Assembly: GCA_963702005.1 (NCBI GenBank)
Contig: OY969696.1
Coordinates: 2,240,001-2,304,000 of the forward strand
Source: Candidatus Aminicenantes bacterium
Lineage (GTDB): Bacteria > Acidobacteriota > Aminicenantia > Aminicenantales > JAFGBC01
DNA: 64,000 nucleotides
Direction: 5' to 3'
Part shown: in pieces, positions 1-64,000 of the stretch
Position numbering within the stretch: position 1 is the stretch's first letter
Layout: every line of letters starts with the position of its first letter
Program-made: the position numbers and the translations under genes
The notes under the pieces: generated by a model
Told to the model about the DNA's origin: nothing
Seen by the model: the letters and a program-made list of their open reading frames with translations, nothing else
Database searches by the model: none

Positions 1-303
1 ATCCGCGAGCTTCTCAGACAGGGCGCTTCTCTGCGGCTCTACGACCCCAAGGCCGCCTCCAACATGAAAGAGCTCTTCCCGGAGGACGGCCAGACCGTGG
101 CCTACGTCTCATCCCCCTACGAAGCGGCCCAGGGCGCCCACATCCTTCTCGTCCTGACCGAATGGGAGGAATTCCGGAAGCTCGACCTGGCGAAGGTCAA
201 GTCGCTCATGGCCAACCCCATCCTCATCGACGGCCGGAACGTCTATGATCCGGCCGCCCTCCGCGTCCTCGGGTTCGAGTACGCCTCAATCGGCCGGAAA
301 TAG
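1..303 (+). CDS. ugd: UDP-glucose/GDP-mannose dehydrogenase family protein, C-terminal part (5' truncated by window edge)
   Basis: Frame is open from base 1 (IRELLRQGASLRLYDPKA...); C-terminal motifs LVLTEWEEF and IDGRNVYD are typical of the UDP-binding domain. Confidence 0.85.
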   Translation: MRELLRQGASLRLYDPKAASNMKELFPEDGQTVAYVSSPYEAAQGAHILLVLTEWEEFRKLDLAKVKSLMANPILIDGRNVYDPAALRVLGFEYASIGRK

Positions 304-486
304 CCGCCCGCGATTTCGGCGTTTACGAATCCTTCCCCCCCCGCGAAGGATATGACTTGGCGATCAACTTCAGAAACGCCCAGGGCCCCCTCGACGCCCG
401 AGGGGGGGCTCCAACTCGGTGTCAGCTATTTGGCGCTGTCGTATTAAGAAGGCAAGTGGGTTACGTTGTCGGTAGTTGAGAGAGGG

Positions 487-2574
487 CTATGACTTAAGCC
501 GGATCGTAAGCGTGTGGATATGATAATCCGAGGCGATGATGATGATGAAGTCGTCCTCGACGACTGCTTCGATCCGGTAGGGGACTGTCCGACCGTCCAG
601 CTTCACCTCGAGTTGTGGAGTTTGTACTTTCTTCCCGTCCTTCGCTTCTGGCCGGAGAGGCCAGGGGCTCAGGATTCGGATTTCGCCCCGTCCGGGGACA
701 TCGCTCGCGTAGCGAAGAGTCAGTTTCCTCCCCGCTTCATTGCATTCGTATTCGTAGGCGGCGAACCGGCCGCAGGCGGGGAGGTCGACGTGAACGCGGC
801 CGTTGTCCGTCCCCAATCGGGGCTCGAGCGACAGGGAGTCGCGTTCGAGACGGACGCCGAAATATCCCTCGACCAGGGCCTGGCCTAGGCTCCCCGCGCT
901 CCCCGCATAATAATCGCTTCCGCGGGGCGCCCCGTCTTTCGTGTCCCACTCGGACAGGCCGATATTGGCGATATTCTTGCGGGCGATTTCGAGCAGCTTG
1001 GCCCGGGCCGTCCGGGCCAATCCGCGCCGGAACATCTCCAGGACCAGCTTGCCGCCGAACCAGTCCCACTGCCCGCCGTTTTGATATTCATAGAGCTCAT
1101 CGAGGGCGGGATGCTTGAAGAAGCCGGCTGGATAGGGCGGGAGGAGGACGCCGCTCACGGTTGAGACTCCGAACTTCAGTTGCCTGTCGAGGGCTATCCT
1201 CATGATTTTTAAAGCTTTATCGTCGCTTGCGATTCCGACGCGCACGGCTTGGACATTCCCGCCCAGGGCGAAGATATCGTCCTCGTCGAAGGGATGTGTC
1301 AAGTCGTCGAGGTGGAGGTGCATCCTGTAGAAACCCTTATCTTCCTGCCAGAGCCGGCGGTTGGCGTTCGCTGAGACGGCTTGGGCGCGCTCGGCCCAGA
1401 GCTTCGATCGCTCCTTGTCGCCGAGTCTTCCCTGGAGCGCGGCCAGCGCGCGGGCCGCCTCGACAAACATGGCTTGGTCGTAGATATCCACGGTCCAATG
1501 GGTCGAGTCGCCCGCGTAGATCGCCTTCTGGTCCGCGTCACCGATCTCGACGTCGCCCCAATCGGCGGTATGGGCGCCCGTTACCAAGCCGAGCCGTTTG
1601 TCCCAGCGCTCATGCAGGATGAATTCCATGGCCTCGTCGAGCCTTTGGATGGCGGACTTGCCGGCGATCTGCTCCCGGAGCCAATCCGCGCCGGCGAGCC
1701 GGGCGACTTCGAAAGCGGCCAGGACCGCGCTTGCCTCCTGATCGCTCTCGACCGTGTTCTTGTCCGCGTTGCCCCGGCTGTCGATCCAATCCTCGAGGCC
1801 GCTGTCCTTCCTCTGCCGGGCCAAATGCTCGATCAGCCAGGAGCGAAGCTCGTCGAGGCCATAGAAATTACGCGAGGCGGGGATGATGGTCGCGGCGTCC
1901 CTGAGCCAGACCTGGGGATAGCCCGAGCCCGCGTAAAATCCCCGGATCTCTCCGGTCCGGCCCCGGAAGGCGACCTCGTCACGGCGGAGGGTAATCCGGA
2001 CGAGGCGAAAGAGCTTGTTGAATTCCTCGACCCCCGACTCGATCCTGCTGACGCTGGCCGCCCCGACGTCGAACGGGATCCGATCTTCCGGCCAATCGCG
2101 GGTTTGGACTTCGAGCGGCAGCGTCAGCGTCGGGGACCCGGCGTCCTTGAACCAGGCCAAGCCTTCGCGGACGATGTCGAATTCGAGGAGATAGGAACCT
2201 TTCTCGAGGGGGGCCTTGAGCCGGACTTCGACCCGGGCTTCCCGGCCCGAAGCGATCGGCCCGGGGAGGGGAGTCCGGGGATTGTCGAAGCGGAGGGCCC
2301 GGCCCTTCGCGTCGAGCAAGTGATAGGAGAGAAGGGAGGGATTCCTGCCCGTCGAAACGAGGGACGAGCGGCCTTCGTTTCTGATCGTGATCGCAAGTTC
2401 CAGAGTTTCCGCTTCATAGGCCGCGAGCGTCCGACTCGAGCTCCGGAGCGAAACGCGGTCTTCGGAATTCTCGCGCGAGGACGTTCGCCGTCCGGAACGG
2501 ACGACGAGAGGGAGCGCGATCAGGAACAAAACGGACGTCAGCATCAGCGCGACGGATGGAGCTCTCAGGCTCAT
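487..2574 (-). CDS. Membrane-anchored putative glycoside hydrolase (Ig-like domain plus six-hairpin (alpha/alpha)6 barrel)
   Basis: N-terminal hydrophobic helix, Ig-like segment (LSYHLLD...GSYLLEFDIVREGLAWF), YPQVWLRDA and YQNGGQWDW motifs resembling six-hairpin glycosidases. Confidence 0.55.
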   Translation of the reverse strand: MSLRAPSVALMLTSVLFLIALPLVVRSGRRTSSRENSEDRVSLRSSSRTLAAYEAETLELAITIRNEGRSSLVSTGRNPSLLSYHLLDAKGRALRFDNPRTPLPGPIASGREARVEVRLKAPLEKGSYLLEFDIVREGLAWFKDAGSPTLTLPLEVQTRDWPEDRIPFDVGAASVSRIESGVEEFNKLFRLVRITLRRDEVAFRGRTGEIRGFYAGSGYPQVWLRDAATIIPASRNFYGLDELRSWLIEHLARQRKDSGLEDWIDSRGNADKNTVESDQEASAVLAAFEVARLAGADWLREQIAGKSAIQRLDEAMEFILHERWDKRLGLVTGAHTADWGDVEIGDADQKAIYAGDSTHWTVDIYDQAMFVEAARALAALQGRLGDKERSKLWAERAQAVSANANRRLWQEDKGFYRMHLHLDDLTHPFDEDDIFALGGNVQAVRVGIASDDKALKIMRIALDRQLKFGVSTVSGVLLPPYPAGFFKHPALDELYEYQNGGQWDWFGGKLVLEMFRRGLARTARAKLLEIARKNIANIGLSEWDTKDGAPRGSDYYAGSAGSLGQALVEGYFGVRLERDSLSLEPRLGTDNGRVHVDLPACGRFAAYEYECNEAGRKLTLRYASDVPGRGEIRILSPWPLRPEAKDGKKVQTPQLEVKLDGRTVPYRIEAVVEDDFIIIIASDYHIHTLTIRLKS

Positions 2575-2584
2575 GGAAGGCCTC

Positions 2585-3610
2585 TCAACAAATCCGGGGG
2601 AGGAGCTCGGAGGTAAGCGGTTCGAGGAGTCTCAACCCGCCCGCCGCCGTCTCGCAGAGGACCTCGCCCGGTCGGCCCGGCTTCAGCCCGACCTCGCCGA
2701 TGACGGCCGCCCGCCTTCCCGGGCTGAAGCGCCGTATGTGACTGAGAACCCGGCCGGCGGAAGCCTTGGGCGCAATCAGGACCGCCCGCCCTTCGCAGGC
2801 CATATAGAGGGGATCGATCCCCAGGATCTCGGCCGCGGCCCGGACCGGCCGCGAGAGAGGGATGAGCCCTTCTTCGATCCGGATGGAGAAGGGGAGGCCT
2901 TCGGCCATCTCGGACAGGATGGTCGCCAATCCTCCCCGGGTGACGTCCCGCATCCAGCGGACGCCCATCTTCCAGACCGGGAGGAGGAAGGTCAGCGGCG
3001 CGCAGTCGCTCTTGACGGCGCTCTCCAGACCGAATTCGCCGCGGGCGGCCAGAATGGCCAGGCTGTGATCGCCCAGGGTTCCGGTTAAGATGACCTTGTC
3101 TCCGAGCCGGACTTTCCCGAGATCCGGCCGGCCGATCGCCCATCCCAAGCCCGCGGTCGTGATGAACATCTTGTCGCACTGGCCGCGCCGGACGACCTTG
3201 GTATCGCCCGTCGCCACGACGACGCCGGCCGCGCCGGACGACCTCCGGATCGAGGCCAGGACCCGCCTCACGTCGTCGAGAGGAAGGCCCTCTTCGAGTA
3301 TGACCGATAGGGACAGGAAGCGGGGGACCGCTCCCGACACGACGAGGTCGTTGACCGTTCCGTTGACGCAGAGCGATCCGATGTCGCCGCCCGGGAAGAA
3401 AAGAGGATCGACGACGTATCCGTCCGTGGTGAAAACGAGATTCCGGTCGAGGCGGCTCGCGTCGGGAAGCCCTTTCAGATAGCGATTCCCCAGGGCGGGA
3501 AGGACGGCCCGGTCGATGAACTCGCGCATCAGCCGTCCTCCGCTCCCGATCTCGAGGCTGATTCTTTCGGACCGGCCGGGTTTCTCAGCGGGCTTTTGGC
3601 GTCCGGCCAC
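2585..3610 (-). CDS. hypE: Hydrogenase maturation protein HypE
   Basis: GSGG, FFPGGDIGSL, NGTVNDL, GDTKVV, MRDVTRGG and C-terminal LPRIC; GTG start at 3610 preceded by GGAGGG. Confidence 0.95.
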   Translation of the reverse strand: MAGRQKPAEKPGRSERISLEIGSGGRLMREFIDRAVLPALGNRYLKGLPDASRLDRNLVFTTDGYVVDPLFFPGGDIGSLCVNGTVNDLVVSGAVPRFLSLSVILEEGLPLDDVRRVLASIRRSSGAAGVVVATGDTKVVRRGQCDKMFITTAGLGWAIGRPDLGKVRLGDKVILTGTLGDHSLAILAARGEFGLESAVKSDCAPLTFLLPVWKMGVRWMRDVTRGGLATILSEMAEGLPFSIRIEEGLIPLSRPVRAAAEILGIDPLYMACEGRAVLIAPKASAGRVLSHIRRFSPGRRAAVIGEVGLKPGRPGEVLCETAAGGLRLLEPLTSELLPRIC

Positions 3611-4718
3611 GTTTCCCTCCCTTGCTGGCGTATTTGAAATGGATGAGACAGGCGCCTTCGTAGGACACCATGCAGGGGCCATGCGGAGCGTCGGGCCTGC
3701 ATTTCACGGAGAAGAGGGGACAGTCCGGCGGCGAAGCCGCTCCCCGCAGGATCGCGCCGCAGCGGCAGCCCGGAAGGTCGGAGCTCTCCTCGTCAAGAGA
3801 CAATCCGTGGCGGCTGAGGGCGTCGTAGCGCGCATAAGCTTTCCTGAGGCTCAATCCGCTCCGGGGGATGCGGCCCAGGCCGCGCCAGACCGCGTCGCGC
3901 GGTTCGAAGATCGAAGCCATGGCCTTCTGGGCCTTGATGTTTCCTTCGGGCCGCACGACCCGGCCGTAGGCGTTGGCGACCCGGGGGCGGCCTTCGAGGA
4001 TCTGTCCCAGCACGGACCTCAGCCCCAGCAGGATGTCGGCCGGTTCGAATCCGGTGACGGCGCCCGGGAGCCCGAACTCGGCCGGGATGAACTCGAAGGG
4101 CTTCAGGCCCGTTATGGCGCTGACGTGGCCGGGGTAGAGGAATCCGTCGACTTTGACTTCGCCCGCTCGGCACAGGGCCCGGAGCGGGGGTTCGATCAGC
4201 CAGAGGGCGGCCAGGATCGAATAGTTCCGGAGGCGTTTCCGGCGGGCCTCCCTAACGGTGAGGCCGATCGAAGGGATGGTCGTCTCGAACCCTGCCGCGA
4301 AGAAGACGACGTCGCGGGACGGATTGCGGAGGGCGAGCTCCAGGGATTCGGCGGGCGAATAGACGATCTGGAGCCGGGAGCCGCGGGCCGGGACGGCCCG
4401 CTGCAGGGAGCCGCGCCGGGTCGGGACCCGAGTCATGTCCCCGAACGCGGCCAGGATGACATTCTCCCGGTTGGTGAGGAAGTCCAGGGCGGCCTCATGG
4501 TAGGCGTCCGGGGTGATGCAGACGGGGCAACCCGGCCCCGAGACCATTTCGACGCCCGCCTCGGAGAGGAGGGGCTTGAGGCCGTAGCGGTGGATGGTCA
4601 TGGTGTGCGTCCCGCACACCTCCATGATCCGGACGGCTCCGCCCGGGACCCGGGCGGTCAGCCCGGAGACCTCCCGGAGAAGGCTCCCGATGATCTTCTT
4701 GTCGCGGAAAGGCTCCAT
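3585..4718 (-). CDS. hypD: Hydrogenase maturation protein HypD
   Basis: MEVCGTH, GPGCPVC, GFETT, PGHVS and C-terminal Fe-S cysteines (GPCMVSYEGAC). Confidence 0.96.
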   Translation of the reverse strand: MEPFRDKKIIGSLLREVSGLTARVPGGAVRIMEVCGTHTMTIHRYGLKPLLSEAGVEMVSGPGCPVCITPDAYHEAALDFLTNRENVILAAFGDMTRVPTRRGSLQRAVPARGSRLQIVYSPAESLELALRNPSRDVVFFAAGFETTIPSIGLTVREARRKRLRNYSILAALWLIEPPLRALCRAGEVKVDGFLYPGHVSAITGLKPFEFIPAEFGLPGAVTGFEPADILLGLRSVLGQILEGRPRVANAYGRVVRPEGNIKAQKAMASIFEPRDAVWRGLGRIPRSGLSLRKAYARYDALSRHGLSLDEESSDLPGCRCGAILRGAASPPDCPLFSVKCRPDAPHGPCMVSYEGACLIHFKYASKGGKRGRTPKAR

Positions 4719-4730
4719 GGATACGTTCGG

Positions 4731-4982
4731 TCAGGCGCGACGCTTGGGAGAGCGATTCGAGGCGGCCGGGCCGGCCATCTCCCTGAGGTATCTCAAAGTC
4801 TGGCGCGCTTCCGCCGCGTCGAGCTTGGCGATGGCGAAACCGGCATGGACGATGACCCAGTCGCCGACCCGGACATCTTCGAGAAGGGACAGGTCGACTT
4901 TAATCTTCGTGCCCAGATAGTCGATCCGGCCCTGGGAACCGGGTCCGGCGCTGAGAACCCGGGCGGGAATGGCCAGGCACAT
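4731..4982 (-). CDS. hypC: Hydrogenase assembly chaperone HypC
   Basis: MCLAIP N-terminus and VGDWVIVHAGFAI. Confidence 0.96.
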   Translation of the reverse strand: MCLAIPARVLSAGPGSQGRIDYLGTKIKVDLSLLEDVRVGDWVIVHAGFAIAKLDAAEARQTLRYLREMAGPAASNRSPKRRA

Positions 4983-5043
4983 GGCAGTTTCGCCTCCTTT
5001 GACTTCTTAGATTAGCAGATAAGGCCGAGGCCCGCCACCTCTT

Positions 5044-5072
5044 TTGACAATTCCCGACCGTGTCCATATAAT
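5044..5072 (+). promoter_or_regulatory. Sigma70-type promoter of the uppS operon
   Basis: Exact consensus TTGACA (5044-5049), 17 nt spacer, TATAAT (5067-5072); the ATG is at 5079. Confidence 0.8.
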
Positions 5073-5078
5073 GAAGCG

Positions 5079-5873
5079 ATGATTCCCGACCTTAAGGGCT
5101 TCATCAAGCCCGGATCCGTCGAAGACGAGCTCGTCCGCCGGGTCGATTTCGAGCGTCTTCCCGTCCACATCGCCATCATCATGGACGGGAACGGCCGCTG
5201 GGCCAAACAAAGGAAGCTTCCCCGCGTCGAGGGGCACCGGGCCGGCTCCAAATCCGTCCGGGAGATCGTCGAGGCGAGCGCCCGGCTGGGCGTCAAAGTC
5301 CTCAGCCTCTACGCCTTTTCCAAGGAAAACTGGAAGAGGCCCAAAAAGGAGGTGTCCCTCCTCTGGAAGCTTCTCGAGGATTATCTCAGGAAAGAGGATA
5401 AGGTGCTGGTCGAGAACAGGATCCGGCTTCGAGCCATCGGCCAGCTGAACGGCCTTCCGGCTTCCGCCCGCCGCGAGCTCGATAGGGTCGAAGCCCTGAC
5501 CGCGGCCAACGACAAGATGACCGTCTGCCTCGCCCTCAACTACAGCGGTCGGGCCGAGATCGTGGACGGCGTGCGCCGTCTGCTGGCGGAACGGAGCGCG
5601 GATCCGGCCGCCCTGGACGAGGCCGGCTTCGCCCGCGTCCTCTATACGGCCGGGCTCCCGGACCCCGATCTTCTCATCCGCACCAGCGGCGAGCTGCGGG
5701 TGTCCAACTTCCTGCTCTGGCAGATCGCCTACGCGGAGATCTGGGTGACCCAAGAATTCTGGCCCGATTTCCGGACCCGGCATCTCCTGCAGGCCCTGAT
5801 CGACTACCAGAAAAGAGAAAGGAGGTTCGGGGCGGTCTCGCCCGGCGACGAACCCGTCCCCGAAGACCCATGA
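5079..5873 (+). CDS. uppS: Undecaprenyl diphosphate synthase
   Basis: HIAIIMDGNGRWA, YAFSKENWKRP, DPDLLIRTSGELRVSNFLLWQ. Confidence 0.97.
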   Translation: MIPDLKGFIKPGSVEDELVRRVDFERLPVHIAIIMDGNGRWAKQRKLPRVEGHRAGSKSVREIVEASARLGVKVLSLYAFSKENWKRPKKEVSLLWKLLEDYLRKEDKVLVENRIRLRAIGQLNGLPASARRELDRVEALTAANDKMTVCLALNYSGRAEIVDGVRRLLAERSADPAALDEAGFARVLYTAGLPDPDLLIRTSGELRVSNFLLWQIAYAEIWVTQEFWPDFRTRHLLQALIDYQKRERRFGAVSPGDEPVPEDP

Positions 5874-6673
5874 GCCTGCGTCAGAGAACTTCGACCGCGC
5901 TGGTACTGATCGCCGTGATCGTAGCCGTCATCCAGTGGGCCCCCCGGCTCGTCTATTTCTTCTTCCTCCAGGCCATCATGCTGGCCGCCCTGATGGAATT
6001 CTACAACCTGGCCCGACGCAGGAACCAATATCCCCGGAGAGTGCTTGGAGCGGTCCTGGCCCTTCTCCTCGGGCTCCCTCTGATCGTGCGGGGGGTCTCT
6101 TTCCCGATGGCCCTGTTCGCCGGCTTTCTGCTCACGGCCGTCGTCTTCGTCGTCACTTTCGACACGGTCGAAAAGCTCCCCGCATTCAGCGCGGCCATCA
6201 CGCTGACGATGTTCGGCGCCCTCTACGTCGCCTTTCCGCTCGATTTCTTCTTCGCCCTGCGCGAAGAGAGAGGTCCCTTCACGATTTATTTTCTGTTCTC
6301 GGTCATCTTTCTGGGCGACAGCGGCGCCTATTTCGTCGGAAAGCTCATCGGCCGTCACAAGATGACCCCCCTGGCCAGCCCCAATAAAACCTGGGAAGGG
6401 AGCGTCGCCGGCATTTTGCTCGCCGCGCTGGGGGGGATGGCCGCCCGCCGGGTCTTCCTCCCCGGGCTGGACTTCGGGATGGCCGTCCTGACCGGAGTCG
6501 TCGTCCACGCCGCCGCCCAGGTCAGCGACCCGCTCGAATCCCTGTTCAAGCGGGCCGTCGGCGTCAAGGACTCATCGAACATGCTGCCCGGCCACGGCGG
6601 CTTCCTCGACCGGGTGGACAGCTTCCTCCTGGCCGCGCCCCTGTTTTACTATTTCGTCCGGTTCTTGTGGTGA
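5870..6673 (+). CDS. cdsA: Phosphatidate cytidylyltransferase
   Basis: Polytopic membrane protein with SPNKTWEG and KRAVGVKDSSNMLPGHGGFLDRVDS; ATGA overlap with uppS. Confidence 0.96.
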   Translation: MSLRQRTSTALVLIAVIVAVIQWAPRLVYFFFLQAIMLAALMEFYNLARRRNQYPRRVLGAVLALLLGLPLIVRGVSFPMALFAGFLLTAVVFVVTFDTVEKLPAFSAAITLTMFGALYVAFPLDFFFALREERGPFTIYFLFSVIFLGDSGAYFVGKLIGRHKMTPLASPNKTWEGSVAGILLAALGGMAARRVFLPGLDFGMAVLTGVVVHAAAQVSDPLESLFKRAVGVKDSSNMLPGHGGFLDRVDSFLLAAPLFYYFVRFLW

Positions 6674-7833
6674 TGAAGCGCATCGTCCTTCTCGGCTCGA
6701 CCGGATCGATCGGAACGAACACGCTCCGGATCGTGGAGCGCTTTCCGCACCGCTTCCGGGTGTCGGGCCTAGCGGCTGGCCGCAACCTGAGCCTCCTCGT
6801 CCGCCAGGCGCGGGCGTTCCGTCCTCGGGTCGTCTCGGTCGAGCGCGAGGCCGACGCCGCCAAGGTTCGCCGGGTCTTGGGCGGGCTCAGGATCGAGGTC
6901 CTGGCCGGTCCCGAAGGCGCCGAAGCGCTGGCCAAGCAGGTCGAATCCGACATCGTCGTCTCGGCCATCACGGGCGTTCAAGGCCTGCGGCCGACCCTGG
7001 CCGCGGTCCGGGCCGGCAAAACCGTGGCCTTGGCCAATAAAGAATCCATGGTCGTGGCCGGACCTCTCCTCCGGCGGGAAGCGGCCCGATCCGGGGCCGT
7101 CTTCATTCCCGTCGACAGCGAGCACAGCGGCGTCTTCCAATGCCTGGCCAAAGAGCGCCGGGACGCCGTCCGGAGGGTCATCCTGACCGCGTCGGGCGGC
7201 CCCTTCTGGCGGACGCCTCTGGCCGAGCTCAAGACTAAAACCCCCGAGGAAGCCCTGCGCCATCCGCGCTGGAAGATGGGGCGCAAGGTCACGATCGATT
7301 CGGCGACCCTGATGAACAAGGGATTGGAGCTCATCGAGGCCCGCTGGCTTTTCGGGCTGGCGCCGGAGGATCTCGACGTCCTCATCCACCCCCAGAGCAT
7401 CGTCCACGCCCTGGTCGAGATGAAGGACGGATCGGTCTTGGCCCAGCTGAGCGTCACCGACATGCGGATTCCCATCCTGTTTGCCTTGAGTTATCCCGAC
7501 CGGAGCGAGGCCGTCTTGCCCTCTCTCGATCTTGCCCGGATCGGCACCCTCGAATTCCACCCGGCCGGCGAGAAGCGGTTCCCTCTCCTCGGCCTGGCCC
7601 GTCGGGCGCTGGCGGAGGGGGGGAGCTGGCCGGTCGCCCTCAATGCGGCCAATGAGGTCGCCGTCCGGGCCTTTCTGGAGCGTCGGATACGTTTCGGCGA
7701 CATCGCCGGCCTGGTGCGCCGAACCCTGGACGGGCACGCCCGAACGGACTGCCGGACGATGGGGGACATCCTGGAGGCCGACCGCGCGGCGCGGGCCCTG
7801 GCCTTGGAAAAGCTCAAACTGACGCAGAGGTAA
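6673..7833 (+). CDS. dxr: 1-deoxy-D-xylulose-5-phosphate reductoisomerase
   Basis: LGSTGSIG, ALANKES, PVDSEHS, HPRWKMGRKVTIDSATLMNKGLE; TGATG overlap with cdsA. Confidence 0.97.
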   Translation: MKRIVLLGSTGSIGTNTLRIVERFPHRFRVSGLAAGRNLSLLVRQARAFRPRVVSVEREADAAKVRRVLGGLRIEVLAGPEGAEALAKQVESDIVVSAITGVQGLRPTLAAVRAGKTVALANKESMVVAGPLLRREAARSGAVFIPVDSEHSGVFQCLAKERRDAVRRVILTASGGPFWRTPLAELKTKTPEEALRHPRWKMGRKVTIDSATLMNKGLELIEARWLFGLAPEDLDVLIHPQSIVHALVEMKDGSVLAQLSVTDMRIPILFALSYPDRSEAVLPSLDLARIGTLEFHPAGEKRFPLLGLARRALAEGGSWPVALNAANEVAVRAFLERRIRFGDIAGLVRRTLDGHARTDCRTMGDILEADRAARALALEKLKLTQR

Positions 7834-7837
7834 CGAT

Positions 7838-9169
7838 ATGGCTACCATTCTGGGGACGATCCTGGCTTTCGCCATCGTGTTCGGCATCCTGGTTTTCCTG
7901 CATGAATTCGGCCATTTCTTCATGGGCAAGCTGGTCGGCATTCGGATCGAGGTCTTCTCCTTCGGTTACGGGAAGCGCCTGTTCGGCGTCAAGAAAGGGG
8001 AGACCGACTACAGGGTCAGCATGATCCCGATGGGAGGCTACGTCCGGTTTCTGGGCGAGGGCCTGTTCGAGAAGGACCGCCCGATAGCTGCGGACGACTT
8101 CGCGGCCAAATCGAGACCGGCTCGGTTCGGCGTCATGGTCATGGGTTCGGTCATGAACATCCTGCTGGCCGTCGTCCTGGTGGCGGTCGTCAACATGGGC
8201 GGGGTCACCGTCCCCGTCTATCAGGAGCAGGCCCCCGTCATCGGCTGGATCGAGGCCGGCTCGCCGGCCGCCGCGGCCGACCTCAGGGTCGGCGACGAGA
8301 TCCTGAACATCAACAGCCGTCCGGTCCGGACTTGGGCCGACGTCGAGCTCGCGGTCGGGACGCGGCCGGAGCGGACCCTGACGATCGAGGTCCGTCGCGA
8401 CGGCGCGGTCCTCCCCGTCCAACTCCGGACCGAGAAGCGGACCCGTTACGAAATGGGCTACGCCGGCTTCTACGGAAAGGTTTTGACCCAGATCCTGATG
8501 GTTTCCCCGGGCTCGCCGGCCGAGAAGGCGGGCCTCAAGCCCGGCGACGTCTTCGTCTCGATCGACGGCGAACCGGTCTTTTTCTACAAGTTCGTCGCGA
8601 CGATCGAGCGGAGCCCGGGCCGCGAGCTCGTCGTCGGGATCGAGCGGGAGGGCCGGTCCCTGACGCTCCGGATAACGCCGCGCCTCGAAGGCTCGGTCGG
8701 GAAGATCGGCGTCCCGGTCGCCGCCCAGTCCGTCGAGCGCAAATACGCACCGTTCGCGGCGTTCCGAGAGAGCCTCCGCGAGAACAAGCGGTTGGCCTTC
8801 CTCCTCATCCGCTTCGTCAAGGACCTGTTCACGGGCGAGGCCTCGGCCCGTCAGTTGGGCGGTCCCCTTGAGATCGCCAATTTTTCCTACGCCGCGCTCC
8901 GGATGGGTTTCATGGCCCTCTTGAGCTGGATCGCCTTCATCAGCCTCCAGCTGGGCATCATCAACCTGTTCCCGATTCCCGTCTTCGACGGCGGACAGAT
9001 CTTCGTCATCCTGATCGAGGGAATTCTGCGCCGGGACCTCAGCCCCAAGCTCCGCCAGGTCTGGATGCAGATCGGGTTCGTCATGTTCGCGGCTTTGATC
9101 GCCTTCGTCATCCTTAACGATATCGTCAAGCGGCTGCCCCACGGCTGGGGAAGCCTCGTGCCCTGGTGA
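7838..9169 (+). CDS. rseP: RIP metalloprotease RseP with two PDZ domains
   Basis: HEFGH, NLFPIPVFDGG, two PDZ repeats (GSPAA/GSPAE); conserved synteny after dxr. Confidence 0.95.
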   Translation: MATILGTILAFAIVFGILVFLHEFGHFFMGKLVGIRIEVFSFGYGKRLFGVKKGETDYRVSMIPMGGYVRFLGEGLFEKDRPIAADDFAAKSRPARFGVMVMGSVMNILLAVVLVAVVNMGGVTVPVYQEQAPVIGWIEAGSPAAAADLRVGDEILNINSRPVRTWADVELAVGTRPERTLTIEVRRDGAVLPVQLRTEKRTRYEMGYAGFYGKVLTQILMVSPGSPAEKAGLKPGDVFVSIDGEPVFFYKFVATIERSPGRELVVGIEREGRSLTLRITPRLEGSVGKIGVPVAAQSVERKYAPFAAFRESLRENKRLAFLLIRFVKDLFTGEASARQLGGPLEIANFSYAALRMGFMALLSWIAFISLQLGIINLFPIPVFDGGQIFVILIEGILRRDLSPKLRQVWMQIGFVMFAALIAFVILNDIVKRLPHGWGSLVPW

Positions 9170-10269
9170 TGAAAAAGACATCCCTCCCGTCCTGGCCGCG
9201 CCGACGGACGAGGACCGTCCGGATCGGTCCCGTTCCGGTCGGCGGCGGCGCGCCGATCTCGGTCCAATCCATGACCAAAACGGATACGCGCGACATCGCG
9301 GCGACTCTGCGCCAGATCGAGAGCCTGGGCCGGGCCGGCTGCGAGATCGTCCGGCTGGCCGTCCCCGATCGCCGGGCGGCCCTGGCCCTCAAGGCCATCG
9401 CCAAGGAAGCGGTCCTGCCCCTCATCGCCGACATCCACTTCGACCACCGGCTGGCCCTGGCCGCCCTCGAGGCCGGCGTCGGCGGGCTCCGCATCAACCC
9501 CGGCAACATCGGGTCCAAGGACAAGGTCCGCGAAGTCGTCCGGGCCGCCCGGGAGCGGAAAATCCCGATCCGGATCGGCGTCAACGCCGGCTCCCTCGAG
9601 AAAACGCTCCTGAAGAAATTCGGCGGCCCCGCGCCGCGGGCCCTGGTCGAAAGCGCCCTGGGCCACATCCGGCTTCTCGAGGACCTTGACTTCGACCTTA
9701 TCAAGGTCTCCCTCAAGTCTTCGGACGTCCTGACGGCGCTGGCCGCTTATCGACTGCTTGCCGCAGAGGTCGACTATCCCTTCCACGCCGGAATCACCGA
9801 GGCGGGAGGCCCGGTCTCGGGCGCGGTCGTTTCGGCCGTCGGCCTGAGTTTGCTTCTCCGGGAAGGGCTGGCCGATACGATCCGCGTTTCACTGACGGCG
9901 CCGCCCGAGGAGGAAGTCCGGGTCGGGCATTTGATCCTGGCCGAGATGGGACTCCGGCGCCGCGGGATCCGGGTCATTTCCTGTCCGACCTGCGGCCGCT
10001 GCGAGGTCGATCTCTTGGCCGTCGCGGCCGAGGTCGAGAGCCGCCTGCGCGGGATCGAAGGGGACCTGACCGTGGCCGTCATGGGCTGCACGGTCAACGG
10101 CCCCGGCGAGGCTAAAAAGGCCGACCTGGGGATCGCCTGCGGCCGGGGCGGCGGCGCCTTGTTCAAAAAAGGCCGTTTGCTGAGACGGATTTCCGAAGCC
10201 CGGATTGTGCGCGAGCTCGTCGCCGAGGCCGTCAAGCTCGCGGCCGAGGTCCGGGAGGACAAGGGATGA
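9169..10269 (+). CDS. ispG: (E)-4-hydroxy-3-methylbut-2-enyl-diphosphate synthase
   Basis: VQSMTKT, ADIHFD, RINPGNIG, ISCPTCGR, VMGCTVNGPGE. Confidence 0.97.
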   Translation: MKKTSLPSWPRRRTRTVRIGPVPVGGGAPISVQSMTKTDTRDIAATLRQIESLGRAGCEIVRLAVPDRRAALALKAIAKEAVLPLIADIHFDHRLALAALEAGVGGLRINPGNIGSKDKVREVVRAARERKIPIRIGVNAGSLEKTLLKKFGGPAPRALVESALGHIRLLEDLDFDLIKVSLKSSDVLTALAAYRLLAAEVDYPFHAGITEAGGPVSGAVVSAVGLSLLLREGLADTIRVSLTAPPEEEVRVGHLILAEMGLRRRGIRVISCPTCGRCEVDLLAVAAEVESRLRGIEGDLTVAVMGCTVNGPGEAKKADLGIACGRGGGALFKKGRLLRRISEARIVRELVAEAVKLAAEVREDKG

Positions 10270-11113
10270 GACACCAGTCCGCGACGCGTTGTAAGCTCGA
10301 GAAGCTGAGAGCCGGCTTGTCCGGGATGGAAAAAGTCTTGATTGCATTTTCGGGGGGACGGACTCGACCCTTCTTCTCAAGGTGGCTGCCGACGAGCTGG
10401 GTTCGGGCGTCCTGGCTGTGACCGCCTCCTCCAAAACCTATCCGTCCAGGGAGATCGTAGCCGCCCGCCGGCTGGCCCGTTCATTCGGCGTCCGGCACCG
10501 CGTCATCCAAACCTTGGAGCTGGCCAACCCCGAATTCAGGGCCAACCCGCCGCTCCGCTGTTATCATTGCAAGCGGGAGCTCTTCCGGGCGCTGCGTCGG
10601 ATCGCCGACGAAGAAGGGATCTCCCACGTCCTCGACGGCTCCAACCTCGATGACGGCGCCGATTACCGTCCGGGCGGCCGGGCCGGGAAGGAGCTCGGCG
10701 TCCGCTCGCCGCTTAGGGAAGCGGGGTTGACCAAGGCCGAGATACGCCTCATCTCCCGATCGCTCGGGCTTCCGACCTGGGACAAACCCGCCCTGGCCTG
10801 CCTCGCTTCTCGGTTTCCCTACCACCATCCGATCGATGAGTCGAGCCTGGAGCGCGTCGGGCGGGCCGAGGACTCTCTCCGCCGGCTCGGGTTCAAGCTC
10901 GTCCGCGTCCGCCACCACGGAAGCCTGGCCCGGGTCGAGCTCGACCCCTCCGACATCGCCCGGCTGCTGGATGGAAGCTTACGGAATAAAATATCGCGCC
11001 GGCTCAAGGCCCTCGGATACACCTATGTTTCGCTGGACCTGGATGGGTATCGGACGGGAAGCATGAACGAGACGCTGAAAGCCGGCCTGCGGCGCAAAGC
11101 GCCGGCGCGTTAG
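10266..11113 (+). pseudogene. larE: ATP-dependent sacrificial sulfur transferase LarE, split by a 1-nt frameshift in a G run at 10352-10357 (probably an intact gene with a sequencing error)
   Basis: ATG 10266 reads ...KVLIAFSGG; one extra G restores the PP-loop SGGTDS and joins ORF 10382-11113 (RCYHCK, ACLASRFPY, VRVRHH, LDLDGYRTGSMN). Confidence 0.85.
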
Positions 11114-11163
11114 GGCTCGACCGGGAGGAGGGGGCGGGTGACCGGGACGGCCGGTTTCATGGC

Positions 11164-11199
11164 AAAAAAAAGAAGGGGCAAGCTGGGTGCTTGCCCCTC
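11164..11199 (-). terminator. Intrinsic terminator of tonB-exbB-exbD
   Basis: 10-bp stem AGGGGCAAGC/GCTTGCCCCT followed on the minus strand by a T8 tract. Confidence 0.8.
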
Positions 11200-11257
11200 C
11201 CGGCGAGATTTGCTGGCTAACGTCCGTCAACCAACGCCGGCTTGAAACCGGACGCGT

Positions 11258-11683
11258 CTACTCGGACTTCTCCGTTTTCTTCTCGGTGATGATGCCCAGG
11301 ATATCGATGCCCGCGTCTTTGAGGACGTTGATGACGTCCACGATCTTGCCGAACTCGAGATCCTGGTCGGCCTTGAGGTAGAGCTTCTTTTCGCTGACCG
11401 TCAGGAAGGCCTCTTCCAGGGCCGTCTGGAGGTTCTCCAGGGTCACTGGTTTCGGATCCTGGTTGAGGTACATCGACCCGTCCTTACGTATCGACAAGGC
11501 GACATCGAGCTTGTCGGGCATGTCGATCGTGTTCAGGGCGCTGGGAAGCTTGACGTCGATGCCCTTCTGGACGAGGGGGGTGACGACCATGAAGATGATC
11601 AGGAGGACGAGCAGGACGTCGCAGAGCGGAACGACGTTGGGTTCCGACTTGACCTGTTCCTCGCCCTTGCCACTAAAAGCCAT
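11258..11683 (-). CDS. exbD: Biopolymer transporter ExbD/TolR
   Basis: PNVVPLCDVLLVLLIIFMV transmembrane motif and LKAD in the periplasmic domain. Confidence 0.9.
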   Translation of the reverse strand: MAFSGKGEEQVKSEPNVVPLCDVLLVLLIIFMVVTPLVQKGIDVKLPSALNTIDMPDKLDVALSIRKDGSMYLNQDPKPVTLENLQTALEEAFLTVSEKKLYLKADQDLEFGKIVDVINVLKDAGIDILGIITEKKTEKSE

Positions 11684-11740
11684 GATATGCCTCTCTTTGC
11701 GGAATCCCGCGCGCCCTGGGGGCGCATACGGTCGTTTCGC

Positions 11741-12409
11741 TTATTTTTTCCTTATGAAGTAATCGACGATCTCTGAGGACGTGTTCTCCATCTCGGCCTG
11801 GTAGATCTCGATCTTGCTGTTGAGCAGGTTGTAGCACCAGAGGGCGATGACGGCGACGGCGATTCCGAACGCGGTCGTGATCAGGGCCTCGGAGATACCG
11901 CCGGCGACGGCGCCGATGCCGCCCGAGCCGGTCAGCTGCATGCCTCGGAAGGCGGTGATGATGCCGAAGATCGTCCCGAACAGCCCGATGAAGGGGGCCG
12001 AGGTCGCGATCGTGGCCAGGACGCTGAAGCCGCGCTTAAGGTCCTGGGTGAACAGGGCGGCGGCCCGCGCGCAGCCTCTCGAGGACGACTCGACCTGCTC
12101 CTCGAGGGACAGGCCCGAATCCTTGGCCGCCAGGAACTCATGGATGCCGGCGGCGGTCACGCGGGCCAGGTGGCTGCCTTTATAGTCCTTCTTATTGGAC
12201 AGGTTCAGCGCCTCGTTGATCTTGCCGGCCTTGAGAAGGTCGGCCAGGGCCGGAGCGGCCTGCTTGGACTTGGCCTTGGCGCGGTTGAAGGTCATCATCC
12301 GCTCGATGAAGAAGTAAATGGAGATGATCGACAGAATGATCAAGAGGAAGGCGACGGACTTGGCCACGGCGCCCATCTGCTGCCACATTTCGATCAAGCC
12401 AAATTGCAT
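11741..12409 (-). CDS. exbB: MotA/TolQ/ExbB proton channel
   Basis: LATIATSAPFIGLFGTIFGI and GISEALITTAFGI. Confidence 0.9.
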   Translation of the reverse strand: MQFGLIEMWQQMGAVAKSVAFLLIILSIISIYFFIERMMTFNRAKAKSKQAAPALADLLKAGKINEALNLSNKKDYKGSHLARVTAAGIHEFLAAKDSGLSLEEQVESSSRGCARAAALFTQDLKRGFSVLATIATSAPFIGLFGTIFGIITAFRGMQLTGSGGIGAVAGGISEALITTAFGIAVAVIALWCYNLLNSKIEIYQAEMENTSSEIVDYFIRKK

Positions 12410-12465
12410 GTTGAGAACCTCCTATTAAATCTCTAAAGCCATGGACAGCTTTTCTATATATATAG

Positions 12466-13272
12466 TTATTTCAATTGGAATCGAACGGTCACGGTGAAGA
12501 TGACGCCGCGCGGCTTACCGTTGATGATCATCGGCTCGTAGACCCACTGCTTGACGGCGTCGATGGCCGCCTGGTCCAGGAGCGGAATCGAGCGCAGGAC
12601 CTTCCAGCGGATGACGCGGCCGTAGATGTCGGTCACGGCCTCGATAATGACGATCCCCTCGACCCGCGCCTGACGGGCGATCTCGGGATAGATCGGCGGG
12701 ACTTCCTTGAGGAGCCTGGGCGGCTTGATTTCGCCCACGGCTCGGATCGGGGCCTCGACTTCGCCCACCACCCCGCCCAGGACGCCGCCCACGACGCCTC
12801 CCAGGACGCCGCCCACGACGCCGCCCTCGACGCCGCCCTCGACACCGCCCTCGACGCCCAGGTCGGAGACCTGCTCTTCGGCGATCTCCTGGGGGACCTC
12901 GACCGGGGCGACCAGCCGGCCCGGGGTCACCGTCGACTGGGCCTGGACCGGTTTGATCCGCGTCCGCGCCTGCGAGCTGGCCCGCTTCTTGGCCGGAGGA
13001 GGCGGCGGAGGCGGAGGAGGAGGCGGAGGCGCCAGGAAGGCGCTGTAGACTTCAACCTTGGGAAGCTCGCTCGTGGAGAGGAGCGGGATGACGATGACGG
13101 CGATGACGGCCAACGCATGGAGGATGAACGCGATCGGGAAGGCGATCGCTTTGCGACCGGCGCCCTTCGAGCCGACGAAGAAAGAGTCGCGGAACAGCTC
13201 GGGGACGACCTCCTCTTTCTTGACGGGGACGGGCGGCTTGGCCGCTTTCGGCTTTGTCGTCTTTTCAGCCAT
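12466..13272 (-). CDS. tonB: Energy transducer TonB
   Basis: TM helix with His, poly-Pro linker, GGV repeats, C-terminal YPEIARQARVEGIV...AVKQW. Confidence 0.9.
   Translation of the reverse strand: MAEKTTKPKAAKPPVPVKKEEVVPELFRDSFFVGSKGAGRKAIAFPIAFILHALAVIAVIVIPLLSTSELPKVEVYSAFLAPPPPPPPPPPPPAKKRASSQARTRIKPVQAQSTVTPGRLVAPVEVPQEIAEEQVSDLGVEGGVEGGVEGGVVGGVLGGVVGGVLGGVVGEVEAPIRAVGEIKPPRLLKEVPPIYPEIARQARVEGIVIIEAVTDIYGRVIRWKVLRSIPLLDQAAIDAVKQWVYEPMIINGKPRGVIFTVTVRFQLK
12766..12859 (-). repeat. Coding 12-nt tandem repeats (GGV[E/V/L] x ~8) in the TonB linker
   Basis: GVEGGVEGGVEGGVVGGVLGGVVGGVLGGVVG in the translation. Confidence 0.8.
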
Positions 13273-13316
13273 GTGTTACCTCGTTGTCAAAAATTGACTC
13301 AGAGAAGGTAGGATAA

Positions 13317-13345
13317 AGTATAAAGAAAATCCTCCGTTTTGACAA
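13317..13345 (-). promoter_or_regulatory. Sigma70-type promoter upstream of tonB
   Basis: Minus strand TTGTCA-17 nt-TATACT. Confidence 0.6.
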
Positions 13346-13354
13346 CACTTTTTT

Positions 13355-14518
13355 TTATTTTTTAATCCCTTTTTGGGGCGCGAAAATCTTGTACCAGAAC
13401 AGGACGACCGGGCAGGACATGAATATGGTCGAATAGACGCCTTCGATCGTGCCGATGAGCATGATGAAAGCGAAATCGTTGATGACCTCGCCGCCGAACA
13501 GGTAGAGGGCGAGCAGGGTCAGGAAGACCGTGCCCGACGTGATCAGGGTCCGGCCCAGGCACTGGTTGACGGCCAGGTTCATGACGGATTCCAGGGACTC
13601 CCGCCGCATGATTTTCTGGTTCTCCCGGACCCGGTCGAAGATGACGATCGTGTCGTTGATCGAGTAGCCGACGATGGTCAGGATGGCGGCGATGATGGGC
13701 AGGTTGATCTCGCGGTTCGTGAAGGTGAAGATGCTCATCGTGATCAGGACGTCCTGGGTCAGCGTGAAGATGGCGGCGACGCCGTAGGCGAGTTTGAAGC
13801 GGACGGCGATGTAGACGAGCATCCCGATCAAGGCCCAGATCGTGGCCTGGGTCGCCTTGCGCCGGAGGTCCTTGCCGACCTGGGGCCCGACCGTCTCCCG
13901 GCTTAAAACCGTGAGCGACCCGAGGTAGGTCTTGCCCTTGAGATAGCTGACGACGTCATCGCCGACGCCGGAATCCTTAAGCTCGTTGAAGTCGGCGAAG
14001 ACGCCCTTCAGGTTTCGCTGGGCGACGACCTTCTTCGCGAGGTCCTCGCCCCGTTCGGGGTAGGCGACGGACAGCAGGTTGGTCAGGCTCTTGAGGTCGA
14101 GATTGTTGAGGTCGCTCTGACCCGGAGCCGGGGCGGCTTTGCCCGCCGCGCTGCGGAGGGTCTCGACGATCCGGTCGGCCAACTTTTCATGGGCCTCCAT
14201 TTCCTGCTGTTCGTCGGCGTTCTTGACGACCTGGGTTGTTCGGACCTGGTATTCCCGGCCGGCATGGCCTTTGCCGGTTTCCTGAATGACGGAGTTCCCC
14301 AGGCCGGCGTCCTTGAAAATCTGGCGGATCCGGCCGATCTCGACCGGCTCCTTGTATATGACCCGGAGGAGCGTCCCGCCGCCGAAGTCCACGCCCGGCT
14401 TGAGGCCGTGGCCGACCGTGATGTTGAGAATCCCGGCCAGGACGATGAGGCCCGTCGCGGCCAGGCAGGAGTATTTGTATTTCATAAACGGGATGTGGGG
14501 TGTTTTGAAGAGTTGCAT
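13355..14518 (-). CDS. secF: Protein translocase subunit SecF (with extra periplasmic insert)
   Basis: GVDFGGG, VGPQVG, GYSINDTIVIFDRVRE, RTLITS. Confidence 0.95.
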   Translation of the reverse strand: MQLFKTPHIPFMKYKYSCLAATGLIVLAGILNITVGHGLKPGVDFGGGTLLRVIYKEPVEIGRIRQIFKDAGLGNSVIQETGKGHAGREYQVRTTQVVKNADEQQEMEAHEKLADRIVETLRSAAGKAAPAPGQSDLNNLDLKSLTNLLSVAYPERGEDLAKKVVAQRNLKGVFADFNELKDSGVGDDVVSYLKGKTYLGSLTVLSRETVGPQVGKDLRRKATQATIWALIGMLVYIAVRFKLAYGVAAIFTLTQDVLITMSIFTFTNREINLPIIAAILTIVGYSINDTIVIFDRVRENQKIMRRESLESVMNLAVNQCLGRTLITSGTVFLTLLALYLFGGEVINDFAFIMLIGTIEGVYSTIFMSCPVVLFWYKIFAPQKGIKK

Positions 14519-14519
14519 G

Positions 14520-16064
14520 TTAGATGCTCAGCCTCTTAGCGGTCTTGGGGACCGTCAAGTCGAAGATGAGATGCGAGACGTAGACGGCCGTGAGCACGTT
14601 GGCGACCAGGCCGATGATGAGCGTCACGGCGTAGCCCTTGATCGGTCCCGTCCCGAACTGAAAAAGGAAAATAGCCGAAATGATCGTCGTCAGGTTCGAG
14701 TCGAAGATCGCGCTGAAGGCCCGGTTAAACCCCTGGACGATCGAGTTGAGGACGGTCTTGCCCAGGGCCAACTCTTCCTTCATCCGTTCGAAGACGAGGA
14801 CGTTGGCGTCGACGGACATGCCTATGCTGAGGATGATGCCGGCGATGCCGGGCAGGGTCAGGGTGGCTCGAAAATAGGCAAGGGCTCCGAACAGAATGAG
14901 GACGTTCATGATCAGGGCCGCCACGGCGTTCATGCCCGCGAGCTTATAGTAGAAGATCATAAAAGACATGACGGCGATGATGGCAACCAGCCCGGCCAGG
15001 AGCCCCTGGCGGACCGAATCGGCGCCCAGGGAGGGGCCGATCGTCCGCTCTTCGAGGTAATTGATCCTGGCCGGCAGGGCTCCGGCCTTCAGGACGACGA
15101 CGAGGTCGTCGGCCTCCTCGAGCGTGAACCCGCCCTGGATGATGCCGCCCTGGTTGCGGTCGATCTGGGCGTGGACGACGGGCGAGGACTGGACCCGATC
15201 GTCCAGGACGATGGCGATCTGTTTGCCGATGTTCTCGCCGGTCACCTTCTCGAAGCGGGCCCCGCCATCGGGATTCAGGGTGAAGGAAACGGCCGGGTTG
15301 TTCCACTCGTCGGTCCCGCGGCGGATGGTCCGCAGATCGCGGCCGGTCACGGTAGCGACCTTGTCGAGGAGGTAGTAGCCGGCATGACCCCGCTTGGGGT
15401 CGCCCTTGACGACCTGGGCATCCTCGGGAACCTTGCCGCCGAACGCCTGGAGAAGGGCCGCTTCGTCGGGGGCCGGTCCGGCCTTGACCAGCTTCCACTC
15501 GAGGATGGCCGTGACCTTGATCAGGTCCTTAATGCGGCCCGGGTCGTCGACGCCGGGAAGCTCGACGATGATCCGCTCGCTGCCCTGGCGCTGGATGAGA
15601 GGCTCCGAGACGCCGTACTGGTCCACCCGGTTCCGGATGGTCTCGAGGGTCTGAGTGACGGCCTGGTCTCTGAGGAAGATGACGGCGGGCTGCTTCAGGG
15701 AGAAAACGGCCCGCTCCCCGCTGAAGCTGTACTCCCAGTCCCGGGCGTACTCGTCCATGATCTCCCGGATCTTGCCTTCCTGGTCCGCGTCGTATCCGGC
15801 CATGAAGAAGCGGCCCGGCCGTTCCTTGGTCATGGTTTGGAAGGAAATAGCGTTTTTCTTGAGCTGCTCCTGGAAGCGGGCGATCTCCTGGTCGGTCTCG
15901 ATGTTGATGGCGTCTTCCGTCATGACCTGGATGGCGAGGTGGATACCGCCCTTGAGGTCGAGGCCGAGCTTGATCTTTTTTTGATTATAAGGATAGGCGA
16001 GAGCGATGGCGCCGATCAGGACGGCCAGGGTCAGGATGGCCTTCCACTGGAGGTTCTTTCTCAT
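14520..16064 (-). CDS. secD: Protein translocase subunit SecD
   Basis: LGLDLKGG, RVDQYGVSEP, IGPSLG, GMSVDANVLVFER, DSNLTT. Confidence 0.97.
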   Translation of the reverse strand: MRKNLQWKAILTLAVLIGAIALAYPYNQKKIKLGLDLKGGIHLAIQVMTEDAINIETDQEIARFQEQLKKNAISFQTMTKERPGRFFMAGYDADQEGKIREIMDEYARDWEYSFSGERAVFSLKQPAVIFLRDQAVTQTLETIRNRVDQYGVSEPLIQRQGSERIIVELPGVDDPGRIKDLIKVTAILEWKLVKAGPAPDEAALLQAFGGKVPEDAQVVKGDPKRGHAGYYLLDKVATVTGRDLRTIRRGTDEWNNPAVSFTLNPDGGARFEKVTGENIGKQIAIVLDDRVQSSPVVHAQIDRNQGGIIQGGFTLEEADDLVVVLKAGALPARINYLEERTIGPSLGADSVRQGLLAGLVAIIAVMSFMIFYYKLAGMNAVAALIMNVLILFGALAYFRATLTLPGIAGIILSIGMSVDANVLVFERMKEELALGKTVLNSIVQGFNRAFSAIFDSNLTTIISAIFLFQFGTGPIKGYAVTLIIGLVANVLTAVYVSHLIFDLTVPKTAKRLSI

Positions 16065-16077
16065 GGCCGGTCCGTCC

Positions 16078-16422
16078 TTATTGGACTTCGGGTTTTTCGC
16101 CTTGCCCCAGTATGACTCCCACGGCGCTCTTGGTGATGTCGATCTTGACGTTGGACGCGATCTTGAGCTCGATCTTGTCTTGCTGGACGCCCATCACCGT
16201 GCCGAAGATCCCGCCCGAAGTGATGACCCGGTCCCCGGGCTTGAGGTTGCTGACCAGATCCTGGTGCTTTTTTTGCTTTCTCCGGGTCGGCATGATGATG
16301 AGAAGGTAGAAGACGACGAAGACCAGCAGGAAGGGGACGAGCGCGGTCAGCATGCTCCCCTGGGGGGGACGCTGCCCGGGTGCCGCCTGCTGGAGGAGTC
16401 CGAAAAAGCCCCCGAACATCAT
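16078..16422 (-). CDS. yajC: Preprotein translocase subunit YajC
   Basis: Single TM helix, LKPGDRVITSGGIFGTV; lies between tgt and secD. Confidence 0.95.
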   Translation of the reverse strand: MMFGGFFGLLQQAAPGQRPPQGSMLTALVPFLLVFVVFYLLIIMPTRRKQKKHQDLVSNLKPGDRVITSGGIFGTVMGVQQDKIELKIASNVKIDITKSAVGVILGQGEKPEVQ

Positions 16423-16445
16423 TCGCGTTTCCTTTCTTTATAGAT

Positions 16446-18640
<2,195 letters not shown>

Positions 18641-18665
18641 GCCATAAGTAGAACTTGAACCATGG

Positions 18666-18936
18666 ATCCTGTCAAGAACTTCCATCAGAAAAGGACCAGA
18701 GGGCATTGAAAGCGGGCTTCGCTCCCGGTTCCGGTCCAGATCGCCTAAGCCGTCCGTCTTCCTTAGCTCCTGCGGGCCCGGCACCAGGCAGTCATGATTT
18801 TTAATATTTCTTCTTAAAGGTGCCCATCCAGGTGCCTTGTGTCCTCGGAGGCCTTCGGCTCCCCTCGTCAGACGGACCTCTTAGGCTGACCTCCACATGG
18901 TCGCTTCATCCCGCTTCAATGCCCTCTTGTCAGGAC
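18666..18936. ncRNA. Candidate long rod-like structured non-coding RNA (6S-like architecture; identity and strand unresolved)
   Basis: Nested pairings 18698-18716/18910-18927, 18743-18759/18870-18886 and 18780-18785/18831-18836 around an AT-rich loop, in the ychF/lepB intergenic region. Confidence 0.5.
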
Positions 18937-18948
18937 ATCGAAACTCTA

Positions 18949-18977
18949 TTGCCCAATGGCCCGTTTTTGGTTATAGT
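18949..18977 (+). promoter_or_regulatory. Sigma70-type promoter upstream of lepB
   Basis: TTGCCC-17 nt-TATAGT. Confidence 0.55.
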
Positions 18978-18998
18978 AGGCCTTCAACCGAGTGACCC

Positions 18999-19763
18999 AT
19001 GAGCGAAACCAAACCGAACCCTAAGACGACGGACAAAGCCGCCCCGGCCAAGACCCCCCGAAAAACCCGCAAAAAAAAGATCCGGGAAAAAAGCGTCCAG
19101 CGGGAATATTTCGAGCTCATCGTCGAGACGGCCGTCTTCGTCTTCTTCGTCATGACCTTCGTCGTCCAGGCCTTCCAAATCCCGACCGGCTCGATGGAGC
19201 CAACTCTCCTCATCGGCGACTTCCTCCTCGTCAACAAGTTCGCCTACGCCCGGCCCAAGTCGGGCTTTGAGGATTTTCTGCTTCCCAACCGACCCCTGAA
19301 GCGCCACAACATCGTCGTCTTCAAGTATCCTCAGGAGCTGACCAAGGATTACGTCAAGCGGGTCGTCGCCCTCGAGGGCGAGAAGGTTGAGATCAAGGAC
19401 AAGCAGGTCTTTGTCAACGATCAGCCCATCCAGGAGCCGTTCAAGGTCCACAGCGACAGTCAGATTTTCAGCAAGAGCGATTCTTTCCAGTACGACGACC
19501 TCATCCGCGACAACTACGGTCCGATCACCGTCCCGCCCGGGCACTTATTCGTGATGGGGGACAACCGGGATAACTCCTATGACAGCCGCTATTGGGGATT
19601 CCTTCCCCTGAGCTACCTCAAGGGGCGGCCCTGGATGATCTATTTTTCCTATGAGGCCGAACGAAACGCCTACCTCCAGACATCGCTGCGCGACAGGCTA
19701 AAAAAGATCGCGACCTTTCTTCCCAAGGCCCGCTGGCGCCGGATGCTCAAGGTCATTAAGTAG
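18999..19763 (+). CDS. lepB: Signal peptidase I
   Basis: IPTGSMEPTL (catalytic Ser), YVKRVV (catalytic Lys), MGDNRDNSYDSRYWG. Confidence 0.96.
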   Translation: MSETKPNPKTTDKAAPAKTPRKTRKKKIREKSVQREYFELIVETAVFVFFVMTFVVQAFQIPTGSMEPTLLIGDFLLVNKFAYARPKSGFEDFLLPNRPLKRHNIVVFKYPQELTKDYVKRVVALEGEKVEIKDKQVFVNDQPIQEPFKVHSDSQIFSKSDSFQYDDLIRDNYGPITVPPGHLFVMGDNRDNSYDSRYWGFLPLSYLKGRPWMIYFSYEAERNAYLQTSLRDRLKKIATFLPKARWRRMLKVIK

Positions 19764-19773
19764 AGACGCGCCG

Positions 19774-21450
19774 CTACGGTCTCCGGGCCGATCCCTTTTC
19801 GCTCGTCAGGATGATGTCCTCATAGGACGAGATGTAGAAGATGGGGTTCTCGGCCGTGAACTCCTTGGTGAAGATTCCGCTCTGGACGATCCCGTCCATG
19901 TCCCGCCCGACCGGCAGGCCGAGGTAGTACAGAATGGTCGGCGCCAGGTCGACCAGCCGGACCCGCGCGACCGTATTCCTCTGGATGATCCCCCGCCCGT
20001 AAAAAAAGACGACGCCGTCGGGCGCGTCCTCGTGATCGGCCGACACGTCCGGGTTGCCCAGGATCCACTCCACGAACCGCTTCCAGAGGGGAAGGGGCTC
20101 GATGCCGTGGGAGGAGTAGACGACGAGAAGATCCTCGTCTTTGAGCCCGGCCAGGTACTTGCCGATGACCTGGTCGTAATAATGATAATAGCGGGGGATG
20201 ACCGAGCCGTAGCGGGTGATCTCCTCCTGGGCGATGCTCCCGTAGCGTTCGGGGACGCTGAACTTGAAGAAATAGGTCTCGACGATATTGAGGCCGTTGA
20301 GCCGCAGGGAGAACACCTGGGGCTGGCCGCGCGTTTTCTCGTCGAAGGCTTTTTCTTCGGCGGTCGCATCCTGGTCGAAGGATTGCCTGACGATCTTGAA
20401 CAGCTGGCTCTTGTCCGTTTCGAAATCCTTGAAAAAGAGGGCGAGCGATTTCTCGGTCCGGAACTCGGGGGGAACCGGCTCGGCGATCCGTGTCATCTGG
20501 ACGGGAGATTCCTTCTTGAAGGCGGTCACCCGGTTGTCGGAGAAGATCTGCCAGACGTCCTTGACGACCGGCCGGGGGTCGGCGGCGAGCACGGTCAGGA
20601 GTCCGACTCGGGTCAGCTGCTTGAAGAGCATGAAGCGGGGGACGACCTCGAGTTCGACCGGGCAGAACAGAAGGCGGTAGCGGGAGGGCGAGATCCGGCG
20701 GTGGCGGGAGGGGAGCTTGCCCGTGTCGAGCGACGTCCCCAGCACGATCGGCTCGTTCGGGGAGAAGTTCTCGAGCCGTCCCCAGCTGCCCTTGTCCAGG
20801 AGCCAGCTGAAGTTGGGCAGGGTCCCCTCAGGGATACGGGGGATGATGAAATCGAGGCTCAGGCCGTCGAGGCCGATCAGAATGACTTTCTTCTGAGCCT
20901 TCTTGATATCGAGGGTCATGGCCTGATGGCGGGGTGAAGGCTGCGGAAAGCGGGCTCTCTGGCCGATCGCATAAACGACCCCCCCGGCGAGGAGGACGGC
21001 ATAGACCAGGAAGAAGACGGCTTTCTTTCTATAATAATGATAGCCGTAGGTCAGGATGAGGCCGGCCGCTCCCAGCAGAAAAAAGACGAGCATCTGGCGG
21101 CGCAGGAGCGTTCGGGTCGTCAGGTCGAAGAAGGACAGGAAATATTTATAGTTCTCCCAGAATAAGACCAGAAAGAGGAGGATGAGGAGGGACGACCCCA
21201 AGGTCAGGAATGTCGGCGAGAAGAGGAGGCGGGCCCGTCGGCTGGCGAAGAATTGGAAGAAGAAGAAACAAAGGATGATGAGGACGGTCGCGGCCAGGCC
21301 GTAGCTGAGGCTCAGGAAGAGGACGATTCGGGCCAGAAGGTCCGGCCGGAACGGGATGTTGATGTTGAGGTTAAGGACGAGGAGAGCCAGCAGAAAGCAG
21401 AAGAACAGGCCGCAGACGAGGGAGTGGAGGAGGACGCGGATGAACCTCAT
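19774..21450 (-). CDS. Membrane protein with alkaline-phosphatase-superfamily (phosphodiesterase/sulfatase-like) domain
   Basis: Five N-terminal TM helices, LIGLDGL, SSHG, VDLAPTILYYLGLPVGRDMDG; several usual metal ligands appear degenerate. Confidence 0.7.
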   Translation of the reverse strand: MRFIRVLLHSLVCGLFFCFLLALLVLNLNINIPFRPDLLARIVLFLSLSYGLAATVLIILCFFFFQFFASRRARLLFSPTFLTLGSSLLILLFLVLFWENYKYFLSFFDLTTRTLLRRQMLVFFLLGAAGLILTYGYHYYRKKAVFFLVYAVLLAGGVVYAIGQRARFPQPSPRHQAMTLDIKKAQKKVILIGLDGLSLDFIIPRIPEGTLPNFSWLLDKGSWGRLENFSPNEPIVLGTSLDTGKLPSRHRRISPSRYRLLFCPVELEVVPRFMLFKQLTRVGLLTVLAADPRPVVKDVWQIFSDNRVTAFKKESPVQMTRIAEPVPPEFRTEKSLALFFKDFETDKSQLFKIVRQSFDQDATAEEKAFDEKTRGQPQVFSLRLNGLNIVETYFFKFSVPERYGSIAQEEITRYGSVIPRYYHYYDQVIGKYLAGLKDEDLLVVYSSHGIEPLPLWKRFVEWILGNPDVSADHEDAPDGVVFFYGRGIIQRNTVARVRLVDLAPTILYYLGLPVGRDMDGIVQSGIFTKEFTAENPIFYISSYEDIILTSEKGSARRP

Positions 21451-21586
21451 GGCTTCGGAATCACATTAGCATGAATGGGGGGCTCAATCAACGCGGCGGC
21501 TGACAACCCGAAACGGGTTCGGCGATTATATCTATAGGCCGAACCCCCGTTTTGGGTTAGAATGAATTGCGGGAAGGACCAGGACT

Positions 21587-22387
21587 ATGAACCGGCCGCT
21601 GATCGCGCTCATGACCGATTTCGGGACGAAGGACTTCTTCGTCGCTTCCCTCAAGGCCGTCATCCTGTCCATCAATCCCGACGTCCCGATCGTAGACATC
21701 AGCCACGATTTGCCGCCCTTCGACATCAAGGCCGGAGGATTCGTCTTGTACGCCTGCGCTCGGCTTTTTCCGCCCGGGACGATTTTCGTCGCCATCGTCG
21801 ACCCGGGCGTGGGCTCGGGCCGTCCCGTGCTGCTCGTCAAGACCGATCGAGCTCATTTCATCGCTCCCGACAACGGACTCCTGAGCTTGGCCCTGGCCGA
21901 GGAAAAAGCCCTCGAGGTCCGCGAGATCACGAACCCCAAATTCGGATTGGCCGCCGTCAGCCGGACCTTCGAGGGTCGAGACAGGATGGCCCCGGCCGCC
22001 GCATGGCTCTCGCTCGGCGTCCCCGCCGCCGAATTCGGTCCGCGCCGGGATGATTATCGGAGGCTCACCTGGAAGCCTCCCGTCGTGGGCAAAGGCGAAA
22101 TCCGCGGCCGCGTTCTCTACGTCGACAAGTTCGGAAACCTCATCACGGATATCCCGGCCGGGGCGGTTGCCCGTCTGGAAGGGGCGAAGGGGTCGGGCAA
22201 GCTCAGGCTCCATGCCGCCGGACATTCCCTGCGGCGACTCGACGCCTACGCCTCGGCCGCCAAAGGGGACGCTTTCTTCCTCGAAGGCAGCCTGGGTCTT
22301 ATCGAAATCTCGGCCCGCGAAACCTCCGCCGCGAACAAGCTCAGACTCAAGGCCGGCGCCGCCGTCAGGATCACGGCCGGAACCTGA
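21587..22387 (+). CDS. SAM hydroxide adenosyltransferase / SAM-dependent chlorinase-fluorinase family (DUF62)
   Basis: MTDFG, VDPGVGSGR, APDNGLL, SRTFEGRD, VDKFGNLIT. Confidence 0.9.
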   Translation: MNRPLIALMTDFGTKDFFVASLKAVILSINPDVPIVDISHDLPPFDIKAGGFVLYACARLFPPGTIFVAIVDPGVGSGRPVLLVKTDRAHFIAPDNGLLSLALAEEKALEVREITNPKFGLAAVSRTFEGRDRMAPAAAWLSLGVPAAEFGPRRDDYRRLTWKPPVVGKGEIRGRVLYVDKFGNLITDIPAGAVARLEGAKGSGKLRLHAAGHSLRRLDAYASAAKGDAFFLEGSLGLIEISARETSAANKLRLKAGAAVRITAGT

Positions 22388-22392
22388 AGCCG

Positions 22393-24579
22393 ATGGCATC
22401 CGAAGAGCAGCTCGAAGGAACGGTCGAGGAGATCGTCTATTACAACCCCGATGACGGCTATACCGTCTGCCGGTTTGTGCCGGAGAGCGGAGAGTCCCTG
22501 ACCCTGGTCGGCCTGTTTCCGCCCCTTTCTCCCGGTGAAACTCTCAAGGTCAAGGGCGGCTGGGAGCTCAATCCCAAGTTCGGCCGGCAGTTTCGCGTTT
22601 CGTCCTTCAGCACGATTCTGCCCTCCTCCGTCAAGGGGATCGAGCGCTTCCTCGGATCCGGCCTCATCAAAGGGATCGGCCCCGTCCTGGCCCGCCGCAT
22701 CATCAAAGCCTTCGGACCGGGCACGATCGAAATCCTGTCCAAGGAACCGGGCCGGATGGCCGAGGTCCCGGGCGTGGGGCCGGCCAAGCTCAGGGAGATC
22801 AAGAAGTCCTGGGCCGAACACAAAGATATCCGCGACCTCATCATCTTCCTCCAGGAGCATGAAGTCTCGACGAGCCTCGCCACCAAGATCTACCGCCAGT
22901 ACGGCGAGCGTTCCTTCCAGGTCCTCCGCTCCAATCCCTACCAGCTCTGTCTTGATATCTGGGGGGTCGGGTTCAAGACGGCCGACCAAATCGCCCTCAA
23001 GCTCGGGACCGACCCGGCCTCGCCGGAGCGGGTCAAGGCCTTCATCCTCTACCTCCTCGAAAAGGACAACGAACAGGGCCATGTCTTCTCGATCAGGGAG
23101 GAGGTCGTCGCGTCCTGCGTCAAGGATCTGGGAGTCGGCGAGGATCTCGTCCGCCGCGCCCTGGACGGGCTGGAGGCCGAGCGACGGGTTGTGACCGAGC
23201 CGCTGGCCGCAGGGTCGGCCCTCTATCTTCCTTTCTTTTATCAAGCCCAGGAGGAGGTCGTCCGCATCCTCCATGATCTCGGCGGCCGGCCCTGCCCGGC
23301 TCCGGACTTCGACTTGGCGGCGGCCCTGGCCGAGGCCGAGCGGGACCTCGGCCTCACCTTCTCGCCGATGCAGAAGACGGCCGTCACGAGCGCCCTGGGA
23401 AAGAAGATCCTGGTCATCACGGGCGGACCGGGAACGGGCAAGACGACCATCATCAAAGCCGTCGTCGATATTTTCGGCCGCTGGGGGAAGACCGTCCTCC
23501 TGGCGGCGCCGACCGGCCGGGCCGCCAAGCGCCTGTCCGAGACGACCGGGGGAGAAGCTAAGACCATCCACCGCACCCTCGAGGTCCGGCCCAAGCAGGG
23601 CGACTTCCGCCGCAACGAGCGGAACCCTCTCAAGGGCGACGCCCTGATCGTGGACGAGTTCTCGATGGTCGACCTTTCCCTCCTTTACCACCTCCTGAAG
23701 GCCGTCCCGCCCTGGATGAGACTCGTCTTCGTCGGGGACCAGGACCAGCTCCCCTCGGTCGGCCCGGGCTGCCTCCTCAGAGACATCATAGACTCGGGCC
23801 GGGTCGAGGTCGTCCGCCTCGACGAGATCTTCCGCCAGGAGCGGGACAGCCTGATCGTCGTCAACGCCCACCGCATCAACCAGGGCCAGGGCCTGATCTA
23901 TCCGCCGCGCGGGGCCGAGGACGCCGACTTCTACTTCATCAGGCGCGATGACGAGGCCAAGGCCTTTTCGACCATCCTCCAAGTCTGCGGCTGGCGCATC
24001 CCGAGCCGCTTCGGCCTGAGCCCGCTCTCCACCCAGATCCAGGTCATCAGTCCGATGTACAAGGGCCTGGTCGGCGTCGACAACCTCAACCGGGAACTCC
24101 AGGCGCGGCTCAACCGCCGCGAGGACGGCCTCAAGGTCGGGACCCGGGAGTTCCGGCTCCGGGACAAGGTCATGCAGGTCCGGAACGACTACGAGAAAGA
24201 GGTCTTCAACGGCGACATCGGCGTCGTCGCCCATATCGACCGCTCCCGCTATCGGCTCATCGTCGAGTACGACGGCCGGGCCGTGCCCTACGAGAAGGAC
24301 GAGCTCAACGACCTCGTCCTGGCCTACGCCGTCTCGGTCCACAAGGCCCAGGGGAGCGAATACCAGGCCGTCGTCATGCCCCTCATGACCCAACACTTCA
24401 TCATGCTCCAGAGGAACCTGTTCTACACGGCCCTGACCCGGGCCAAGAAGCTCAGCATCATCGTCGGTTCCTTCAAGGCTCTCTACATCGCCATCAAGAA
24501 CGACAAGCCCGTCAAGCGGAACTGTCTGGTCAAGGACAAGCTCATCCGACTCGGGGGGGACGGCCTCTCCGGCGTTTGA
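22393..24579 (+). CDS. recD2: ATP-dependent RecD-like DNA helicase RecD2
   Basis: HhH N-terminal region, GGPGTGKT, APTGRAAKRL, DEFSM, GDQDQL, HKAQGSEY, YTALTRAK. Confidence 0.95.
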   Translation: MASEEQLEGTVEEIVYYNPDDGYTVCRFVPESGESLTLVGLFPPLSPGETLKVKGGWELNPKFGRQFRVSSFSTILPSSVKGIERFLGSGLIKGIGPVLARRIIKAFGPGTIEILSKEPGRMAEVPGVGPAKLREIKKSWAEHKDIRDLIIFLQEHEVSTSLATKIYRQYGERSFQVLRSNPYQLCLDIWGVGFKTADQIALKLGTDPASPERVKAFILYLLEKDNEQGHVFSIREEVVASCVKDLGVGEDLVRRALDGLEAERRVVTEPLAAGSALYLPFFYQAQEEVVRILHDLGGRPCPAPDFDLAAALAEAERDLGLTFSPMQKTAVTSALGKKILVITGGPGTGKTTIIKAVVDIFGRWGKTVLLAAPTGRAAKRLSETTGGEAKTIHRTLEVRPKQGDFRRNERNPLKGDALIVDEFSMVDLSLLYHLLKAVPPWMRLVFVGDQDQLPSVGPGCLLRDIIDSGRVEVVRLDEIFRQERDSLIVVNAHRINQGQGLIYPPRGAEDADFYFIRRDDEAKAFSTILQVCGWRIPSRFGLSPLSTQIQVISPMYKGLVGVDNLNRELQARLNRREDGLKVGTREFRLRDKVMQVRNDYEKEVFNGDIGVVAHIDRSRYRLIVEYDGRAVPYEKDELNDLVLAYAVSVHKAQGSEYQAVVMPLMTQHFIMLQRNLFYTALTRAKKLSIIVGSFKALYIAIKNDKPVKRNCLVKDKLIRLGGDGLSGV

Positions 24580-24605
24580 CATTATTTCCGCCTTTTACCT
24601 AAGAT
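24576..24605 (+). promoter_or_regulatory. Sigma70-type promoter of the SH3-M48-cyclase-MBL-MscS operon
   Basis: TTGACA (overlapping the recD2 stop)-18 nt-TAAGAT. Confidence 0.55.
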
Positions 24606-24620
24606 GGAGGAAAGACGATC

Positions 24621-25118
24621 ATGGAGGTTCCGATGAGAAAGCCGCTCCGGCCGGCCGCGGTCGCCGTCATCTGTGCCCTCTGCGCCGTCCTGCTCCTTGC
24701 CGAGACCGTCGTGGTCAAGATCCAGTCGACGGTGCTCAGGAAGGAGCCCAAGTTCTATGCCCAGACCCTGGTCAACCTGAAGGCCGGGGAGAAGCTCGAG
24801 AAGCTCGCCTCCCAGGAAGGCTGGCTCCAGGTCCGGACCGCCAGCGGGGCGGTCGGCTGGGTCCATGGAAGCGCCGTCGAATCGAAATCGTTCGGCCTGC
24901 TGGCCATGGACAAGTCGATGAAGACCCAAGCCTCTGCGAGCGAGGTCGCCCTGGCCGGGAAAGGATTCAACAAGCAGGTCGAGGAGAGCTACCGGGCCAA
25001 GCACGGAAACGTCTCCTTCGTCTGGGTCGACAAAATGGTCCAGATTAAGGTCCCCGCCGCGGAGCTCGAGAAATTCCTCAAGAGCGGGAAGCTCGGAGAG
25101 TTCGGAGGCGGCAAGTGA
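24621..25118 (+). CDS. Secreted bacterial SH3-domain protein
   Basis: Signal-peptide-like N-terminus; SH3b pattern (LRKEP...GEKL...GWLQVRTASGAVGWV); alternative start 24633. Confidence 0.8.
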   Translation: MEVPMRKPLRPAAVAVICALCAVLLLAETVVVKIQSTVLRKEPKFYAQTLVNLKAGEKLEKLASQEGWLQVRTASGAVGWVHGSAVESKSFGLLAMDKSMKTQASASEVALAGKGFNKQVEESYRAKHGNVSFVWVDKMVQIKVPAAELEKFLKSGKLGEFGGGK

Positions 25119-26008
25119 AAGCGCCCCGGCTCTTAATCCCCGGCTTAGCCGTCGGCCTCGCCCTCCTGGCCGCCTCTGCTTGCGAGACGCTCCAGAAGGG
25201 CGCCGACGTCTTCGACGCCCAGTCCTCCAAGGCCCGGTCGGTGGCCAAAACCGCCAAGCAGATCCGCTCGACCTTCGCCGACATCAGCGAAGAGGAGGAG
25301 TACTACATCGGGCGGTCCGTGGCCGCCTTGATCCTCTCCCGCTACGACGTTTACAACAACGAAGGGCTGACCCGCTACCTCAATGCGGTCGGAAGCGCCG
25401 TGGCCGCGTATTCGGACCGGCCCGAGACCTATGCCGGCTATCACTTCCTGGCCCTGGACACGGACGAGGTCAACGCCCTGGCCGCCCCGAGCGGATTCAT
25501 CTTCCTGACCCGCGGCCTCCTCAAGCGCTGTAAGGACGAGGACACCCTGGCCGACATCATCGCCCACGAGATCGGCCACGTCTGCGCCAAGCACGGCCTC
25601 CAGTCCATCCAGAAATCGCGCCTGATCGACGCTTTCAAGCTTCTCGGCGAGCAGGCCGCCCAGAAGTACGGCCCCCAGGAGCTGGCCCAGCTGACGGGCA
25701 TCTTCGAAAACGTCCTGGGCGACATCAGCGAGAAGCTCATCGAGCGCGGCTACGACCGCAAGTACGAGTATGAGGCCGATGAGCTGGCCGCCAAGTTCGC
25801 GGCCCGGATGCGCTACGACGGCAAAGGCCTGGTCGATTTCCTCGAGACCATGGTCCAGAGCACCGCGGGCGGGGCGGACAAAGGCTGGTTCAAGACCCAT
25901 CCCAGCCCTCAGGACCGGATCGACCGCCTCCAGGGCGTGTTCAAGACCTTCAAGCGTGAAGCGGCCCGGACCGAGCGATTCAAGGCGAGCTTTAAAGGGT
26001 TGAAGTGA
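25115..26008 (+). CDS. M48-family zinc metallopeptidase lipoprotein
   Basis: Lipobox LAASAC, VNALAAPSG, HEIGH, EYEAD, THPSPQDRI. Confidence 0.9.
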   Translation: MKAPRLLIPGLAVGLALLAASACETLQKGADVFDAQSSKARSVAKTAKQIRSTFADISEEEEYYIGRSVAALILSRYDVYNNEGLTRYLNAVGSAVAAYSDRPETYAGYHFLALDTDEVNALAAPSGFIFLTRGLLKRCKDEDTLADIIAHEIGHVCAKHGLQSIQKSRLIDAFKLLGEQAAQKYGPQELAQLTGIFENVLGDISEKLIERGYDRKYEYEADELAAKFAARMRYDGKGLVDFLETMVQSTAGGADKGWFKTHPSPQDRIDRLQGVFKTFKREAARTERFKASFKGLK

Positions 26009-28089
26009 GGATCGGAAGGGGCGTCCTGGTCGGGCTGGCGGCCGGCCTGGCCGCGCTGCTTATCCTCGGCCTCCAGGTCTTCAGGCCCCTCGAATGGAAA
26101 TCCTGGGATGCACGGCTGCGGCTCCTGGCCGCCCCGGCCGCCGCGGACAAAGACATCGCCATTATCCTCATCGACCAAGCGAGCCTCGACGTCTATGAGA
26201 AGGAACAATCCCTTTCCTGGCCCTGGCCGCGCCAGATGTATTCGGCCCTTTTGCGTTTCCTCAAAACAGGCGGCGCCCGGGCCGTCGCCTTCGACCTGGT
26301 CCTGAGCGAGGCGTCCTATATGGGCGTCGAGGATGATGCGGACCTGGCCCGGGCCATGAAGGAATCGGGGAACGTCTTGCTGGCTTTCTTCCTGAGCGGC
26401 GAGGCGAGCGACTCCGACCAGTCCTCCTCGGACCTCCTGAAACGATTCGCCCTCCAGGGCGAGTCGGCGCCGGCCCGAGCCGTCCTGCCGCTCGCTTCGG
26501 CCGCGCTCCCGGTCGACGCCCTTTTAGCAGCCGCGGCCGGAGCGGGCAACGTCCGTTTCAATCCTGATGCGGACCAAATCTACCGCCGCATGCCGCTCGC
26601 ATTCTCGGTCCAGGGGCGGGTCTATCCTTCGCTTCCCCTCGCCATTTCACGGTATCTGACGAGAGGACCTGCCCTGGATGCCGTTCCGATCGATCCTTCG
26701 GGCCAGTTTGTCATCCGCTATCATGGCCCGGCCGGAACCTATAAGACCTACTCGATCGGGTCCCTCATCAACTCCCAAGCGCAGATCGAGGCCGGCCGGG
26801 AGCCCCAGGTCAAGCCTTCGGAATTCGCGGGCAAGGTCGTCCTGCTCGGGACGGGAGCGCCCGGCTTGTTCGACCTCCACCCCGCGCCGTTTTCCACGGT
26901 CTATCCCGGTGTCGAGATCAACGCGACGGTCGTCGACAGCCTCATCCATCGGAATTTCGTAAGGCTGCCCGCCCGTGGTGCGGTCGCGGCGCTCATCCTC
27001 GGATTGGCGCTGGCGACCGCCGCCGGCATTTCGCTCCTCAGGAAGGTCTGGGCCCAGGCCATCCTCTTCGTCCTGGCGGCCGCGCTCCCGGTCGCCGCGG
27101 CGCTCCTCGCTTTCCGGAAAGGCTTCTGGCTTGAATTCGTCGCGCCCGAGCTCGCGGTCCTGCTGAGCTTCCTGGGGGCCGCCCTCCTCAACTACAGCGT
27201 CGAGGGACGCCAGCGGCGTTTCATCAAGAACGCCTTTCGATATTACCTGAGTCCCGAGGTCATCGAACGGGTTCTCGAAAACCCGTCCCTTCTCCGGCTG
27301 GGCGGGGAGAAGCGCGAGATCACGTCCTTCTTCTCGGATATTGCCGGGTTCACGGCCGTTGCCGAAGGGCTGGCGCCCGACCGGCTGGTCGCTCTCCTCA
27401 ACGAATACTTGACCGAAATGACGGACATCATCCTCGGCTCGGGAGGAACCCTCGATAAGTACGTGGGCGATGCCATCGTCGCCTTCTGGAATGCGCCCCT
27501 CGACCAACCCGATCACGCCCTGCGGGCCTGCCGGGCGGCCTTGCTCTGCCGGTCCCGGCTCGCGTCTCTCCAGCCCTCCTTCGGGGAGCACTACGGGCAC
27601 GGAATCGCGATGCGGATCGGGCTCAATTCCGGGCCGGCCGTCGTCGGGAATATGGGATCGTCCCGCCGCTTCGACTTCACGGCCATGGGCGATACCGTCA
27701 ACCTGGCCTCCCGCCTCGAGGGGGCCTGCAAGCCGTTCGGAATCTCCCTTCTTGTCGGCGAAGAGACTTATCTCCGCGTCCGGGGAACGCTGGCGGCGCG
27801 CGAAGTCGACCTCATCCGCGTCGTCGGAAAGACGCGGCCCGTCCGCGCCTACGAGATTCTCGGCGAAAGCGGCGCGGAGACGGCCGGCGAGGCGGAAAGG
27901 CTCGTGGCCTATCAAACGGCCCTCGAGGCCTACCGCGCCCGGGATTGGCAGAAAGCGGCCGCCTTGTTCTCGGTTCCGGCCAAGGCCGGGGATCCGGTCT
28001 CCGGCCTCTACCTGCGTCGCTGCCGGGAGCTTGCGGCCGCGCCGCCCCCTGTTGACTGGGATGGGGTCTTTGAGCTTAAAATCAAATAA
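26005..28089 (+). CDS. CHASE2-domain class III adenylate cyclase
   Basis: CHASE2 (WPWPR, AVAFDLVL, YPGVEINA), three TM helices, cyclase motifs FSDIAGFT, DKYVGDA, DFTAMGDTVNLASRLEG, C-terminal TPR-like tail. Confidence 0.93.
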   Translation: MRIGRGVLVGLAAGLAALLILGLQVFRPLEWKSWDARLRLLAAPAAADKDIAIILIDQASLDVYEKEQSLSWPWPRQMYSALLRFLKTGGARAVAFDLVLSEASYMGVEDDADLARAMKESGNVLLAFFLSGEASDSDQSSSDLLKRFALQGESAPARAVLPLASAALPVDALLAAAAGAGNVRFNPDADQIYRRMPLAFSVQGRVYPSLPLAISRYLTRGPALDAVPIDPSGQFVIRYHGPAGTYKTYSIGSLINSQAQIEAGREPQVKPSEFAGKVVLLGTGAPGLFDLHPAPFSTVYPGVEINATVVDSLIHRNFVRLPARGAVAALILGLALATAAGISLLRKVWAQAILFVLAAALPVAAALLAFRKGFWLEFVAPELAVLLSFLGAALLNYSVEGRQRRFIKNAFRYYLSPEVIERVLENPSLLRLGGEKREITSFFSDIAGFTAVAEGLAPDRLVALLNEYLTEMTDIILGSGGTLDKYVGDAIVAFWNAPLDQPDHALRACRAALLCRSRLASLQPSFGEHYGHGIAMRIGLNSGPAVVGNMGSSRRFDFTAMGDTVNLASRLEGACKPFGISLLVGEETYLRVRGTLAAREVDLIRVVGKTRPVRAYEILGESGAETAGEAERLVAYQTALEAYRARDWQKAAALFSVPAKAGDPVSGLYLRRCRELAAAPPPVDWDGVFELKIK

Positions 28090-28100
28090 GGATTTCTTCC

Positions 28101-28916
28101 ATGGACATTGAATTCTGGGGCGTCAGAGGAACGGTGCCGGTGTCGTCGCCGCAGACGATGAAATACGGCGGCGCGACCATCTGCGCGTCGGTCCGCTCGG
28201 CCGGCGGGGACATCATCATCATCGATGCCGGGACGGGGTTCAAGCCTCTCGGCGACAGCCTGGTCCGAGAACGGAAGGGACCGCTCAAGCTCCATCTCCT
28301 GCTGACGCATTTCCATCTCGACCACATCATGGGATTCCCGTTCTTCGCCCCCCTCTGGGACAAGGACGTCGAACTCATCATCCACGCTCCCGCGCCGACG
28401 GCGGACACGGAAGGAGCTCTGGCCGGGCTCATGGGAGGACGCTATTTCCCCCTCAGCCTCGCCAGCACGACCGCCGCCAAGTCCTTCCGGACCGTACCGG
28501 CGGGCTCGTTCGCCATCGGGGACTTCCGGGTCTCGGCCTGCCAGCTCCGCCATCCCCAAGGGAGCGTCGCCTACAAGATCGAGGAGGCGGTTCGCAAGAT
28601 CGTGTTCGCGACCGACACCGAGCATCCCGAGCTGGGGATCGACCAAAGACTGCGCGATTTCTGCCGGGGGGCGGATTTGCTCATCTACGACGCGACCTTC
28701 ACGCCCGAGGAATACGCGGCGGGGAAGAAGGGTTGGGGCCACAGTACCTGGCAGGCGGGGGCTAAGCTCGCCAAAGAGGCGGGCGTCAAAAAGCTGCTGC
28801 TGTCTCATCTCAATCCCGATCACAGCGACGCCCGAGTCGATATGATCGTCGGCCTCGCCAAATGGGAATTCCCCTCCGTCGAGGCCGTCCGGTCCGGCTG
28901 GAGAAGGACCTTGTGA
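28101..28916 (+). CDS. MBL-fold metallo-hydrolase (RNase Z / cyclic-nucleotide phosphodiesterase-like)
   Basis: FWGVRGT, DAGTG, THFHLDH, HPQG, TDTEH, WGHST, LSHLNP. Confidence 0.88.
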   Translation: MDIEFWGVRGTVPVSSPQTMKYGGATICASVRSAGGDIIIIDAGTGFKPLGDSLVRERKGPLKLHLLLTHFHLDHIMGFPFFAPLWDKDVELIIHAPAPTADTEGALAGLMGGRYFPLSLASTTAAKSFRTVPAGSFAIGDFRVSACQLRHPQGSVAYKIEEAVRKIVFATDTEHPELGIDQRLRDFCRGADLLIYDATFTPEEYAAGKKGWGHSTWQAGAKLAKEAGVKKLLLSHLNPDHSDARVDMIVGLAKWEFPSVEAVRSGWRRTL

Positions 28917-30520
28917 TGGCCGCTCCCGTCGGGATCCTCGACGCCTTTCTCGCCCTTGCCGGCCTGTCCGTTGCGACCGGCCTGACCGCGCTCCTCCAGC
29001 GGCTGAGCGGCCGCGCCGGTTCGGACGGCCCGAGTCCCGCGAAGATCTTTCTCGGCCGGCTGGCCATGCCGATGTCGTTCCTGACCGTCGTCCTCCTCCT
29101 CAGGTTCGGCCCCTATCGTGAGGCGGTCAGCGCCGAGGCCCGGTTCGGGACCTATCTCGGGGCGGCTTTGGTTTTCTTCGCCGCGATTCTCTTTATTCAC
29201 TTCTGCGACGCCGTCGTCCTCGCCTGGTACGCCCGGAAAGGGCGGTCCTACCCGTTGCCGCGCGTCCTGCGCGGGTTTATCCTGGCCATCCTTTATATCG
29301 CGGTCTTCTTGTCCATCCTGAAAGGGGTCTTGGGGATCAACCTGACGCCCTTCCTGGCGACCTCGGCCGTCCTGACCATGATTCTCGGCCTCGCCCTTCA
29401 GGGCGTCCTGAGCAATATCCTGGCCGGGATGTCCCTTCATTTCACAAGGTCTTTTTCGCGGGGGGACTGGGTCAAGGTCGGCGACCAGGAGGGGATCGTG
29501 GTCGATACCAACTGGCGGGAAACGCGGCTCCTTGACCGACAATCCAACATCGTCGTTCTTCCCAACAACACGGTTGCCTCGGCGACGATCGTCAATTTCA
29601 GCCAGCCCGGCGCCAAGACGGCCCTCAGCCTTATGCTCAAGGTCAGCTTCCGGGCCCCGGCTGCCCTCGTCCAAGATTGTCTCCTGGCGGCGGCCCGCGA
29701 GGTCGACGGCGTCGTCGCCGAGCCCGCTCCCTTGGCCTACCTCCTAAGCTACGACGAGACGGGCGTTTCCTACCAGTTGAAGTTCTGGGTCGAGGATTAT
29801 GCCCGGAAGGATCCGATCACGACCGAAGTGGCCAAAAGAATCTGGTATAAGTTCCGGCGGCAGGGGATCGAGGTCCCGATCGCCCTGGACGACAAAGTCG
29901 CCGACGTCGTCCGCAACCTCCGCGCGGAGGACCGCCGTCAAAGCGATGAGGCGGACCGGCTTCGGAATTTCGCCGACCTGGTCCGCTCCTCCTTCCTGAG
30001 ACGGACCGAAGGGAGGGGCGCCGGCCGGCTCCTCGTCCCGGAGAGGGAGGTTCGGGAGCTGGCCGGACTCGTCCGGCGCAAGATTTACGGCCGGGGCGAG
30101 GTTTTATTCCGGCAGGGGGAAAGGGGAGAGAGCTGTTTCATCGTGGCCGAGGGCGGGATCCGCGGCGAGATCGAAACCGAGGAAAACGGGAAGCGCTACA
30201 AATCCGAATTCCGCGTTGAGCCGGGCGGCCTGTTCGGCGAGATGTCCCTCTTCACCGGGATGCCGCGTACGGCGTCCGGCGTTGTCGAAAAAGACACCGA
30301 GCTCATCGAGATCGGGGCCGAAGCCTTCGGCCGGCTCCTCAGCCGCAACCCTCGGCTCGCGGACGCGATTGCGGCCATAGTCAGCGAACGCAACCGCAAG
30401 AATCAGGAGACTCTAAGCAAGATCAAGGATCTCTCGGCCCAGGACATCGCGCGAAGCTGCAGCAAGAAGTCGATCCTGGAGCGGCTCAAGGGCCTCATCC
30501 GCCTGGTCAAACGATACTAA
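28916..30520 (+). CDS. MscS-family mechanosensitive channel with C-terminal cyclic-nucleotide-binding domain
   Basis: TM helices, GLALQGVLSNILAG, GDWVKVG, PNN; phosphate-binding cassette FGEMSLFTGMPRTAS; TGATG overlap with the upstream gene. Confidence 0.92.
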   Translation: MAAPVGILDAFLALAGLSVATGLTALLQRLSGRAGSDGPSPAKIFLGRLAMPMSFLTVVLLLRFGPYREAVSAEARFGTYLGAALVFFAAILFIHFCDAVVLAWYARKGRSYPLPRVLRGFILAILYIAVFLSILKGVLGINLTPFLATSAVLTMILGLALQGVLSNILAGMSLHFTRSFSRGDWVKVGDQEGIVVDTNWRETRLLDRQSNIVVLPNNTVASATIVNFSQPGAKTALSLMLKVSFRAPAALVQDCLLAAAREVDGVVAEPAPLAYLLSYDETGVSYQLKFWVEDYARKDPITTEVAKRIWYKFRRQGIEVPIALDDKVADVVRNLRAEDRRQSDEADRLRNFADLVRSSFLRRTEGRGAGRLLVPEREVRELAGLVRRKIYGRGEVLFRQGERGESCFIVAEGGIRGEIETEENGKRYKSEFRVEPGGLFGEMSLFTGMPRTASGVVEKDTELIEIGAEAFGRLLSRNPRLADAIAAIVSERNRKNQETLSKIKDLSAQDIARSCSKKSILERLKGLIRLVKRY

Positions 30521-30541
30521 TAGGAGGGCTTTTTAAGAAAT

Positions 30542-30597
30542 AATTCTGGGGACACACGACTTAATTCGGAAGAATTAAGTCGTGTGTCCCCAGAATT
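30542..30597. repeat. Family-A palindromic repeat (REP/REPIN-like), copy 1
   Basis: AATTCTGGGGACACACGACTTAATTC-GGAA-GAATTAAGTCGTGTGTCCCCAGAATT perfect hairpin. Confidence 0.9.
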
Positions 30598-30653
30598 TGA
30601 ATTATGGGTTTTTTTGCGTTATTATAAATTAAGTCCGGGAAATAGCGGCGAGT

Positions 30654-30731
30654 AGCCCTGTAGCTCAGTTTGGATAGAGCAAGGGATTCCTAATCCCTGT
30701 GTCGCCGGTTCGAGTCCGGCCAGGGCTACCA
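30654..30731 (+). tRNA. tRNA-Arg (anticodon CCT)
   Basis: Acceptor stem AGCCCTG/CAGGGCT, D arm GCTC...GAGC, anticodon loop TTCCTAA, GGTTCGAGTCC, encoded CCA. Confidence 0.96.
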
Positions 30732-30739
30732 TTTTCCTC

Positions 30740-31804
30740 ATGACAACAAGGGCAGGTCGCGGGATTTCAGCCGTTTCTCTCCTGGTTGCGGCATTCGGTT
30801 TAACCCTTCCGGCCTCTTCGCCCGCTCCGGAACGGACGGACCCTCGGCTGGCCGCGGTCAAGGACTTTTTCTACGTCCTCCAGATGGACAAAGTGAGCCT
30901 ATCCGCGCTGGCCAACACCCGGTTCGACCTCCTGGTTATGGATTACGCCCGCTTCGGGGATGAAGACAGCGAATTCACGCCGGCCCAGATCGCTTCGGTC
31001 AAGAAGGGCGGGACCTCGGGCTGCCCCAAGACCGTCCTGGCCTACATGAGCATCGGCGAAGCCGAAAACTACCGTTTCTACTGGAATGATTCCTGGAAGC
31101 CCGGCTCGCCCGCCTGGCTCGGCCCCGAGAACCCGGATTGGGAAGGGAACTTCAAGGTCCGCTACTGGATGGCTGGATGGCAGAGCTTGATCCTGGGGAC
31201 TTCCGGAGGCCCCAAAAAAAGTTACCTGGACCGGATCATAGACCAGGGTTTCGACGGCGTCTACCTGGACATCATCGACGCCTACCAGTACTGGTCGGAC
31301 GATGAAGGAGTGCGGGAGCGGACCCGAATCCAAGCCCGCCGGGACATGGCCGCGTTCGTAAAGCGGATCCGGTCCTACGCCCGGACCCGAAGGGGGAAAA
31401 AGGATTTTCTGGTCGTACCCCAAAACGCCGCCGATATCATTTGGGACGACAACGGCGTCCTCGATGCCGTCGGCAGCGATTATCTCACGTCCTGCGACGG
31501 AATCGGCCAGGAGGACCTCTGGTACAACGAAACGACCCCCCAGCCCGCGGACTCCGTCCGCTGGACTCTCAAGGCCCTGAAGACTTTCCGGTCCAAAGGG
31601 AAAAAGGTCCTGTCCATCGATTACATATGGGACCCGGCTCATGTTTTTGGCTCATCCAACGTCGTCCGTTTCAACGACTACTACGCCAAGGCACTGGCCC
31701 AGGCGTTCGTCCCCTATGCGGGGAACAAAAACAGGGCCCTCCGGGACATCGTCCTTGTCCGTGAAGAGAAGGGCTTTCTATACGCCCAGCCACGCGTCGA
31801 ATAG
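30740..31804 (+). CDS. Secreted endo-alpha-1,4-polygalactosaminidase-like glycoside hydrolase (TM1410/MJ1477, GH114/PelA-related)
   Basis: Signal peptide, LAYMSIGEAENYRFYW, ENPDWEGNFKVRYW, GFDGVYLDIIDAY, PQNA. Confidence 0.85.
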   Translation: MTTRAGRGISAVSLLVAAFGLTLPASSPAPERTDPRLAAVKDFFYVLQMDKVSLSALANTRFDLLVMDYARFGDEDSEFTPAQIASVKKGGTSGCPKTVLAYMSIGEAENYRFYWNDSWKPGSPAWLGPENPDWEGNFKVRYWMAGWQSLILGTSGGPKKSYLDRIIDQGFDGVYLDIIDAYQYWSDDEGVRERTRIQARRDMAAFVKRIRSYARTRRGKKDFLVVPQNAADIIWDDNGVLDAVGSDYLTSCDGIGQEDLWYNETTPQPADSVRWTLKALKTFRSKGKKVLSIDYIWDPAHVFGSSNVVRFNDYYAKALAQAFVPYAGNKNRALRDIVLVREEKGFLYAQPRVE

Positions 31805-31868
31805 CCTCTTTAATTTTGCCCGGGATTGTGCTTAAATAGGTCCCTGACCGCGGCCAGAGGAGACCGGC

Positions 31869-32525
31869 ATGAAGAAAGAAATCAAGAAGCAAATCAAAGA
31901 AGACGAATTCGTATCCATCGTCACCCACATCGTCCGGTTCTTCAAGACCCATCATAAAACGTTGGCGGCCGCCCTGGCCGGCGTTCTAGCCGTCATTCTC
32001 CTCGTCTTCGGCATCCGCTTCCTGCGGGCCCAGACTCTTCAGAGGCAGAGCCGCGTCGTGAGCGATCTCCTCAGTCTGAGGGCCGACCTGGACAAGGATC
32101 CCAAGAAGCTGGCCGATCTGGAGAAGAAAGCCGGCGACGGCAAGTTCGAGCGTTTCGGCTATATTCTCCTCGGGACCTATTGGATGGACAACGGGGACTT
32201 GGCCAAGGCGGAGGCGGCCTTCCGTAAGATCAAGGATCGTCCCAGGGACCTGACTTACTATCAGGCCCAGGATCTGCTCGGCCAGATCGCCTTCCTTCGC
32301 AAGGACTACGACGGCGCCGTCAAGATCTATGAGGCGGTCGAGAAGGACAGGCTCGGGGAATACGCCCTGGACGCGATCCTCTTCCACAAGGCCGAGGCCC
32401 TGGAAAAGAAAGGCGACAAGGCCGCCGCCCTGGCCCTTTACAAGAAACTCCAGGAGACCTACAGCCAGACCTACTTCGGCTACGATGCGTCTTTCAAGGT
32501 TCGAAAGCTCGAAGCCGGCGAATAG
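31869..32525 (+). CDS. YfgM-like membrane-anchored TPR protein
   Basis: KEDEF N-terminus, single TM helix, TPR-like helical repeats. Confidence 0.7.
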   Translation: MKKEIKKQIKEDEFVSIVTHIVRFFKTHHKTLAAALAGVLAVILLVFGIRFLRAQTLQRQSRVVSDLLSLRADLDKDPKKLADLEKKAGDGKFERFGYILLGTYWMDNGDLAKAEAAFRKIKDRPRDLTYYQAQDLLGQIAFLRKDYDGAVKIYEAVEKDRLGEYALDAILFHKAEALEKKGDKAAALALYKKLQETYSQTYFGYDASFKVRKLEAGE

Positions 32526-32594
32526 CCGCCGGCCTTGGTGACGGCCCGGAAAACGGGTATAATACAAACTCACACTAAGCGAGGAGGTTCTTCA

Positions 32595-32840
32595 ATGGCA
32601 TTCGTGATCACCGAAGAATGCATCAACTGCGGCGCCTGCGAGCCCGAGTGCCCCAATCAGGCTATCTCGGCCGGGGATGAGCGCTATGTCATCGACCCCG
32701 CCAAGTGCACCCAGTGCGTCGGCCATTTCGACGAGCCCCAGTGCGCGGCCGTCTGCCCCGTGGACTCCTGCAAGCCCGACCCGGAACATCCCGAGTCCCG
32801 GGAAGCGCTGATGGCAAAGTACAACAAGCTCCACGGATAA
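32595..32840 (+). CDS. 2x[4Fe-4S] ferredoxin (YfhL family)
   Basis: [12 protein letters not shown] and [18 protein letters not shown]; RBS GAGGAGG before ATG 32595. Confidence 0.95.
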
Positions 32841-32862
32841 GCCGGCCACCGAAATAGTATGT

Positions 32863-32897
32863 AAATAGGAGTGAGACCTTTCACTCCTATTTTTTTT
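32863..32897 (+). terminator. Intrinsic terminator after the ferredoxin gene
   Basis: Stem AATAGGAGTGA/TCACTCCTATT followed by a T tract. Confidence 0.8.
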
Positions 32898-32904
32898 ATC
32901 GGCC

Positions 32905-33852
32905 ATGGACGGCCTCAGAACCTTCTTCGACAAGCCGCGGGTCTGGCTCAACGGGCTCCTGTTCGGCCTGACCGCCGTCTCAACCTTTGCGGTCGGGCTC
33001 GGCTGGAGCCTGAGCTACGTCCATGCCGACGCCTTGGCCGCCGATACGCCGCCGGCATTGACCGCCCAAGCCTTGCGCGATCCCCGCGTCCTCGGCCTGA
33101 GCGCCTTCTATGTCCTCGTCCTCCTCGCCATCCTGCTCGCCCATGAATTCGGCCATTACCTGACCTGCCGCCGCTACGGAATCAGCGCGACCCTGCCGTT
33201 TTTCATCCCGGCGCCCAGCCTGATCGGGACGATGGGGGCTTTCATCCGGATCCGGTCGCCGATCACGAGGCGGCAGCAGCTTTTCGACATCGGAGCGGCC
33301 GGCCCCCTGGCCGGCTTTATCCTGGCCCTGCCCGCTCTCGTCTGGGGATTGGCCCATTCCCGGGTCGTTTCGGCCATTCCCCCCGGCGGAGCGATCGTCT
33401 TCGGGGAGCCGCTCCTCCTCAAGGCGATCGGGTCCGTCCTATTCAGAGGAATCGGGCCGGACAAAGATATCATCCTCCATCCCGTCGCCTTCGCGGGCTG
33501 GGTCGGGATCCTGGTCACGGCCCTCAACTTGATCCCTCTCGGACAGCTCGACGGCGGCCACATCATCTATGCCGTCTTCGGGCCCCGGGCCCGCCGGATC
33601 TCGGTTTTTTTCTTGGCCGCCTTCGTGGTCATGTCCGTTTTATTCTGGGTCGGTTGGATCGTATGGGCCCTGCTCATTCTCGTCCTGGGATTGCAACATC
33701 CGAAGCTCATGGAGGAGGAATCCCGGCTTTCGGCGTCGCGTAAAGCCTTCGCTATCATCATCCTCGTCATCTTCATCCTATCTTTCATCCCCGACCCGGT
33801 CAAAGGCTACGACCTCATCACACTTCTCAGGCAAATCGGGCTTAGAATATGA
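32905..33852 (+). CDS. Site-2 protease (M50) family protein
   Basis: HEFGH, FDIGAAGPLAG, NLIPLGQLDGGH. Confidence 0.92.
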   Translation: MDGLRTFFDKPRVWLNGLLFGLTAVSTFAVGLGWSLSYVHADALAADTPPALTAQALRDPRVLGLSAFYVLVLLAILLAHEFGHYLTCRRYGISATLPFFIPAPSLIGTMGAFIRIRSPITRRQQLFDIGAAGPLAGFILALPALVWGLAHSRVVSAIPPGGAIVFGEPLLLKAIGSVLFRGIGPDKDIILHPVAFAGWVGILVTALNLIPLGQLDGGHIIYAVFGPRARRISVFFLAAFVVMSVLFWVGWIVWALLILVLGLQHPKLMEEESRLSASRKAFAIIILVIFILSFIPDPVKGYDLITLLRQIGLRI

Positions 33853-33882
33853 TATATTCGGATGAGGACAGCGTTGCCGCAG

Positions 33883-34043
33883 TTATTCACAGAAGTTGTG
33901 GAAAACTTGTGGAAAAACAGCCCGGGATTCGCGGCAAGCTCCGAGGATTATTGAAGATATGACGATCTGCACAAGAAGTTGTTCATGGTTGCTAAGTCAT
34001 TTAAAATGAATAAATTAATATCTGTTTAGGTATCAAGAATTTA
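33883..34043. promoter_or_regulatory. Cluster of DnaA-box-like motifs, AT-rich tract and IHF consensus site (candidate oriC or DnaA-binding locus)
   Basis: TTATTCACA 33883-33891; TGTGGAAAA 33897-33905 and 33908-33916; AT-rich 33990-34050; TATCAAGAATTTA 34031-34043 matches WATCAANNNNTTR. Confidence 0.5.
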
Positions 34044-34091
34044 CATGTAACCTACGGGATTTGAAGGAGATAAATTCCGAGAGACGCGCCC

Positions 34092-34865
34092 ATGGACAAG
34101 TTCAAAGAGGTCGAGGATAAGCTTCAGGGCCTCAAGGACCGCCTCCGCCGCCGCGAGATCAGCCAGACCGAGTTCGTCGAAGCTCTGAAGAAACTCCGTC
34201 TCACCGATCAGGAGGGCCGGTTCTGGACCATCGGCGTCAAAACCGGCAAGTGGTATTTCTATAACGGCGCGAAGTGGGTCGAATCCGAGTCGCCCGCCTT
34301 CTCGGAGAAAAGGGCCATCTGCATCTATTGCGGCTTCGAGAACAGTCTTGAAGCGGAATCCTGCGTGCGCTGCGGCGTAGGAATGGGGGAAGCCGATGCC
34401 TTTTGCCCCGCCTGCGGGTTCCGTCTCGACGAGACCTCGGGACTCTGCCCGCGCTGTTCGAGCCAGCCCCTGGAGCGATTCGCGGAACCGGGGCCTTTTA
34501 CGGCCGAGTCCGCGGATGAGGGCGGAACGACCGTCGTCTTCCGGTCCCTATCCCCGGTTTCTTTCCTTCTCTATGCCGGGGTTCTGGGCCTTTTCCTGGG
34601 CATTCTACTCGGCGCGCTGACCGGCGCTACGGCGTCCTTTCCCGATTTCGTCGGCCGCCTGCCCCAATTCTTCATAGACATCCAGGGCAAGATGGTCGGG
34701 ACCTTGATTTATGCCGTGCTGGGGGCCTTCCTCGGGTTCATCGTCGCCGGGATCGTAGGATTTACGACAGCCGTCCTCCTCAACCTGACGTCTTATTTCA
34801 TCGGCGGGTTCAGGATCCGGCTGGCCCCGGTCAAAGGGAAGCCCGGGCGCGGCCGCGGGGCTTGA
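34092..34865 (+). CDS. Double zinc-ribbon membrane protein of unknown function
   Basis: Trp-rich N-terminal domain, four CxxC pairs, two C-terminal TM helices. Confidence 0.7.
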   Translation: MDKFKEVEDKLQGLKDRLRRREISQTEFVEALKKLRLTDQEGRFWTIGVKTGKWYFYNGAKWVESESPAFSEKRAICIYCGFENSLEAESCVRCGVGMGEADAFCPACGFRLDETSGLCPRCSSQPLERFAEPGPFTAESADEGGTTVVFRSLSPVSFLLYAGVLGLFLGILLGALTGATASFPDFVGRLPQFFIDIQGKMVGTLIYAVLGAFLGFIVAGIVGFTTAVLLNLTSYFIGGFRIRLAPVKGKPGRGRGA

Positions 34866-37170
34866 GTTTTCCCGATTTTCCCAACGTAGCCAGGGCATAG
34901 GCCGCCTGTCCCAGCGATAGCGATTCATCGTTGGGAGAATAGTGGACCGAACGCAGGACCTGGAATCCCTTTCGCTCAAGCCCGGCCCTCGTCCTGTCAA
35001 GAAGCTTCCGGTTGAGGAAGACCCCCCCCGCCAATGAGACGACGTCTATCCCGTAAGCCCGGCGGACGCGCTCGGCGGTCTGTACAATAACTCGGGCCAA
35101 GGTGTTATGGAATTTGGAAGCCATGATTTCGACCGGCGTCTTCCGTTCGAGTTCATCAAGAATCTGCCGGAAGAGGGGGGCGAACGAGATCGTCCATGGC
35201 TCCGAGGCGCCGCTCATTGAGAAATCGTAGCGGGTCCTGGTCGGAGAAACGGCCCGGGCTTCGAGCCGCTGGGGAGCCTCGGCCTCATACTCGACCCGGG
35301 CGGGCGCGAGGCCGACCAGGAACGAGACGGCGTCGAAGAGCCGTCCGCAGCTTGAAGTCCTTAGGAAGGGCTTGCCGAGAGAAAGAAGCTTGGCCAGCCG
35401 GTCGATCCGATCCGCTTTGACTTGGGCAAAGGCGCGCGGCAGGCGCTTCCCGATCACCCCGGAGCGATGAAGGTGGGCGAGGGCCATCCGCCAAGGCTCG
35501 CGCGCGGCCAAGTCGCCGCCGGGGAGCGGGACGTACTCGAAATGGGCCAGCCTCCGGTAGGAGCGGTAATCAATGAGCAGGAATTCGCCGCCCCAAGCCT
35601 GGCCGTCGTCGCCGTAGCCGTAGCCGTCAAGGGCGATCCCCAGGGCTCGGCCCTCGAGGTCGACCCGATGTTCGAGGAGCGGGGCCAGGACATGGGCGAA
35701 ATGATGCTGAACCTGGAGATGGGGAATCGCCAGCGAGCGGGCGAAGCGCGTCGTCCGAAAGTCGGGATGAAGGTCGGAGACGACGACATCGGGTTCGATG
35801 GCGAAAAGCCTCTTGAGGTGGGCCAGGGTCTCTTTGAAATAGCCGTAGTTTCGATAGTCGTCGAGGTCGCCCAGGAACTGGCTCGTGACGACGCGTCCGT
35901 TTTTATAGAGCGACACTGTGTCCTTGAGCTCGCCCCCCAAGGCCAGCACTTGGGCGGAACGGGTCAGGCTGTCCGGGACCCGCTGGGGGTAGGGCACATA
36001 GCCCCGGGCGCGCCGGAAAAACAGCGGACCGTCGGCCGCCAGCTTGAGGACCGAATCGTCCGACCTGGTCTCAATGGGCCTGTTGTGATCCAGAATTCGA
36101 TCCGCGAGCCGGCCGACCCCTTCTGAGGCGTCCTTCATGATCGGGGCGTCCTTGGGATTCGAGCTCGTGGCGACGACGAAGGGGATATCGCGGAGAAGGA
36201 GATAGTGGAGGGGCGTAGAGGGCAGCATAATGCCGAGCTCGTCCAGGCCGGGCGCGATCGCCGCGATATCCTTTTTCTTGCGAAGGAGCACGATCGGCCT
36301 TTGGGGTGAGGCCAAGGCCTCCCGCTCGGCCGGTCTCAGGACGGCGTACCGTTCGACGACCGCGAGGTCGGCGGCCATCAGGGCGAGGGGCTTCCGTTGC
36401 CGGGCTTTAATCTTTCTTAGGCGGGCGACGGCGGCCCCGTTCAAGGCGTCGCACATCAGATGAAAGCCGCCCAGTCCCTTGACGGCCAGGACGCGGCCTT
36501 TTTTGAGCCAGGCGGAGGCCGCCTCGATCCCGCCGGCGAGGTCTCTCCCGGCGGCGTCGCGGAGAGTCACTCGCGGTCCGCAGACAGGGCAGGCGATTGG
36601 TTGGGCGTGGTATCTACGGTCGAGCGGGTCCCGGTACTCGCGACGGCAGTCCCCGCACATCCGGAAGGCGGCCATGGTCGTTGCGGGCCGGTCGTAAGGC
36701 AGGGACTTGACGATCGTGTAGCGGGGCCCGCAATCCGTGCAGTTGGCGAAGGGGTAGAGGTGCCTGCGGTCTCCCGGCTTCAGGACTTCCGACAGGCAGG
36801 CGTCGCAGACGGAGATATCGGGAGAGATGAAGACGAACTTCGCGCCGCCGGCCGAGGGTTTGATGCTGAAATCGGCCGGGCCGGCGGGCCGGACCCGGCG
36901 GACGGACACATCTTCGATAAGGGCCAGCGGCGGGAGCTCCTTATGCAGCCGCTCCAGGAATTCGCGGACGGCTGAAGCCCGGCCGCCCTCCAGGTGGATC
37001 TCGACCCCCCGGCCCAGGTTCTTGACCCAACCCTTGAGCCCGAGGCCGACGGCCAGCCTGTAGACGAACGGTCTGAATCCCACGCCCTGGACGACGCCCC
37101 TGGCAAGAGCCCGAACCGCGGACGTTCGGCCGGCCGACGCCGGCCTCGGCCTCGCGTCCTCAGCTCCCAT
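34831..37170 (-). CDS. hypF: Carbamoyltransferase HypF
   Basis: GVVQGVGFRPFVY acylphosphatase domain, two Zn fingers (CTDCGPRY, QPIACPVCGP), KGLGGFHL, QHHFAH, TSSCGRLFDA; start uncertain. Confidence 0.96.
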   Translation of the reverse strand: MGAEDARPRPASAGRTSAVRALARGVVQGVGFRPFVYRLAVGLGLKGWVKNLGRGVEIHLEGGRASAVREFLERLHKELPPLALIEDVSVRRVRPAGPADFSIKPSAGGAKFVFISPDISVCDACLSEVLKPGDRRHLYPFANCTDCGPRYTIVKSLPYDRPATTMAAFRMCGDCRREYRDPLDRRYHAQPIACPVCGPRVTLRDAAGRDLAGGIEAASAWLKKGRVLAVKGLGGFHLMCDALNGAAVARLRKIKARQRKPLALMAADLAVVERYAVLRPAEREALASPQRPIVLLRKKKDIAAIAPGLDELGIMLPSTPLHYLLLRDIPFVVATSSNPKDAPIMKDASEGVGRLADRILDHNRPIETRSDDSVLKLAADGPLFFRRARGYVPYPQRVPDSLTRSAQVLALGGELKDTVSLYKNGRVVTSQFLGDLDDYRNYGYFKETLAHLKRLFAIEPDVVVSDLHPDFRTTRFARSLAIPHLQVQHHFAHVLAPLLEHRVDLEGRALGIALDGYGYGDDGQAWGGEFLLIDYRSYRRLAHFEYVPLPGGDLAAREPWRMALAHLHRSGVIGKRLPRAFAQVKADRIDRLAKLLSLGKPFLRTSSCGRLFDAVSFLVGLAPARVEYEAEAPQRLEARAVSPTRTRYDFSMSGASEPWTISFAPLFRQILDELERKTPVEIMASKFHNTLARVIVQTAERVRRAYGIDVVSLAGGVFLNRKLLDRTRAGLERKGFQVLRSVHYSPNDESLSLGQAAYALATLGKSGKLKPRGRARASL

Positions 37171-37723
37171 GGGTTTCGCTCCTACGGCTGAAAAGACATC
37201 CGCAGTAATCTTGACGGTAGAGGCCATGGGCCCGGCTTAGTTCGACGCTCTTCTTGAAGCCGTCCTTCTTTTTAAAATTCGCCTCTAGGAACGGAACCCC
37301 GTGGCGACGGCCCAACATCGTCCCCATCCGGTTCAGGGCTTCGGCCTTTTTCCGGGGGCTGACGCTCATGATGGTCGTGAACAGGTCGAAGCCGTCCCGG
37401 GCGGCCGTCTCGGCCGTCCGTTTGAGCCTCATGGCGTAGCAGATGAGGCAGCGACGCCCCATCTCGGGTTCTTTCCGGAACTTGGCGGTCAGCTCCAGCC
37501 AGCGCTCTTCGTCGGGAGGCTCCTCGATGAGCTTGAAGCCGAGCGTCCGGGCGACCTTGCTCAACTCCTCGAGTCTCAGGAGGTATTCTTCGCGCGGCTG
37601 GATGTTGGGATTGTAGAAAAAGCCCGTAACCCGGTACTCCGCCTGAAGCAGTCCCACGACATAGAGGGAATCGGGCGCGCAACAGAGGTGGGCCAGGATC
37701 CTCGGCTTTTCCACGCCCCCCAT
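37160..37723 (-). CDS. queH: Epoxyqueuosine reductase QueH
   Basis: HLCCAPDS, FYNPNIQP, RRCLICY, YRQDYCGC. Confidence 0.93.
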   Translation of the reverse strand: MGGVEKPRILAHLCCAPDSLYVVGLLQAEYRVTGFFYNPNIQPREEYLLRLEELSKVARTLGFKLIEEPPDEERWLELTAKFRKEPEMGRRCLICYAMRLKRTAETAARDGFDLFTTIMSVSPRKKAEALNRMGTMLGRRHGVPFLEANFKKKDGFKKSVELSRAHGLYRQDYCGCLFSRRSETHGS

Positions 37724-37730
37724 TTTACCG

Positions 37731-37830
37731 GAATTCGGGGGACACATCACTTATTTCACGAATTGTTCTAAGTAATAAGATGAGGGTCCGGCGCGGGGCA
37801 GGGGAATTAAGTCGTGTGTCCCCTGAATTC
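37731..37830. repeat. Family-A repeat, copy 2 (degenerate left arm, 48-nt spacer)
   Basis: GAATTCGGGGGACACATCACTTATTT ... AATTAAGTCGTGTGTCCCCTGAATTC. Confidence 0.8.
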
Positions 37831-38733
37831 CGTATCCGAGGAATTGCGAAGGGATTCGATCCTGGCCGCCACGTCCTTGATTGTCTTGTCGAGCCGGTCG
37901 ATCTTGGAGTAGAGGCCGACCAGTTCCAGGTTGTCGGGCCGTTCCTCGTTGACGATCGCTCCCAAAGTCTCGTACAGGGGGTCCATGAGCCGCTCCGTCT
38001 CCCGGATGCGGTCTTGGATGCGGTCCTTGTCCTTTCCCCATTCCCGGATCTCGGCCTCGAGCGACCGGATCTGGACCCGGCCCTTTTCGCGGATGTCCGC
38101 GATGCGGTTGTCCATCTCCTCGAGGGCTTTTTGGACGCCGTCCATCTCCCCGGTCAAAGCGTCCCTGTCCTTCCGCGGCCCCGCCAGCCGGGCCTCCAGG
38201 ACATCCGCCGCCTCCGTACCGGTCCCGCCCTTCTCGGCGGCCTTGATGTCCTTCTCAACGGCTTTGCCCTTCTCCTTGAGTTCGCGCCAGCGGATCTCGT
38301 GGGGCTTCTTCTTTCCTTCTTCCTCCGCGGCTTCGCGCTCGTTGAGATCCTTGAATTCCTCGAGCTTCTTGTGGAGGGTTTCCAAGCGGGCGAATACATC
38401 CTGCCATTCATTTTGCAGGGAGCGCCGTTTGTCCTCGAGGACGCGGAGCTCCTTCACGATGGACTCGGATTGGGCCGGCTGCAGGTCCAGGCTCCAGGCT
38501 TTCTTCCCGATATCCTTGATGAAGCCGAGCCTTCTCTGTTTTTCCCGCTTGAGCCTGACCTGGAGTTGAAGCCGAATGAGCCTGCGTTTTCCCCCGCTCA
38601 AGAGGTAGTTGAGACGCCGGCGCAGGTCCTTATCGCGGAGAAAAATGAAGGTGACGAGCAGGATGATGACGAAGATGAGGAGCCAGAAGGTCCAGTAAGG
38701 AAGACCCTCCCGGGGAAGCGCGTCCTGAAGCAC
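37807..38733 (-). CDS. Membrane-anchored long coiled-coil hypothetical protein
   Basis: N-terminal TM helix followed by E/K/R-rich heptad-like sequence. Confidence 0.7.
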   Translation of the reverse strand: MLQDALPREGLPYWTFWLLIFVIILLVTFIFLRDKDLRRRLNYLLSGGKRRLIRLQLQVRLKREKQRRLGFIKDIGKKAWSLDLQPAQSESIVKELRVLEDKRRSLQNEWQDVFARLETLHKKLEEFKDLNEREAAEEEGKKKPHEIRWRELKEKGKAVEKDIKAAEKGGTGTEAADVLEARLAGPRKDRDALTGEMDGVQKALEEMDNRIADIREKGRVQIRSLEAEIREWGKDKDRIQDRIRETERLMDPLYETLGAIVNEERPDNLELVGLYSKIDRLDKTIKDVAARIESLRNSSDTEFRGHTT

Positions 38734-38772
38734 CCGAATACTATTCTCCCTTGTCGCTTTTTTGTCAATCCG

Positions 38773-40044
38773 TTATTTAGGGCCGTCGAGCTTGCCTTTC
38801 TTGGGCTGGGGGGGACGGTTGGGCTTCTCCCCGTTTCCGGACGCTTGGTACTTCTGACAGGCGTCATCGATGAGAAAGAGCATGGCCGGCAGGTTCTCGG
38901 CGAAGACGGTCTGGATGTCGTTTTCGGCATTCATGAAGCCGCCGTGGACGAAGTCCAGGGGAGGGAGCTCGATCGTGAAGGCGGGGATGCCCAGAGTTCC
39001 GGAGGCAAAATCGACGGTGTCTCCGTTGGTGAGGTAGAGCAGGGAGGCGGCTTCCGGCGTGTAGTCTCTTCCGTTGACGGGGCGGATGAGCTCGGCCATG
39101 CGCCCGGCCAGGGCGGCGTATTCGGCGGCTTTCGGCGCCGGCAGGGTGGTCCATCCCCAGGCGTAGAGGATGAGCTGGGAATAGCTGTGGTAGCTGACGA
39201 CGACCCGGAAATCCCGGGCTTCGCACAGGCCGCGAATGATCCTCGTCTCGGGCTCGGAGAAAGGCTCCCGGCCGCGGAAGACATCCGAGGACGGATCCGG
39301 ACTCGAGCCCTCGTTGTCGACGCCCCACATATAGCCGTAGTTCCGGTTGAGGTCGACGCCGAAACTCCCGTCGACGTTGAAGCGCCGGTTCTTGCGCCAC
39401 CAGCGGTAAGTTTGGATCGAGTACTCCAGGCCGTCGGGGTTGACGAGCGGAATGATCCAGATTTCGGCCGAATCCACCAGCTTGCGGGCGGTTTCGTTCG
39501 TCCTGTACTCTCCGGTCAGGAAATGGGCGAGAAGAAGCGGAACTTCGACCGAAATCCATTCCCGGGCGTGGTGACAGCCCAGGAACAGGACCTCGGGCTC
39601 GTCCTCGTCGCGGTCGGGATGGTCGCTGATCTTAAGGGCGTAGATGGTCCGGCCTTCGAGCGTCGTCCCGAGCCGAGACAGCCTGGCTATCGCCGGATAG
39701 GCGCGTTCGATGCTCAGGAGATCCTGCTCGAGCTCGACGTAAGAGTGATAGGCGCCGTTGAGTCCGCCTTGGGATGCGGCGCCGGGGGGCGGGGGCGGGG
39801 CCAAGCGCGCCGTTTCGAAGGCGAAGGGGACGCCGAGGCTTCGAAGCCGGGGAAGGTCTCCGGGGGCGAGCACGAGGTAAATTTTATGATCCCATTCCAT
39901 GAGGCGGTCGAGGGGCGTCCGGGCCAGCTTGATCCTGTTTTCCTCGGTCGCCCGGACCGAGACGATATCTTGGGACCGGGCGGTTGTCGCAGGGACGGTC
40001 CATCCCAGGATCAAGAATAGGATCGCGGCGGCGGCTCGTTTCAT
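38773..40044 (-). CDS. Secreted M14 zinc carboxypeptidase (carboxypeptidase T-like)
   Basis: Signal peptide, HHAREW, VNPDG, WRKNR, GVDLNRN, SYHSY, TIEL. Confidence 0.92.
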   Translation of the reverse strand: MKRAAAAILFLILGWTVPATTARSQDIVSVRATEENRIKLARTPLDRLMEWDHKIYLVLAPGDLPRLRSLGVPFAFETARLAPPPPPGAASQGGLNGAYHSYVELEQDLLSIERAYPAIARLSRLGTTLEGRTIYALKISDHPDRDEDEPEVLFLGCHHAREWISVEVPLLLAHFLTGEYRTNETARKLVDSAEIWIIPLVNPDGLEYSIQTYRWWRKNRRFNVDGSFGVDLNRNYGYMWGVDNEGSSPDPSSDVFRGREPFSEPETRIIRGLCEARDFRVVVSYHSYSQLILYAWGWTTLPAPKAAEYAALAGRMAELIRPVNGRDYTPEAASLLYLTNGDTVDFASGTLGIPAFTIELPPLDFVHGGFMNAENDIQTVFAENLPAMLFLIDDACQKYQASGNGEKPNRPPQPKKGKLDGPK

Positions 40045-41286
40045 TTAAAGCCCGTATCCGAGGGCCAGGGCCGCTCGGTTCGTCCGCAGTTTCCGGCCCG
40101 AACCGTTCTCGGTCCCGAATGAAGCCCCGATGTCGAGCGAGAGATGATCCCAGACGAGGCCGGTCCCGACCGTCCATCCGAGGTAGCCGGACCTGGGGTC
40201 CTTCATGGGCTGAGGGTCGTAGACGATCCCGGCGCGGAAGGGGAGCGTCAGGTTCAAGCCCCAAACCCGGATTTCGGACAGATATTCGGCCCCGGCGCCG
40301 AGCTTCCATGCGTTCCGGAAGGCCCGCGTCTTCGTCTCGTCGAAATAGCGAAATTCGTAGGAAGTCCAATTCAGAAACGTCAAATCGGCGGCCAAGCGGA
40401 GCTGGGGGAGCACCGTCCAGCTGACCCCGGCCCCGGCCGCCATCGGTAAGCGGCTTTTGTCCCGAGATGAGGCTCTAATGGAGATGGATGTTGCCCCCGA
40501 AACGGGCGTATAGTTCAAGGTGCTTGCCGAGTCGGATTTCACGACGAACGGCGCCCGGAGGGCGAACCCCAGCCGGAGGCCGGCCAGAGGCTCCCAGGAT
40601 ACGCCGCCGTTTATAAAGAAACCGGACAGATCCTGATGACGATCATCGTGGATTACAAAGCCCGCATAAGCGTAATCTTCTTCGGAGCTCAGCTCCGTCG
40701 TTCCCGACAGCAGCCCGACGCCTAAGCCGATCGAGAGGCCGGGGCGAAGTTCTCCGGCCAAGGCCAGATGAACGGTCCTAAGAATCCCCTTCTGATGCCA
40801 GCGGAAACTGTAGAGGAAGCGGCTCCCTTCGTAGTAATCGAAGGCGACCTTGGGCCGGTCGTAGACTTCGACCAGGGCCGCGTTGAGGGCGACGGCCCAG
40901 CGGCCGAAGCGGAACGCCAACCCGCCCCAGTCGAGGGCGGAGACGTCGATCGTCAGATTCCCTTGAGTCGTAAAAACTCCGGTGTTGATCGGGCCGAACC
41001 GGAAGATCGCCGCCTGGCGCCGGGAACCGTTCAAGCCCAAAGTCAGCTTGGCAAGCCGGGTCAACAGGGCCGGATTGCCGAGGGCGCAGGAGGGGTCGGA
41101 GGCGAAGGCATAGCCGGTTTCGCCCCGTCCCAAGGACGGTGCCGTCAGAAAAGGAAACGTATTCCAGGTCCCGGCCGGCGCCTCGATCTCATACTGTCCC
41201 ATGACGAGCTGGGCCCGGCCCGGAACGGGAAGGGCGGCCAGCCCCAGGGCGACAAGACAAGGGATGAGGCGGGGGAACGTCCTCAT
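40045..41286 (-). CDS. Outer-membrane beta-barrel protein, FadL/OmpP1/TodX-like
   Basis: Signal peptide, LGRGETGYA...NPA motif, alternating beta-strands, terminal LGYGL. Confidence 0.7.
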   Translation of the reverse strand: MRTFPRLIPCLVALGLAALPVPGRAQLVMGQYEIEAPAGTWNTFPFLTAPSLGRGETGYAFASDPSCALGNPALLTRLAKLTLGLNGSRRQAAIFRFGPINTGVFTTQGNLTIDVSALDWGGLAFRFGRWAVALNAALVEVYDRPKVAFDYYEGSRFLYSFRWHQKGILRTVHLALAGELRPGLSIGLGVGLLSGTTELSSEEDYAYAGFVIHDDRHQDLSGFFINGGVSWEPLAGLRLGFALRAPFVVKSDSASTLNYTPVSGATSISIRASSRDKSRLPMAAGAGVSWTVLPQLRLAADLTFLNWTSYEFRYFDETKTRAFRNAWKLGAGAEYLSEIRVWGLNLTLPFRAGIVYDPQPMKDPRSGYLGWTVGTGLVWDHLSLDIGASFGTENGSGRKLRTNRAALALGYGL

Positions 41287-41294
41287 GATCGAAA

Positions 41295-41323
41295 ATTTTA
41301 TCCGCCCGGCTCTTTATTTGCAA
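41295..41323 (-). promoter_or_regulatory. Sigma70-type promoter of the FadL-like/M14 genes
   Basis: Minus strand TTGCAA-17 nt-TAAAAT, 8 nt before the ATG. Confidence 0.55.
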
Positions 41324-41368
41324 ATGGAAAATGGCTATACTATTTGAAATTCCAGGGATGGTGTCATC

Positions 41369-42364
41369 ATGAAAGACCAGCCGATCAGGCGCATCAAAAT
41401 CTCCGGTTCAGGGTTTTATGTGCCGGACAAAATCCTGACCAACGCCGATCTCGAGAAGATGGTCGAGACGACGGACGAATGGATCGTGACCAGGACCGGG
41501 ATCCGGGAGCGGCATGTCTTGAGCGCCGAGCAAGCGACCTCCGACCTGGGCATCGAGGCGGCCCGCCGGGCGCTCAAGAGCGCCCATCTCGATATCAAGG
41601 ACATCGACCTCATCCTGGTCGCGACCAATACACCCGACATGGCATTCCCCGCAACAGCTTGCTGGATTCAGAAGGGACTTAAGGGCCCTCACGTCCCCGC
41701 TTTCGACCTCCAGGCGGGCTGCACCGGCTTTCTCTACGGAATGATCGTAGCCGAGAGCCTGATCCTGAGCGGCCACATGAAGAGGATTCTCCTCGTCGGC
41801 GCTGAAGCCCTGACGCGAATAACGAATTGGGAGGACCGATCGACCTGCATCCTGTTCGGGGACGGGGCGGGCGCTTTCATCCTTGAGGAGAGCAAGGACG
41901 AGTCGGGGATGTTGTCCCATTTCTGGGGGGCGGACGGGAACTTGGGCGATCTGCTAAGCATGCCGGGAGGCGGGAGCCGAAACCCGGCCTCCGCCGAGAC
42001 CGTGGCCAATAAGCTCCATTACCTCCAGATGAAGGGGAACGAAGTTTTCAAACATGCCGTCAAGCGGATGGGGGATGCCGCCGACCAGGCCCTTAAGCGG
42101 GCCGGCCTCAAGAAGGAGGATATCGCCTACCTCATCCCCCATCAGGCCAATATCCGCATCATCGACGCGATGGGCGAGCGGGCCGGCGTCCCCAAGGACA
42201 AGGTCTACGCTAACATCGACCGCTACGGCAACATCTCGGTCGCGACGATCCCGGGTTGCGTCCAGGAGCTCAAGGACGAAGGGAAGCTCAAGAAGGGGGA
42301 TATCCTCGTCCTCGACGCCTTCGGAGCCGGGTTCACCTGGGCGGCCGTCGTCTATTGCTGGTAA
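41369..42364 (+). CDS. fabH: 3-oxoacyl-ACP synthase III
   Basis: WIVTRTGIRER, AGCTGF, LFGDGAGA, PHQAN, YGN, FGAGFTW. Confidence 0.95.
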   Translation: MKDQPIRRIKISGSGFYVPDKILTNADLEKMVETTDEWIVTRTGIRERHVLSAEQATSDLGIEAARRALKSAHLDIKDIDLILVATNTPDMAFPATACWIQKGLKGPHVPAFDLQAGCTGFLYGMIVAESLILSGHMKRILLVGAEALTRITNWEDRSTCILFGDGAGAFILEESKDESGMLSHFWGADGNLGDLLSMPGGGSRNPASAETVANKLHYLQMKGNEVFKHAVKRMGDAADQALKRAGLKKEDIAYLIPHQANIRIIDAMGERAGVPKDKVYANIDRYGNISVATIPGCVQELKDEGKLKKGDILVLDAFGAGFTWAAVVYCW

Positions 42365-42366
42365 TA

Positions 42367-42447
42367 AATAATTCTGGGGACACACGACTTAATTCAGAAA
42401 ATAAATTAGGTATACTCGGAATTAAGTCGTGTGTCCCCAGAATTATT
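42367..42447. repeat. Family-A repeat, copy 3
   Basis: Perfect 29-bp inverted arms AATAATTCTGGGGACACACGACTTAATTC with a 23-nt spacer, between convergent genes. Confidence 0.9.
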
Positions 42448-42454
42448 CCCGAAG

Positions 42455-42961
42455 CTACTCTTCGAGGAGGGGCGTTACGACCTTGACCAGGACGTCCTTC
42501 TCCATCAGGCCGACATGCCGGTGGCGGATGATGCCCTTCTTGTCGATGATGATCGTGGCCGGGATGTACTGGCCGGGCCGATAGGCTTGGGCGATCTCCT
42601 GGGTCCCGAAGGCCACGGTGTAGTTCATTTTCATCTCCCGGGCGAAATCCCCGAGGTCGGTCTCGGGAATGTCCTCCATGGTGACGCCGATGATCTCGAG
42701 CCCTCGGCCGCTCAGCTCGTCATAGACATCGACGAAATCGGGGATTTCGGCACGGCAGGGCGGGCACCAGGTCGCCCAGAAATTGAGGACGAGGACCTTG
42801 CCTTCGTAATCGGCCAAGGTGACCGTCCGTCCCTGAAGATCCTTGAGCGAGAAGTCCGGGGCGGCCACGTTGGTCTGGGAGCTTCCGGCCCCGGCGCAAG
42901 CCGCGGCTAAGAACAGCAAAACGGTTACCATACCGATCGTCGTTTTCAAAGCAGTCTCCAC
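42455..42961 (-). CDS. TlpA-family thiol:disulfide oxidoreductase (probable lipoprotein)
   Basis: APDFSL, NFWATWCPPCRAEIP, IPATIIID; lipobox-like LAAAC. Confidence 0.9.
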   Translation of the reverse strand: METALKTTIGMVTVLLFLAAACAGAGSSQTNVAAPDFSLKDLQGRTVTLADYEGKVLVLNFWATWCPPCRAEIPDFVDVYDELSGRGLEIIGVTMEDIPETDLGDFAREMKMNYTVAFGTQEIAQAYRPGQYIPATIIIDKKGIIRHRHVGLMEKDVLVKVVTPLLEE

Positions 42962-42990
42962 GCGGTTAAATTCTTAGTAAAATCATAGTG

Positions 42991-43019
42991 ATTATAGAAT
43001 AAATCAAACTCAGGGTCAA
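42991..43019 (-). promoter_or_regulatory. Sigma70-type promoter of the TlpA gene, with -35 inside a family-C repeat arm
   Basis: Minus strand TTGACC (43014-43019)-17 nt-TATAAT (42991-42996). Confidence 0.6.
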
Positions 43020-43258
43020 ACCTGCACTTTATCATTGTGTAGGTTTGACCGAAAAAAAGGTGACAGACATCTATTTACCCAATTTTTCTTTGGTTTAAAT
43101 TCCAGACAACAATTTCTTTATTAGCTGAGCTAATCAGCGTTGATAGCTTCGGATTTAATCTCGGCTTCCCGGCGCCAGGAAATTAGGGAAATAGATGTCT
43201 GTCATTAATTGAATGCCATATTATCGGAATAAGTGACAAAGTGTAGGTTTGACCCCGA
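43013..43258. repeat. Nested repeat cluster: family-C arms (GGGGTCAAACCTACACTTTGTCACT type) enclosing a family-B element
   Basis: C arms at 43013-43036, 43037-43050 (partial) and 43231-43258; B arms at 43059-43079 and 43186-43206. Confidence 0.85.
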
Positions 43259-43262
43259 TTTA

Positions 43263-43928
43263 TTAATTAGGGGCGAGCATGCCGTCGAAGAGATGAATGG
43301 TCCGCTGGGAATGGGCGGCGATCCGGTCGTCGTGGCTGACCATGACGATGGTCCGGCCCTCTTTCCAGAGCCGGCTCAGAAGCGCCATGATCTCCTCGCC
43401 GCTTTTCGAGTCGAGGTTGCCGGTCGGCTCGTCGGCCAGAATCAAAGGCGGGTCGTTGGCCAGGGCCCGGGCCAGGGCGATCCTCTGCTGCTGCCCTCCC
43501 GAGAGCTCGGACGGCCGGTGCTCCCTCCAGTCCAGGAGCCCGACCGCGTTTAGAAGCTCGGCGACCCGCTCCCGCCGTTGTTTTCCTTTCTTCCCGTTGA
43601 ATAGGAGCGGCAGCTCGACGTTCTCCCAGGCCGTCGCATAGGGTAGGAGATTGAAGTTCTGGAAGACGAAGCCGATCGTCTTGTTCCGGATCGAAGCCAG
43701 CTGGTCGAGGCTGAGGCCGGCGACGTTCCGTCCCTCCAGGACATACTCCCCCTCGGTCGGCGTGTCCAGGCAGCCGATGATGTTCATCAATGTTGATTTT
43801 CCGGAGCCCGACGGCCCCATGATCGATACGAATTCTCCTCGGCCGATCTCGAGCGTCAGGTCGTGCAGCGCCTCGAGGGACTGGCTTCCGGTCCGATAGA
43901 CTTTCTTGATACGTCGGAATTCGATCAT
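43263..43928 (-). CDS. ABC transporter ATP-binding protein (MacB/LolD-like)
   Basis: [28 protein letters not shown]. Confidence 0.93.
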
Positions 43929-43941
43929 GGCCGCACCTCTT

Positions 43942-45192
43942 TTATTCATAGCGGAGGGACTCGATCGGGTTGAGCCGTGAGGCCCGGAGGGCCGGGAAGA
44001 TGCCCGACAGGAAGACGGGGACGCCGACGACGACCAGGAAGATGACCAGAATCTGCACAGAGAATACGGGACGCAGCAGATAGCCGCCCAGGTCGAAGCT
44101 GTCGTAGTTGACCGGGATGCGCCTGACGAGATGGATGATGTTGAAGGCCGTCACGAAGCCCCAGAAGGTCCCCTTGGCGAAAATAAACAGCGTCTCCAGG
44201 ACGATCTGGAGGATAATGACCCGGCGCTTGGCGCCCAGGGCCATCTTGATCCCGATCTCCTGGGTCCGCTCCTTGACGACGGCGTACATGAGGTTGGTGA
44301 CGCCCACGGCGCCGATAAGCAGAGTCAGGGCCCCCATGATCCCCAGGAAGATTTCGATCCCCTTGAAGATGGCCAGGGAGTCCTTGGAATTCTCGATCGT
44401 GTTCCAGATGCCCAGCGCGTAGCGGTCGTCGCTCGCGAAGCGGTACTTGCGTCCGAGGAGGGTCCGAACCCTCTCCTCGATGAGCAGGGAGTAGCGCGGC
44501 TCCTTGGGCCGGATATGGATGCGATCCAGGTAGGGCTGACTGTCGATCTGGCCGAAAGAGGAGAAGGGGAGATAAACCTGATCGGCGTCGGGCCCGTTGT
44601 ACATCGAATCTTGGAGCTTCTTTTGCAGGACCCCGATGACGGTGAAGGGGACCCGGTTGACGACGATCGACTGTCCGATCGGATCCTCGGCCCCGAAGAG
44701 GTCCTTGGCGACGCTCCAGCCGATGAAGGCAACCTTTCGGGCGTCGCGGACGTCGTCCGGGTTGATGAAGCGCCCCCCCGGCCGGGGGATCTGGGTCCGC
44801 ATCTGGGCGAATTCGGCCGTCGTCCCATGGACGGTGCGGTTGATCTCCTTGCGCTTCGCCGAGACCGCCCAGTTGTTGTATGATTCGGGCGCGATGATGT
44901 CGATCTCGGGGATACGCGCTTTGAGATAGTCGATGTCGGCCGTATAGACATAGACGCGTCGCCCCTTGGGCAGCCCCTGGTAGGTCCGGGAGGTCTGTCC
45001 GCCGCTGATCATGATCAGGTCCTGGCCCAGCCCGCTGAAGCTGATCCTGAACTGTTCGGTCATGCCCCGTCCGAAGCCGAGGAAGATGATGATGGACATC
45101 GTTCCCCAGAATAGGGCGAAGGTGATTAGGGCGGCCTTCTTACGGCGCTTGCGGTATTCGCTCAAGAAAAAACGGAGGAGCGTCAGATTCAT
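43942..45192 (-). CDS. ABC transporter permease (MacB/FtsX family)
   Basis: MacB periplasmic core, VKERTQEIGIKMALGA, PALRASRLNPIESLRYE. Confidence 0.92.
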   Translation of the reverse strand: MNLTLLRFFLSEYRKRRKKAALITFALFWGTMSIIIFLGFGRGMTEQFRISFSGLGQDLIMISGGQTSRTYQGLPKGRRVYVYTADIDYLKARIPEIDIIAPESYNNWAVSAKRKEINRTVHGTTAEFAQMRTQIPRPGGRFINPDDVRDARKVAFIGWSVAKDLFGAEDPIGQSIVVNRVPFTVIGVLQKKLQDSMYNGPDADQVYLPFSSFGQIDSQPYLDRIHIRPKEPRYSLLIEERVRTLLGRKYRFASDDRYALGIWNTIENSKDSLAIFKGIEIFLGIMGALTLLIGAVGVTNLMYAVVKERTQEIGIKMALGAKRRVIILQIVLETLFIFAKGTFWGFVTAFNIIHLVRRIPVNYDSFDLGGYLLRPVFSVQILVIFLVVVGVPVFLSGIFPALRASRLNPIESLRYE

Positions 45193-45193
45193 A

Positions 45194-46429
45194 TCATTTT
45201 CTCAGGGCGGCGATCGGATTGGTCGAGGCGGCCCGCCGGGCCGGGATGAGGCCGGAGATGGTCCCGATTCCGAGCAGGATGAGAATGGTCGAGATGACGA
45301 CCACGGGGCTGAGGCTGGGGGTGCCCACGAATTCGATAAAATCTTTGGCCGGCAGGGATTGGACAAGCCGGATGACGAAGGTCGACAGGGCGAATCCGAT
45401 GAAGCCGCCCAGGAGCATGATGGCCAGGGACTCGCTGAAGAACTGGGCCAGGATGGTCCGGCGGCGGGCCCCCACGGCCAGCTTGATGCCGATCTCGCGC
45501 GTCCGCTCCTCGACGACGACCATCATGATCGAGGCGACGCCCACTCCTCCGACAAGCAGCGTGAAAGACCCCAAAACGCCCAGGAAGATGTTGAAGGCCA
45601 GGAAGAAGACCGTGAACATCTTCTCGTTCTCCAGGGTGTCCCAGACGGCGATGGCATCGGTGTCCTTGGGGTCGAAGCCGATGAGCTTGGAGAAATGCTG
45701 CTTGATGTCCTGGGTCACGGCCGTGCTCCGCCCCAGGTCCAGCGGGCGGTAGATGATGTTCGAGACGTATTTCTGGCCGTAGAGGGCGGAGAATGTCGTC
45801 CAGGGTATGAAGGCGCAGCGCTCGTCGCGCCCTCCATTATAGTTCGAGTTTTGATTCTTCTTAGCCATGACGCCGACGACGGTGAACGGGACGCCTTCGA
45901 TCAGGATCTGGTGCCCCAGCGGATCGTCGTCGAAAAATAGGTCCTTGGCCAGGACGTCTCCGATGAAACAAACCCGCCTTCGCTCCTCCATATCCGGCGT
46001 GTTGATGAAGCGTCCCCGTCCTGCGATCGTGTTGCGCATCCTTTCGAACGAGGGGTTGACGCCGCGGACGGTGCTCAGGAATTCCTGCCGCCCGTAGCGG
46101 ATGCGCTGGCCCTGGACGAACTCGGGGCTGAGGAGCTCGATGCCCGGCACTTTCCGGACAAGGTCCTCCGCCTGTTCCGGTGTCACCCGGACGGGTTTTC
46201 CCTTCTGGAGCCCCTGGTAGGGCAGGGTGGTTCTCGAGGGGAAAAGGAGAACGATCCCGACACCCATGCCGTGGAAGCGCTTGCGTTGGGCCTGGCCCAC
46301 CGACTCGCCGAAGGCGACCATGAGGACGACTGAAAAGGTTCCCCAGACGACGCCGGAGAGCGTCAAGACGGTCCTCAGCGGTTGGCGAACCAGGTCGCGG
46401 GCCAGGTTTCGGAAAAATGTTGCGATCAC
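45194..46429 (-). CDS. ABC transporter permease (MacB/FtsX family)
   Basis: VEERTREIGIKLAVGA, PARRAASTNPIAALR. Confidence 0.92.
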   Translation of the reverse strand: MIATFFRNLARDLVRQPLRTVLTLSGVVWGTFSVVLMVAFGESVGQAQRKRFHGMGVGIVLLFPSRTTLPYQGLQKGKPVRVTPEQAEDLVRKVPGIELLSPEFVQGQRIRYGRQEFLSTVRGVNPSFERMRNTIAGRGRFINTPDMEERRRVCFIGDVLAKDLFFDDDPLGHQILIEGVPFTVVGVMAKKNQNSNYNGGRDERCAFIPWTTFSALYGQKYVSNIIYRPLDLGRSTAVTQDIKQHFSKLIGFDPKDTDAIAVWDTLENEKMFTVFFLAFNIFLGVLGSFTLLVGGVGVASIMMVVVEERTREIGIKLAVGARRRTILAQFFSESLAIMLLGGFIGFALSTFVIRLVQSLPAKDFIEFVGTPSLSPVVVISTILILLGIGTISGLIPARRAASTNPIAALRK

Positions 46430-47505
46430 TTAATCTCCCGGGGCGGCCGTTCCACGACCGCTTCGCCTTCGGCCAGCCCGCTTTGGATCTCGACGCTAAG
46501 CCCGTCCGAAAGGCCGGTCTGGACTTCCTTCTTTTCGACGGCCTCGCCCTTCCGGATCTCGACGTACTTCTTTCCGTTCTCGAACAAGACGAGGCGCTCG
46601 GGCAGGGTTAGGATGTCCTTTCGCTCCCGGACGGTTATCGTGGCCGTGGCCGAATAGCCGGCCCGGAGTTGCTGTCCGCCCGCGTCGACGACCAGGATCT
46701 CGATGTCGAACAGGGTCGCGTTGCCGTCTTTCTTGGCCTTGGGGAAGATCCGCTCGACGCGGCCCGTGATCTTGCTGTCGGGCAGGGCCCCGATCTGGAT
46801 GTCCGCTTCGGTGCCGATTATGATCTTACCCACGTCGATCTCGTCGACCGTCCCCTTGAAAAGGAGATAACCCATGTCGGCCAGCGAGCACATCTCGGTC
46901 CCGGGCTGATAATTGGTCAGCGGGACGATCGGATCGCCCTCGAAGACGCTCTGGGAGAGGACCATACCCTTGATGGGCGATTTGACGATCGAGTCGATTT
47001 CGCGGTTGGACATCCGGATGCGACCCTTCTCCATGAGTTCGAAGCGCTCCATGGCGATCTTGTGCCTCAGGTTCGCTTCGTTGAAGGCCGAGTCGATGGC
47101 GTCCATCTCGGCCTGGGAGACCAGGGCGCCCCGGAAGAGCTGAAGTGTCCGTTCCCGGTCGGTCTGGAGCTTGTCGAGCGTGACCTGGGCGACCTCGATA
47201 TTTCGCCGGGCATCGACGTATTCGACCGGCGTCGGGTTGGGCGAGATCTTGAAGAGGGGGCTGCCGGGCTTGACCGGGTCGCCGACCTTGAACATGACCG
47301 CGGCCACAATACCGGGGATAGTCGATTTGACCTTGATCTCCTTATCCGGCTCGATCGTGCCCACGGCCAGGGCTTTTTCGCTGATCGTGCCCCGGACGAC
47401 TTTAACCTCGTTCAGGGTCGCCTTAGCCTTACGGCCTGACAAGAGGAGATAGATAAAGACGCCGACGAAAGCGACGGCCAGGATTCTCCACAGCCATTTT
47501 TTCAT
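46426..47505 (-). CDS. Efflux periplasmic adaptor (membrane fusion protein, MacA/HlyD family)
   Basis: N-terminal TM helix, lipoyl-like halves (VKSTIPGIV, VKSPIKGMV), VDEIDVG, GLAEGEAV. Confidence 0.9.
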   Translation of the reverse strand: MKKWLWRILAVAFVGVFIYLLLSGRKAKATLNEVKVVRGTISEKALAVGTIEPDKEIKVKSTIPGIVAAVMFKVGDPVKPGSPLFKISPNPTPVEYVDARRNIEVAQVTLDKLQTDRERTLQLFRGALVSQAEMDAIDSAFNEANLRHKIAMERFELMEKGRIRMSNREIDSIVKSPIKGMVLSQSVFEGDPIVPLTNYQPGTEMCSLADMGYLLFKGTVDEIDVGKIIIGTEADIQIGALPDSKITGRVERIFPKAKKDGNATLFDIEILVVDAGGQQLRAGYSATATITVRERKDILTLPERLVLFENGKKYVEIRKGEAVEKKEVQTGLSDGLSVEIQSGLAEGEAVVERPPREIK

Positions 47506-47533
47506 GCTACACCTCTATTAGGGCTCTTGTGTA

Positions 47534-47561
47534 TAGACGTAAGCCGGCCGCAAAAGGTTCG
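47534..47561 (-). promoter_or_regulatory. Candidate ECF-sigma promoter of the ABC exporter operon
   Basis: Minus strand GAACC-16 nt-CGTCTA, matching the common ECF AAC/CGT pattern, about 30 nt before the start codon. Confidence 0.5.
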
Positions 47562-47586
47562 GGGTCAAACCTACACTTTGTCACTT
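47559..47586. repeat. Family-C repeat arm (exact inverted copy of 43231-43258)
   Basis: TCGGGGTCAAACCTACACTTTGTCACTT. Confidence 0.85.
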
Positions 47587-47613
47587 TTTCCAATTATCAG
47601 GCGGCCGCGCGGC

Positions 47614-47643
47614 TTGACAGATCTCTTCGTCCTGATTTACCAT
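47614..47643 (+). promoter_or_regulatory. Sigma70-type promoter of the 47755-51416 gene cluster
   Basis: TTGACA-18 nt-TACCAT. Confidence 0.5.
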
Positions 47644-47657
47644 CTGCCGCGAGAGAA

Positions 47658-47726
47658 AATAATTCTGGGGACACACGACTTAATTCACAGGCGCGCGGAA
47701 TTAAGTCGTGTGTCCCCAGAATTATT
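47658..47726. repeat. Family-A repeat, copy 4
   Basis: Perfect 29-bp inverted arms with an 11-nt spacer. Confidence 0.9.
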
Positions 47727-47754
47727 GCGCAGGACATGGACGGGGAGTGAAAGC

Positions 47755-48666
47755 ATGACAGCCGCCGGTCTCGCCCGCTGTTTCGTCGTTTCATTATCCG
47801 TTCTCTCGCTTTTCCCCGCCGGAGGAGCCGTGACCGATTTTGGACAATCCATACCCAAGACGTTAGGGGCCTGGGAGGCCCGCGAGGCGGACCGGGTCTA
47901 CGACCGGAAGACCATCTTCGACTACATGGACGGCGGCGCCGAGGTCTTTCTCGCTTTCGATTTCCGCGAAGTCTGGACCCGCCGCTACGCCGGGCTTGAC
48001 GGCCGCGACCTGACCCTGGACATCTACGATATGGGCTCCCCGGCCGAAGCCTTCGGGATTTTCTCGTGCGACCGGGAGGACCCGGACGCCGGGATCGGAC
48101 AGGAGTCTGAATACGGCTTCGGCCTTCTCCGTTATTGGCAGGGCCGCTTCTTTGTGACCGTGACCGCCTCCGGCGAGGATGAAGAGTCACGTAAAGCCGT
48201 CCTGGATGTCGGCAGGGCCGCGGTCGGCCGGCTCGGCCCGCCCGGCCCCAAGCCCGATTTGGTCGATACTCTGCCGGCCGCATCGCTTCTCGCGGACCGG
48301 ACGAGCTTTTTCCACTCGAACGTCAACCTCAATAACCGCTATTTCGTGGCCAGCGATAACATCCTCAACCTCGACCGCTCCACGGACTGCGTCTTCGCCG
48401 AGTACGAGGCGGCCGCTGGAGAGGCGGGCCGCATCCTCGTCGTCCGCTATCCCGACTCCGCCAAGGCCGAAGCCGCGCGCCGGTCATTCCTAGCCGCCTA
48501 TCTCCCCGAGGCCGGCCCCGACGGCCTCGCCCGGACGGAGAACAAGAAATGGGTGCTCGCCCTCCGGAAGGAGTCTGTCCTCATCGTCGTCTTCGAAGCC
48601 CCGGACCCGGATTGGGCCCGGGCGCTGGCGTCATCCGTCTCCTCCGCCAAATCTCCCTCGAGGTGA
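47755..48666 (+). CDS. Secreted DUF6599-like protein
   Basis: Signal peptide; TIFDYMDGGAEVF and DIYDMGSPAEAFGIFS patterns; RBS GGGGAG before ATG 47755. Confidence 0.7.
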   Translation: MTAAGLARCFVVSLSVLSLFPAGGAVTDFGQSIPKTLGAWEAREADRVYDRKTIFDYMDGGAEVFLAFDFREVWTRRYAGLDGRDLTLDIYDMGSPAEAFGIFSCDREDPDAGIGQESEYGFGLLRYWQGRFFVTVTASGEDEESRKAVLDVGRAAVGRLGPPGPKPDLVDTLPAASLLADRTSFFHSNVNLNNRYFVASDNILNLDRSTDCVFAEYEAAAGEAGRILVVRYPDSAKAEAARRSFLAAYLPEAGPDGLARTENKKWVLALRKESVLIVVFEAPDPDWARALASSVSSAKSPSR

Positions 48667-48673
48667 AAACGCC

Positions 48674-49551
48674 ATGACCCCCATCATTACCCGACGCGAT
48701 TTCCTCAAGGGGACGACGGCCGTCGTCCTCGGAGCCCATCTGGCGCGGGCTCAAGAGCCGGCCGCCGCCAAAAAAACGAGGGTCGTCTTAATCCGGCATG
48801 CCGACGTCCTGGACGAAAACTCAGCCATCAACCCGGATATCCTCCAGGGCATGCTCGACCAGGCCGTCATGAGGCTCCTCGATGAAAGCGATCCCGTTAA
48901 AGCCTTCGGCAGGCTCGTCAAATCCGGCGAGACGGTGGGCATCAAGACCAACGTCTGGTCTTACCTCCCGACCCCCAAGGAGCTCGAGGCGGCCGTCAAA
49001 AGGCGCCTGATGGACGCTGGCATCGCCGAGGACAAGATCGGGCTCGATGATCATACGGTACGAACCAACCCGCTGTTCGTAAACGCGACCTCCCTGATCA
49101 ACGTCAGGCCGCTCCGGACCCATTACCTGGCCGGTATGTCGGGAACCATCAAGAACTACATCATGTTCGCGGAATCCCAGGAGGCTCTCCACCCGACAGC
49201 TGCGCCGACTTGGGGTCGTTATTCAAGCTCCCGATCGTCCAGGGCAAGACGCGGCTCAACATCCTGTGCGTCCTGACGCCGCAGTTCCACGGCCGCGGGC
49301 CCCATCACTTCAGCCGGCGCTACGTCTGGGCTTACAAGGGCCTGATCGTCGGGCAGGATCCCGTCGCCGTCGACACGATCGGGCTCCGCCTGATCATGGC
49401 CAAGCGCCGCGAGGTCCTGGGCAAGGCCCAGGAGCTGCCGCCGGTGCCCAAGCACATCCAGCTCGCCGACACCCGCCACGGCATCGGAACAAGCGATATC
49501 GACGCCATCGAGCTCATCAAGCTCGGCTGGGACGAGAACATCCTGGTTTGA
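48674..49551 (+). pseudogene. Tat-exported DUF362-domain protein split by a 1-nt frameshift near 49192-49195 (probably an intact gene with a sequencing error)
   Basis: TRRDFLK twin-arginine signal, VGIKTN, INVRPLRTH, GTIKNY, then DPVAVD in the next frame; one added C gives LHPDSCADLGSLF. Confidence 0.75.
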
Positions 49552-49580
49552 ACGGCCTCCGGAGGCCTGGAGGACGGACC

Positions 49581-51416
49581 ATGAACTCAGCAAGGACGAT
49601 CGTGATTCTTTTCCTGATCGCGGCCGGGATTTGCCTGCCGCTACGGACCGGAGCCAAGGACGGGAATCCGCGGCTCCTCGGCTCCATCCTGTGGTCCAAG
49701 GCCTACGATGTCGTTGTCGACGGCCGATACGCTTATGGATCCTTCCTCAACGGCCTGGTCGTCCTGGACCTTTTCGACCGACGCTCTCCCGTGGCGGTTT
49801 CACAGCTCTATTTGGGGGGCGGCTACGACATCGAGAAAAAGGGCGGCCTCGTCTATATCGCCGCCGGGCGCGAGGGATTGAAGATCGTAGACGTCTCCAA
49901 TCCCGCCGGGCCGGTTGTCAAGGGCGGAGCGGCCACGTCCGCTCCGGCCAAGGCGGTCGCGGTCGGCGAACGGCACGCCTTCGTCGCGGCCGGAGCGGCA
50001 GGGCTCCAGGTCTTCGACATCGGAAATCCCGGCTCGCCCAAGGCCGTGGCTTCGCTCGACACTCAGGGCGCATCGGAAGGGGTGACCCTGTCGGGAACCA
50101 CGCTGTTTCTATCAGACGGCGACGCCGGGCTCCGGATCATTGATGTCCGGGATCCGGCCGCGCCGAAGATAATCGGCTCTTTCGATACGCCGGGGACGGC
50201 CCGGCAGACGGCCGTCTCGGGCCGGCATGCGTTCGTGGCCGACGGGGCGGCGGGCTTGACCGTCGTCGATATCTCCCGTCCCGAAGTTCCCAAACAGGCC
50301 GGTTCGCTGATGACGTCGAGCTACGCCAACAGCATCGCCCTGGCGGAGGGCGGGATCGCCTGCGTTGGAACCCTCTACGACGGCGGCTTTCAGGTCCTGG
50401 ACATCGGCAAACCGGAGGCGCCCGTCTCGCTGGCCATCGTCAAGTATACGATGTACAACGAAGCCTGGGGGGTGACCGTCTTGGGGACGACGGCCTTCGT
50501 CGTCGACTATTTCTCCGGGATCAATCTAGTGGATATCTCCGATCCGCGCAAGCCGCTTGTAGTCGGGCGCTTTGCGACCCCCAGTTCCATCATCGCCGCC
50601 GCCGTCGAGGACCACACCCTCTACGCGATCGGGGAGCTTTCCGGCCTTCAGGTTTACGACATCGCAGATCCCGCGGCGCCCCGTTTCGTCGGTGCCTCGG
50701 CTATCTCGCGCGGGATCCAGGGGCTGACGGTTCAAGGTTCATTCGCCTATGAGACGGAGAGGCGCGTCCTCAACATCCTGGACGTGTCCGATCCCAAGGC
50801 CATCAAGATCGTGAAGTCCCTTCCGCTTCCGGGCGTTCCCCGGGCCGTGGTGGTCCGGGACCGCTACGCTTTTGTGACGTCCGATCATTCGGGATTTCAC
50901 ATCGTGGACGTCTCGGACCCCCGGTCGCCCAAGGTCGTCGGATCGCTCGAGATGCCCGGGTTCGCCTACGGCCTGACGGTCGTCGGAGACAGAGCCTATC
51001 TCTGCAGCAGCGACACGGGATTCCACGTGCTTGATATCGCCGATCCGATGAAGCCGGCGCTCTTGGGATCGTTCCGTACGCCCGGCGAGCCCTATGCCGC
51101 GGCGGTCAAGGACGGAGTCGCGTTTGTCGCCGACGGCCCCGAGGGACTCCTCGCGCTGGACGTTTCCGATCCGAAGGCCATCAAGTCGATCGGGAGCGCT
51201 TCCTTCGAGGGATTCGCCAACGGCATCGCCGTCGCGGGGACGACCGCCTACGTTTCGGACGAAAGCTTCGGCCTCCGGGCGTTCGATATCGGCAACCCGG
51301 CGGCGCCCAAGCTCGTCGGCGGCACCAAGACGCCGGGCGAGCCCGCGACCGTCCGCATCGCCGACGGCCTCATCATCCTCCCTGACTCCTTCTCTTTATT
51401 TCTTTTTAAATGGTGA
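49581..51416 (+). CDS. Secreted LVIVD-repeat beta-propeller protein
   Basis: About 13 repeats of A(F/Y)VA...GL(x)(I/V)(V/L)D(I/V)SDP; signal peptide from ATG 49581 with GGAGG RBS. Confidence 0.9.
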   Translation: MNSARTIVILFLIAAGICLPLRTGAKDGNPRLLGSILWSKAYDVVVDGRYAYGSFLNGLVVLDLFDRRSPVAVSQLYLGGGYDIEKKGGLVYIAAGREGLKIVDVSNPAGPVVKGGAATSAPAKAVAVGERHAFVAAGAAGLQVFDIGNPGSPKAVASLDTQGASEGVTLSGTTLFLSDGDAGLRIIDVRDPAAPKIIGSFDTPGTARQTAVSGRHAFVADGAAGLTVVDISRPEVPKQAGSLMTSSYANSIALAEGGIACVGTLYDGGFQVLDIGKPEAPVSLAIVKYTMYNEAWGVTVLGTTAFVVDYFSGINLVDISDPRKPLVVGRFATPSSIIAAAVEDHTLYAIGELSGLQVYDIADPAAPRFVGASAISRGIQGLTVQGSFAYETERRVLNILDVSDPKAIKIVKSLPLPGVPRAVVVRDRYAFVTSDHSGFHIVDVSDPRSPKVVGSLEMPGFAYGLTVVGDRAYLCSSDTGFHVLDIADPMKPALLGSFRTPGEPYAAAVKDGVAFVADGPEGLLALDVSDPKAIKSIGSASFEGFANGIAVAGTTAYVSDESFGLRAFDIGNPAAPKLVGGTKTPGEPATVRIADGLIILPDSFSLFLFKW

Positions 51417-51581
51417 CAGACATCTATTTACCCAATTGTTTTTTTAATAATTCAGCGGCTAATGACTTATTTCTAAAAATATTTCGAGTGTTCCCGGTAT
51501 TGAAAGTAGCTTTGAAGTTCTTTTCGGACCTAATCTCTACTCCCAGGTGCTGAGAAATTCGGTAAATAGATGTCTGTCACC
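51412..51581. repeat. Family-B inverted-repeat element, copy 2
   Basis: Perfect 21-bp arms GGTGACAGACATCTATTTACC / GGTAAATAGATGTCTGTCACC around an AT-rich spacer. Confidence 0.88.
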
Positions 51582-51599
51582 AAATAATTATGACCAAAT

Positions 51600-51627
51600 A
51601 ATTAAGTCGTGTGTCCCCGGAATTATT
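51600..51627. repeat. Family-A repeat, solo arm (copy 5)
   Basis: AATTAAGTCGTGTGTCCCCGGAATTATT abutting the porB stop codon. Confidence 0.85.
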
Positions 51628-52530
51628 CTACTGGCACTTTTTCTGGAGAGCGGCCCAATTGCGGTCGACCTCGTCCTGCATAACCTTGATATCGTCATCC
51701 TTGAGATGGCGGAACCGTCCCTGGAGCCGGAGGTAGTCCGTGATCGGCTTCTTTTCGGCGACCTTGATGCTCATCTTGTAAGTCTCGCCGTTCTCGATCT
51801 CATACAGCGGAAATATCCCGTTCTGGACGACCATCCGGGCCAGCTTGACCGTGTCCTCGGGCCGGCTCTTCCAGCCGGTCGGGCAGGGCGCCCAGACGTG
51901 GAGGAACTTGGTGCCCCTAATCTCCTTGGCTTTTTTGGCCTTCTTGACCAGGTCCTCGGGGTAGGCGACGCTGGCCGTCGCGATGTAGGGGATGCGGTGG
52001 GCGGCCATGATGCCCACGATGTCCTTCTTGGGGCGGTTCTTGAAGTGCTTGACGGGGGTCGTGGTCGTCCAAGCCCCGTAAGGGGTTGCCGAGCTGCGCT
52101 GGATGCCCGTGTTCATGTAGGCTTCGTTGTCGTAGCAGACATAAATAATGTCGTCGTTCCGCTCGGCCGCCCCGCTCAGCGCCTGGAGCCCGATGTCGAA
52201 GGTCCCGCCGTCGCCCGCCCAGGCCAGGACTGTCGTCTCGGTATCGCCGACCATCTCCAGCCCGGCCTTGACGCCCGATGCCGACGAGGCCGCCGTCTCG
52301 AAGGCGCAGTGGAAGATTGGGATACCCAGCGAGGAGTGGGGGAAGGGTCCGTCGATGACGGCCCAGCAGCAGGCCGGGATGCAGACGATCGTTTTCTGGC
52401 CGAGACCCTTCAACACGTAGCGCATGGCCATGGTCGCTCCGCAGCCCTGGCAGGCGAGATGGCCCGGGCTCATCAGCTCTTCTTCGGGGATCGTCAGCTT
52501 CATGGTTTTTTTCTTGGCGTCTGGACTCAT
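51628..52530 (-). CDS. porB: Pyruvate/2-oxoacid:ferredoxin oxidoreductase beta subunit
   Basis: GHLACQGCG, GDGGTFDIG (TPP motif), DNEAYMNTGIQRS, PCPTGW. Confidence 0.93.
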   Translation of the reverse strand: MSPDAKKKTMKLTIPEEELMSPGHLACQGCGATMAMRYVLKGLGQKTIVCIPACCWAVIDGPFPHSSLGIPIFHCAFETAASSASGVKAGLEMVGDTETTVLAWAGDGGTFDIGLQALSGAAERNDDIIYVCYDNEAYMNTGIQRSSATPYGAWTTTTPVKHFKNRPKKDIVGIMAAHRIPYIATASVAYPEDLVKKAKKAKEIRGTKFLHVWAPCPTGWKSRPEDTVKLARMVVQNGIFPLYEIENGETYKMSIKVAEKKPITDYLRLQGRFRHLKDDDIKVMQDEVDRNWAALQKKCQ

Positions 52531-53681
52531 CTCTTGACTCCTATCCAGCCGATCGGCTCGGCCTGCCGCGCCTGAGACATGGTGTCCTGGGCGATCTCGC
52601 GGAACATGTCGATCGTGATATCACGGCCTCCCAGCCCGGTGATGTAGCCGAACAGGGCTGGCGCCTTGGCCTCGCCGTACAGGGCGGACTTGATCTCCTG
52701 GTAGAAGATTCCGTGGTGGCCGTAGGAGCAGTTCCGGTCGACGACGGCCGCCTTGGGGACTTTGACGAGCGCCTCACGGACCTTCTGGAACGGGAAGGGC
52801 CGGAAAACCTTGATCCTTAGATTCCCGGCCTTGACGCCCCCTTTGCGGAGCTCGTCGACCGCGACCCGGGCCGTATAGCCGGCCGTGCCCGAGGTCACAA
52901 ACACGAAGTCGGCGTCGTCGCAGCGGTAGTCCTCGACCTGGCCCAGGTAGCGGCCGAAGATCTTCTCGTACTCACGACCGGTCTCCTCGATGGCGGCCGG
53001 GATTTTCTCCATGTCCTTCTGGAGCTTGTAGCGGAGCTCGAAGTAGTGGTCGGGCGAGGTCAGGGCGTTGAAAGCGTGCGGCTCCTTCGGCGTGAGCCGG
53101 AAGGGCGGGTTGAACTTGGGCAGGTAGGCGTCGACCTTGTCCTGGTCCGGGATGTCGACGACTTCGTAGGTATGGCTAAGGGCGAAGGCGTCCAGGACGA
53201 CCATGGAGGGGATCATGAACCGCTCCGAGACCTTGAAGGCCTGGATGACCGTGTCCACGACTTCCTGGTTCGACGCGCAGTAGAACTGGAGCCAGCCCGT
53301 GTCGCGCTGAGAGAGGCTGTCGTTCTGGTCGGTCCAGATGCTCCAGCCCGGCGCCATGGCCCGGTTGATGTTGCCCATCACGACCGGCTGGCGGCCGCCC
53401 GAGGCCCAGTGGAGGAGCTCGTGCATCAGGGCCAGGCCTTGGGCCGAGGTCGCCGTGAAGGTCCGGGCGCCGGCCAGCGACGCTCCCAGGCAGGCGGCCA
53501 TGGCCGAGTGCTCGGACTCGACCTTGATGAACTTGGCGTCGAGGGTCTTGGAGGCGCACATCTCGCTCAGGAGCTCGACGACCTGGGTCTGGGGCGTGAT
53601 CGGGTAGGCGGCGATGACCTGGGAGCGGGCCAGCATCGCCCCGTAGGAGAGGGCGTGGTTGCCCATGATGACTTTTTTCAT
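52527..53681 (-). CDS. porA: Pyruvate/2-oxoacid:ferredoxin oxidoreductase alpha subunit
   Basis: AAYPITPQT, VESEHSA, TATSAQGLALMHE, FRPFP, GLGGRD. Confidence 0.93.
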   Translation of the reverse strand: MKKVIMGNHALSYGAMLARSQVIAAYPITPQTQVVELLSEMCASKTLDAKFIKVESEHSAMAACLGASLAGARTFTATSAQGLALMHELLHWASGGRQPVVMGNINRAMAPGWSIWTDQNDSLSQRDTGWLQFYCASNQEVVDTVIQAFKVSERFMIPSMVVLDAFALSHTYEVVDIPDQDKVDAYLPKFNPPFRLTPKEPHAFNALTSPDHYFELRYKLQKDMEKIPAAIEETGREYEKIFGRYLGQVEDYRCDDADFVFVTSGTAGYTARVAVDELRKGGVKAGNLRIKVFRPFPFQKVREALVKVPKAAVVDRNCSYGHHGIFYQEIKSALYGEAKAPALFGYITGLGGRDITIDMFREIAQDTMSQARQAEPIGWIGVKR

Positions 53682-53977
53682 TTCTCCTCCTCGACCATGG
53701 CGATGCACTTGGACGGGCATTCCTCGGCGCAGATGCCGCAGCCCTTGCAGTAGTCGTAGTCGATGACCGGGAAGTCGTCCTCGATGTAGATGGAAGTGTC
53801 CGGGCAGTACTTCCAGCAGATGCCGCACTGGATGCAGGCGGCCTTGTCGATGACGGGCCTGATGTTCCGCCAGGCCCCGGTCAGGTTATAAAGCATGGAG
53901 CCGAGGGACATCGGGGTCAGCGGGACCTCTTTCTCGGAAGCGAAAACGATCTTCTTGGTCGGCTTGAATTTCTTCAT
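53678..53977 (-). CDS. porD: Pyruvate/2-oxoacid:ferredoxin oxidoreductase delta subunit (2x[4Fe-4S])
   Basis: TGAWRNIRP, CIQCGICWKYCP, YCKGCGICAEECP. Confidence 0.93.
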   Translation of the reverse strand: MKKFKPTKKIVFASEKEVPLTPMSLGSMLYNLTGAWRNIRPVIDKAACIQCGICWKYCPDTSIYIEDDFPVIDYDYCKGCGICAEECPSKCIAMVEEEK

Positions 53978-54007
53978 GGCGGTCCTTTCGCTCCTCCGGC
54001 GGCGGCC

Positions 54008-54556
54008 TCAGGCGGAGGCCTTCTTGTAAGCCTCCCGGGCGGCCGCCATGTTGGCGTCGGCGGCGGTCGGGACGCCCTCCTTGATGGCTGCGATCAGGGA
54101 TTCGAGCTTGGTCAGCCCGAGTAACTTGACGACGGCGCCGACGATGGCCGTATTGACGATGGGCGCGGCCAGCGTCCCCAGCTTGTGCTTGACGGCGATC
54201 CCGGTCGCGTTGATGGTCACGACCTTGAAGGCCTTGGGGAGCTTGAGTTCGCCGGGGTTCCGGTCGCTGTTGACGATGATCATGCCTCCCGGCTTGAGCC
54301 CTTCTGTGACGTCGATCGCCTCGAGCAGGGTCGGGTCGACCACGACCACATGGTCGGGGGTATAAATGCGGCTTTTGTCGTAAATGGGCTTGTCGTCGAT
54401 CCGGAGGAAGGCGAAGACCGGCGCCCCCCGGCGCTCCACCCCAAATTCCGGGTAGGCCTGGACGTAGTTTCCCTCTTTAGCCAGAGCGTCGGCGAGGACT
54501 TTGGAGGCGACGACCGTGCCCTGGCCGCCCCGGCCGTGGAAACGGATCTCGATCAT
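54008..54556 (-). CDS. porC: Pyruvate/2-oxoacid:ferredoxin oxidoreductase gamma subunit
   Basis: EIRFHGRGGQG, PEFGVERRGAPV, VNTAIVGA; RBS AAAGGAG. Confidence 0.93.
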   Translation of the reverse strand: MIEIRFHGRGGQGTVVASKVLADALAKEGNYVQAYPEFGVERRGAPVFAFLRIDDKPIYDKSRIYTPDHVVVVDPTLLEAIDVTEGLKPGGMIIVNSDRNPGELKLPKAFKVVTINATGIAVKHKLGTLAAPIVNTAIVGAVVKLLGLTKLESLIAAIKEGVPTAADANMAAAREAYKKASA

Positions 54557-54574
54557 TTCAAACTCCTTTCTAAA

Positions 54575-54643
54575 TAATTCGGGGGACACACGACTTAATT
54601 CCCTCGGCGGCTGTGATAATTAAGTCGTGTGTCCCCCGAATTA
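54575..54643. repeat. Family-A repeat, copy 6
   Basis: 26-bp inverted arms, both carrying the same T>G variant, with a 17-nt spacer. Confidence 0.9.
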
Positions 54644-54662
54644 CCTCGACCATGAGTTTTAA

Positions 54663-54691
54663 AGTTTATGGTTTGGAGCGGGGAGTGTCAA
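54663..54691 (-). promoter_or_regulatory. Sigma70-type promoter of the por operon
   Basis: Minus strand TTGACA-17 nt-TAAACT. Confidence 0.65.
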
Positions 54692-54692
54692 G

Positions 54693-56486
54693 TTATTCGG
54701 CGATGACAGCGGCGTAGGAGGGAATCGTCCGGACGAGCTCCTCATGACTTCCGGCCCCCGCGAGCCTGCCGCCCTCGAAAAACAGGACGCGCTGCGCCCG
54801 CTTAATAGTCGATAGACGGTGCGAGACGAGGAACAGGGTCTTTTTCCTGGCGGCCTCGGGCAGCATCACGAACAAAGACCGCTCCGTGGCGCCGTCCAGA
54901 GCTGAGGTCGGTTCATCGAGGACGAGGATGTCCGGTTTCTTGACAAGGGCCCTGGCGATCGAAAGCCTCTGCCGCTGGCCCTCCGAAAAATTGACGCCGT
55001 CTTCGCCGACGTGCGTCTCGTAGCCGTTGGGAAGCCCGGCGATGAAAAAGTGGATTCCGGCCAGCTTGGCGGCTTCGCGCGCCCCCTCCGGACCGGCCGA
55101 TTCATCCCCGTACAGGATGTTCTCCATGATGGTCCCGCTCTGTAGCTGGGTCGACTGGGAGACATAGCCGATCCGCTTGCGGAGCGAGTCGAGCTCGTAT
55201 TCTCCGGCCGGCCGCCCGTCGATATAAACTTCGCCCGACGTCGGCTTGTAGAAGCGGAGGATGAGGCTGAGAAGGGTCGTTTTTCCGACGCCGGAAGCCC
55301 CCACCAGGGCGATTTGCTCCCCGGGCTCGACTTTGAACGAAACTCCGTCCAGAACTTTCTCGCCGCCGCCGTAGGAGAACGAAACGCCCCTGAACTCGAC
55401 CCGCCCCTTCAGCCGTTCCACCTGCAGCCCCTGTCCCAAGTTCTCCTCGGGAACGATCTCGAACAGGTTCGAAACCCTCTCCAACGCGGCGAAGGCGAGC
55501 TGGAACTGGAAATTGGCGCCGGCCAGGAATTGGGCGGGCGAAAAGACATAGCCGAGCGAGGTCTGGAAGGCCAGCAGAGACCCGATCGTCCATCGGCCGC
55601 GGATGATCAGGATGGCCCCCACGACCAGGACGATGAATTGGGCCAGGTAGGGGACGAGGCCCACGGCCGTCCCGGCCGCCGACGAGACCGTGCTCTGCTC
55701 AATGTTGATCTGGACGAGCGACCGGAGGCGGGACATGACCTTCCCGACCTCCCTCTTTTCGGCGGCGAAGGCCTTGACCAGGGTCGAGGTCGCCAGGGAC
55801 TCCTCCATGACCCGCGTCACCTCGGCCTGCCGCTCCATCCCGTGATGGCCGAGGTGCCTCATCTTTTGGCTGAAGAAACGGACGGCCCAGACGAGAAGCG
55901 GCAGGGTCGCCAGGACGGACGCGGCCAGCAGCCATTTGAGATAGAGGAGGAGCGCGACGCCGCCGACGAGGCGGATGGCCGACGCGGCGATGTGGGGGAC
56001 CGTCGCGGAAAAAAACCAGCGCAAACCCTGAACGTCCCCCAAAACCCGGGACATGATGTAGCCCGTCTCCTTCTCGTCGAAGAAGGATTTGGGGAGACGC
56101 AGAGTCCGGTCGATGAGGTCTTCTTGGATCTCGAGAAGGACCTCCTGCTCGAACCGGGCGAAGAAATAATTCTGCCAGGCCCCGAGCAGGATCTCGGCCG
56201 CCTTGGCCGCAACCAGGAGCGCGACGGCCGCCGCTAAAAGCCCGATCTGCTTGCCCAAAATGACGCGGTCGACGAGATAGCGCATGATGAGCGGAACGGG
56301 AAGGGCGACGATCGAGGCCGCCGCGACGATCGCGGCCCCCAAGGCGGCCCGCGCCCAGCGGCGCTGCAGGTAAGGCGCGAAGCGGCGGAGCCGGTCTCGC
56401 CAATCCTTGCCGGGCGCGAGGCCGATCCGGTCCTCGGGCATCGGGCGTTCGAGGCCCTGTTTCAGGTATCGAATGAACGATCTCAT
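54693..56486 (-). CDS. ABC exporter, fused permease/ATPase (MsbA/MdlB-like)
   Basis: Six TM helices, GASGVGKTT, FSEGQRQR, LDEPTSALD; ATG 56486 overlaps the upstream stop. Confidence 0.9.
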   Translation of the reverse strand: MRSFIRYLKQGLERPMPEDRIGLAPGKDWRDRLRRFAPYLQRRWARAALGAAIVAAASIVALPVPLIMRYLVDRVILGKQIGLLAAAVALLVAAKAAEILLGAWQNYFFARFEQEVLLEIQEDLIDRTLRLPKSFFDEKETGYIMSRVLGDVQGLRWFFSATVPHIAASAIRLVGGVALLLYLKWLLAASVLATLPLLVWAVRFFSQKMRHLGHHGMERQAEVTRVMEESLATSTLVKAFAAEKREVGKVMSRLRSLVQINIEQSTVSSAAGTAVGLVPYLAQFIVLVVGAILIIRGRWTIGSLLAFQTSLGYVFSPAQFLAGANFQFQLAFAALERVSNLFEIVPEENLGQGLQVERLKGRVEFRGVSFSYGGGEKVLDGVSFKVEPGEQIALVGASGVGKTTLLSLILRFYKPTSGEVYIDGRPAGEYELDSLRKRIGYVSQSTQLQSGTIMENILYGDESAGPEGAREAAKLAGIHFFIAGLPNGYETHVGEDGVNFSEGQRQRLSIARALVKKPDILVLDEPTSALDGATERSLFVMLPEAARKKTLFLVSHRLSTIKRAQRVLFFEGGRLAGAGSHEELVRTIPSYAAVIAE

Positions 56487-57121
56487 AGTTTGGGTCCGCC
56501 GATCCAGCCGGCCGCCGCTTCCCGCTTCCGGTTGATCTCCCTCCACAGGACGAGGTCGAAAGGCTTCCGGATGCGATATTCGTTCCGGGTGGGCCACCAA
56601 GTTCCCACGACGCGGCCGCGGTAAGTATATTCTACATAGCCCCCGTCCGGAGAGCCATACCGGACCCGGCTGATATCCGGTTTCCAGAGGCCGGCGACGA
56701 GCCCGCTTTGCCTCAGCCCCCGGTAAAGCGGCCTCAAGGGAGCGGCTATTAGGCGCCCGGCCGCGCGAAGCGCCCGATGTCTGAGAGTCTGCCGGAGCCC
56801 CTGTCGTCCGCCGTGGATTTTATGGATGCGGCCTCCGCGCTCGATTCGAACGACGCGTCCGATGACCTCATCCGGCCGGACCGGTCTCTCGTCGGGCAGG
56901 GGGTTGAAGTCTCCCCGGGTGATGAATCCTCGGGGAGTCGAGAGGATGATCCGGTGGGCTGTCTCGCGGGTAGCCGGGTCCGCGCCCTCCGTTTGATAGA
57001 TGATGATATCGCCCGGACTGAGGTCGTCGACGCGTACGGCCAAGTCGATGTGGAGGATGTCACCGGGCCGGAAGATCGGTTCCATGCTCCGGCCGCGGTA
57101 ATAGCGAATCTGGTTACCCAT
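56483..57121 (-). CDS. S24/S26-family peptidase-like protein
   Basis: GRSMEPIFRPGD (Ser), AHRII (His), ITRGDFN, VIGRVV; no N-terminal TM anchor. Confidence 0.75.
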   Translation of the reverse strand: MGNQIRYYRGRSMEPIFRPGDILHIDLAVRVDDLSPGDIIIYQTEGADPATRETAHRIILSTPRGFITRGDFNPLPDERPVRPDEVIGRVVRIERGGRIHKIHGGRQGLRQTLRHRALRAAGRLIAAPLRPLYRGLRQSGLVAGLWKPDISRVRYGSPDGGYVEYTYRGRVVGTWWPTRNEYRIRKPFDLVLWREINRKREAAAGWIGGPKL

Positions 57122-57155
57122 TTAATGGTTTGCCTCTTCGAAAATGCCCTAACAG

Positions 57156-57185
57156 ATTCTATTTAGAGAGTCCTATCGATGTCAA
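57156..57185 (-). promoter_or_regulatory. Sigma70-type promoter of the S26 peptidase-ABC pair
   Basis: Minus strand TTGACA-18 nt-TAGAAT. Confidence 0.6.
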
Positions 57186-57209
57186 CAAAGAGGCGTCGGA
57201 ATAGATCGT

Positions 57210-58214
57210 TCAGCGGAGGCCGAGTAGCAACCTTCTAGTCAGGACGTAACGCTGGAAAACAATATGGGCCAGGATCGATAGGGAGAGGGCACCCAAAAGA
57301 ATAATCCCAAAGCGAGCGGCCGGATCATGGATTGGTACTAAGTTCGCGAGGAGTATCTGAACGGCCACGATGGCGTAGATATGATATAGAAAGATCGAGT
57401 AGGAATACTCGCCAAGGGGGGCCAGCCATCCGATTTTGGCTTTGAATTTGAACAAGAAAAACAGCAAGGGCAAGCTGATGCAAACATAGAACAGACTGCC
57501 CTTATAATCCGGTATCTTTAATCGCCCCAGAAGAATCAGAATCTGTAGTATCAGGCCGAACAAAGCTAAAACCGCCGCCAAACACGCGCTCCGACGAAAA
57601 TTTAAGAGAGCCTTGAAGCGGCCGAGGCCCATCCCGAAGAGGAAATAGGGGAGTAAAAAAAGGAATCCATCGAGCGAAAAAGGGAAGTTAATTATTGAGA
57701 ACGTTTTGGGTCCCGCCAAGAGGAGGACCGGCAGGATCGCCAAGCCCATAGCCATTAGCCACGATAATGATTTGTCCAATAATTTTTTTGACTCGAAAAT
57801 GGTTAGGATGGCAAAAATTAAAAAGAGGGCTTGGAGAAACCAGAATTGACCGACGGGGAAAATGAAGATTTTCCATATTTCAAGGATTTTTGCGGGCGGT
57901 TCTACATAGGGGGGCGCATGATTGAAGAGAAGGTAGATAGGGCTTATACAGAACATGGGAATGAGCAGCCTCCTGGCTTTCCCTTGCAGAAACTTCAGGC
58001 TGCCTCCCGGAGCGAGCGGCCGGAGCGCATAAACATAGCCGGAAATGCCCGCGAACAAAGGCATCCGGATAAAGCCGAGAATGTGCATAAACCCAGAGAA
58101 TAAGCCGGGAGGCGAACTCCCGGCCCAAACATTAATATGGGATGCCGCGATCAACAAAATGGCCAGGCCGCGGAGAGACTCTAGCTTCTGATCCTTGTTC
58201 TCGTTTTGTGCCAT
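57210..58214 (-). CDS. Acyltransferase family 3 membrane protein
   Basis: LESLRGLAILL..SH, RMPLFAGISGY, KARRLL, FWFL, SYSIFLYH; about 10 TM helices; lower GC than flanks. Confidence 0.88.
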   Translation of the reverse strand: MAQNENKDQKLESLRGLAILLIAASHINVWAGSSPPGLFSGFMHILGFIRMPLFAGISGYVYALRPLAPGGSLKFLQGKARRLLIPMFCISPIYLLFNHAPPYVEPPAKILEIWKIFIFPVGQFWFLQALFLIFAILTIFESKKLLDKSLSWLMAMGLAILPVLLLAGPKTFSIINFPFSLDGFLFLLPYFLFGMGLGRFKALLNFRRSACLAAVLALFGLILQILILLGRLKIPDYKGSLFYVCISLPLLFFLFKFKAKIGWLAPLGEYSYSIFLYHIYAIVAVQILLANLVPIHDPAARFGIILLGALSLSILAHIVFQRYVLTRRLLLGLR

Positions 58215-58230
58215 GATTTTTTTAAAAGTC

Positions 58231-59085
58231 TCAGGCGTGCTTGAATTCCTGCGACCGGTATAGGTCCTTGAGCCAGAGGGCGTCCTCCTCGAGGTTGGGG
58301 CTCTCGCAGATGACCAGCCCCCGCGTCCCGAACTCCCTCAGGGCCCGGATCCATTCCTCGGCCCGGAAATCCGAGTCTGCCAGGTTGATGTGGCGGATCT
58401 CGCCCTTCTCGTTGAAGTCCGCGCCGGAAATGTGTATGTGGACGTCGTGAAGCGCCTTCTCGCCCAGCTTCTTGCGGACCTTGGACAGGATCCGGCGGAA
58501 CCCGTCGTAGGAGTTGACCTTGCCTTCCCGCGCATAGATATGGGAGAAATCGAGGCAGGGCTGGAGCCCCTCGAGCTCCCGGCACAGCAAAAGGACCTCG
58601 TCGAACGACCCGAACTGGGAGCGCTTGCCCATGGTCTCGATCCGGAGCCTGACCGGGTTCTTCTCGGCCCTGAGGATGGAGAGAATCTCCTTAAGCTCAG
58701 CCTTAATCGCGGCAAAAGCCTTTTCAGCCGGGTCCTGCCCGTAGTACCCGGCGTGGAAGACAAGGCTCCGGGCGCCGCAGGCCCGGCCCAGCCGCGCCGT
58801 GTTGAGGAGGCGCTCCCGGCTCATGAGGCGCTTCCCCTGATCGGGCGAGTTGAGGTTGATAAAGTAGGGAGCGTGGACGGACAGGACGATCTCCAGCCGC
58901 GCCGCCTTGTCCCGGATGGCCTGGGCCGTATCCGTCCCCATTTTCGCCCCTTTGACGAACTCGATCTCCATGCCGTCGAGCTCGAGCCGGACGACCTGGT
59001 CAAGGGCGGCCAGGGAGGAATCGGTCGGCGTCGCGTGGGGGATTCCGGCGGTCCCGAACAGGAGCCTCTCAGCAGCGGTCAACAT
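58231..59085 (-). CDS. Endonuclease IV-like (AP endonuclease 2) TIM-barrel protein
   Basis: FGTAG, SVHAPYFINLNS, VFHAG, IETMGK, CLDFSH, HIH, ICESP. Confidence 0.85.
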   Translation of the reverse strand: MLTAAERLLFGTAGIPHATPTDSSLAALDQVVRLELDGMEIEFVKGAKMGTDTAQAIRDKAARLEIVLSVHAPYFINLNSPDQGKRLMSRERLLNTARLGRACGARSLVFHAGYYGQDPAEKAFAAIKAELKEILSILRAEKNPVRLRIETMGKRSQFGSFDEVLLLCRELEGLQPCLDFSHIYAREGKVNSYDGFRRILSKVRKKLGEKALHDVHIHISGADFNEKGEIRHINLADSDFRAEEWIRALREFGTRGLVICESPNLEEDALWLKDLYRSQEFKHA

Positions 59086-60376
59086 CGGCCCTTCCCTTCG
59101 GATTCAGGAATTCGCCGACGATGCGCATGGCGCAGAAGTCGCCGCACATGGAACAGGCCTTGGACCGCGTTTTCCGTTTAGCGCGGACCGCGTCGAATTT
59201 ATAGGGATCGATGACGAAATCGCGCTGGCGGGCCCAGTCGAGCTTCTTGCGCGCCAGCGAGACCTGGAGGTCGCGGTCGATCGCGCCCTTGACCCCCTTG
59301 ACGATGTCGCCCGCGTGGGCGGCGATCCGAGAAGCGATGATCCCGTCGCGGACGTCCTCCGCTGTGGGAAGGCCCAGGTGCTCGGCCGGCGTGACGTAGC
59401 AGAGAAAGTCGGCGCCTGCGGCCGCAGCAATGGCCCCTCCGACGGCTCCTGCGATGTGATCGTAGCCGGCCGCGATGTCGGTTACGAGCGGGCCGAGGAC
59501 GTAGAAGGGCGCGCCGTGGCAGAGGCGCTTTTCGAGCTTCATGTTCATTTCGACCTGGTCGAGCGGGACGTGGCCGGGCCCCTCGACCATGACCTGGACG
59601 TCCGCCTGCCGGCAGCGCTTGACGAGCTCGCCCAGGGTTAAAAGCTCTTCGAACTGAGGACGATCAGAGGCGTCGACGACAGAGCCGGGCCTTAGGCCGT
59701 CGCCAAGGCTGAGCGTGATGTCGAAGCGGCGCGCGATCTCGAGGAGCCGGTCGAAGCGCTCGAAGAGGGGATTCTCCCGGTCATGATGGAGCATCCAGGC
59801 GAGATGGAATGCGCCGCCCCGAGACACGATGTCGGCGACCCGGCCCTGGCTTTTAAGGCGGGCGATGGCCCGCTGGGTGAGTCCGCAATGGACGGTCATG
59901 AAATCGACGCCCTCGCGCGCCTGGGACTCGATCGAGGCGAACAGGTCTTCCTCGGTCATACGGACGATGGAGCCGCGCCGGCCGATGGCCTTGATCGCGG
60001 CTTGGTAGATGGGTACGGTTCCGAGCGGGATGGGCGTCGCGGCCAGTATGCGGCTCCGGATGCGGACGAGGTCGCCGCCCGTGCTCAGATCCATAAGAGT
60101 GTCGCCGCCGTATTTGAGGGTGACCCTGACCTTGGCCAGCTCCTGCCGGACTTCAGGGAAGTCGCGGGAAGTGCCGAGGTTGACGTTGATTTTGGTGCGG
60201 AGGCCGCGGCCGATCCCGCAGGCGAGGAGGGGGGCATGTCGGGGGTTCCAGGGGATGACGGCGAAGCCGCGGAGAAGTAGGTCGGCGATCTCTTCGGCCG
60301 GAAAGCCTTCGGACCGAGCGACCTTCCGGACCGGATGCGGGATCGTCCCTTTTCGGACTTTTTCGATGAGTGTCAT
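59069..60376 (-). CDS. thiC: Phosphomethylpyrimidine synthase ThiC
   Basis: KINVNLGTS, MDLSTGG, GTVPIYQ, SRGG, SLGDGLRPG, EGPGH, LCYVTPAEHL, CSMCGDFC. Confidence 0.9.
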   Translation of the reverse strand: MTLIEKVRKGTIPHPVRKVARSEGFPAEEIADLLLRGFAVIPWNPRHAPLLACGIGRGLRTKINVNLGTSRDFPEVRQELAKVRVTLKYGGDTLMDLSTGGDLVRIRSRILAATPIPLGTVPIYQAAIKAIGRRGSIVRMTEEDLFASIESQAREGVDFMTVHCGLTQRAIARLKSQGRVADIVSRGGAFHLAWMLHHDRENPLFERFDRLLEIARRFDITLSLGDGLRPGSVVDASDRPQFEELLTLGELVKRCRQADVQVMVEGPGHVPLDQVEMNMKLEKRLCHGAPFYVLGPLVTDIAAGYDHIAGAVGGAIAAAAGADFLCYVTPAEHLGLPTAEDVRDGIIASRIAAHAGDIVKGVKGAIDRDLQVSLARKKLDWARQRDFVIDPYKFDAVRAKRKTRSKACSMCGDFCAMRIVGEFLNPKGRADVDRC

Positions 60377-60409
60377 GACGGTTAGGCCTGAACGTTCGGC
60401 CAGGGCCTA

Positions 60410-60438
60410 AGTATAGAGGAGGGGCAGGGGAGAGTCAA
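60410..60438 (-). promoter_or_regulatory. Sigma70-type promoter of thiC
   Basis: Minus strand TTGACT-17 nt-TATACT. Confidence 0.65.
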
Positions 60439-60674
60439 GAAAGGGGTTGTTTTATGGCGTCACCCCTCCCGATGAGGGGGGGAACTGAATTTCACCCCTG
60501 GATTCATCCTCTACGACGATTGTCTATCTGGGGAAGCGGGTTGTATCCTCTTGCTGAGCGCGAGAGATAGCGCTATAGGTGTGCCTTTCCAGGGACGGGA
60601 GGGCATCGGATTGAGCCCGACCCGGGGAAAAGGCTGAAAAAATGCATGCTGGGTTTTTATCTAAGAACCCTAAC

Positions 60675-60686
60675 GGCGGTAGCCTG
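60675..60686 (+). promoter_or_regulatory. ops-like element (RfaH/NusG-paralog loading site)
   Basis: GGCGGTAGCCTG matches GGCGGTAGnnTG, preceded by a short hairpin, at the left edge of a glycan gene island. Confidence 0.4.
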
Positions 60687-60864
60687 CCGGTATTAATCCT
60701 TTATTGTTATTATATAGAAAACTGTGCTTTTCCCTTTTCAAGGCTGTGACTATGATCAGATTGACTCTGATCTTGGCAGGACAGGTCCTCAAGCCGCCGT
60801 CCCAATTTATAGGAGATGTCAGATTGTATTCCTTCTTTCACAGAGTCTAGGACATTGCAAGAAC

Positions 60865-61695
60865 TTATTTAATATAAATAGCGTGGTAGGTATTACGTCT
60901 CATAATTATTTCATTTAGCTTGAACCCACAGCCAGAAATGAGCTCATGAATATCTACCTCTTTTATTTCTTTGGGTAACATCTCAGGATGAATTTCAATA
61001 CAGATCATTCGGCATTTGAGATCTTGTATTACTTTTTTTATCCCTTTGACCACGTAAAATTCAAATCCTTCGACATCAATTTTTACTACTTTTGGAATCG
61101 GGATATTAAAATTGCTGACTAGATAATCGCCGGGATAAACATCCACAAAATATGCATATTCGTTTGAACAATTTTCTTGAGCGACTAGTGATGTTTCGCA
61201 TTCTTTCAGATATAAAGGCATTTTAGAAATATTCTCACCGAGAGCAAAAGGAAAAACGGTTACATTGCTAAGATCATTCAGTTTGATGTTTGTAATCAAT
61301 TTATTGTAATAATCTTTCTCTGGTTCGAAAGAGAATAATTTTCCTTTGGGTCCAATTCTTTTTGCCAAAAATATTGAATGGATACCAACATTTGCGCCTA
61401 TGTCATATACGACATCACCAGGATCAAGAAAAGAAAACATTTTTTCTAAAATCGAACTTTCTTTTTGTCTTTTATCAAAAAGGGCAAGTTCGATGGATAA
61501 AAAATCGTCTGGATCGTCAATTTGAAATTGGGCCTTATAGCCCTGGATCGTGGACGTCACTAATTTGTTCGAGGGAAAAGAAATTTTATAATAAATATTT
61601 TTAAGATACCTATTTAAATGAAGGGCTTTAAATATCCATACTGTAAAAGCGGAATGGGCAAATGGTCTCATCCAAGAGGGTACCGGAATATGCAT
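60865..61695 (-). CDS. FkbM-family methyltransferase
   Basis: VYDIGANVGIHS, FSFEP, VKIDVEGFE, IEIH. Confidence 0.92.
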   Translation of the reverse strand: MHIPVPSWMRPFAHSAFTVWIFKALHLNRYLKNIYYKISFPSNKLVTSTIQGYKAQFQIDDPDDFLSIELALFDKRQKESSILEKMFSFLDPGDVVYDIGANVGIHSIFLAKRIGPKGKLFSFEPEKDYYNKLITNIKLNDLSNVTVFPFALGENISKMPLYLKECETSLVAQENCSNEYAYFVDVYPGDYLVSNFNIPIPKVVKIDVEGFEFYVVKGIKKVIQDLKCRMICIEIHPEMLPKEIKEVDIHELISGCGFKLNEIIMRRNTYHAIYIK

Positions 61696-61719
61696 TGGTC
61701 CTTTCCTATATGTGAAAGA

Positions 61720-62601
61720 TTATGTTGAAAGCGATGGTTTTCTAAAGAAGGCTAAAACTACCATTCCAAGACCGAAAATGTCCCAGAGTGCTAAAAAATA
61801 ATAAAAAGTGCGCCATGACAGCTTTAACAATATAGGCAGCTTAATCATCTCAAAATATTTCGTCTTGGGAATCTTTGAAACAGTTAAGATTTTTTCTGGA
61901 AATAGGCTACTGGATTTAAGCAATGATTCTAAGCCGGTCTTGGAAAAGTAATTAAGATGTTCAGGGGGGCTGATGAACATATCTTTTTTCCCTTGTACTT
62001 TGGATACAAAGGACCCATAAAATGGAACGGAAATTGCGGCGATTCCTCCTGGCCGTAAAACTTGGAAGAGATTGTTTACAAGCGAAGCGGGGTCGAAAGA
62101 ATGCTCTAGAACGTGGCTAAGCAAAACAACATCAAATGAATTATTATTTTTTATTACAAAATTAGTATCAAACATTGAAGCCTCGGCTTCAAAACCAGTT
62201 AGATCACGAAAAATCCTTCTAGAATTTGGATTTGGCTCACAAGCTACGACTTCAAACCCAAAATCAACGGCGACCTTAGAGAATGTGCCAAAACCGGCGC
62301 CTGCATCTAAAAAGCGAGTCCCTTTTGATAGGCTCCGGCAAATGGAGAGAATACGACGCGCTTCCTGAACAGCCGTGGGGTAATAACTGTTATCAAGCTT
62401 GATAGCTTCAGGGGGCGTGAATGGATGATAAGTTATATTTCTATAATATTCTTCGATTTGTTCAGAACTAGGTCTGGGCCAACAAAATGCCGACAGGCAA
62501 TCCAAACACTTATGTATGTGATAAACTCCATGGACATTCTTTTTTTGTTGCCAAAAAACTATTCTTGAACCCTGACAGGCTACGCATTTAATTTTTTCCA
62601 T
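61720..62601 (-). CDS. Class I SAM-dependent methyltransferase with N-terminal Zn ribbon
   Basis: CVAC...CLDC, LDAGAGFG, SHVLEH, LRPGG, PEHLNYFS. Confidence 0.88.
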   Translation of the reverse strand: MEKIKCVACQGSRIVFWQQKKNVHGVYHIHKCLDCLSAFCWPRPSSEQIEEYYRNITYHPFTPPEAIKLDNSYYPTAVQEARRILSICRSLSKGTRFLDAGAGFGTFSKVAVDFGFEVVACEPNPNSRRIFRDLTGFEAEASMFDTNFVIKNNNSFDVVLLSHVLEHSFDPASLVNNLFQVLRPGGIAAISVPFYGSFVSKVQGKKDMFISPPEHLNYFSKTGLESLLKSSSLFPEKILTVSKIPKTKYFEMIKLPILLKLSWRTFYYFLALWDIFGLGMVVLAFFRKPSLST

Positions 62602-62790
62602 TTATTTTGCAATCCAATATGAGAAACTATACGTGTTTGACAAACCATTATATTATATCTTGAAAAAATGAATTATTAAACGTTTGTTTTAATAGACAAT
62701 GATTATTGAGCCTCGGCTATAGATATCATTGAGTATAAGATAATTATTTGTTGGATTTAGTAGAAGTTGTTTATTGGAGAACAGAGTATC

Positions 62791-63975
62791 ATGACGTATC
62801 CAAAAATTGCCATTATCCATCCTAGGCTGATGGGATATGGCGGATCAGAAATTAAGGCCATGTGGACCGCGCAAGCTCTTAAAAGAGATTTTAGGATCAG
62901 CATTATTACGATGGGAGATGTTAATTTGCCCTCACTCAACAATTACTGCGGTACCAGTATCGCTGAAGAGGAGGTCAATATAATATCACTTCCAATTCCT
63001 TCTTTCATGAATAGGTACTTTGCTGCCGTTCGCTCCTATCGGTTGTTTAGATTATGTAAATCAATCTCAAAAGACTATGATGTCATGATTTCTGCCTATA
63101 ACGTCATGGATTTTGGGAAGCCGGGTATTCAATTCATAGCCGATTTCTCCTTCGATGATGAATTAAGGTCGAAATATGATGCTGGTGTTGGAATATTGCA
63201 TAATCTAATATATAAATCGTCGCCGCTTAGAAAAATCTACCTTAATATTGCAGAAAAGGTAAGGGGAGAAAACGAAAATGCTTGGAAGAGGAATGTGACA
63301 ATTGCTAATTCTCAGTGGACCAAAAACGTATTTGCTGATAAATATAATATTCATCCCATAGTCATCTATCCTCCGGTTCCGGGCCGATATCCCTTTGTGC
63401 CCTGGAAGAAAAGGGAAAATGGTTTTGTTTATGTTGGAAGAATCTCGCCTGAAAAAAATATTGATGAAATGATTGAGATCATTAGGCGATTAAATGAAAA
63501 AGGAGAGAAACTGCATTTTCATATTTACGGAGAATTGAAAAAATCAAAATATGTCAGCAATATCGAAAAACTCTGTAAGATCAATAAAGATTGGGCATTT
63601 TTAGAGGGCGTTATTCTAGGGGAGCAGAAATACAAAGAGCTTAGCAAACATAAATATGCCATTTCGGGACGAAGAGCGGAGCCTTTTGGTATTTCGGTTG
63701 CCGAAATGGTTAAAGCAGGTTGCCTAGTTTGGGTACCTGACGGAGGCGGGCAAGTAGAAATTATAGAAGATGCAAGACTGACATATAAGAGTATTGAAGA
63801 CGCTGTCACTAAAATTCAATCTGTCTTAAGATCAGCTGTTCTTCAGGAAGTTTTAAGAGAGAGATTGAAGAAAAGACACTTATTATATTCTACAGATAGG
63901 TTCATTAAAGAAATTAGAGATGTTATTTTCAAATTTATCAGAAAAGATAGAGTTAGCGTTTCAATTAATACTTAA
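62791..63975 (+). CDS. Glycosyltransferase family 4
   Basis: GGSE, ANSQWT, VIYPPV, VGRISPEKN, EPFGISVAE. Confidence 0.9.
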   Translation: MTYPKIAIIHPRLMGYGGSEIKAMWTAQALKRDFRISIITMGDVNLPSLNNYCGTSIAEEEVNIISLPIPSFMNRYFAAVRSYRLFRLCKSISKDYDVMISAYNVMDFGKPGIQFIADFSFDDELRSKYDAGVGILHNLIYKSSPLRKIYLNIAEKVRGENENAWKRNVTIANSQWTKNVFADKYNIHPIVIYPPVPGRYPFVPWKKRENGFVYVGRISPEKNIDEMIEIIRRLNEKGEKLHFHIYGELKKSKYVSNIEKLCKINKDWAFLEGVILGEQKYKELSKHKYAISGRRAEPFGISVAEMVKAGCLVWVPDGGGQVEIIEDARLTYKSIEDAVTKIQSVLRSAVLQEVLRERLKKRHLLYSTDRFIKEIRDVIFKFIRKDRVSVSINT

Positions 63976-64000
63976 ACACTCCTGAAAATATTCAAGAGAA

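Follow-up and report, generated by a model that had tools for sequence, protein, structure and literature searches.

Our analysis indicates that five adjoining genes in the 4.31-Mb genome of a Candidatus Aminicenantes bacterium probably form one dedicated cAMP signalling cassette, which comprises an extracytoplasmic input, a cyclase, an MBL-fold eraser and a channel. Related genomes retain or lack these genes as a group, which argues for a single circuit. The proposed input is an extracytoplasmic trio: an exported SH3b protein with a conserved C-terminal tail, a probable M48 zinc-protease lipoprotein and the cyclase's own CHASE2 domain. This trio would control how active the cytoplasmic class III adenylate cyclase domain is, with proteolysis, either of the tail module or of CHASE2, as the putative input step and the state of the envelope or peptidoglycan as the putative cue. 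The cAMP would then act on its reader, a cNMP-binding MscS channel, and the MBL enzyme, of an atypical class-II type, would hydrolyse cAMP and reset the loop. We infer the action of the SH3b and M48 proteins on CHASE2, the envelope or peptidoglycan cue and the direction of the effect on the channel. The first-pass annotation of this DNA knew of no characterised system with the full layout; our literature searches agree, as no description of the five-gene circuit was found in them.

The ORF listing places the five genes next to each other in the window, the 64,000-nucleotide stretch of DNA that was analysed (Table 1). Direct reading of the sequence confirmed the co-oriented arrangement proposed earlier. 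GTGA overlaps join the SH3b gene to the M48 gene (AAGTGAAAG at 25115) and the M48 gene to the cyclase gene (AAGTGAGG at 26005). The cyclase TAA is followed by 11 nt and the MBL ATG at 28101, and the MBL and channel genes overlap in TGATG at 28914-28918. GGAGGA is located 8 nt upstream of the SH3b gene ATG. The expected promoter in front and hairpin behind were found as a promoter-like site and a perfect inverted repeat. Promoter-like sites are enriched in the region (4 versus 0.6 ± 0.7 in shuffles); terminator-like sites are not commoner than in shuffles (6 versus 5.5 ± 2.1), and a clean T-run is absent downstream of the hairpin, which is a possible terminator. The RecD2 gene precedes the cassette and a tRNA-Arg(CCT) gene comes after it. 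All five domain assignments were borne out by Pfam matches above the curated cut-offs: SH3_3 (35.7 bits, residues 39-86), Peptidase_M48 (106.8 bits), CHASE2 (182.6 bits) with Guanylate_cyc (68.2 bits), Lactamase_B_2 (PF12706, 67.5 bits), and MS_channel_2nd (61.2 bits), MS_channel_3rd (34.4 bits) and cNMP_binding (66.2 bits). The cyclase, MBL and channel motifs named in the first-pass annotation are likewise present, and they are invariant among orthologs.

Table 1. Features of the cassette locus, in window positions
Feature	Position	Strand	Remarks
Promoter-like site TTGACA-18-TAAGAT	24576-24605	+	10/12 consensus match; 41-nt gap past RecD2 stop
SH3b protein gene	24621-25118	+	165 aa
M48 protease gene	25115-26008	+	297 aa
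CHASE2 cyclase gene	26005-28089	+	694 aa
MBL-fold hydrolase gene	28101-28916	+	271 aa
MscS-cNMP channel gene	28916-30520	+	534 aa; upstream in-frame ATG at 28862 also open
Perfect 22-bp inverted repeat, 4-nt loop	30546-30593	.	operon end

The five genes occur in the same order in 23 of the 31 ortholog loci of the order, down to 39-50% identity, so that the MBL and MscS genes are conserved beside the cyclase as a single circuit had been expected to show. Six of the other loci are cut by contig ends and two have no channel next door. Synteny within the order is weak evidence by itself, because most of these loci also keep RecD2 and a SAM hydroxide adenosyltransferase gene in synteny. The same observation would favour the idea that shared ancestry alone explains why the five genes adjoin, with no common function, which we regard as scarcely credible. 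The phyletic pattern separates the cassette from its flanks. Among 41 genomes of the order, 33 have a cyclase ortholog, and these also contain SH3b (33), M48 (32), MBL (32) and channel (30) genes. The eight genomes lacking the cyclase are 92-96% complete and span six genera and three families; none has the SH3b gene, the M48 ortholog or the channel, and one has the MBL gene, but RecD2 is retained in seven. In two of them (G015 and G021), RecD2 runs directly into tRNA-Arg(CCT). Genera g3 and g15 each contain both cassette-positive and cyclase-negative genomes. In G023 the channel is non-adjacent, in G029 none was found, and in G011 its gene has 4 in-frame TGA codons.

Subsets of the genes, rearranged, are also present in other families and in a second phylum. 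We examined 79 distinct CHASE2 loci of the phylum Acidobacteriota outside the order. The cyclase, M48 and an MscS-cNMP channel are combined in 17 of them, from 17 genomes in seven families; 12 are co-directional in the order cyclase-M48-channel and five are arranged otherwise, and Pfam confirmed four of the 17. Eight further loci carry the cyclase and M48, four of them as SH3-M48-cyclase in the sister order. In Myxococcota, an SH3-tail gene precedes M48 in each of the 8 best of 30 M48 loci, and in 6 of the 8 a cyclase comes just before that gene; none of the other 22 loci has this arrangement. The overlapping start and stop codons, the joint loss and the rearrangements contradict neighbourhood by descent alone. 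Synteny, co-loss over the 41 genomes, rearranged recurrence and the sole cyclase and cNMP domains described below instead support one functional unit.

In the cyclase, an N-terminal hydrophobic helix is followed by CHASE2 (~14-338), hydrophobic segments and the class III catalytic domain (436-610). D445, K485, D489, T559, N566 and R570 are invariant among orthologs. Among solved structures, that of P. aeruginosa CyaB (3r5g, E 2.1e-34) is closest to the catalytic domain. In this comparison, which covers the catalytic domains alone, CyaB has Lys and Thr at the substrate-specifying positions, aligned with Lys485 and Thr559; the guanylate cyclase Cya2 instead has Glu and Gly. The Lys/Thr pair suggests that the product is cAMP. 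The sensor is CHASE2 in the cassette cyclase and MASE2 in P. aeruginosa CyaB. The only PF00211 match in the genome is the operon cyclase. A CYTH-domain protein is encoded elsewhere, so a second source of cAMP is possible.

The channel is of the bCNG type, with an MscS β-domain and C-terminal domain followed by a cNMP-binding domain (390-478) that contains FGEMSLFTGMPRTAS. This domain was aligned to the Crp and PKA regulatory-subunit structures. The phosphate-binding cassette keeps G441, E442, R451 and A453 in each of 27 channels, the most distant at 23% identity. Its RTA form does not discriminate between cAMP and cGMP. The genome has two PF00027 matches; the second is a Crp/Fnr-type regulator that, as judged by inspection of its sequence, has no Arg in the phosphate-binding cassette, leaving the operon channel as the only cNMP-binding domain with the phosphate-binding Arg. 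The circuit was earlier called self-contained, a description that holds in that the operon contains both the sole class III cyclase domain of the genome and its sole canonical cNMP-binding domain.

bCNG channels are bacterial cyclic-nucleotide-gated MscS-like channels (Caldwell 2010; Malcolm 2012; cited as refs 46 and 47 in PMC13591265). The available text of that review describes them as mostly cyanobacterial, with no structure and a physiological role that is not understood. The cassette channel, by contrast, is from Acidobacteriota, and a cyclase, a protease and a phosphodiesterase accompany it in a conserved operon. In 30 cyanobacterial bCNG-like loci, a cyclase is directly upstream in five (one weak) and M48 and MBL genes are absent; bCNG-like channels in four other genomes also have no M48 or MBL neighbour.

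The MBL protein had been assigned to the class II cNMP phosphodiesterases. The MBL fold and the metal-binding motif stand: H70, H72, D74, H75, H151, D172, H214 and H236 are invariant among orthologs, with the motif THFHLDH. The classical class II family, PF02112, gives no hit to the protein at E ≤ 10. The protein instead fits the 'atypical class-II' cNMP phosphodiesterases (PF12706, [T/S]HxHxDH). According to the available parts of the sources, this group comprises Rv1339 of M. tuberculosis, YhfI of B. subtilis and CpdA of C. glutamicum, with a THxHxDH motif (PMC9293780), and YhfI prefers cAMP/cGMP (PMC9117128). The MBL protein has in common with these enzymes the PF12706 fold, the motif, a length of ~270 aa and kinship to RNase Z, suggesting that it may hydrolyse cAMP. 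YhfI is among its best sequence and fold matches, yet the identity is only ~20%, and the protein scores only 52 bits on the curated NCBIfam model for cyclic-nucleotide-degrading phosphodiesterases (cut-off 400) and belongs to a separate subfamily.

RNase Z is the best match of the MBL protein in the NCBIfam, PDB-sequence and Foldseek comparisons, and source annotations name homologs of the MBL protein 'phosphoribosyl 1,2-cyclic phosphodiesterase' or 'ribonuclease BN'. The protein could then be a phosphodiesterase of the RNase Z/PhnP kind whose substrates are RNA ends, 2',3'-cyclic phosphates or some other nucleotide (c-di-GMP, for example), in the operon for another reason; we consider this improbable. 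The RNase Z score is far under the cut-off (75 versus 293 bits). Foldseek ranked RNase Z, ZipD, YhfI and BA1088 at the top for the AF2 model (pLDDT 90.5), with RNase Z first, but the best target-normalised TM-score is that of YhfI (0.83). Loss of the MBL gene along with the cassette in seven of eight genomes argues against a housekeeping role, and in the single genome that kept it the gene lies beside another cyclase and a cNMP-binding protein. Members of the subfamily are often fused to PilZ, STAS, REC, GAF, histidine kinase, cyclase or cNMP_binding domains. PilZ, present on 7 of 28 long homologs, would point to c-di-GMP instead of cAMP. Other fusions join MBL to REC and cyclase (P0218), to cNMP_binding and GGDEF (P0220, P0222) or to cNMP_binding (L088). 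Cyclases or cNMP-binding proteins adjoin MBL in independent settings (L189, L203, L152, L183, L054, L057, L095 and G007, the last as FHA-GAF-cyclase, cNMP-binding protein, AI-2E transporter and MBL). For 71 of 80 distant homologs (36-53% identity, many phyla), narrow HMMs derived from the order found no cyclase, cNMP-binding or MscS gene within ~8 kb.

The SH3b protein has a hydrophobic N-terminus and is predicted to be exported. An alignment of 24 orthologs revealed a conserved C-terminal tail (~88-160), in which E108, A110, A112, G115, F116, Q119, V120, E121, V136, D137, F152, G156 and L158 are invariant. This tail is similar to a C-terminal extension found on M48 proteins of other lineages (hhalign P 5.9e-5), a likeness that is new here. 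The M48 protein contains an HEIGH motif, with H151, E152 and H155 invariant in 25 orthologs. Its N-terminus ends in ...LLAASAC and the alignment consensus retains a Cys near the N-terminus, suggesting that it is probably a lipoprotein.

Of the curated models, BepA (64 bits) and LoiP (62 bits) come closest to the M48 protein, although it is far under the equivalog cut-offs of BepA, LoiP and HtpX. It is possible, but unlikely, that only the cyclase, channel and MBL protein form a cAMP circuit, and that M48 and SH3b serve envelope quality control or biogenesis, like BepA or LoiP, by maturing or turning over either the CHASE2 receptor or the channel. The putative nature of their sensing role and the phylum-wide location of M48 between cyclase and channel are consistent with this. 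However, the M48-CHASE2 cyclase pair is kept without an adjacent channel in the eight Acidobacteriota loci and in Myxococcota, which indicates that M48 tracks the sensor, not the channel. A separate BepA-like M48 paralog of ~490 aa persists in genomes that lost the cassette, and a dedicated protease with a conserved tail module suits regulation better than general quality control.

A partial parallel to the cassette is known. As described in the available part of PMC13001267, the Sinorhizobium meliloti CHASE2 cyclases CyaD1, CyaD2 and CyaK act alongside NsrA, an outer-membrane protein, and the regulator Clr; their activity depends on a separate envelope protein, and the signal is of protein nature (plant uL2). 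Both systems fuse a CHASE2 sensor to a class III cyclase. The S. meliloti partner is a β-barrel outer-membrane protein and the reader a CRP-type transcription factor, whereas the cassette has an M48 protease with an SH3-tail protein as partners and a channel as reader, and it encodes its phosphodiesterase in the same operon as the cyclase.

Among the PADLOC models, those for PycC match the cyclase domain (best score 103 bits) and those for Pycsar effectors match the cNMP-binding domain weakly (27 bits). Together with the presence/absence polymorphism of the gene set and the MBL fold of the anti-Pycsar enzyme Apyc1 (7u2r, Foldseek rank 44), this raises the very unlikely alternative of Pycsar-kind abortive infection, in which a cyclic nucleotide made on phage attack would cause a cNMP-binding membrane effector to kill the cell. 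These PADLOC matches are confined to the generic catalytic and cNMP-binding domains; SH3b, M48 and MBL have none. The cyclase has an extracytoplasmic CHASE2 sensor and a purine-type Lys/Thr pair. Unlike a defence island, the cassette is found at a single chromosomal site in nine families, at 50-85% identity, and more than one phylum has its core.

The ORFs and their junctions agree with the five co-oriented genes, overlaps and gap described in the first-pass annotation, all on the + strand. GTGA overlaps lie at 25115 and 26005, an 11-nt gap precedes the MBL gene at 28101, and TGATG at 28914-28918 joins the MBL and channel genes. GGAGGA is found 5' of the first ATG, and the promoter-like site in front and the hairpin behind were both recovered. 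The channel start was placed at ATG 28916 and not at ATG 28862, because orthologs align from near 28916 and this start yields the TGATG coupling. The domain names given to all five proteins stand, with every Pfam match above its curated cut-off. A SAM hydroxide adenosyltransferase gene is also located upstream of the cassette and a GH114 glycosidase gene downstream (Pfam).

Features of the cassette and its immediate surroundings (window coordinates)
Feature	Position	Strand	Details
RecD2-type helicase	22393-24579		upstream of cassette
Promoter-like TTGACA-18-TAAGAT	24576-24605		consensus scan
SH3 protein ORF	24621-25118	+	165 aa, ORF listing
M48 ORF	25115-26008	+	297 aa, ORF listing
CHASE2 cyclase ORF	26005-28089	+	694 aa, ORF listing
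MBL protein ORF	28101-28916	+	271 aa, ORF listing
MscS-cNMP channel ORF	28862/28916-30520	+	552 or 534 aa, ORF listing
Perfect hairpin, 22-bp	30546-30593		consensus scan
tRNA-Arg(CCT)	30654-30731		ARAGORN; 3' of cassette

The window's own genome (G000) is a single contig of 4,309,361 bases, 94% complete, and was compared with 40 relatives in the order Aminicenantales (nine families, 23 genera). Full-length cyclase orthologs (E < 1e-100) are present in 33 of these 41 genomes. We fetched 31 of the 33 ortholog loci, leaving out G034 as too fragmented, and searched them by tblastn with the window proteins. All five genes occur in the window order at 23 loci; the MBL and MscS genes are thus kept beside the cyclase in other genomes, as the initial reading anticipated. 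Six loci are cut by contig ends, and two (in G023 and G029) are long enough and lack an adjoining channel. Because RecD2 is also upstream in 24 of the 31 loci, synteny alone proves little, and the phyletic pattern is the stronger test of linkage. The 33 genomes with the cyclase contain the SH3 gene in 33 cases, the M48 ortholog in 32, the MBL gene in 32 and the channel in 30. The M48 gene is missing from a fragmented assembly (G008), the MBL gene at a contig end (G039), and the channel from G010, G029 and G034. The eight genomes without the cyclase (G007, G012, G013, G015, G019, G021, G031 and G036; each 92-96% complete) contain no SH3 gene, M48 ortholog or channel, and one of them, G007, has the MBL gene. 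They represent six genera in three families, and genera g3 and g15 also include cassette-bearing genomes. A BepA-like paralog with about 30% identity is still found in six of the eight; in G013 and G019 the M48 search yielded no match at its threshold of E 1e-20. RecD2 is retained in seven. In G015 and G021 (loci L217 and L220), RecD2 is directly followed by tRNA-Arg(CCT), the gene that follows the cassette in the window, so that the cassette is cleanly present or absent as a block between the two. The joint presence or absence of the five genes over 41 genomes, together with the rearranged subsets found elsewhere, supports the proposal that they form one signalling circuit.

Several copies within the order deviate individually. 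The G023 channel has been relocated to 1.97 Mb (L282), where a CAAX-type M48 gene (Peptidase_M48_N + M48) comes after it, and the MBL gene of the same genome (G023:C1:523622-524415) matches as two overlapping pieces, a probable frameshift. The G011 channel gene (G011:C27:61568-62992, L018) has four in-frame TGA codons and only 38% identity, and is probably a decaying copy. One in-frame TAG interrupts the SH3-tail gene of G037 (G037:C143:21161-21646, L027); this may reflect a sequencing error or mark a pseudogene.

The catalytic domain of the cyclase matches PF00211 with 68.2 bits (cut-off 21.9), and among solved structures it is closest to P. aeruginosa CyaB (3r5g, E 2.1e-34). Asp445, Lys485, Asp489, Thr559, Asn566 and Arg570 are invariant in 25 orthologs; both metal-binding Asp residues, the DKYVGD Lys and the N..SR motif had been picked out before, and all are among them. 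Asp445, Asp489, Asn566 and Arg570 align with CyaB, and we take the two Asp to be the metal-binding residues and the Asn and Arg to be the transition-state pair of a class III cyclase. Lys485 (in DKYVGD) and Thr559 (in FDFTAMGD) align with the CyaB Lys and Thr; in Cya2 (2w01), a guanylate cyclase, these columns are occupied by Glu and Gly. With the profile, the catalytic residues and the adenine-specifying pair of a class III adenylate cyclase, the protein is predicted to synthesize cAMP. The CHASE2 domain (PF05226, 182.6 bits, cut-off 26.3) is N-terminal, at residues 14-338, and is flanked by hydrophobic segments as read off the sequence. A second CHASE2 protein of 445 aa, in which no cyclase domain was detected, is encoded outside the window at G000:C1:4157646-4158980, and its gene adjoins that for a 292-aa protein with a signal-like N-terminus.

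The channel contains PF00924, PF21082 and a C-terminal PF00027, all above cut-off. Its phosphate-binding cassette, FGEMSLFTGMPRTAS, aligns with those of Crp (4ev0) and the PKA regulatory subunit, and Gly441, Glu442, Arg451 and Ala453 do not vary among 27 channels with identities as low as 23%; it is intact, in agreement with the canonical cassette first described. The protein has the domains and cassette of a bCNG channel, and gating by a cyclic nucleotide is predicted. An RTA-type cassette does not discriminate cAMP from cGMP.

The cassette cyclase is the one PF00211 match in G000. No class I cyclase was found in this genome, and its one CYTH protein has no assigned role. PF00027 has two matches, the second of which is a Crp/Fnr-type regulator (cNMP_binding + HTH_Crp_2) whose cassette, read by eye as GEAVALAGGSFPIYAQAV, is without the Arg. 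A further class III cyclase or a further canonical cAMP receptor appears to be absent from the genome, in line with the initial description of the circuit as self-contained. A cyclase next to a cNMP-binding protein could alternatively belong to a Pycsar defence system. PycC models match the cyclase in its catalytic domain only (103 bits), and Pycsar effector models match the channel in its cNMP-binding domain only (27 bits). Membership is opposed by the purine-type specificity residues in the cyclase and by the conserved chromosomal site of the cassette.

In the signalling circuit, the MBL-fold protein would be the phosphodiesterase. It matches PF12706 (67.5 bits) and has a full HxHxDH set, THFHLDH, with Thr69, His70, His72, Asp74 and His75 invariant in 42 sequences. 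In the passages seen of one study, atypical class-II phosphodiesterases (Rv1339, YhfI and CpdA) are characterised by [T/S]HxHxDH on a PF12706 domain and by a relationship to RNase Z (PMC9293780), and passages of another describe a preference of B. subtilis YhfI for cAMP/cGMP (PMC9117128). The window protein combines this motif and fold, and hydrolysis of 3',5'-cAMP is predicted. The classical class II family, PF02112, has no match to it at E <= 10, and one of three homologs reached 11.8 bits (E 0.13). The class II assignment of the first-pass annotation therefore holds for the MBL fold and the atypical motif, and not for the classical family. Against NF041851 (cyclic nucleotide-degrading phosphodiesterase) the protein scores 52.2 bits with a cut-off of 400; by this score it is a distant relative and not an equivalog. 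The RNase Z model TIGR02651 scores 74.9 bits in two stretches. This is below its cut-off of 293, and seven of the eight cassette-free genomes also lack the gene, which argues against an RNase Z equivalog; no RNase Z at cut-off was found anywhere in G000. Sequence matches in the PDB are RNase Z (7e-8), YhfI (6kns, 5e-6) and BA1088 (1zkp). The AF2 model is confident (pLDDT 90.5), and Foldseek ranked RNase Z, ZipD, YhfI, BA1088 and PhnP in this order, with Apyc1 lower down; the TM-score for YhfI, normalised to the target, is 0.83.

An exhaustive search extended the MBL subfamily to 1,247 representatives (E < 1e-30). Signalling domains were found in 18 of 28 longer homologs scanned, the other ten being without an extra domain: PilZ in seven, STAS and REC in three each, histidine kinase, GAF and cNMP_binding + GGDEF (P0220 and P0222) in two each, and PAS and a class III cyclase (P0218, MBL-REC-cyclase) in one each. 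The family is thus signalling-associated. Among 80 MBL-anchored loci from many phyla, three keep the cassette, all of them Aminicenantes-like, and at six more (L054, L057, L065, L088, L091 and L095) the MBL gene is next to, or fused with, a cyclase, cNMP-binding or MscS gene. The narrow HMMs derived from the order found no such partner at the other 71, and because of this we gave up cAMP specificity for the whole subfamily; the support for a cAMP role is good within the clade of the cassette itself and does not extend to the family as a whole. The MBL gene of L054 (Bryobacteraceae) stands face to face with an MscS-cNMP channel gene and a different cyclase (propeller-cyclase). Loci L044 and L048, labelled 'uncultured Eubacteriales', have an Aminicenantes-type cyclase-MBL-channel arrangement at 49-53% identity, and their bins may be mislabelled.

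Subsets of the cassette recur outside the order. The CHASE2 family search found matches in 117 of 301 genomes of the phylum Acidobacteriota, a tally that includes G089 and G192, two genomes flagged as unpublished that enter no other result. We took the 80 best-scoring places, leaving out G000, same-order genomes, G089, G192 and a contig-start match in G273, and scanned the resulting 79 distinct loci (two overlap) with HMMs from the order's orthologs. CHASE2 is fused to a cyclase at 57 loci in any context, and no cyclase was detected at 22. The cyclase is accompanied by both M48 and the MscS-cNMP channel at 17 loci, by M48 only at eight and by the channel only at two; an MBL gene is near it at four (L152, L183, L189 and L203), and at 25 it is alone. 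The remaining three cyclase loci have a separate cNMP-binding ORF, the other partners being absent. Each of the 17 triad loci is from a different genome, and seven families are represented; 12 are co-directional in the order cyclase-M48-channel and five are otherwise oriented. SH3-M48-cyclase occurs at four of the eight cyclase and M48 loci, and all four belong to the sister order within the same class. Pfam bore out the domains in nine loci taken as representatives. In L203, from another acidobacterial family, the MscS-cNMP channel and MBL genes have a DDE_3 (IS) transposase inserted between them (7977-9047), and in L152 (8773-9474) and L138 (7726-8613) the triad has a gene of the Rce1-like CAAX protease family at its border. 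In Myxococcota, a search of 151 genomes with the M48 alignment gave 30 loci. An SH3-tail ORF is located just upstream of M48 in all eight best matches, and in six of these it is immediately preceded by the end of a cyclase gene, giving the order cyclase-SH3-M48. The other 22 M48 proteins, weaker and mostly longer, have neither an SH3-tail nor a cyclase neighbour. A YkuD L,D-transpeptidase gene comes after cyclase-SH3-M48 in L253 (1720-2982) and L254 (180-1436), and a beta-helix protein is found there in L252. At 30 cyanobacterial channel loci (151 genomes), a cyclase is directly upstream in five, one of them weak. No M48 or MBL gene was found within about 1.5 kb of these 30 loci, or of four full-length bCNG-like loci in four other-phylum genomes.

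The M48 protein matches PF01435 (106.8 bits), has an HExxH zinc site with invariant His151, Glu152 and His155, and retains a Cys near its N-terminus in the alignment consensus. Its scores against BepA, LoiP and HtpX (64, 62 and at most 32 bits) are far below the curated NCBIfam cut-offs (570, 365 and at least 245), and it is not an equivalog of any of them. The ortholog alignment of the SH3 protein is more conserved in the C-terminal half than in the SH3 domain. M48 proteins of the phylum-wide triad loci are 370-385 aa long, with a C-terminal extension of about 110 aa. Neither this extension nor the SH3 tail (about residues 88-160) matched a Pfam or NCBIfam family. They share an order of motifs, which reads G(F)GL ... 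SAxV..SG.ARG ... V.V....(D/E)(L).AFKK.GGL in the extension and F.L ... SASEVALAGKGFN ... I.V....(L)E.FLK.GKLG in the tail. Profile-profile comparison with the extension gave P 2.6e-4 and a probability of 42% for the order's tails alone, and P 5.9e-5 and 65% over 61 columns once sister-order and Myxococcota tails were added. This suggests a common module carried on either the SH3b protein or the protease, which would be a Rosetta-stone type link between the two exported proteins. The structure model of the SH3-tail protein is poor (pLDDT 56.6, pTM 0.25), and the best scores of tail residues 88-165 against the Protein Atlas, 0.82 and 0.75, are under the meaningful level.

The best reading of these data, which we consider probable, is a circuit with an extracytoplasmic input. 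CHASE2, with the M48 and SH3-tail proteins, would receive this input; the cyclase would be the writer of cAMP, the MBL protein its eraser and the channel its reader. SH3b domains frequently bind peptidoglycan, and this, together with the L,D-transpeptidase gene after M48 in two Myxococcota loci, hints at the cell wall. According to the passages seen of a study on S. meliloti, its CHASE2 cyclases sense a signal of protein nature via a separate envelope protein (PMC13001267), which makes a protease-processed protein cue plausible. No other studied case of CHASE2 sensing was found in the open-access literature. A more daring and rather unlikely version is that a dedicated protease acts as the switch of CHASE2 receptors. 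In this scheme, M48 would act on the tail, which would reside on a separate SH3b protein in Aminicenantia and Myxococcota and at the C-terminus of the protease itself in other Acidobacteriota, and the processed, released or removed tail would be read by CHASE2, so that envelope or peptidoglycan damage would trigger a cAMP pulse and gating of the MscS-type channel. The putative movement of the tail module between SH3 protein and protease provides a specific hypothesis for the input step. The passages seen of a 2026 review describe the physiological role of bCNG channels as not understood and their structure as lacking (PMC13591265). If true, the protease switch would be the first ligand logic for CHASE2 and provide the first physiological role for bCNG channels.

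The cassette ties one CHASE2 cyclase to one cNMP-binding MscS channel and adds a dedicated protease, a small partner protein and a dedicated phosphodiesterase. With these partners, and with G000 apparently lacking another class III cyclase or canonical cAMP receptor, it offers a minimal, genetically tractable model, in which five genes expressed in a heterologous host would suffice to test each arrow of the circuit. The open-access literature and bioRxiv, which our search covered, yielded no description of this gene combination, consistent with the earlier statement that no characterised system has the full layout. Known kinds of parts are assembled here in a conserved circuit that is apparently undescribed.

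Other kinds of reader pair with the same writer and eraser genes: a cNMP-binding Ser/Thr protein kinase adjoins the CHASE2 cyclase in L183 (5965-7287) and an MBL homolog in L095 (8720-10333). In G007, locus L281 (G007:C45:6500-18500) contains a divergent FHA-GAF-cyclase, a 203-aa cNMP-binding protein, an AI-2E family transporter and an MBL ortholog, and is a second writer-reader-eraser neighbourhood built from different parts, another cAMP setting.
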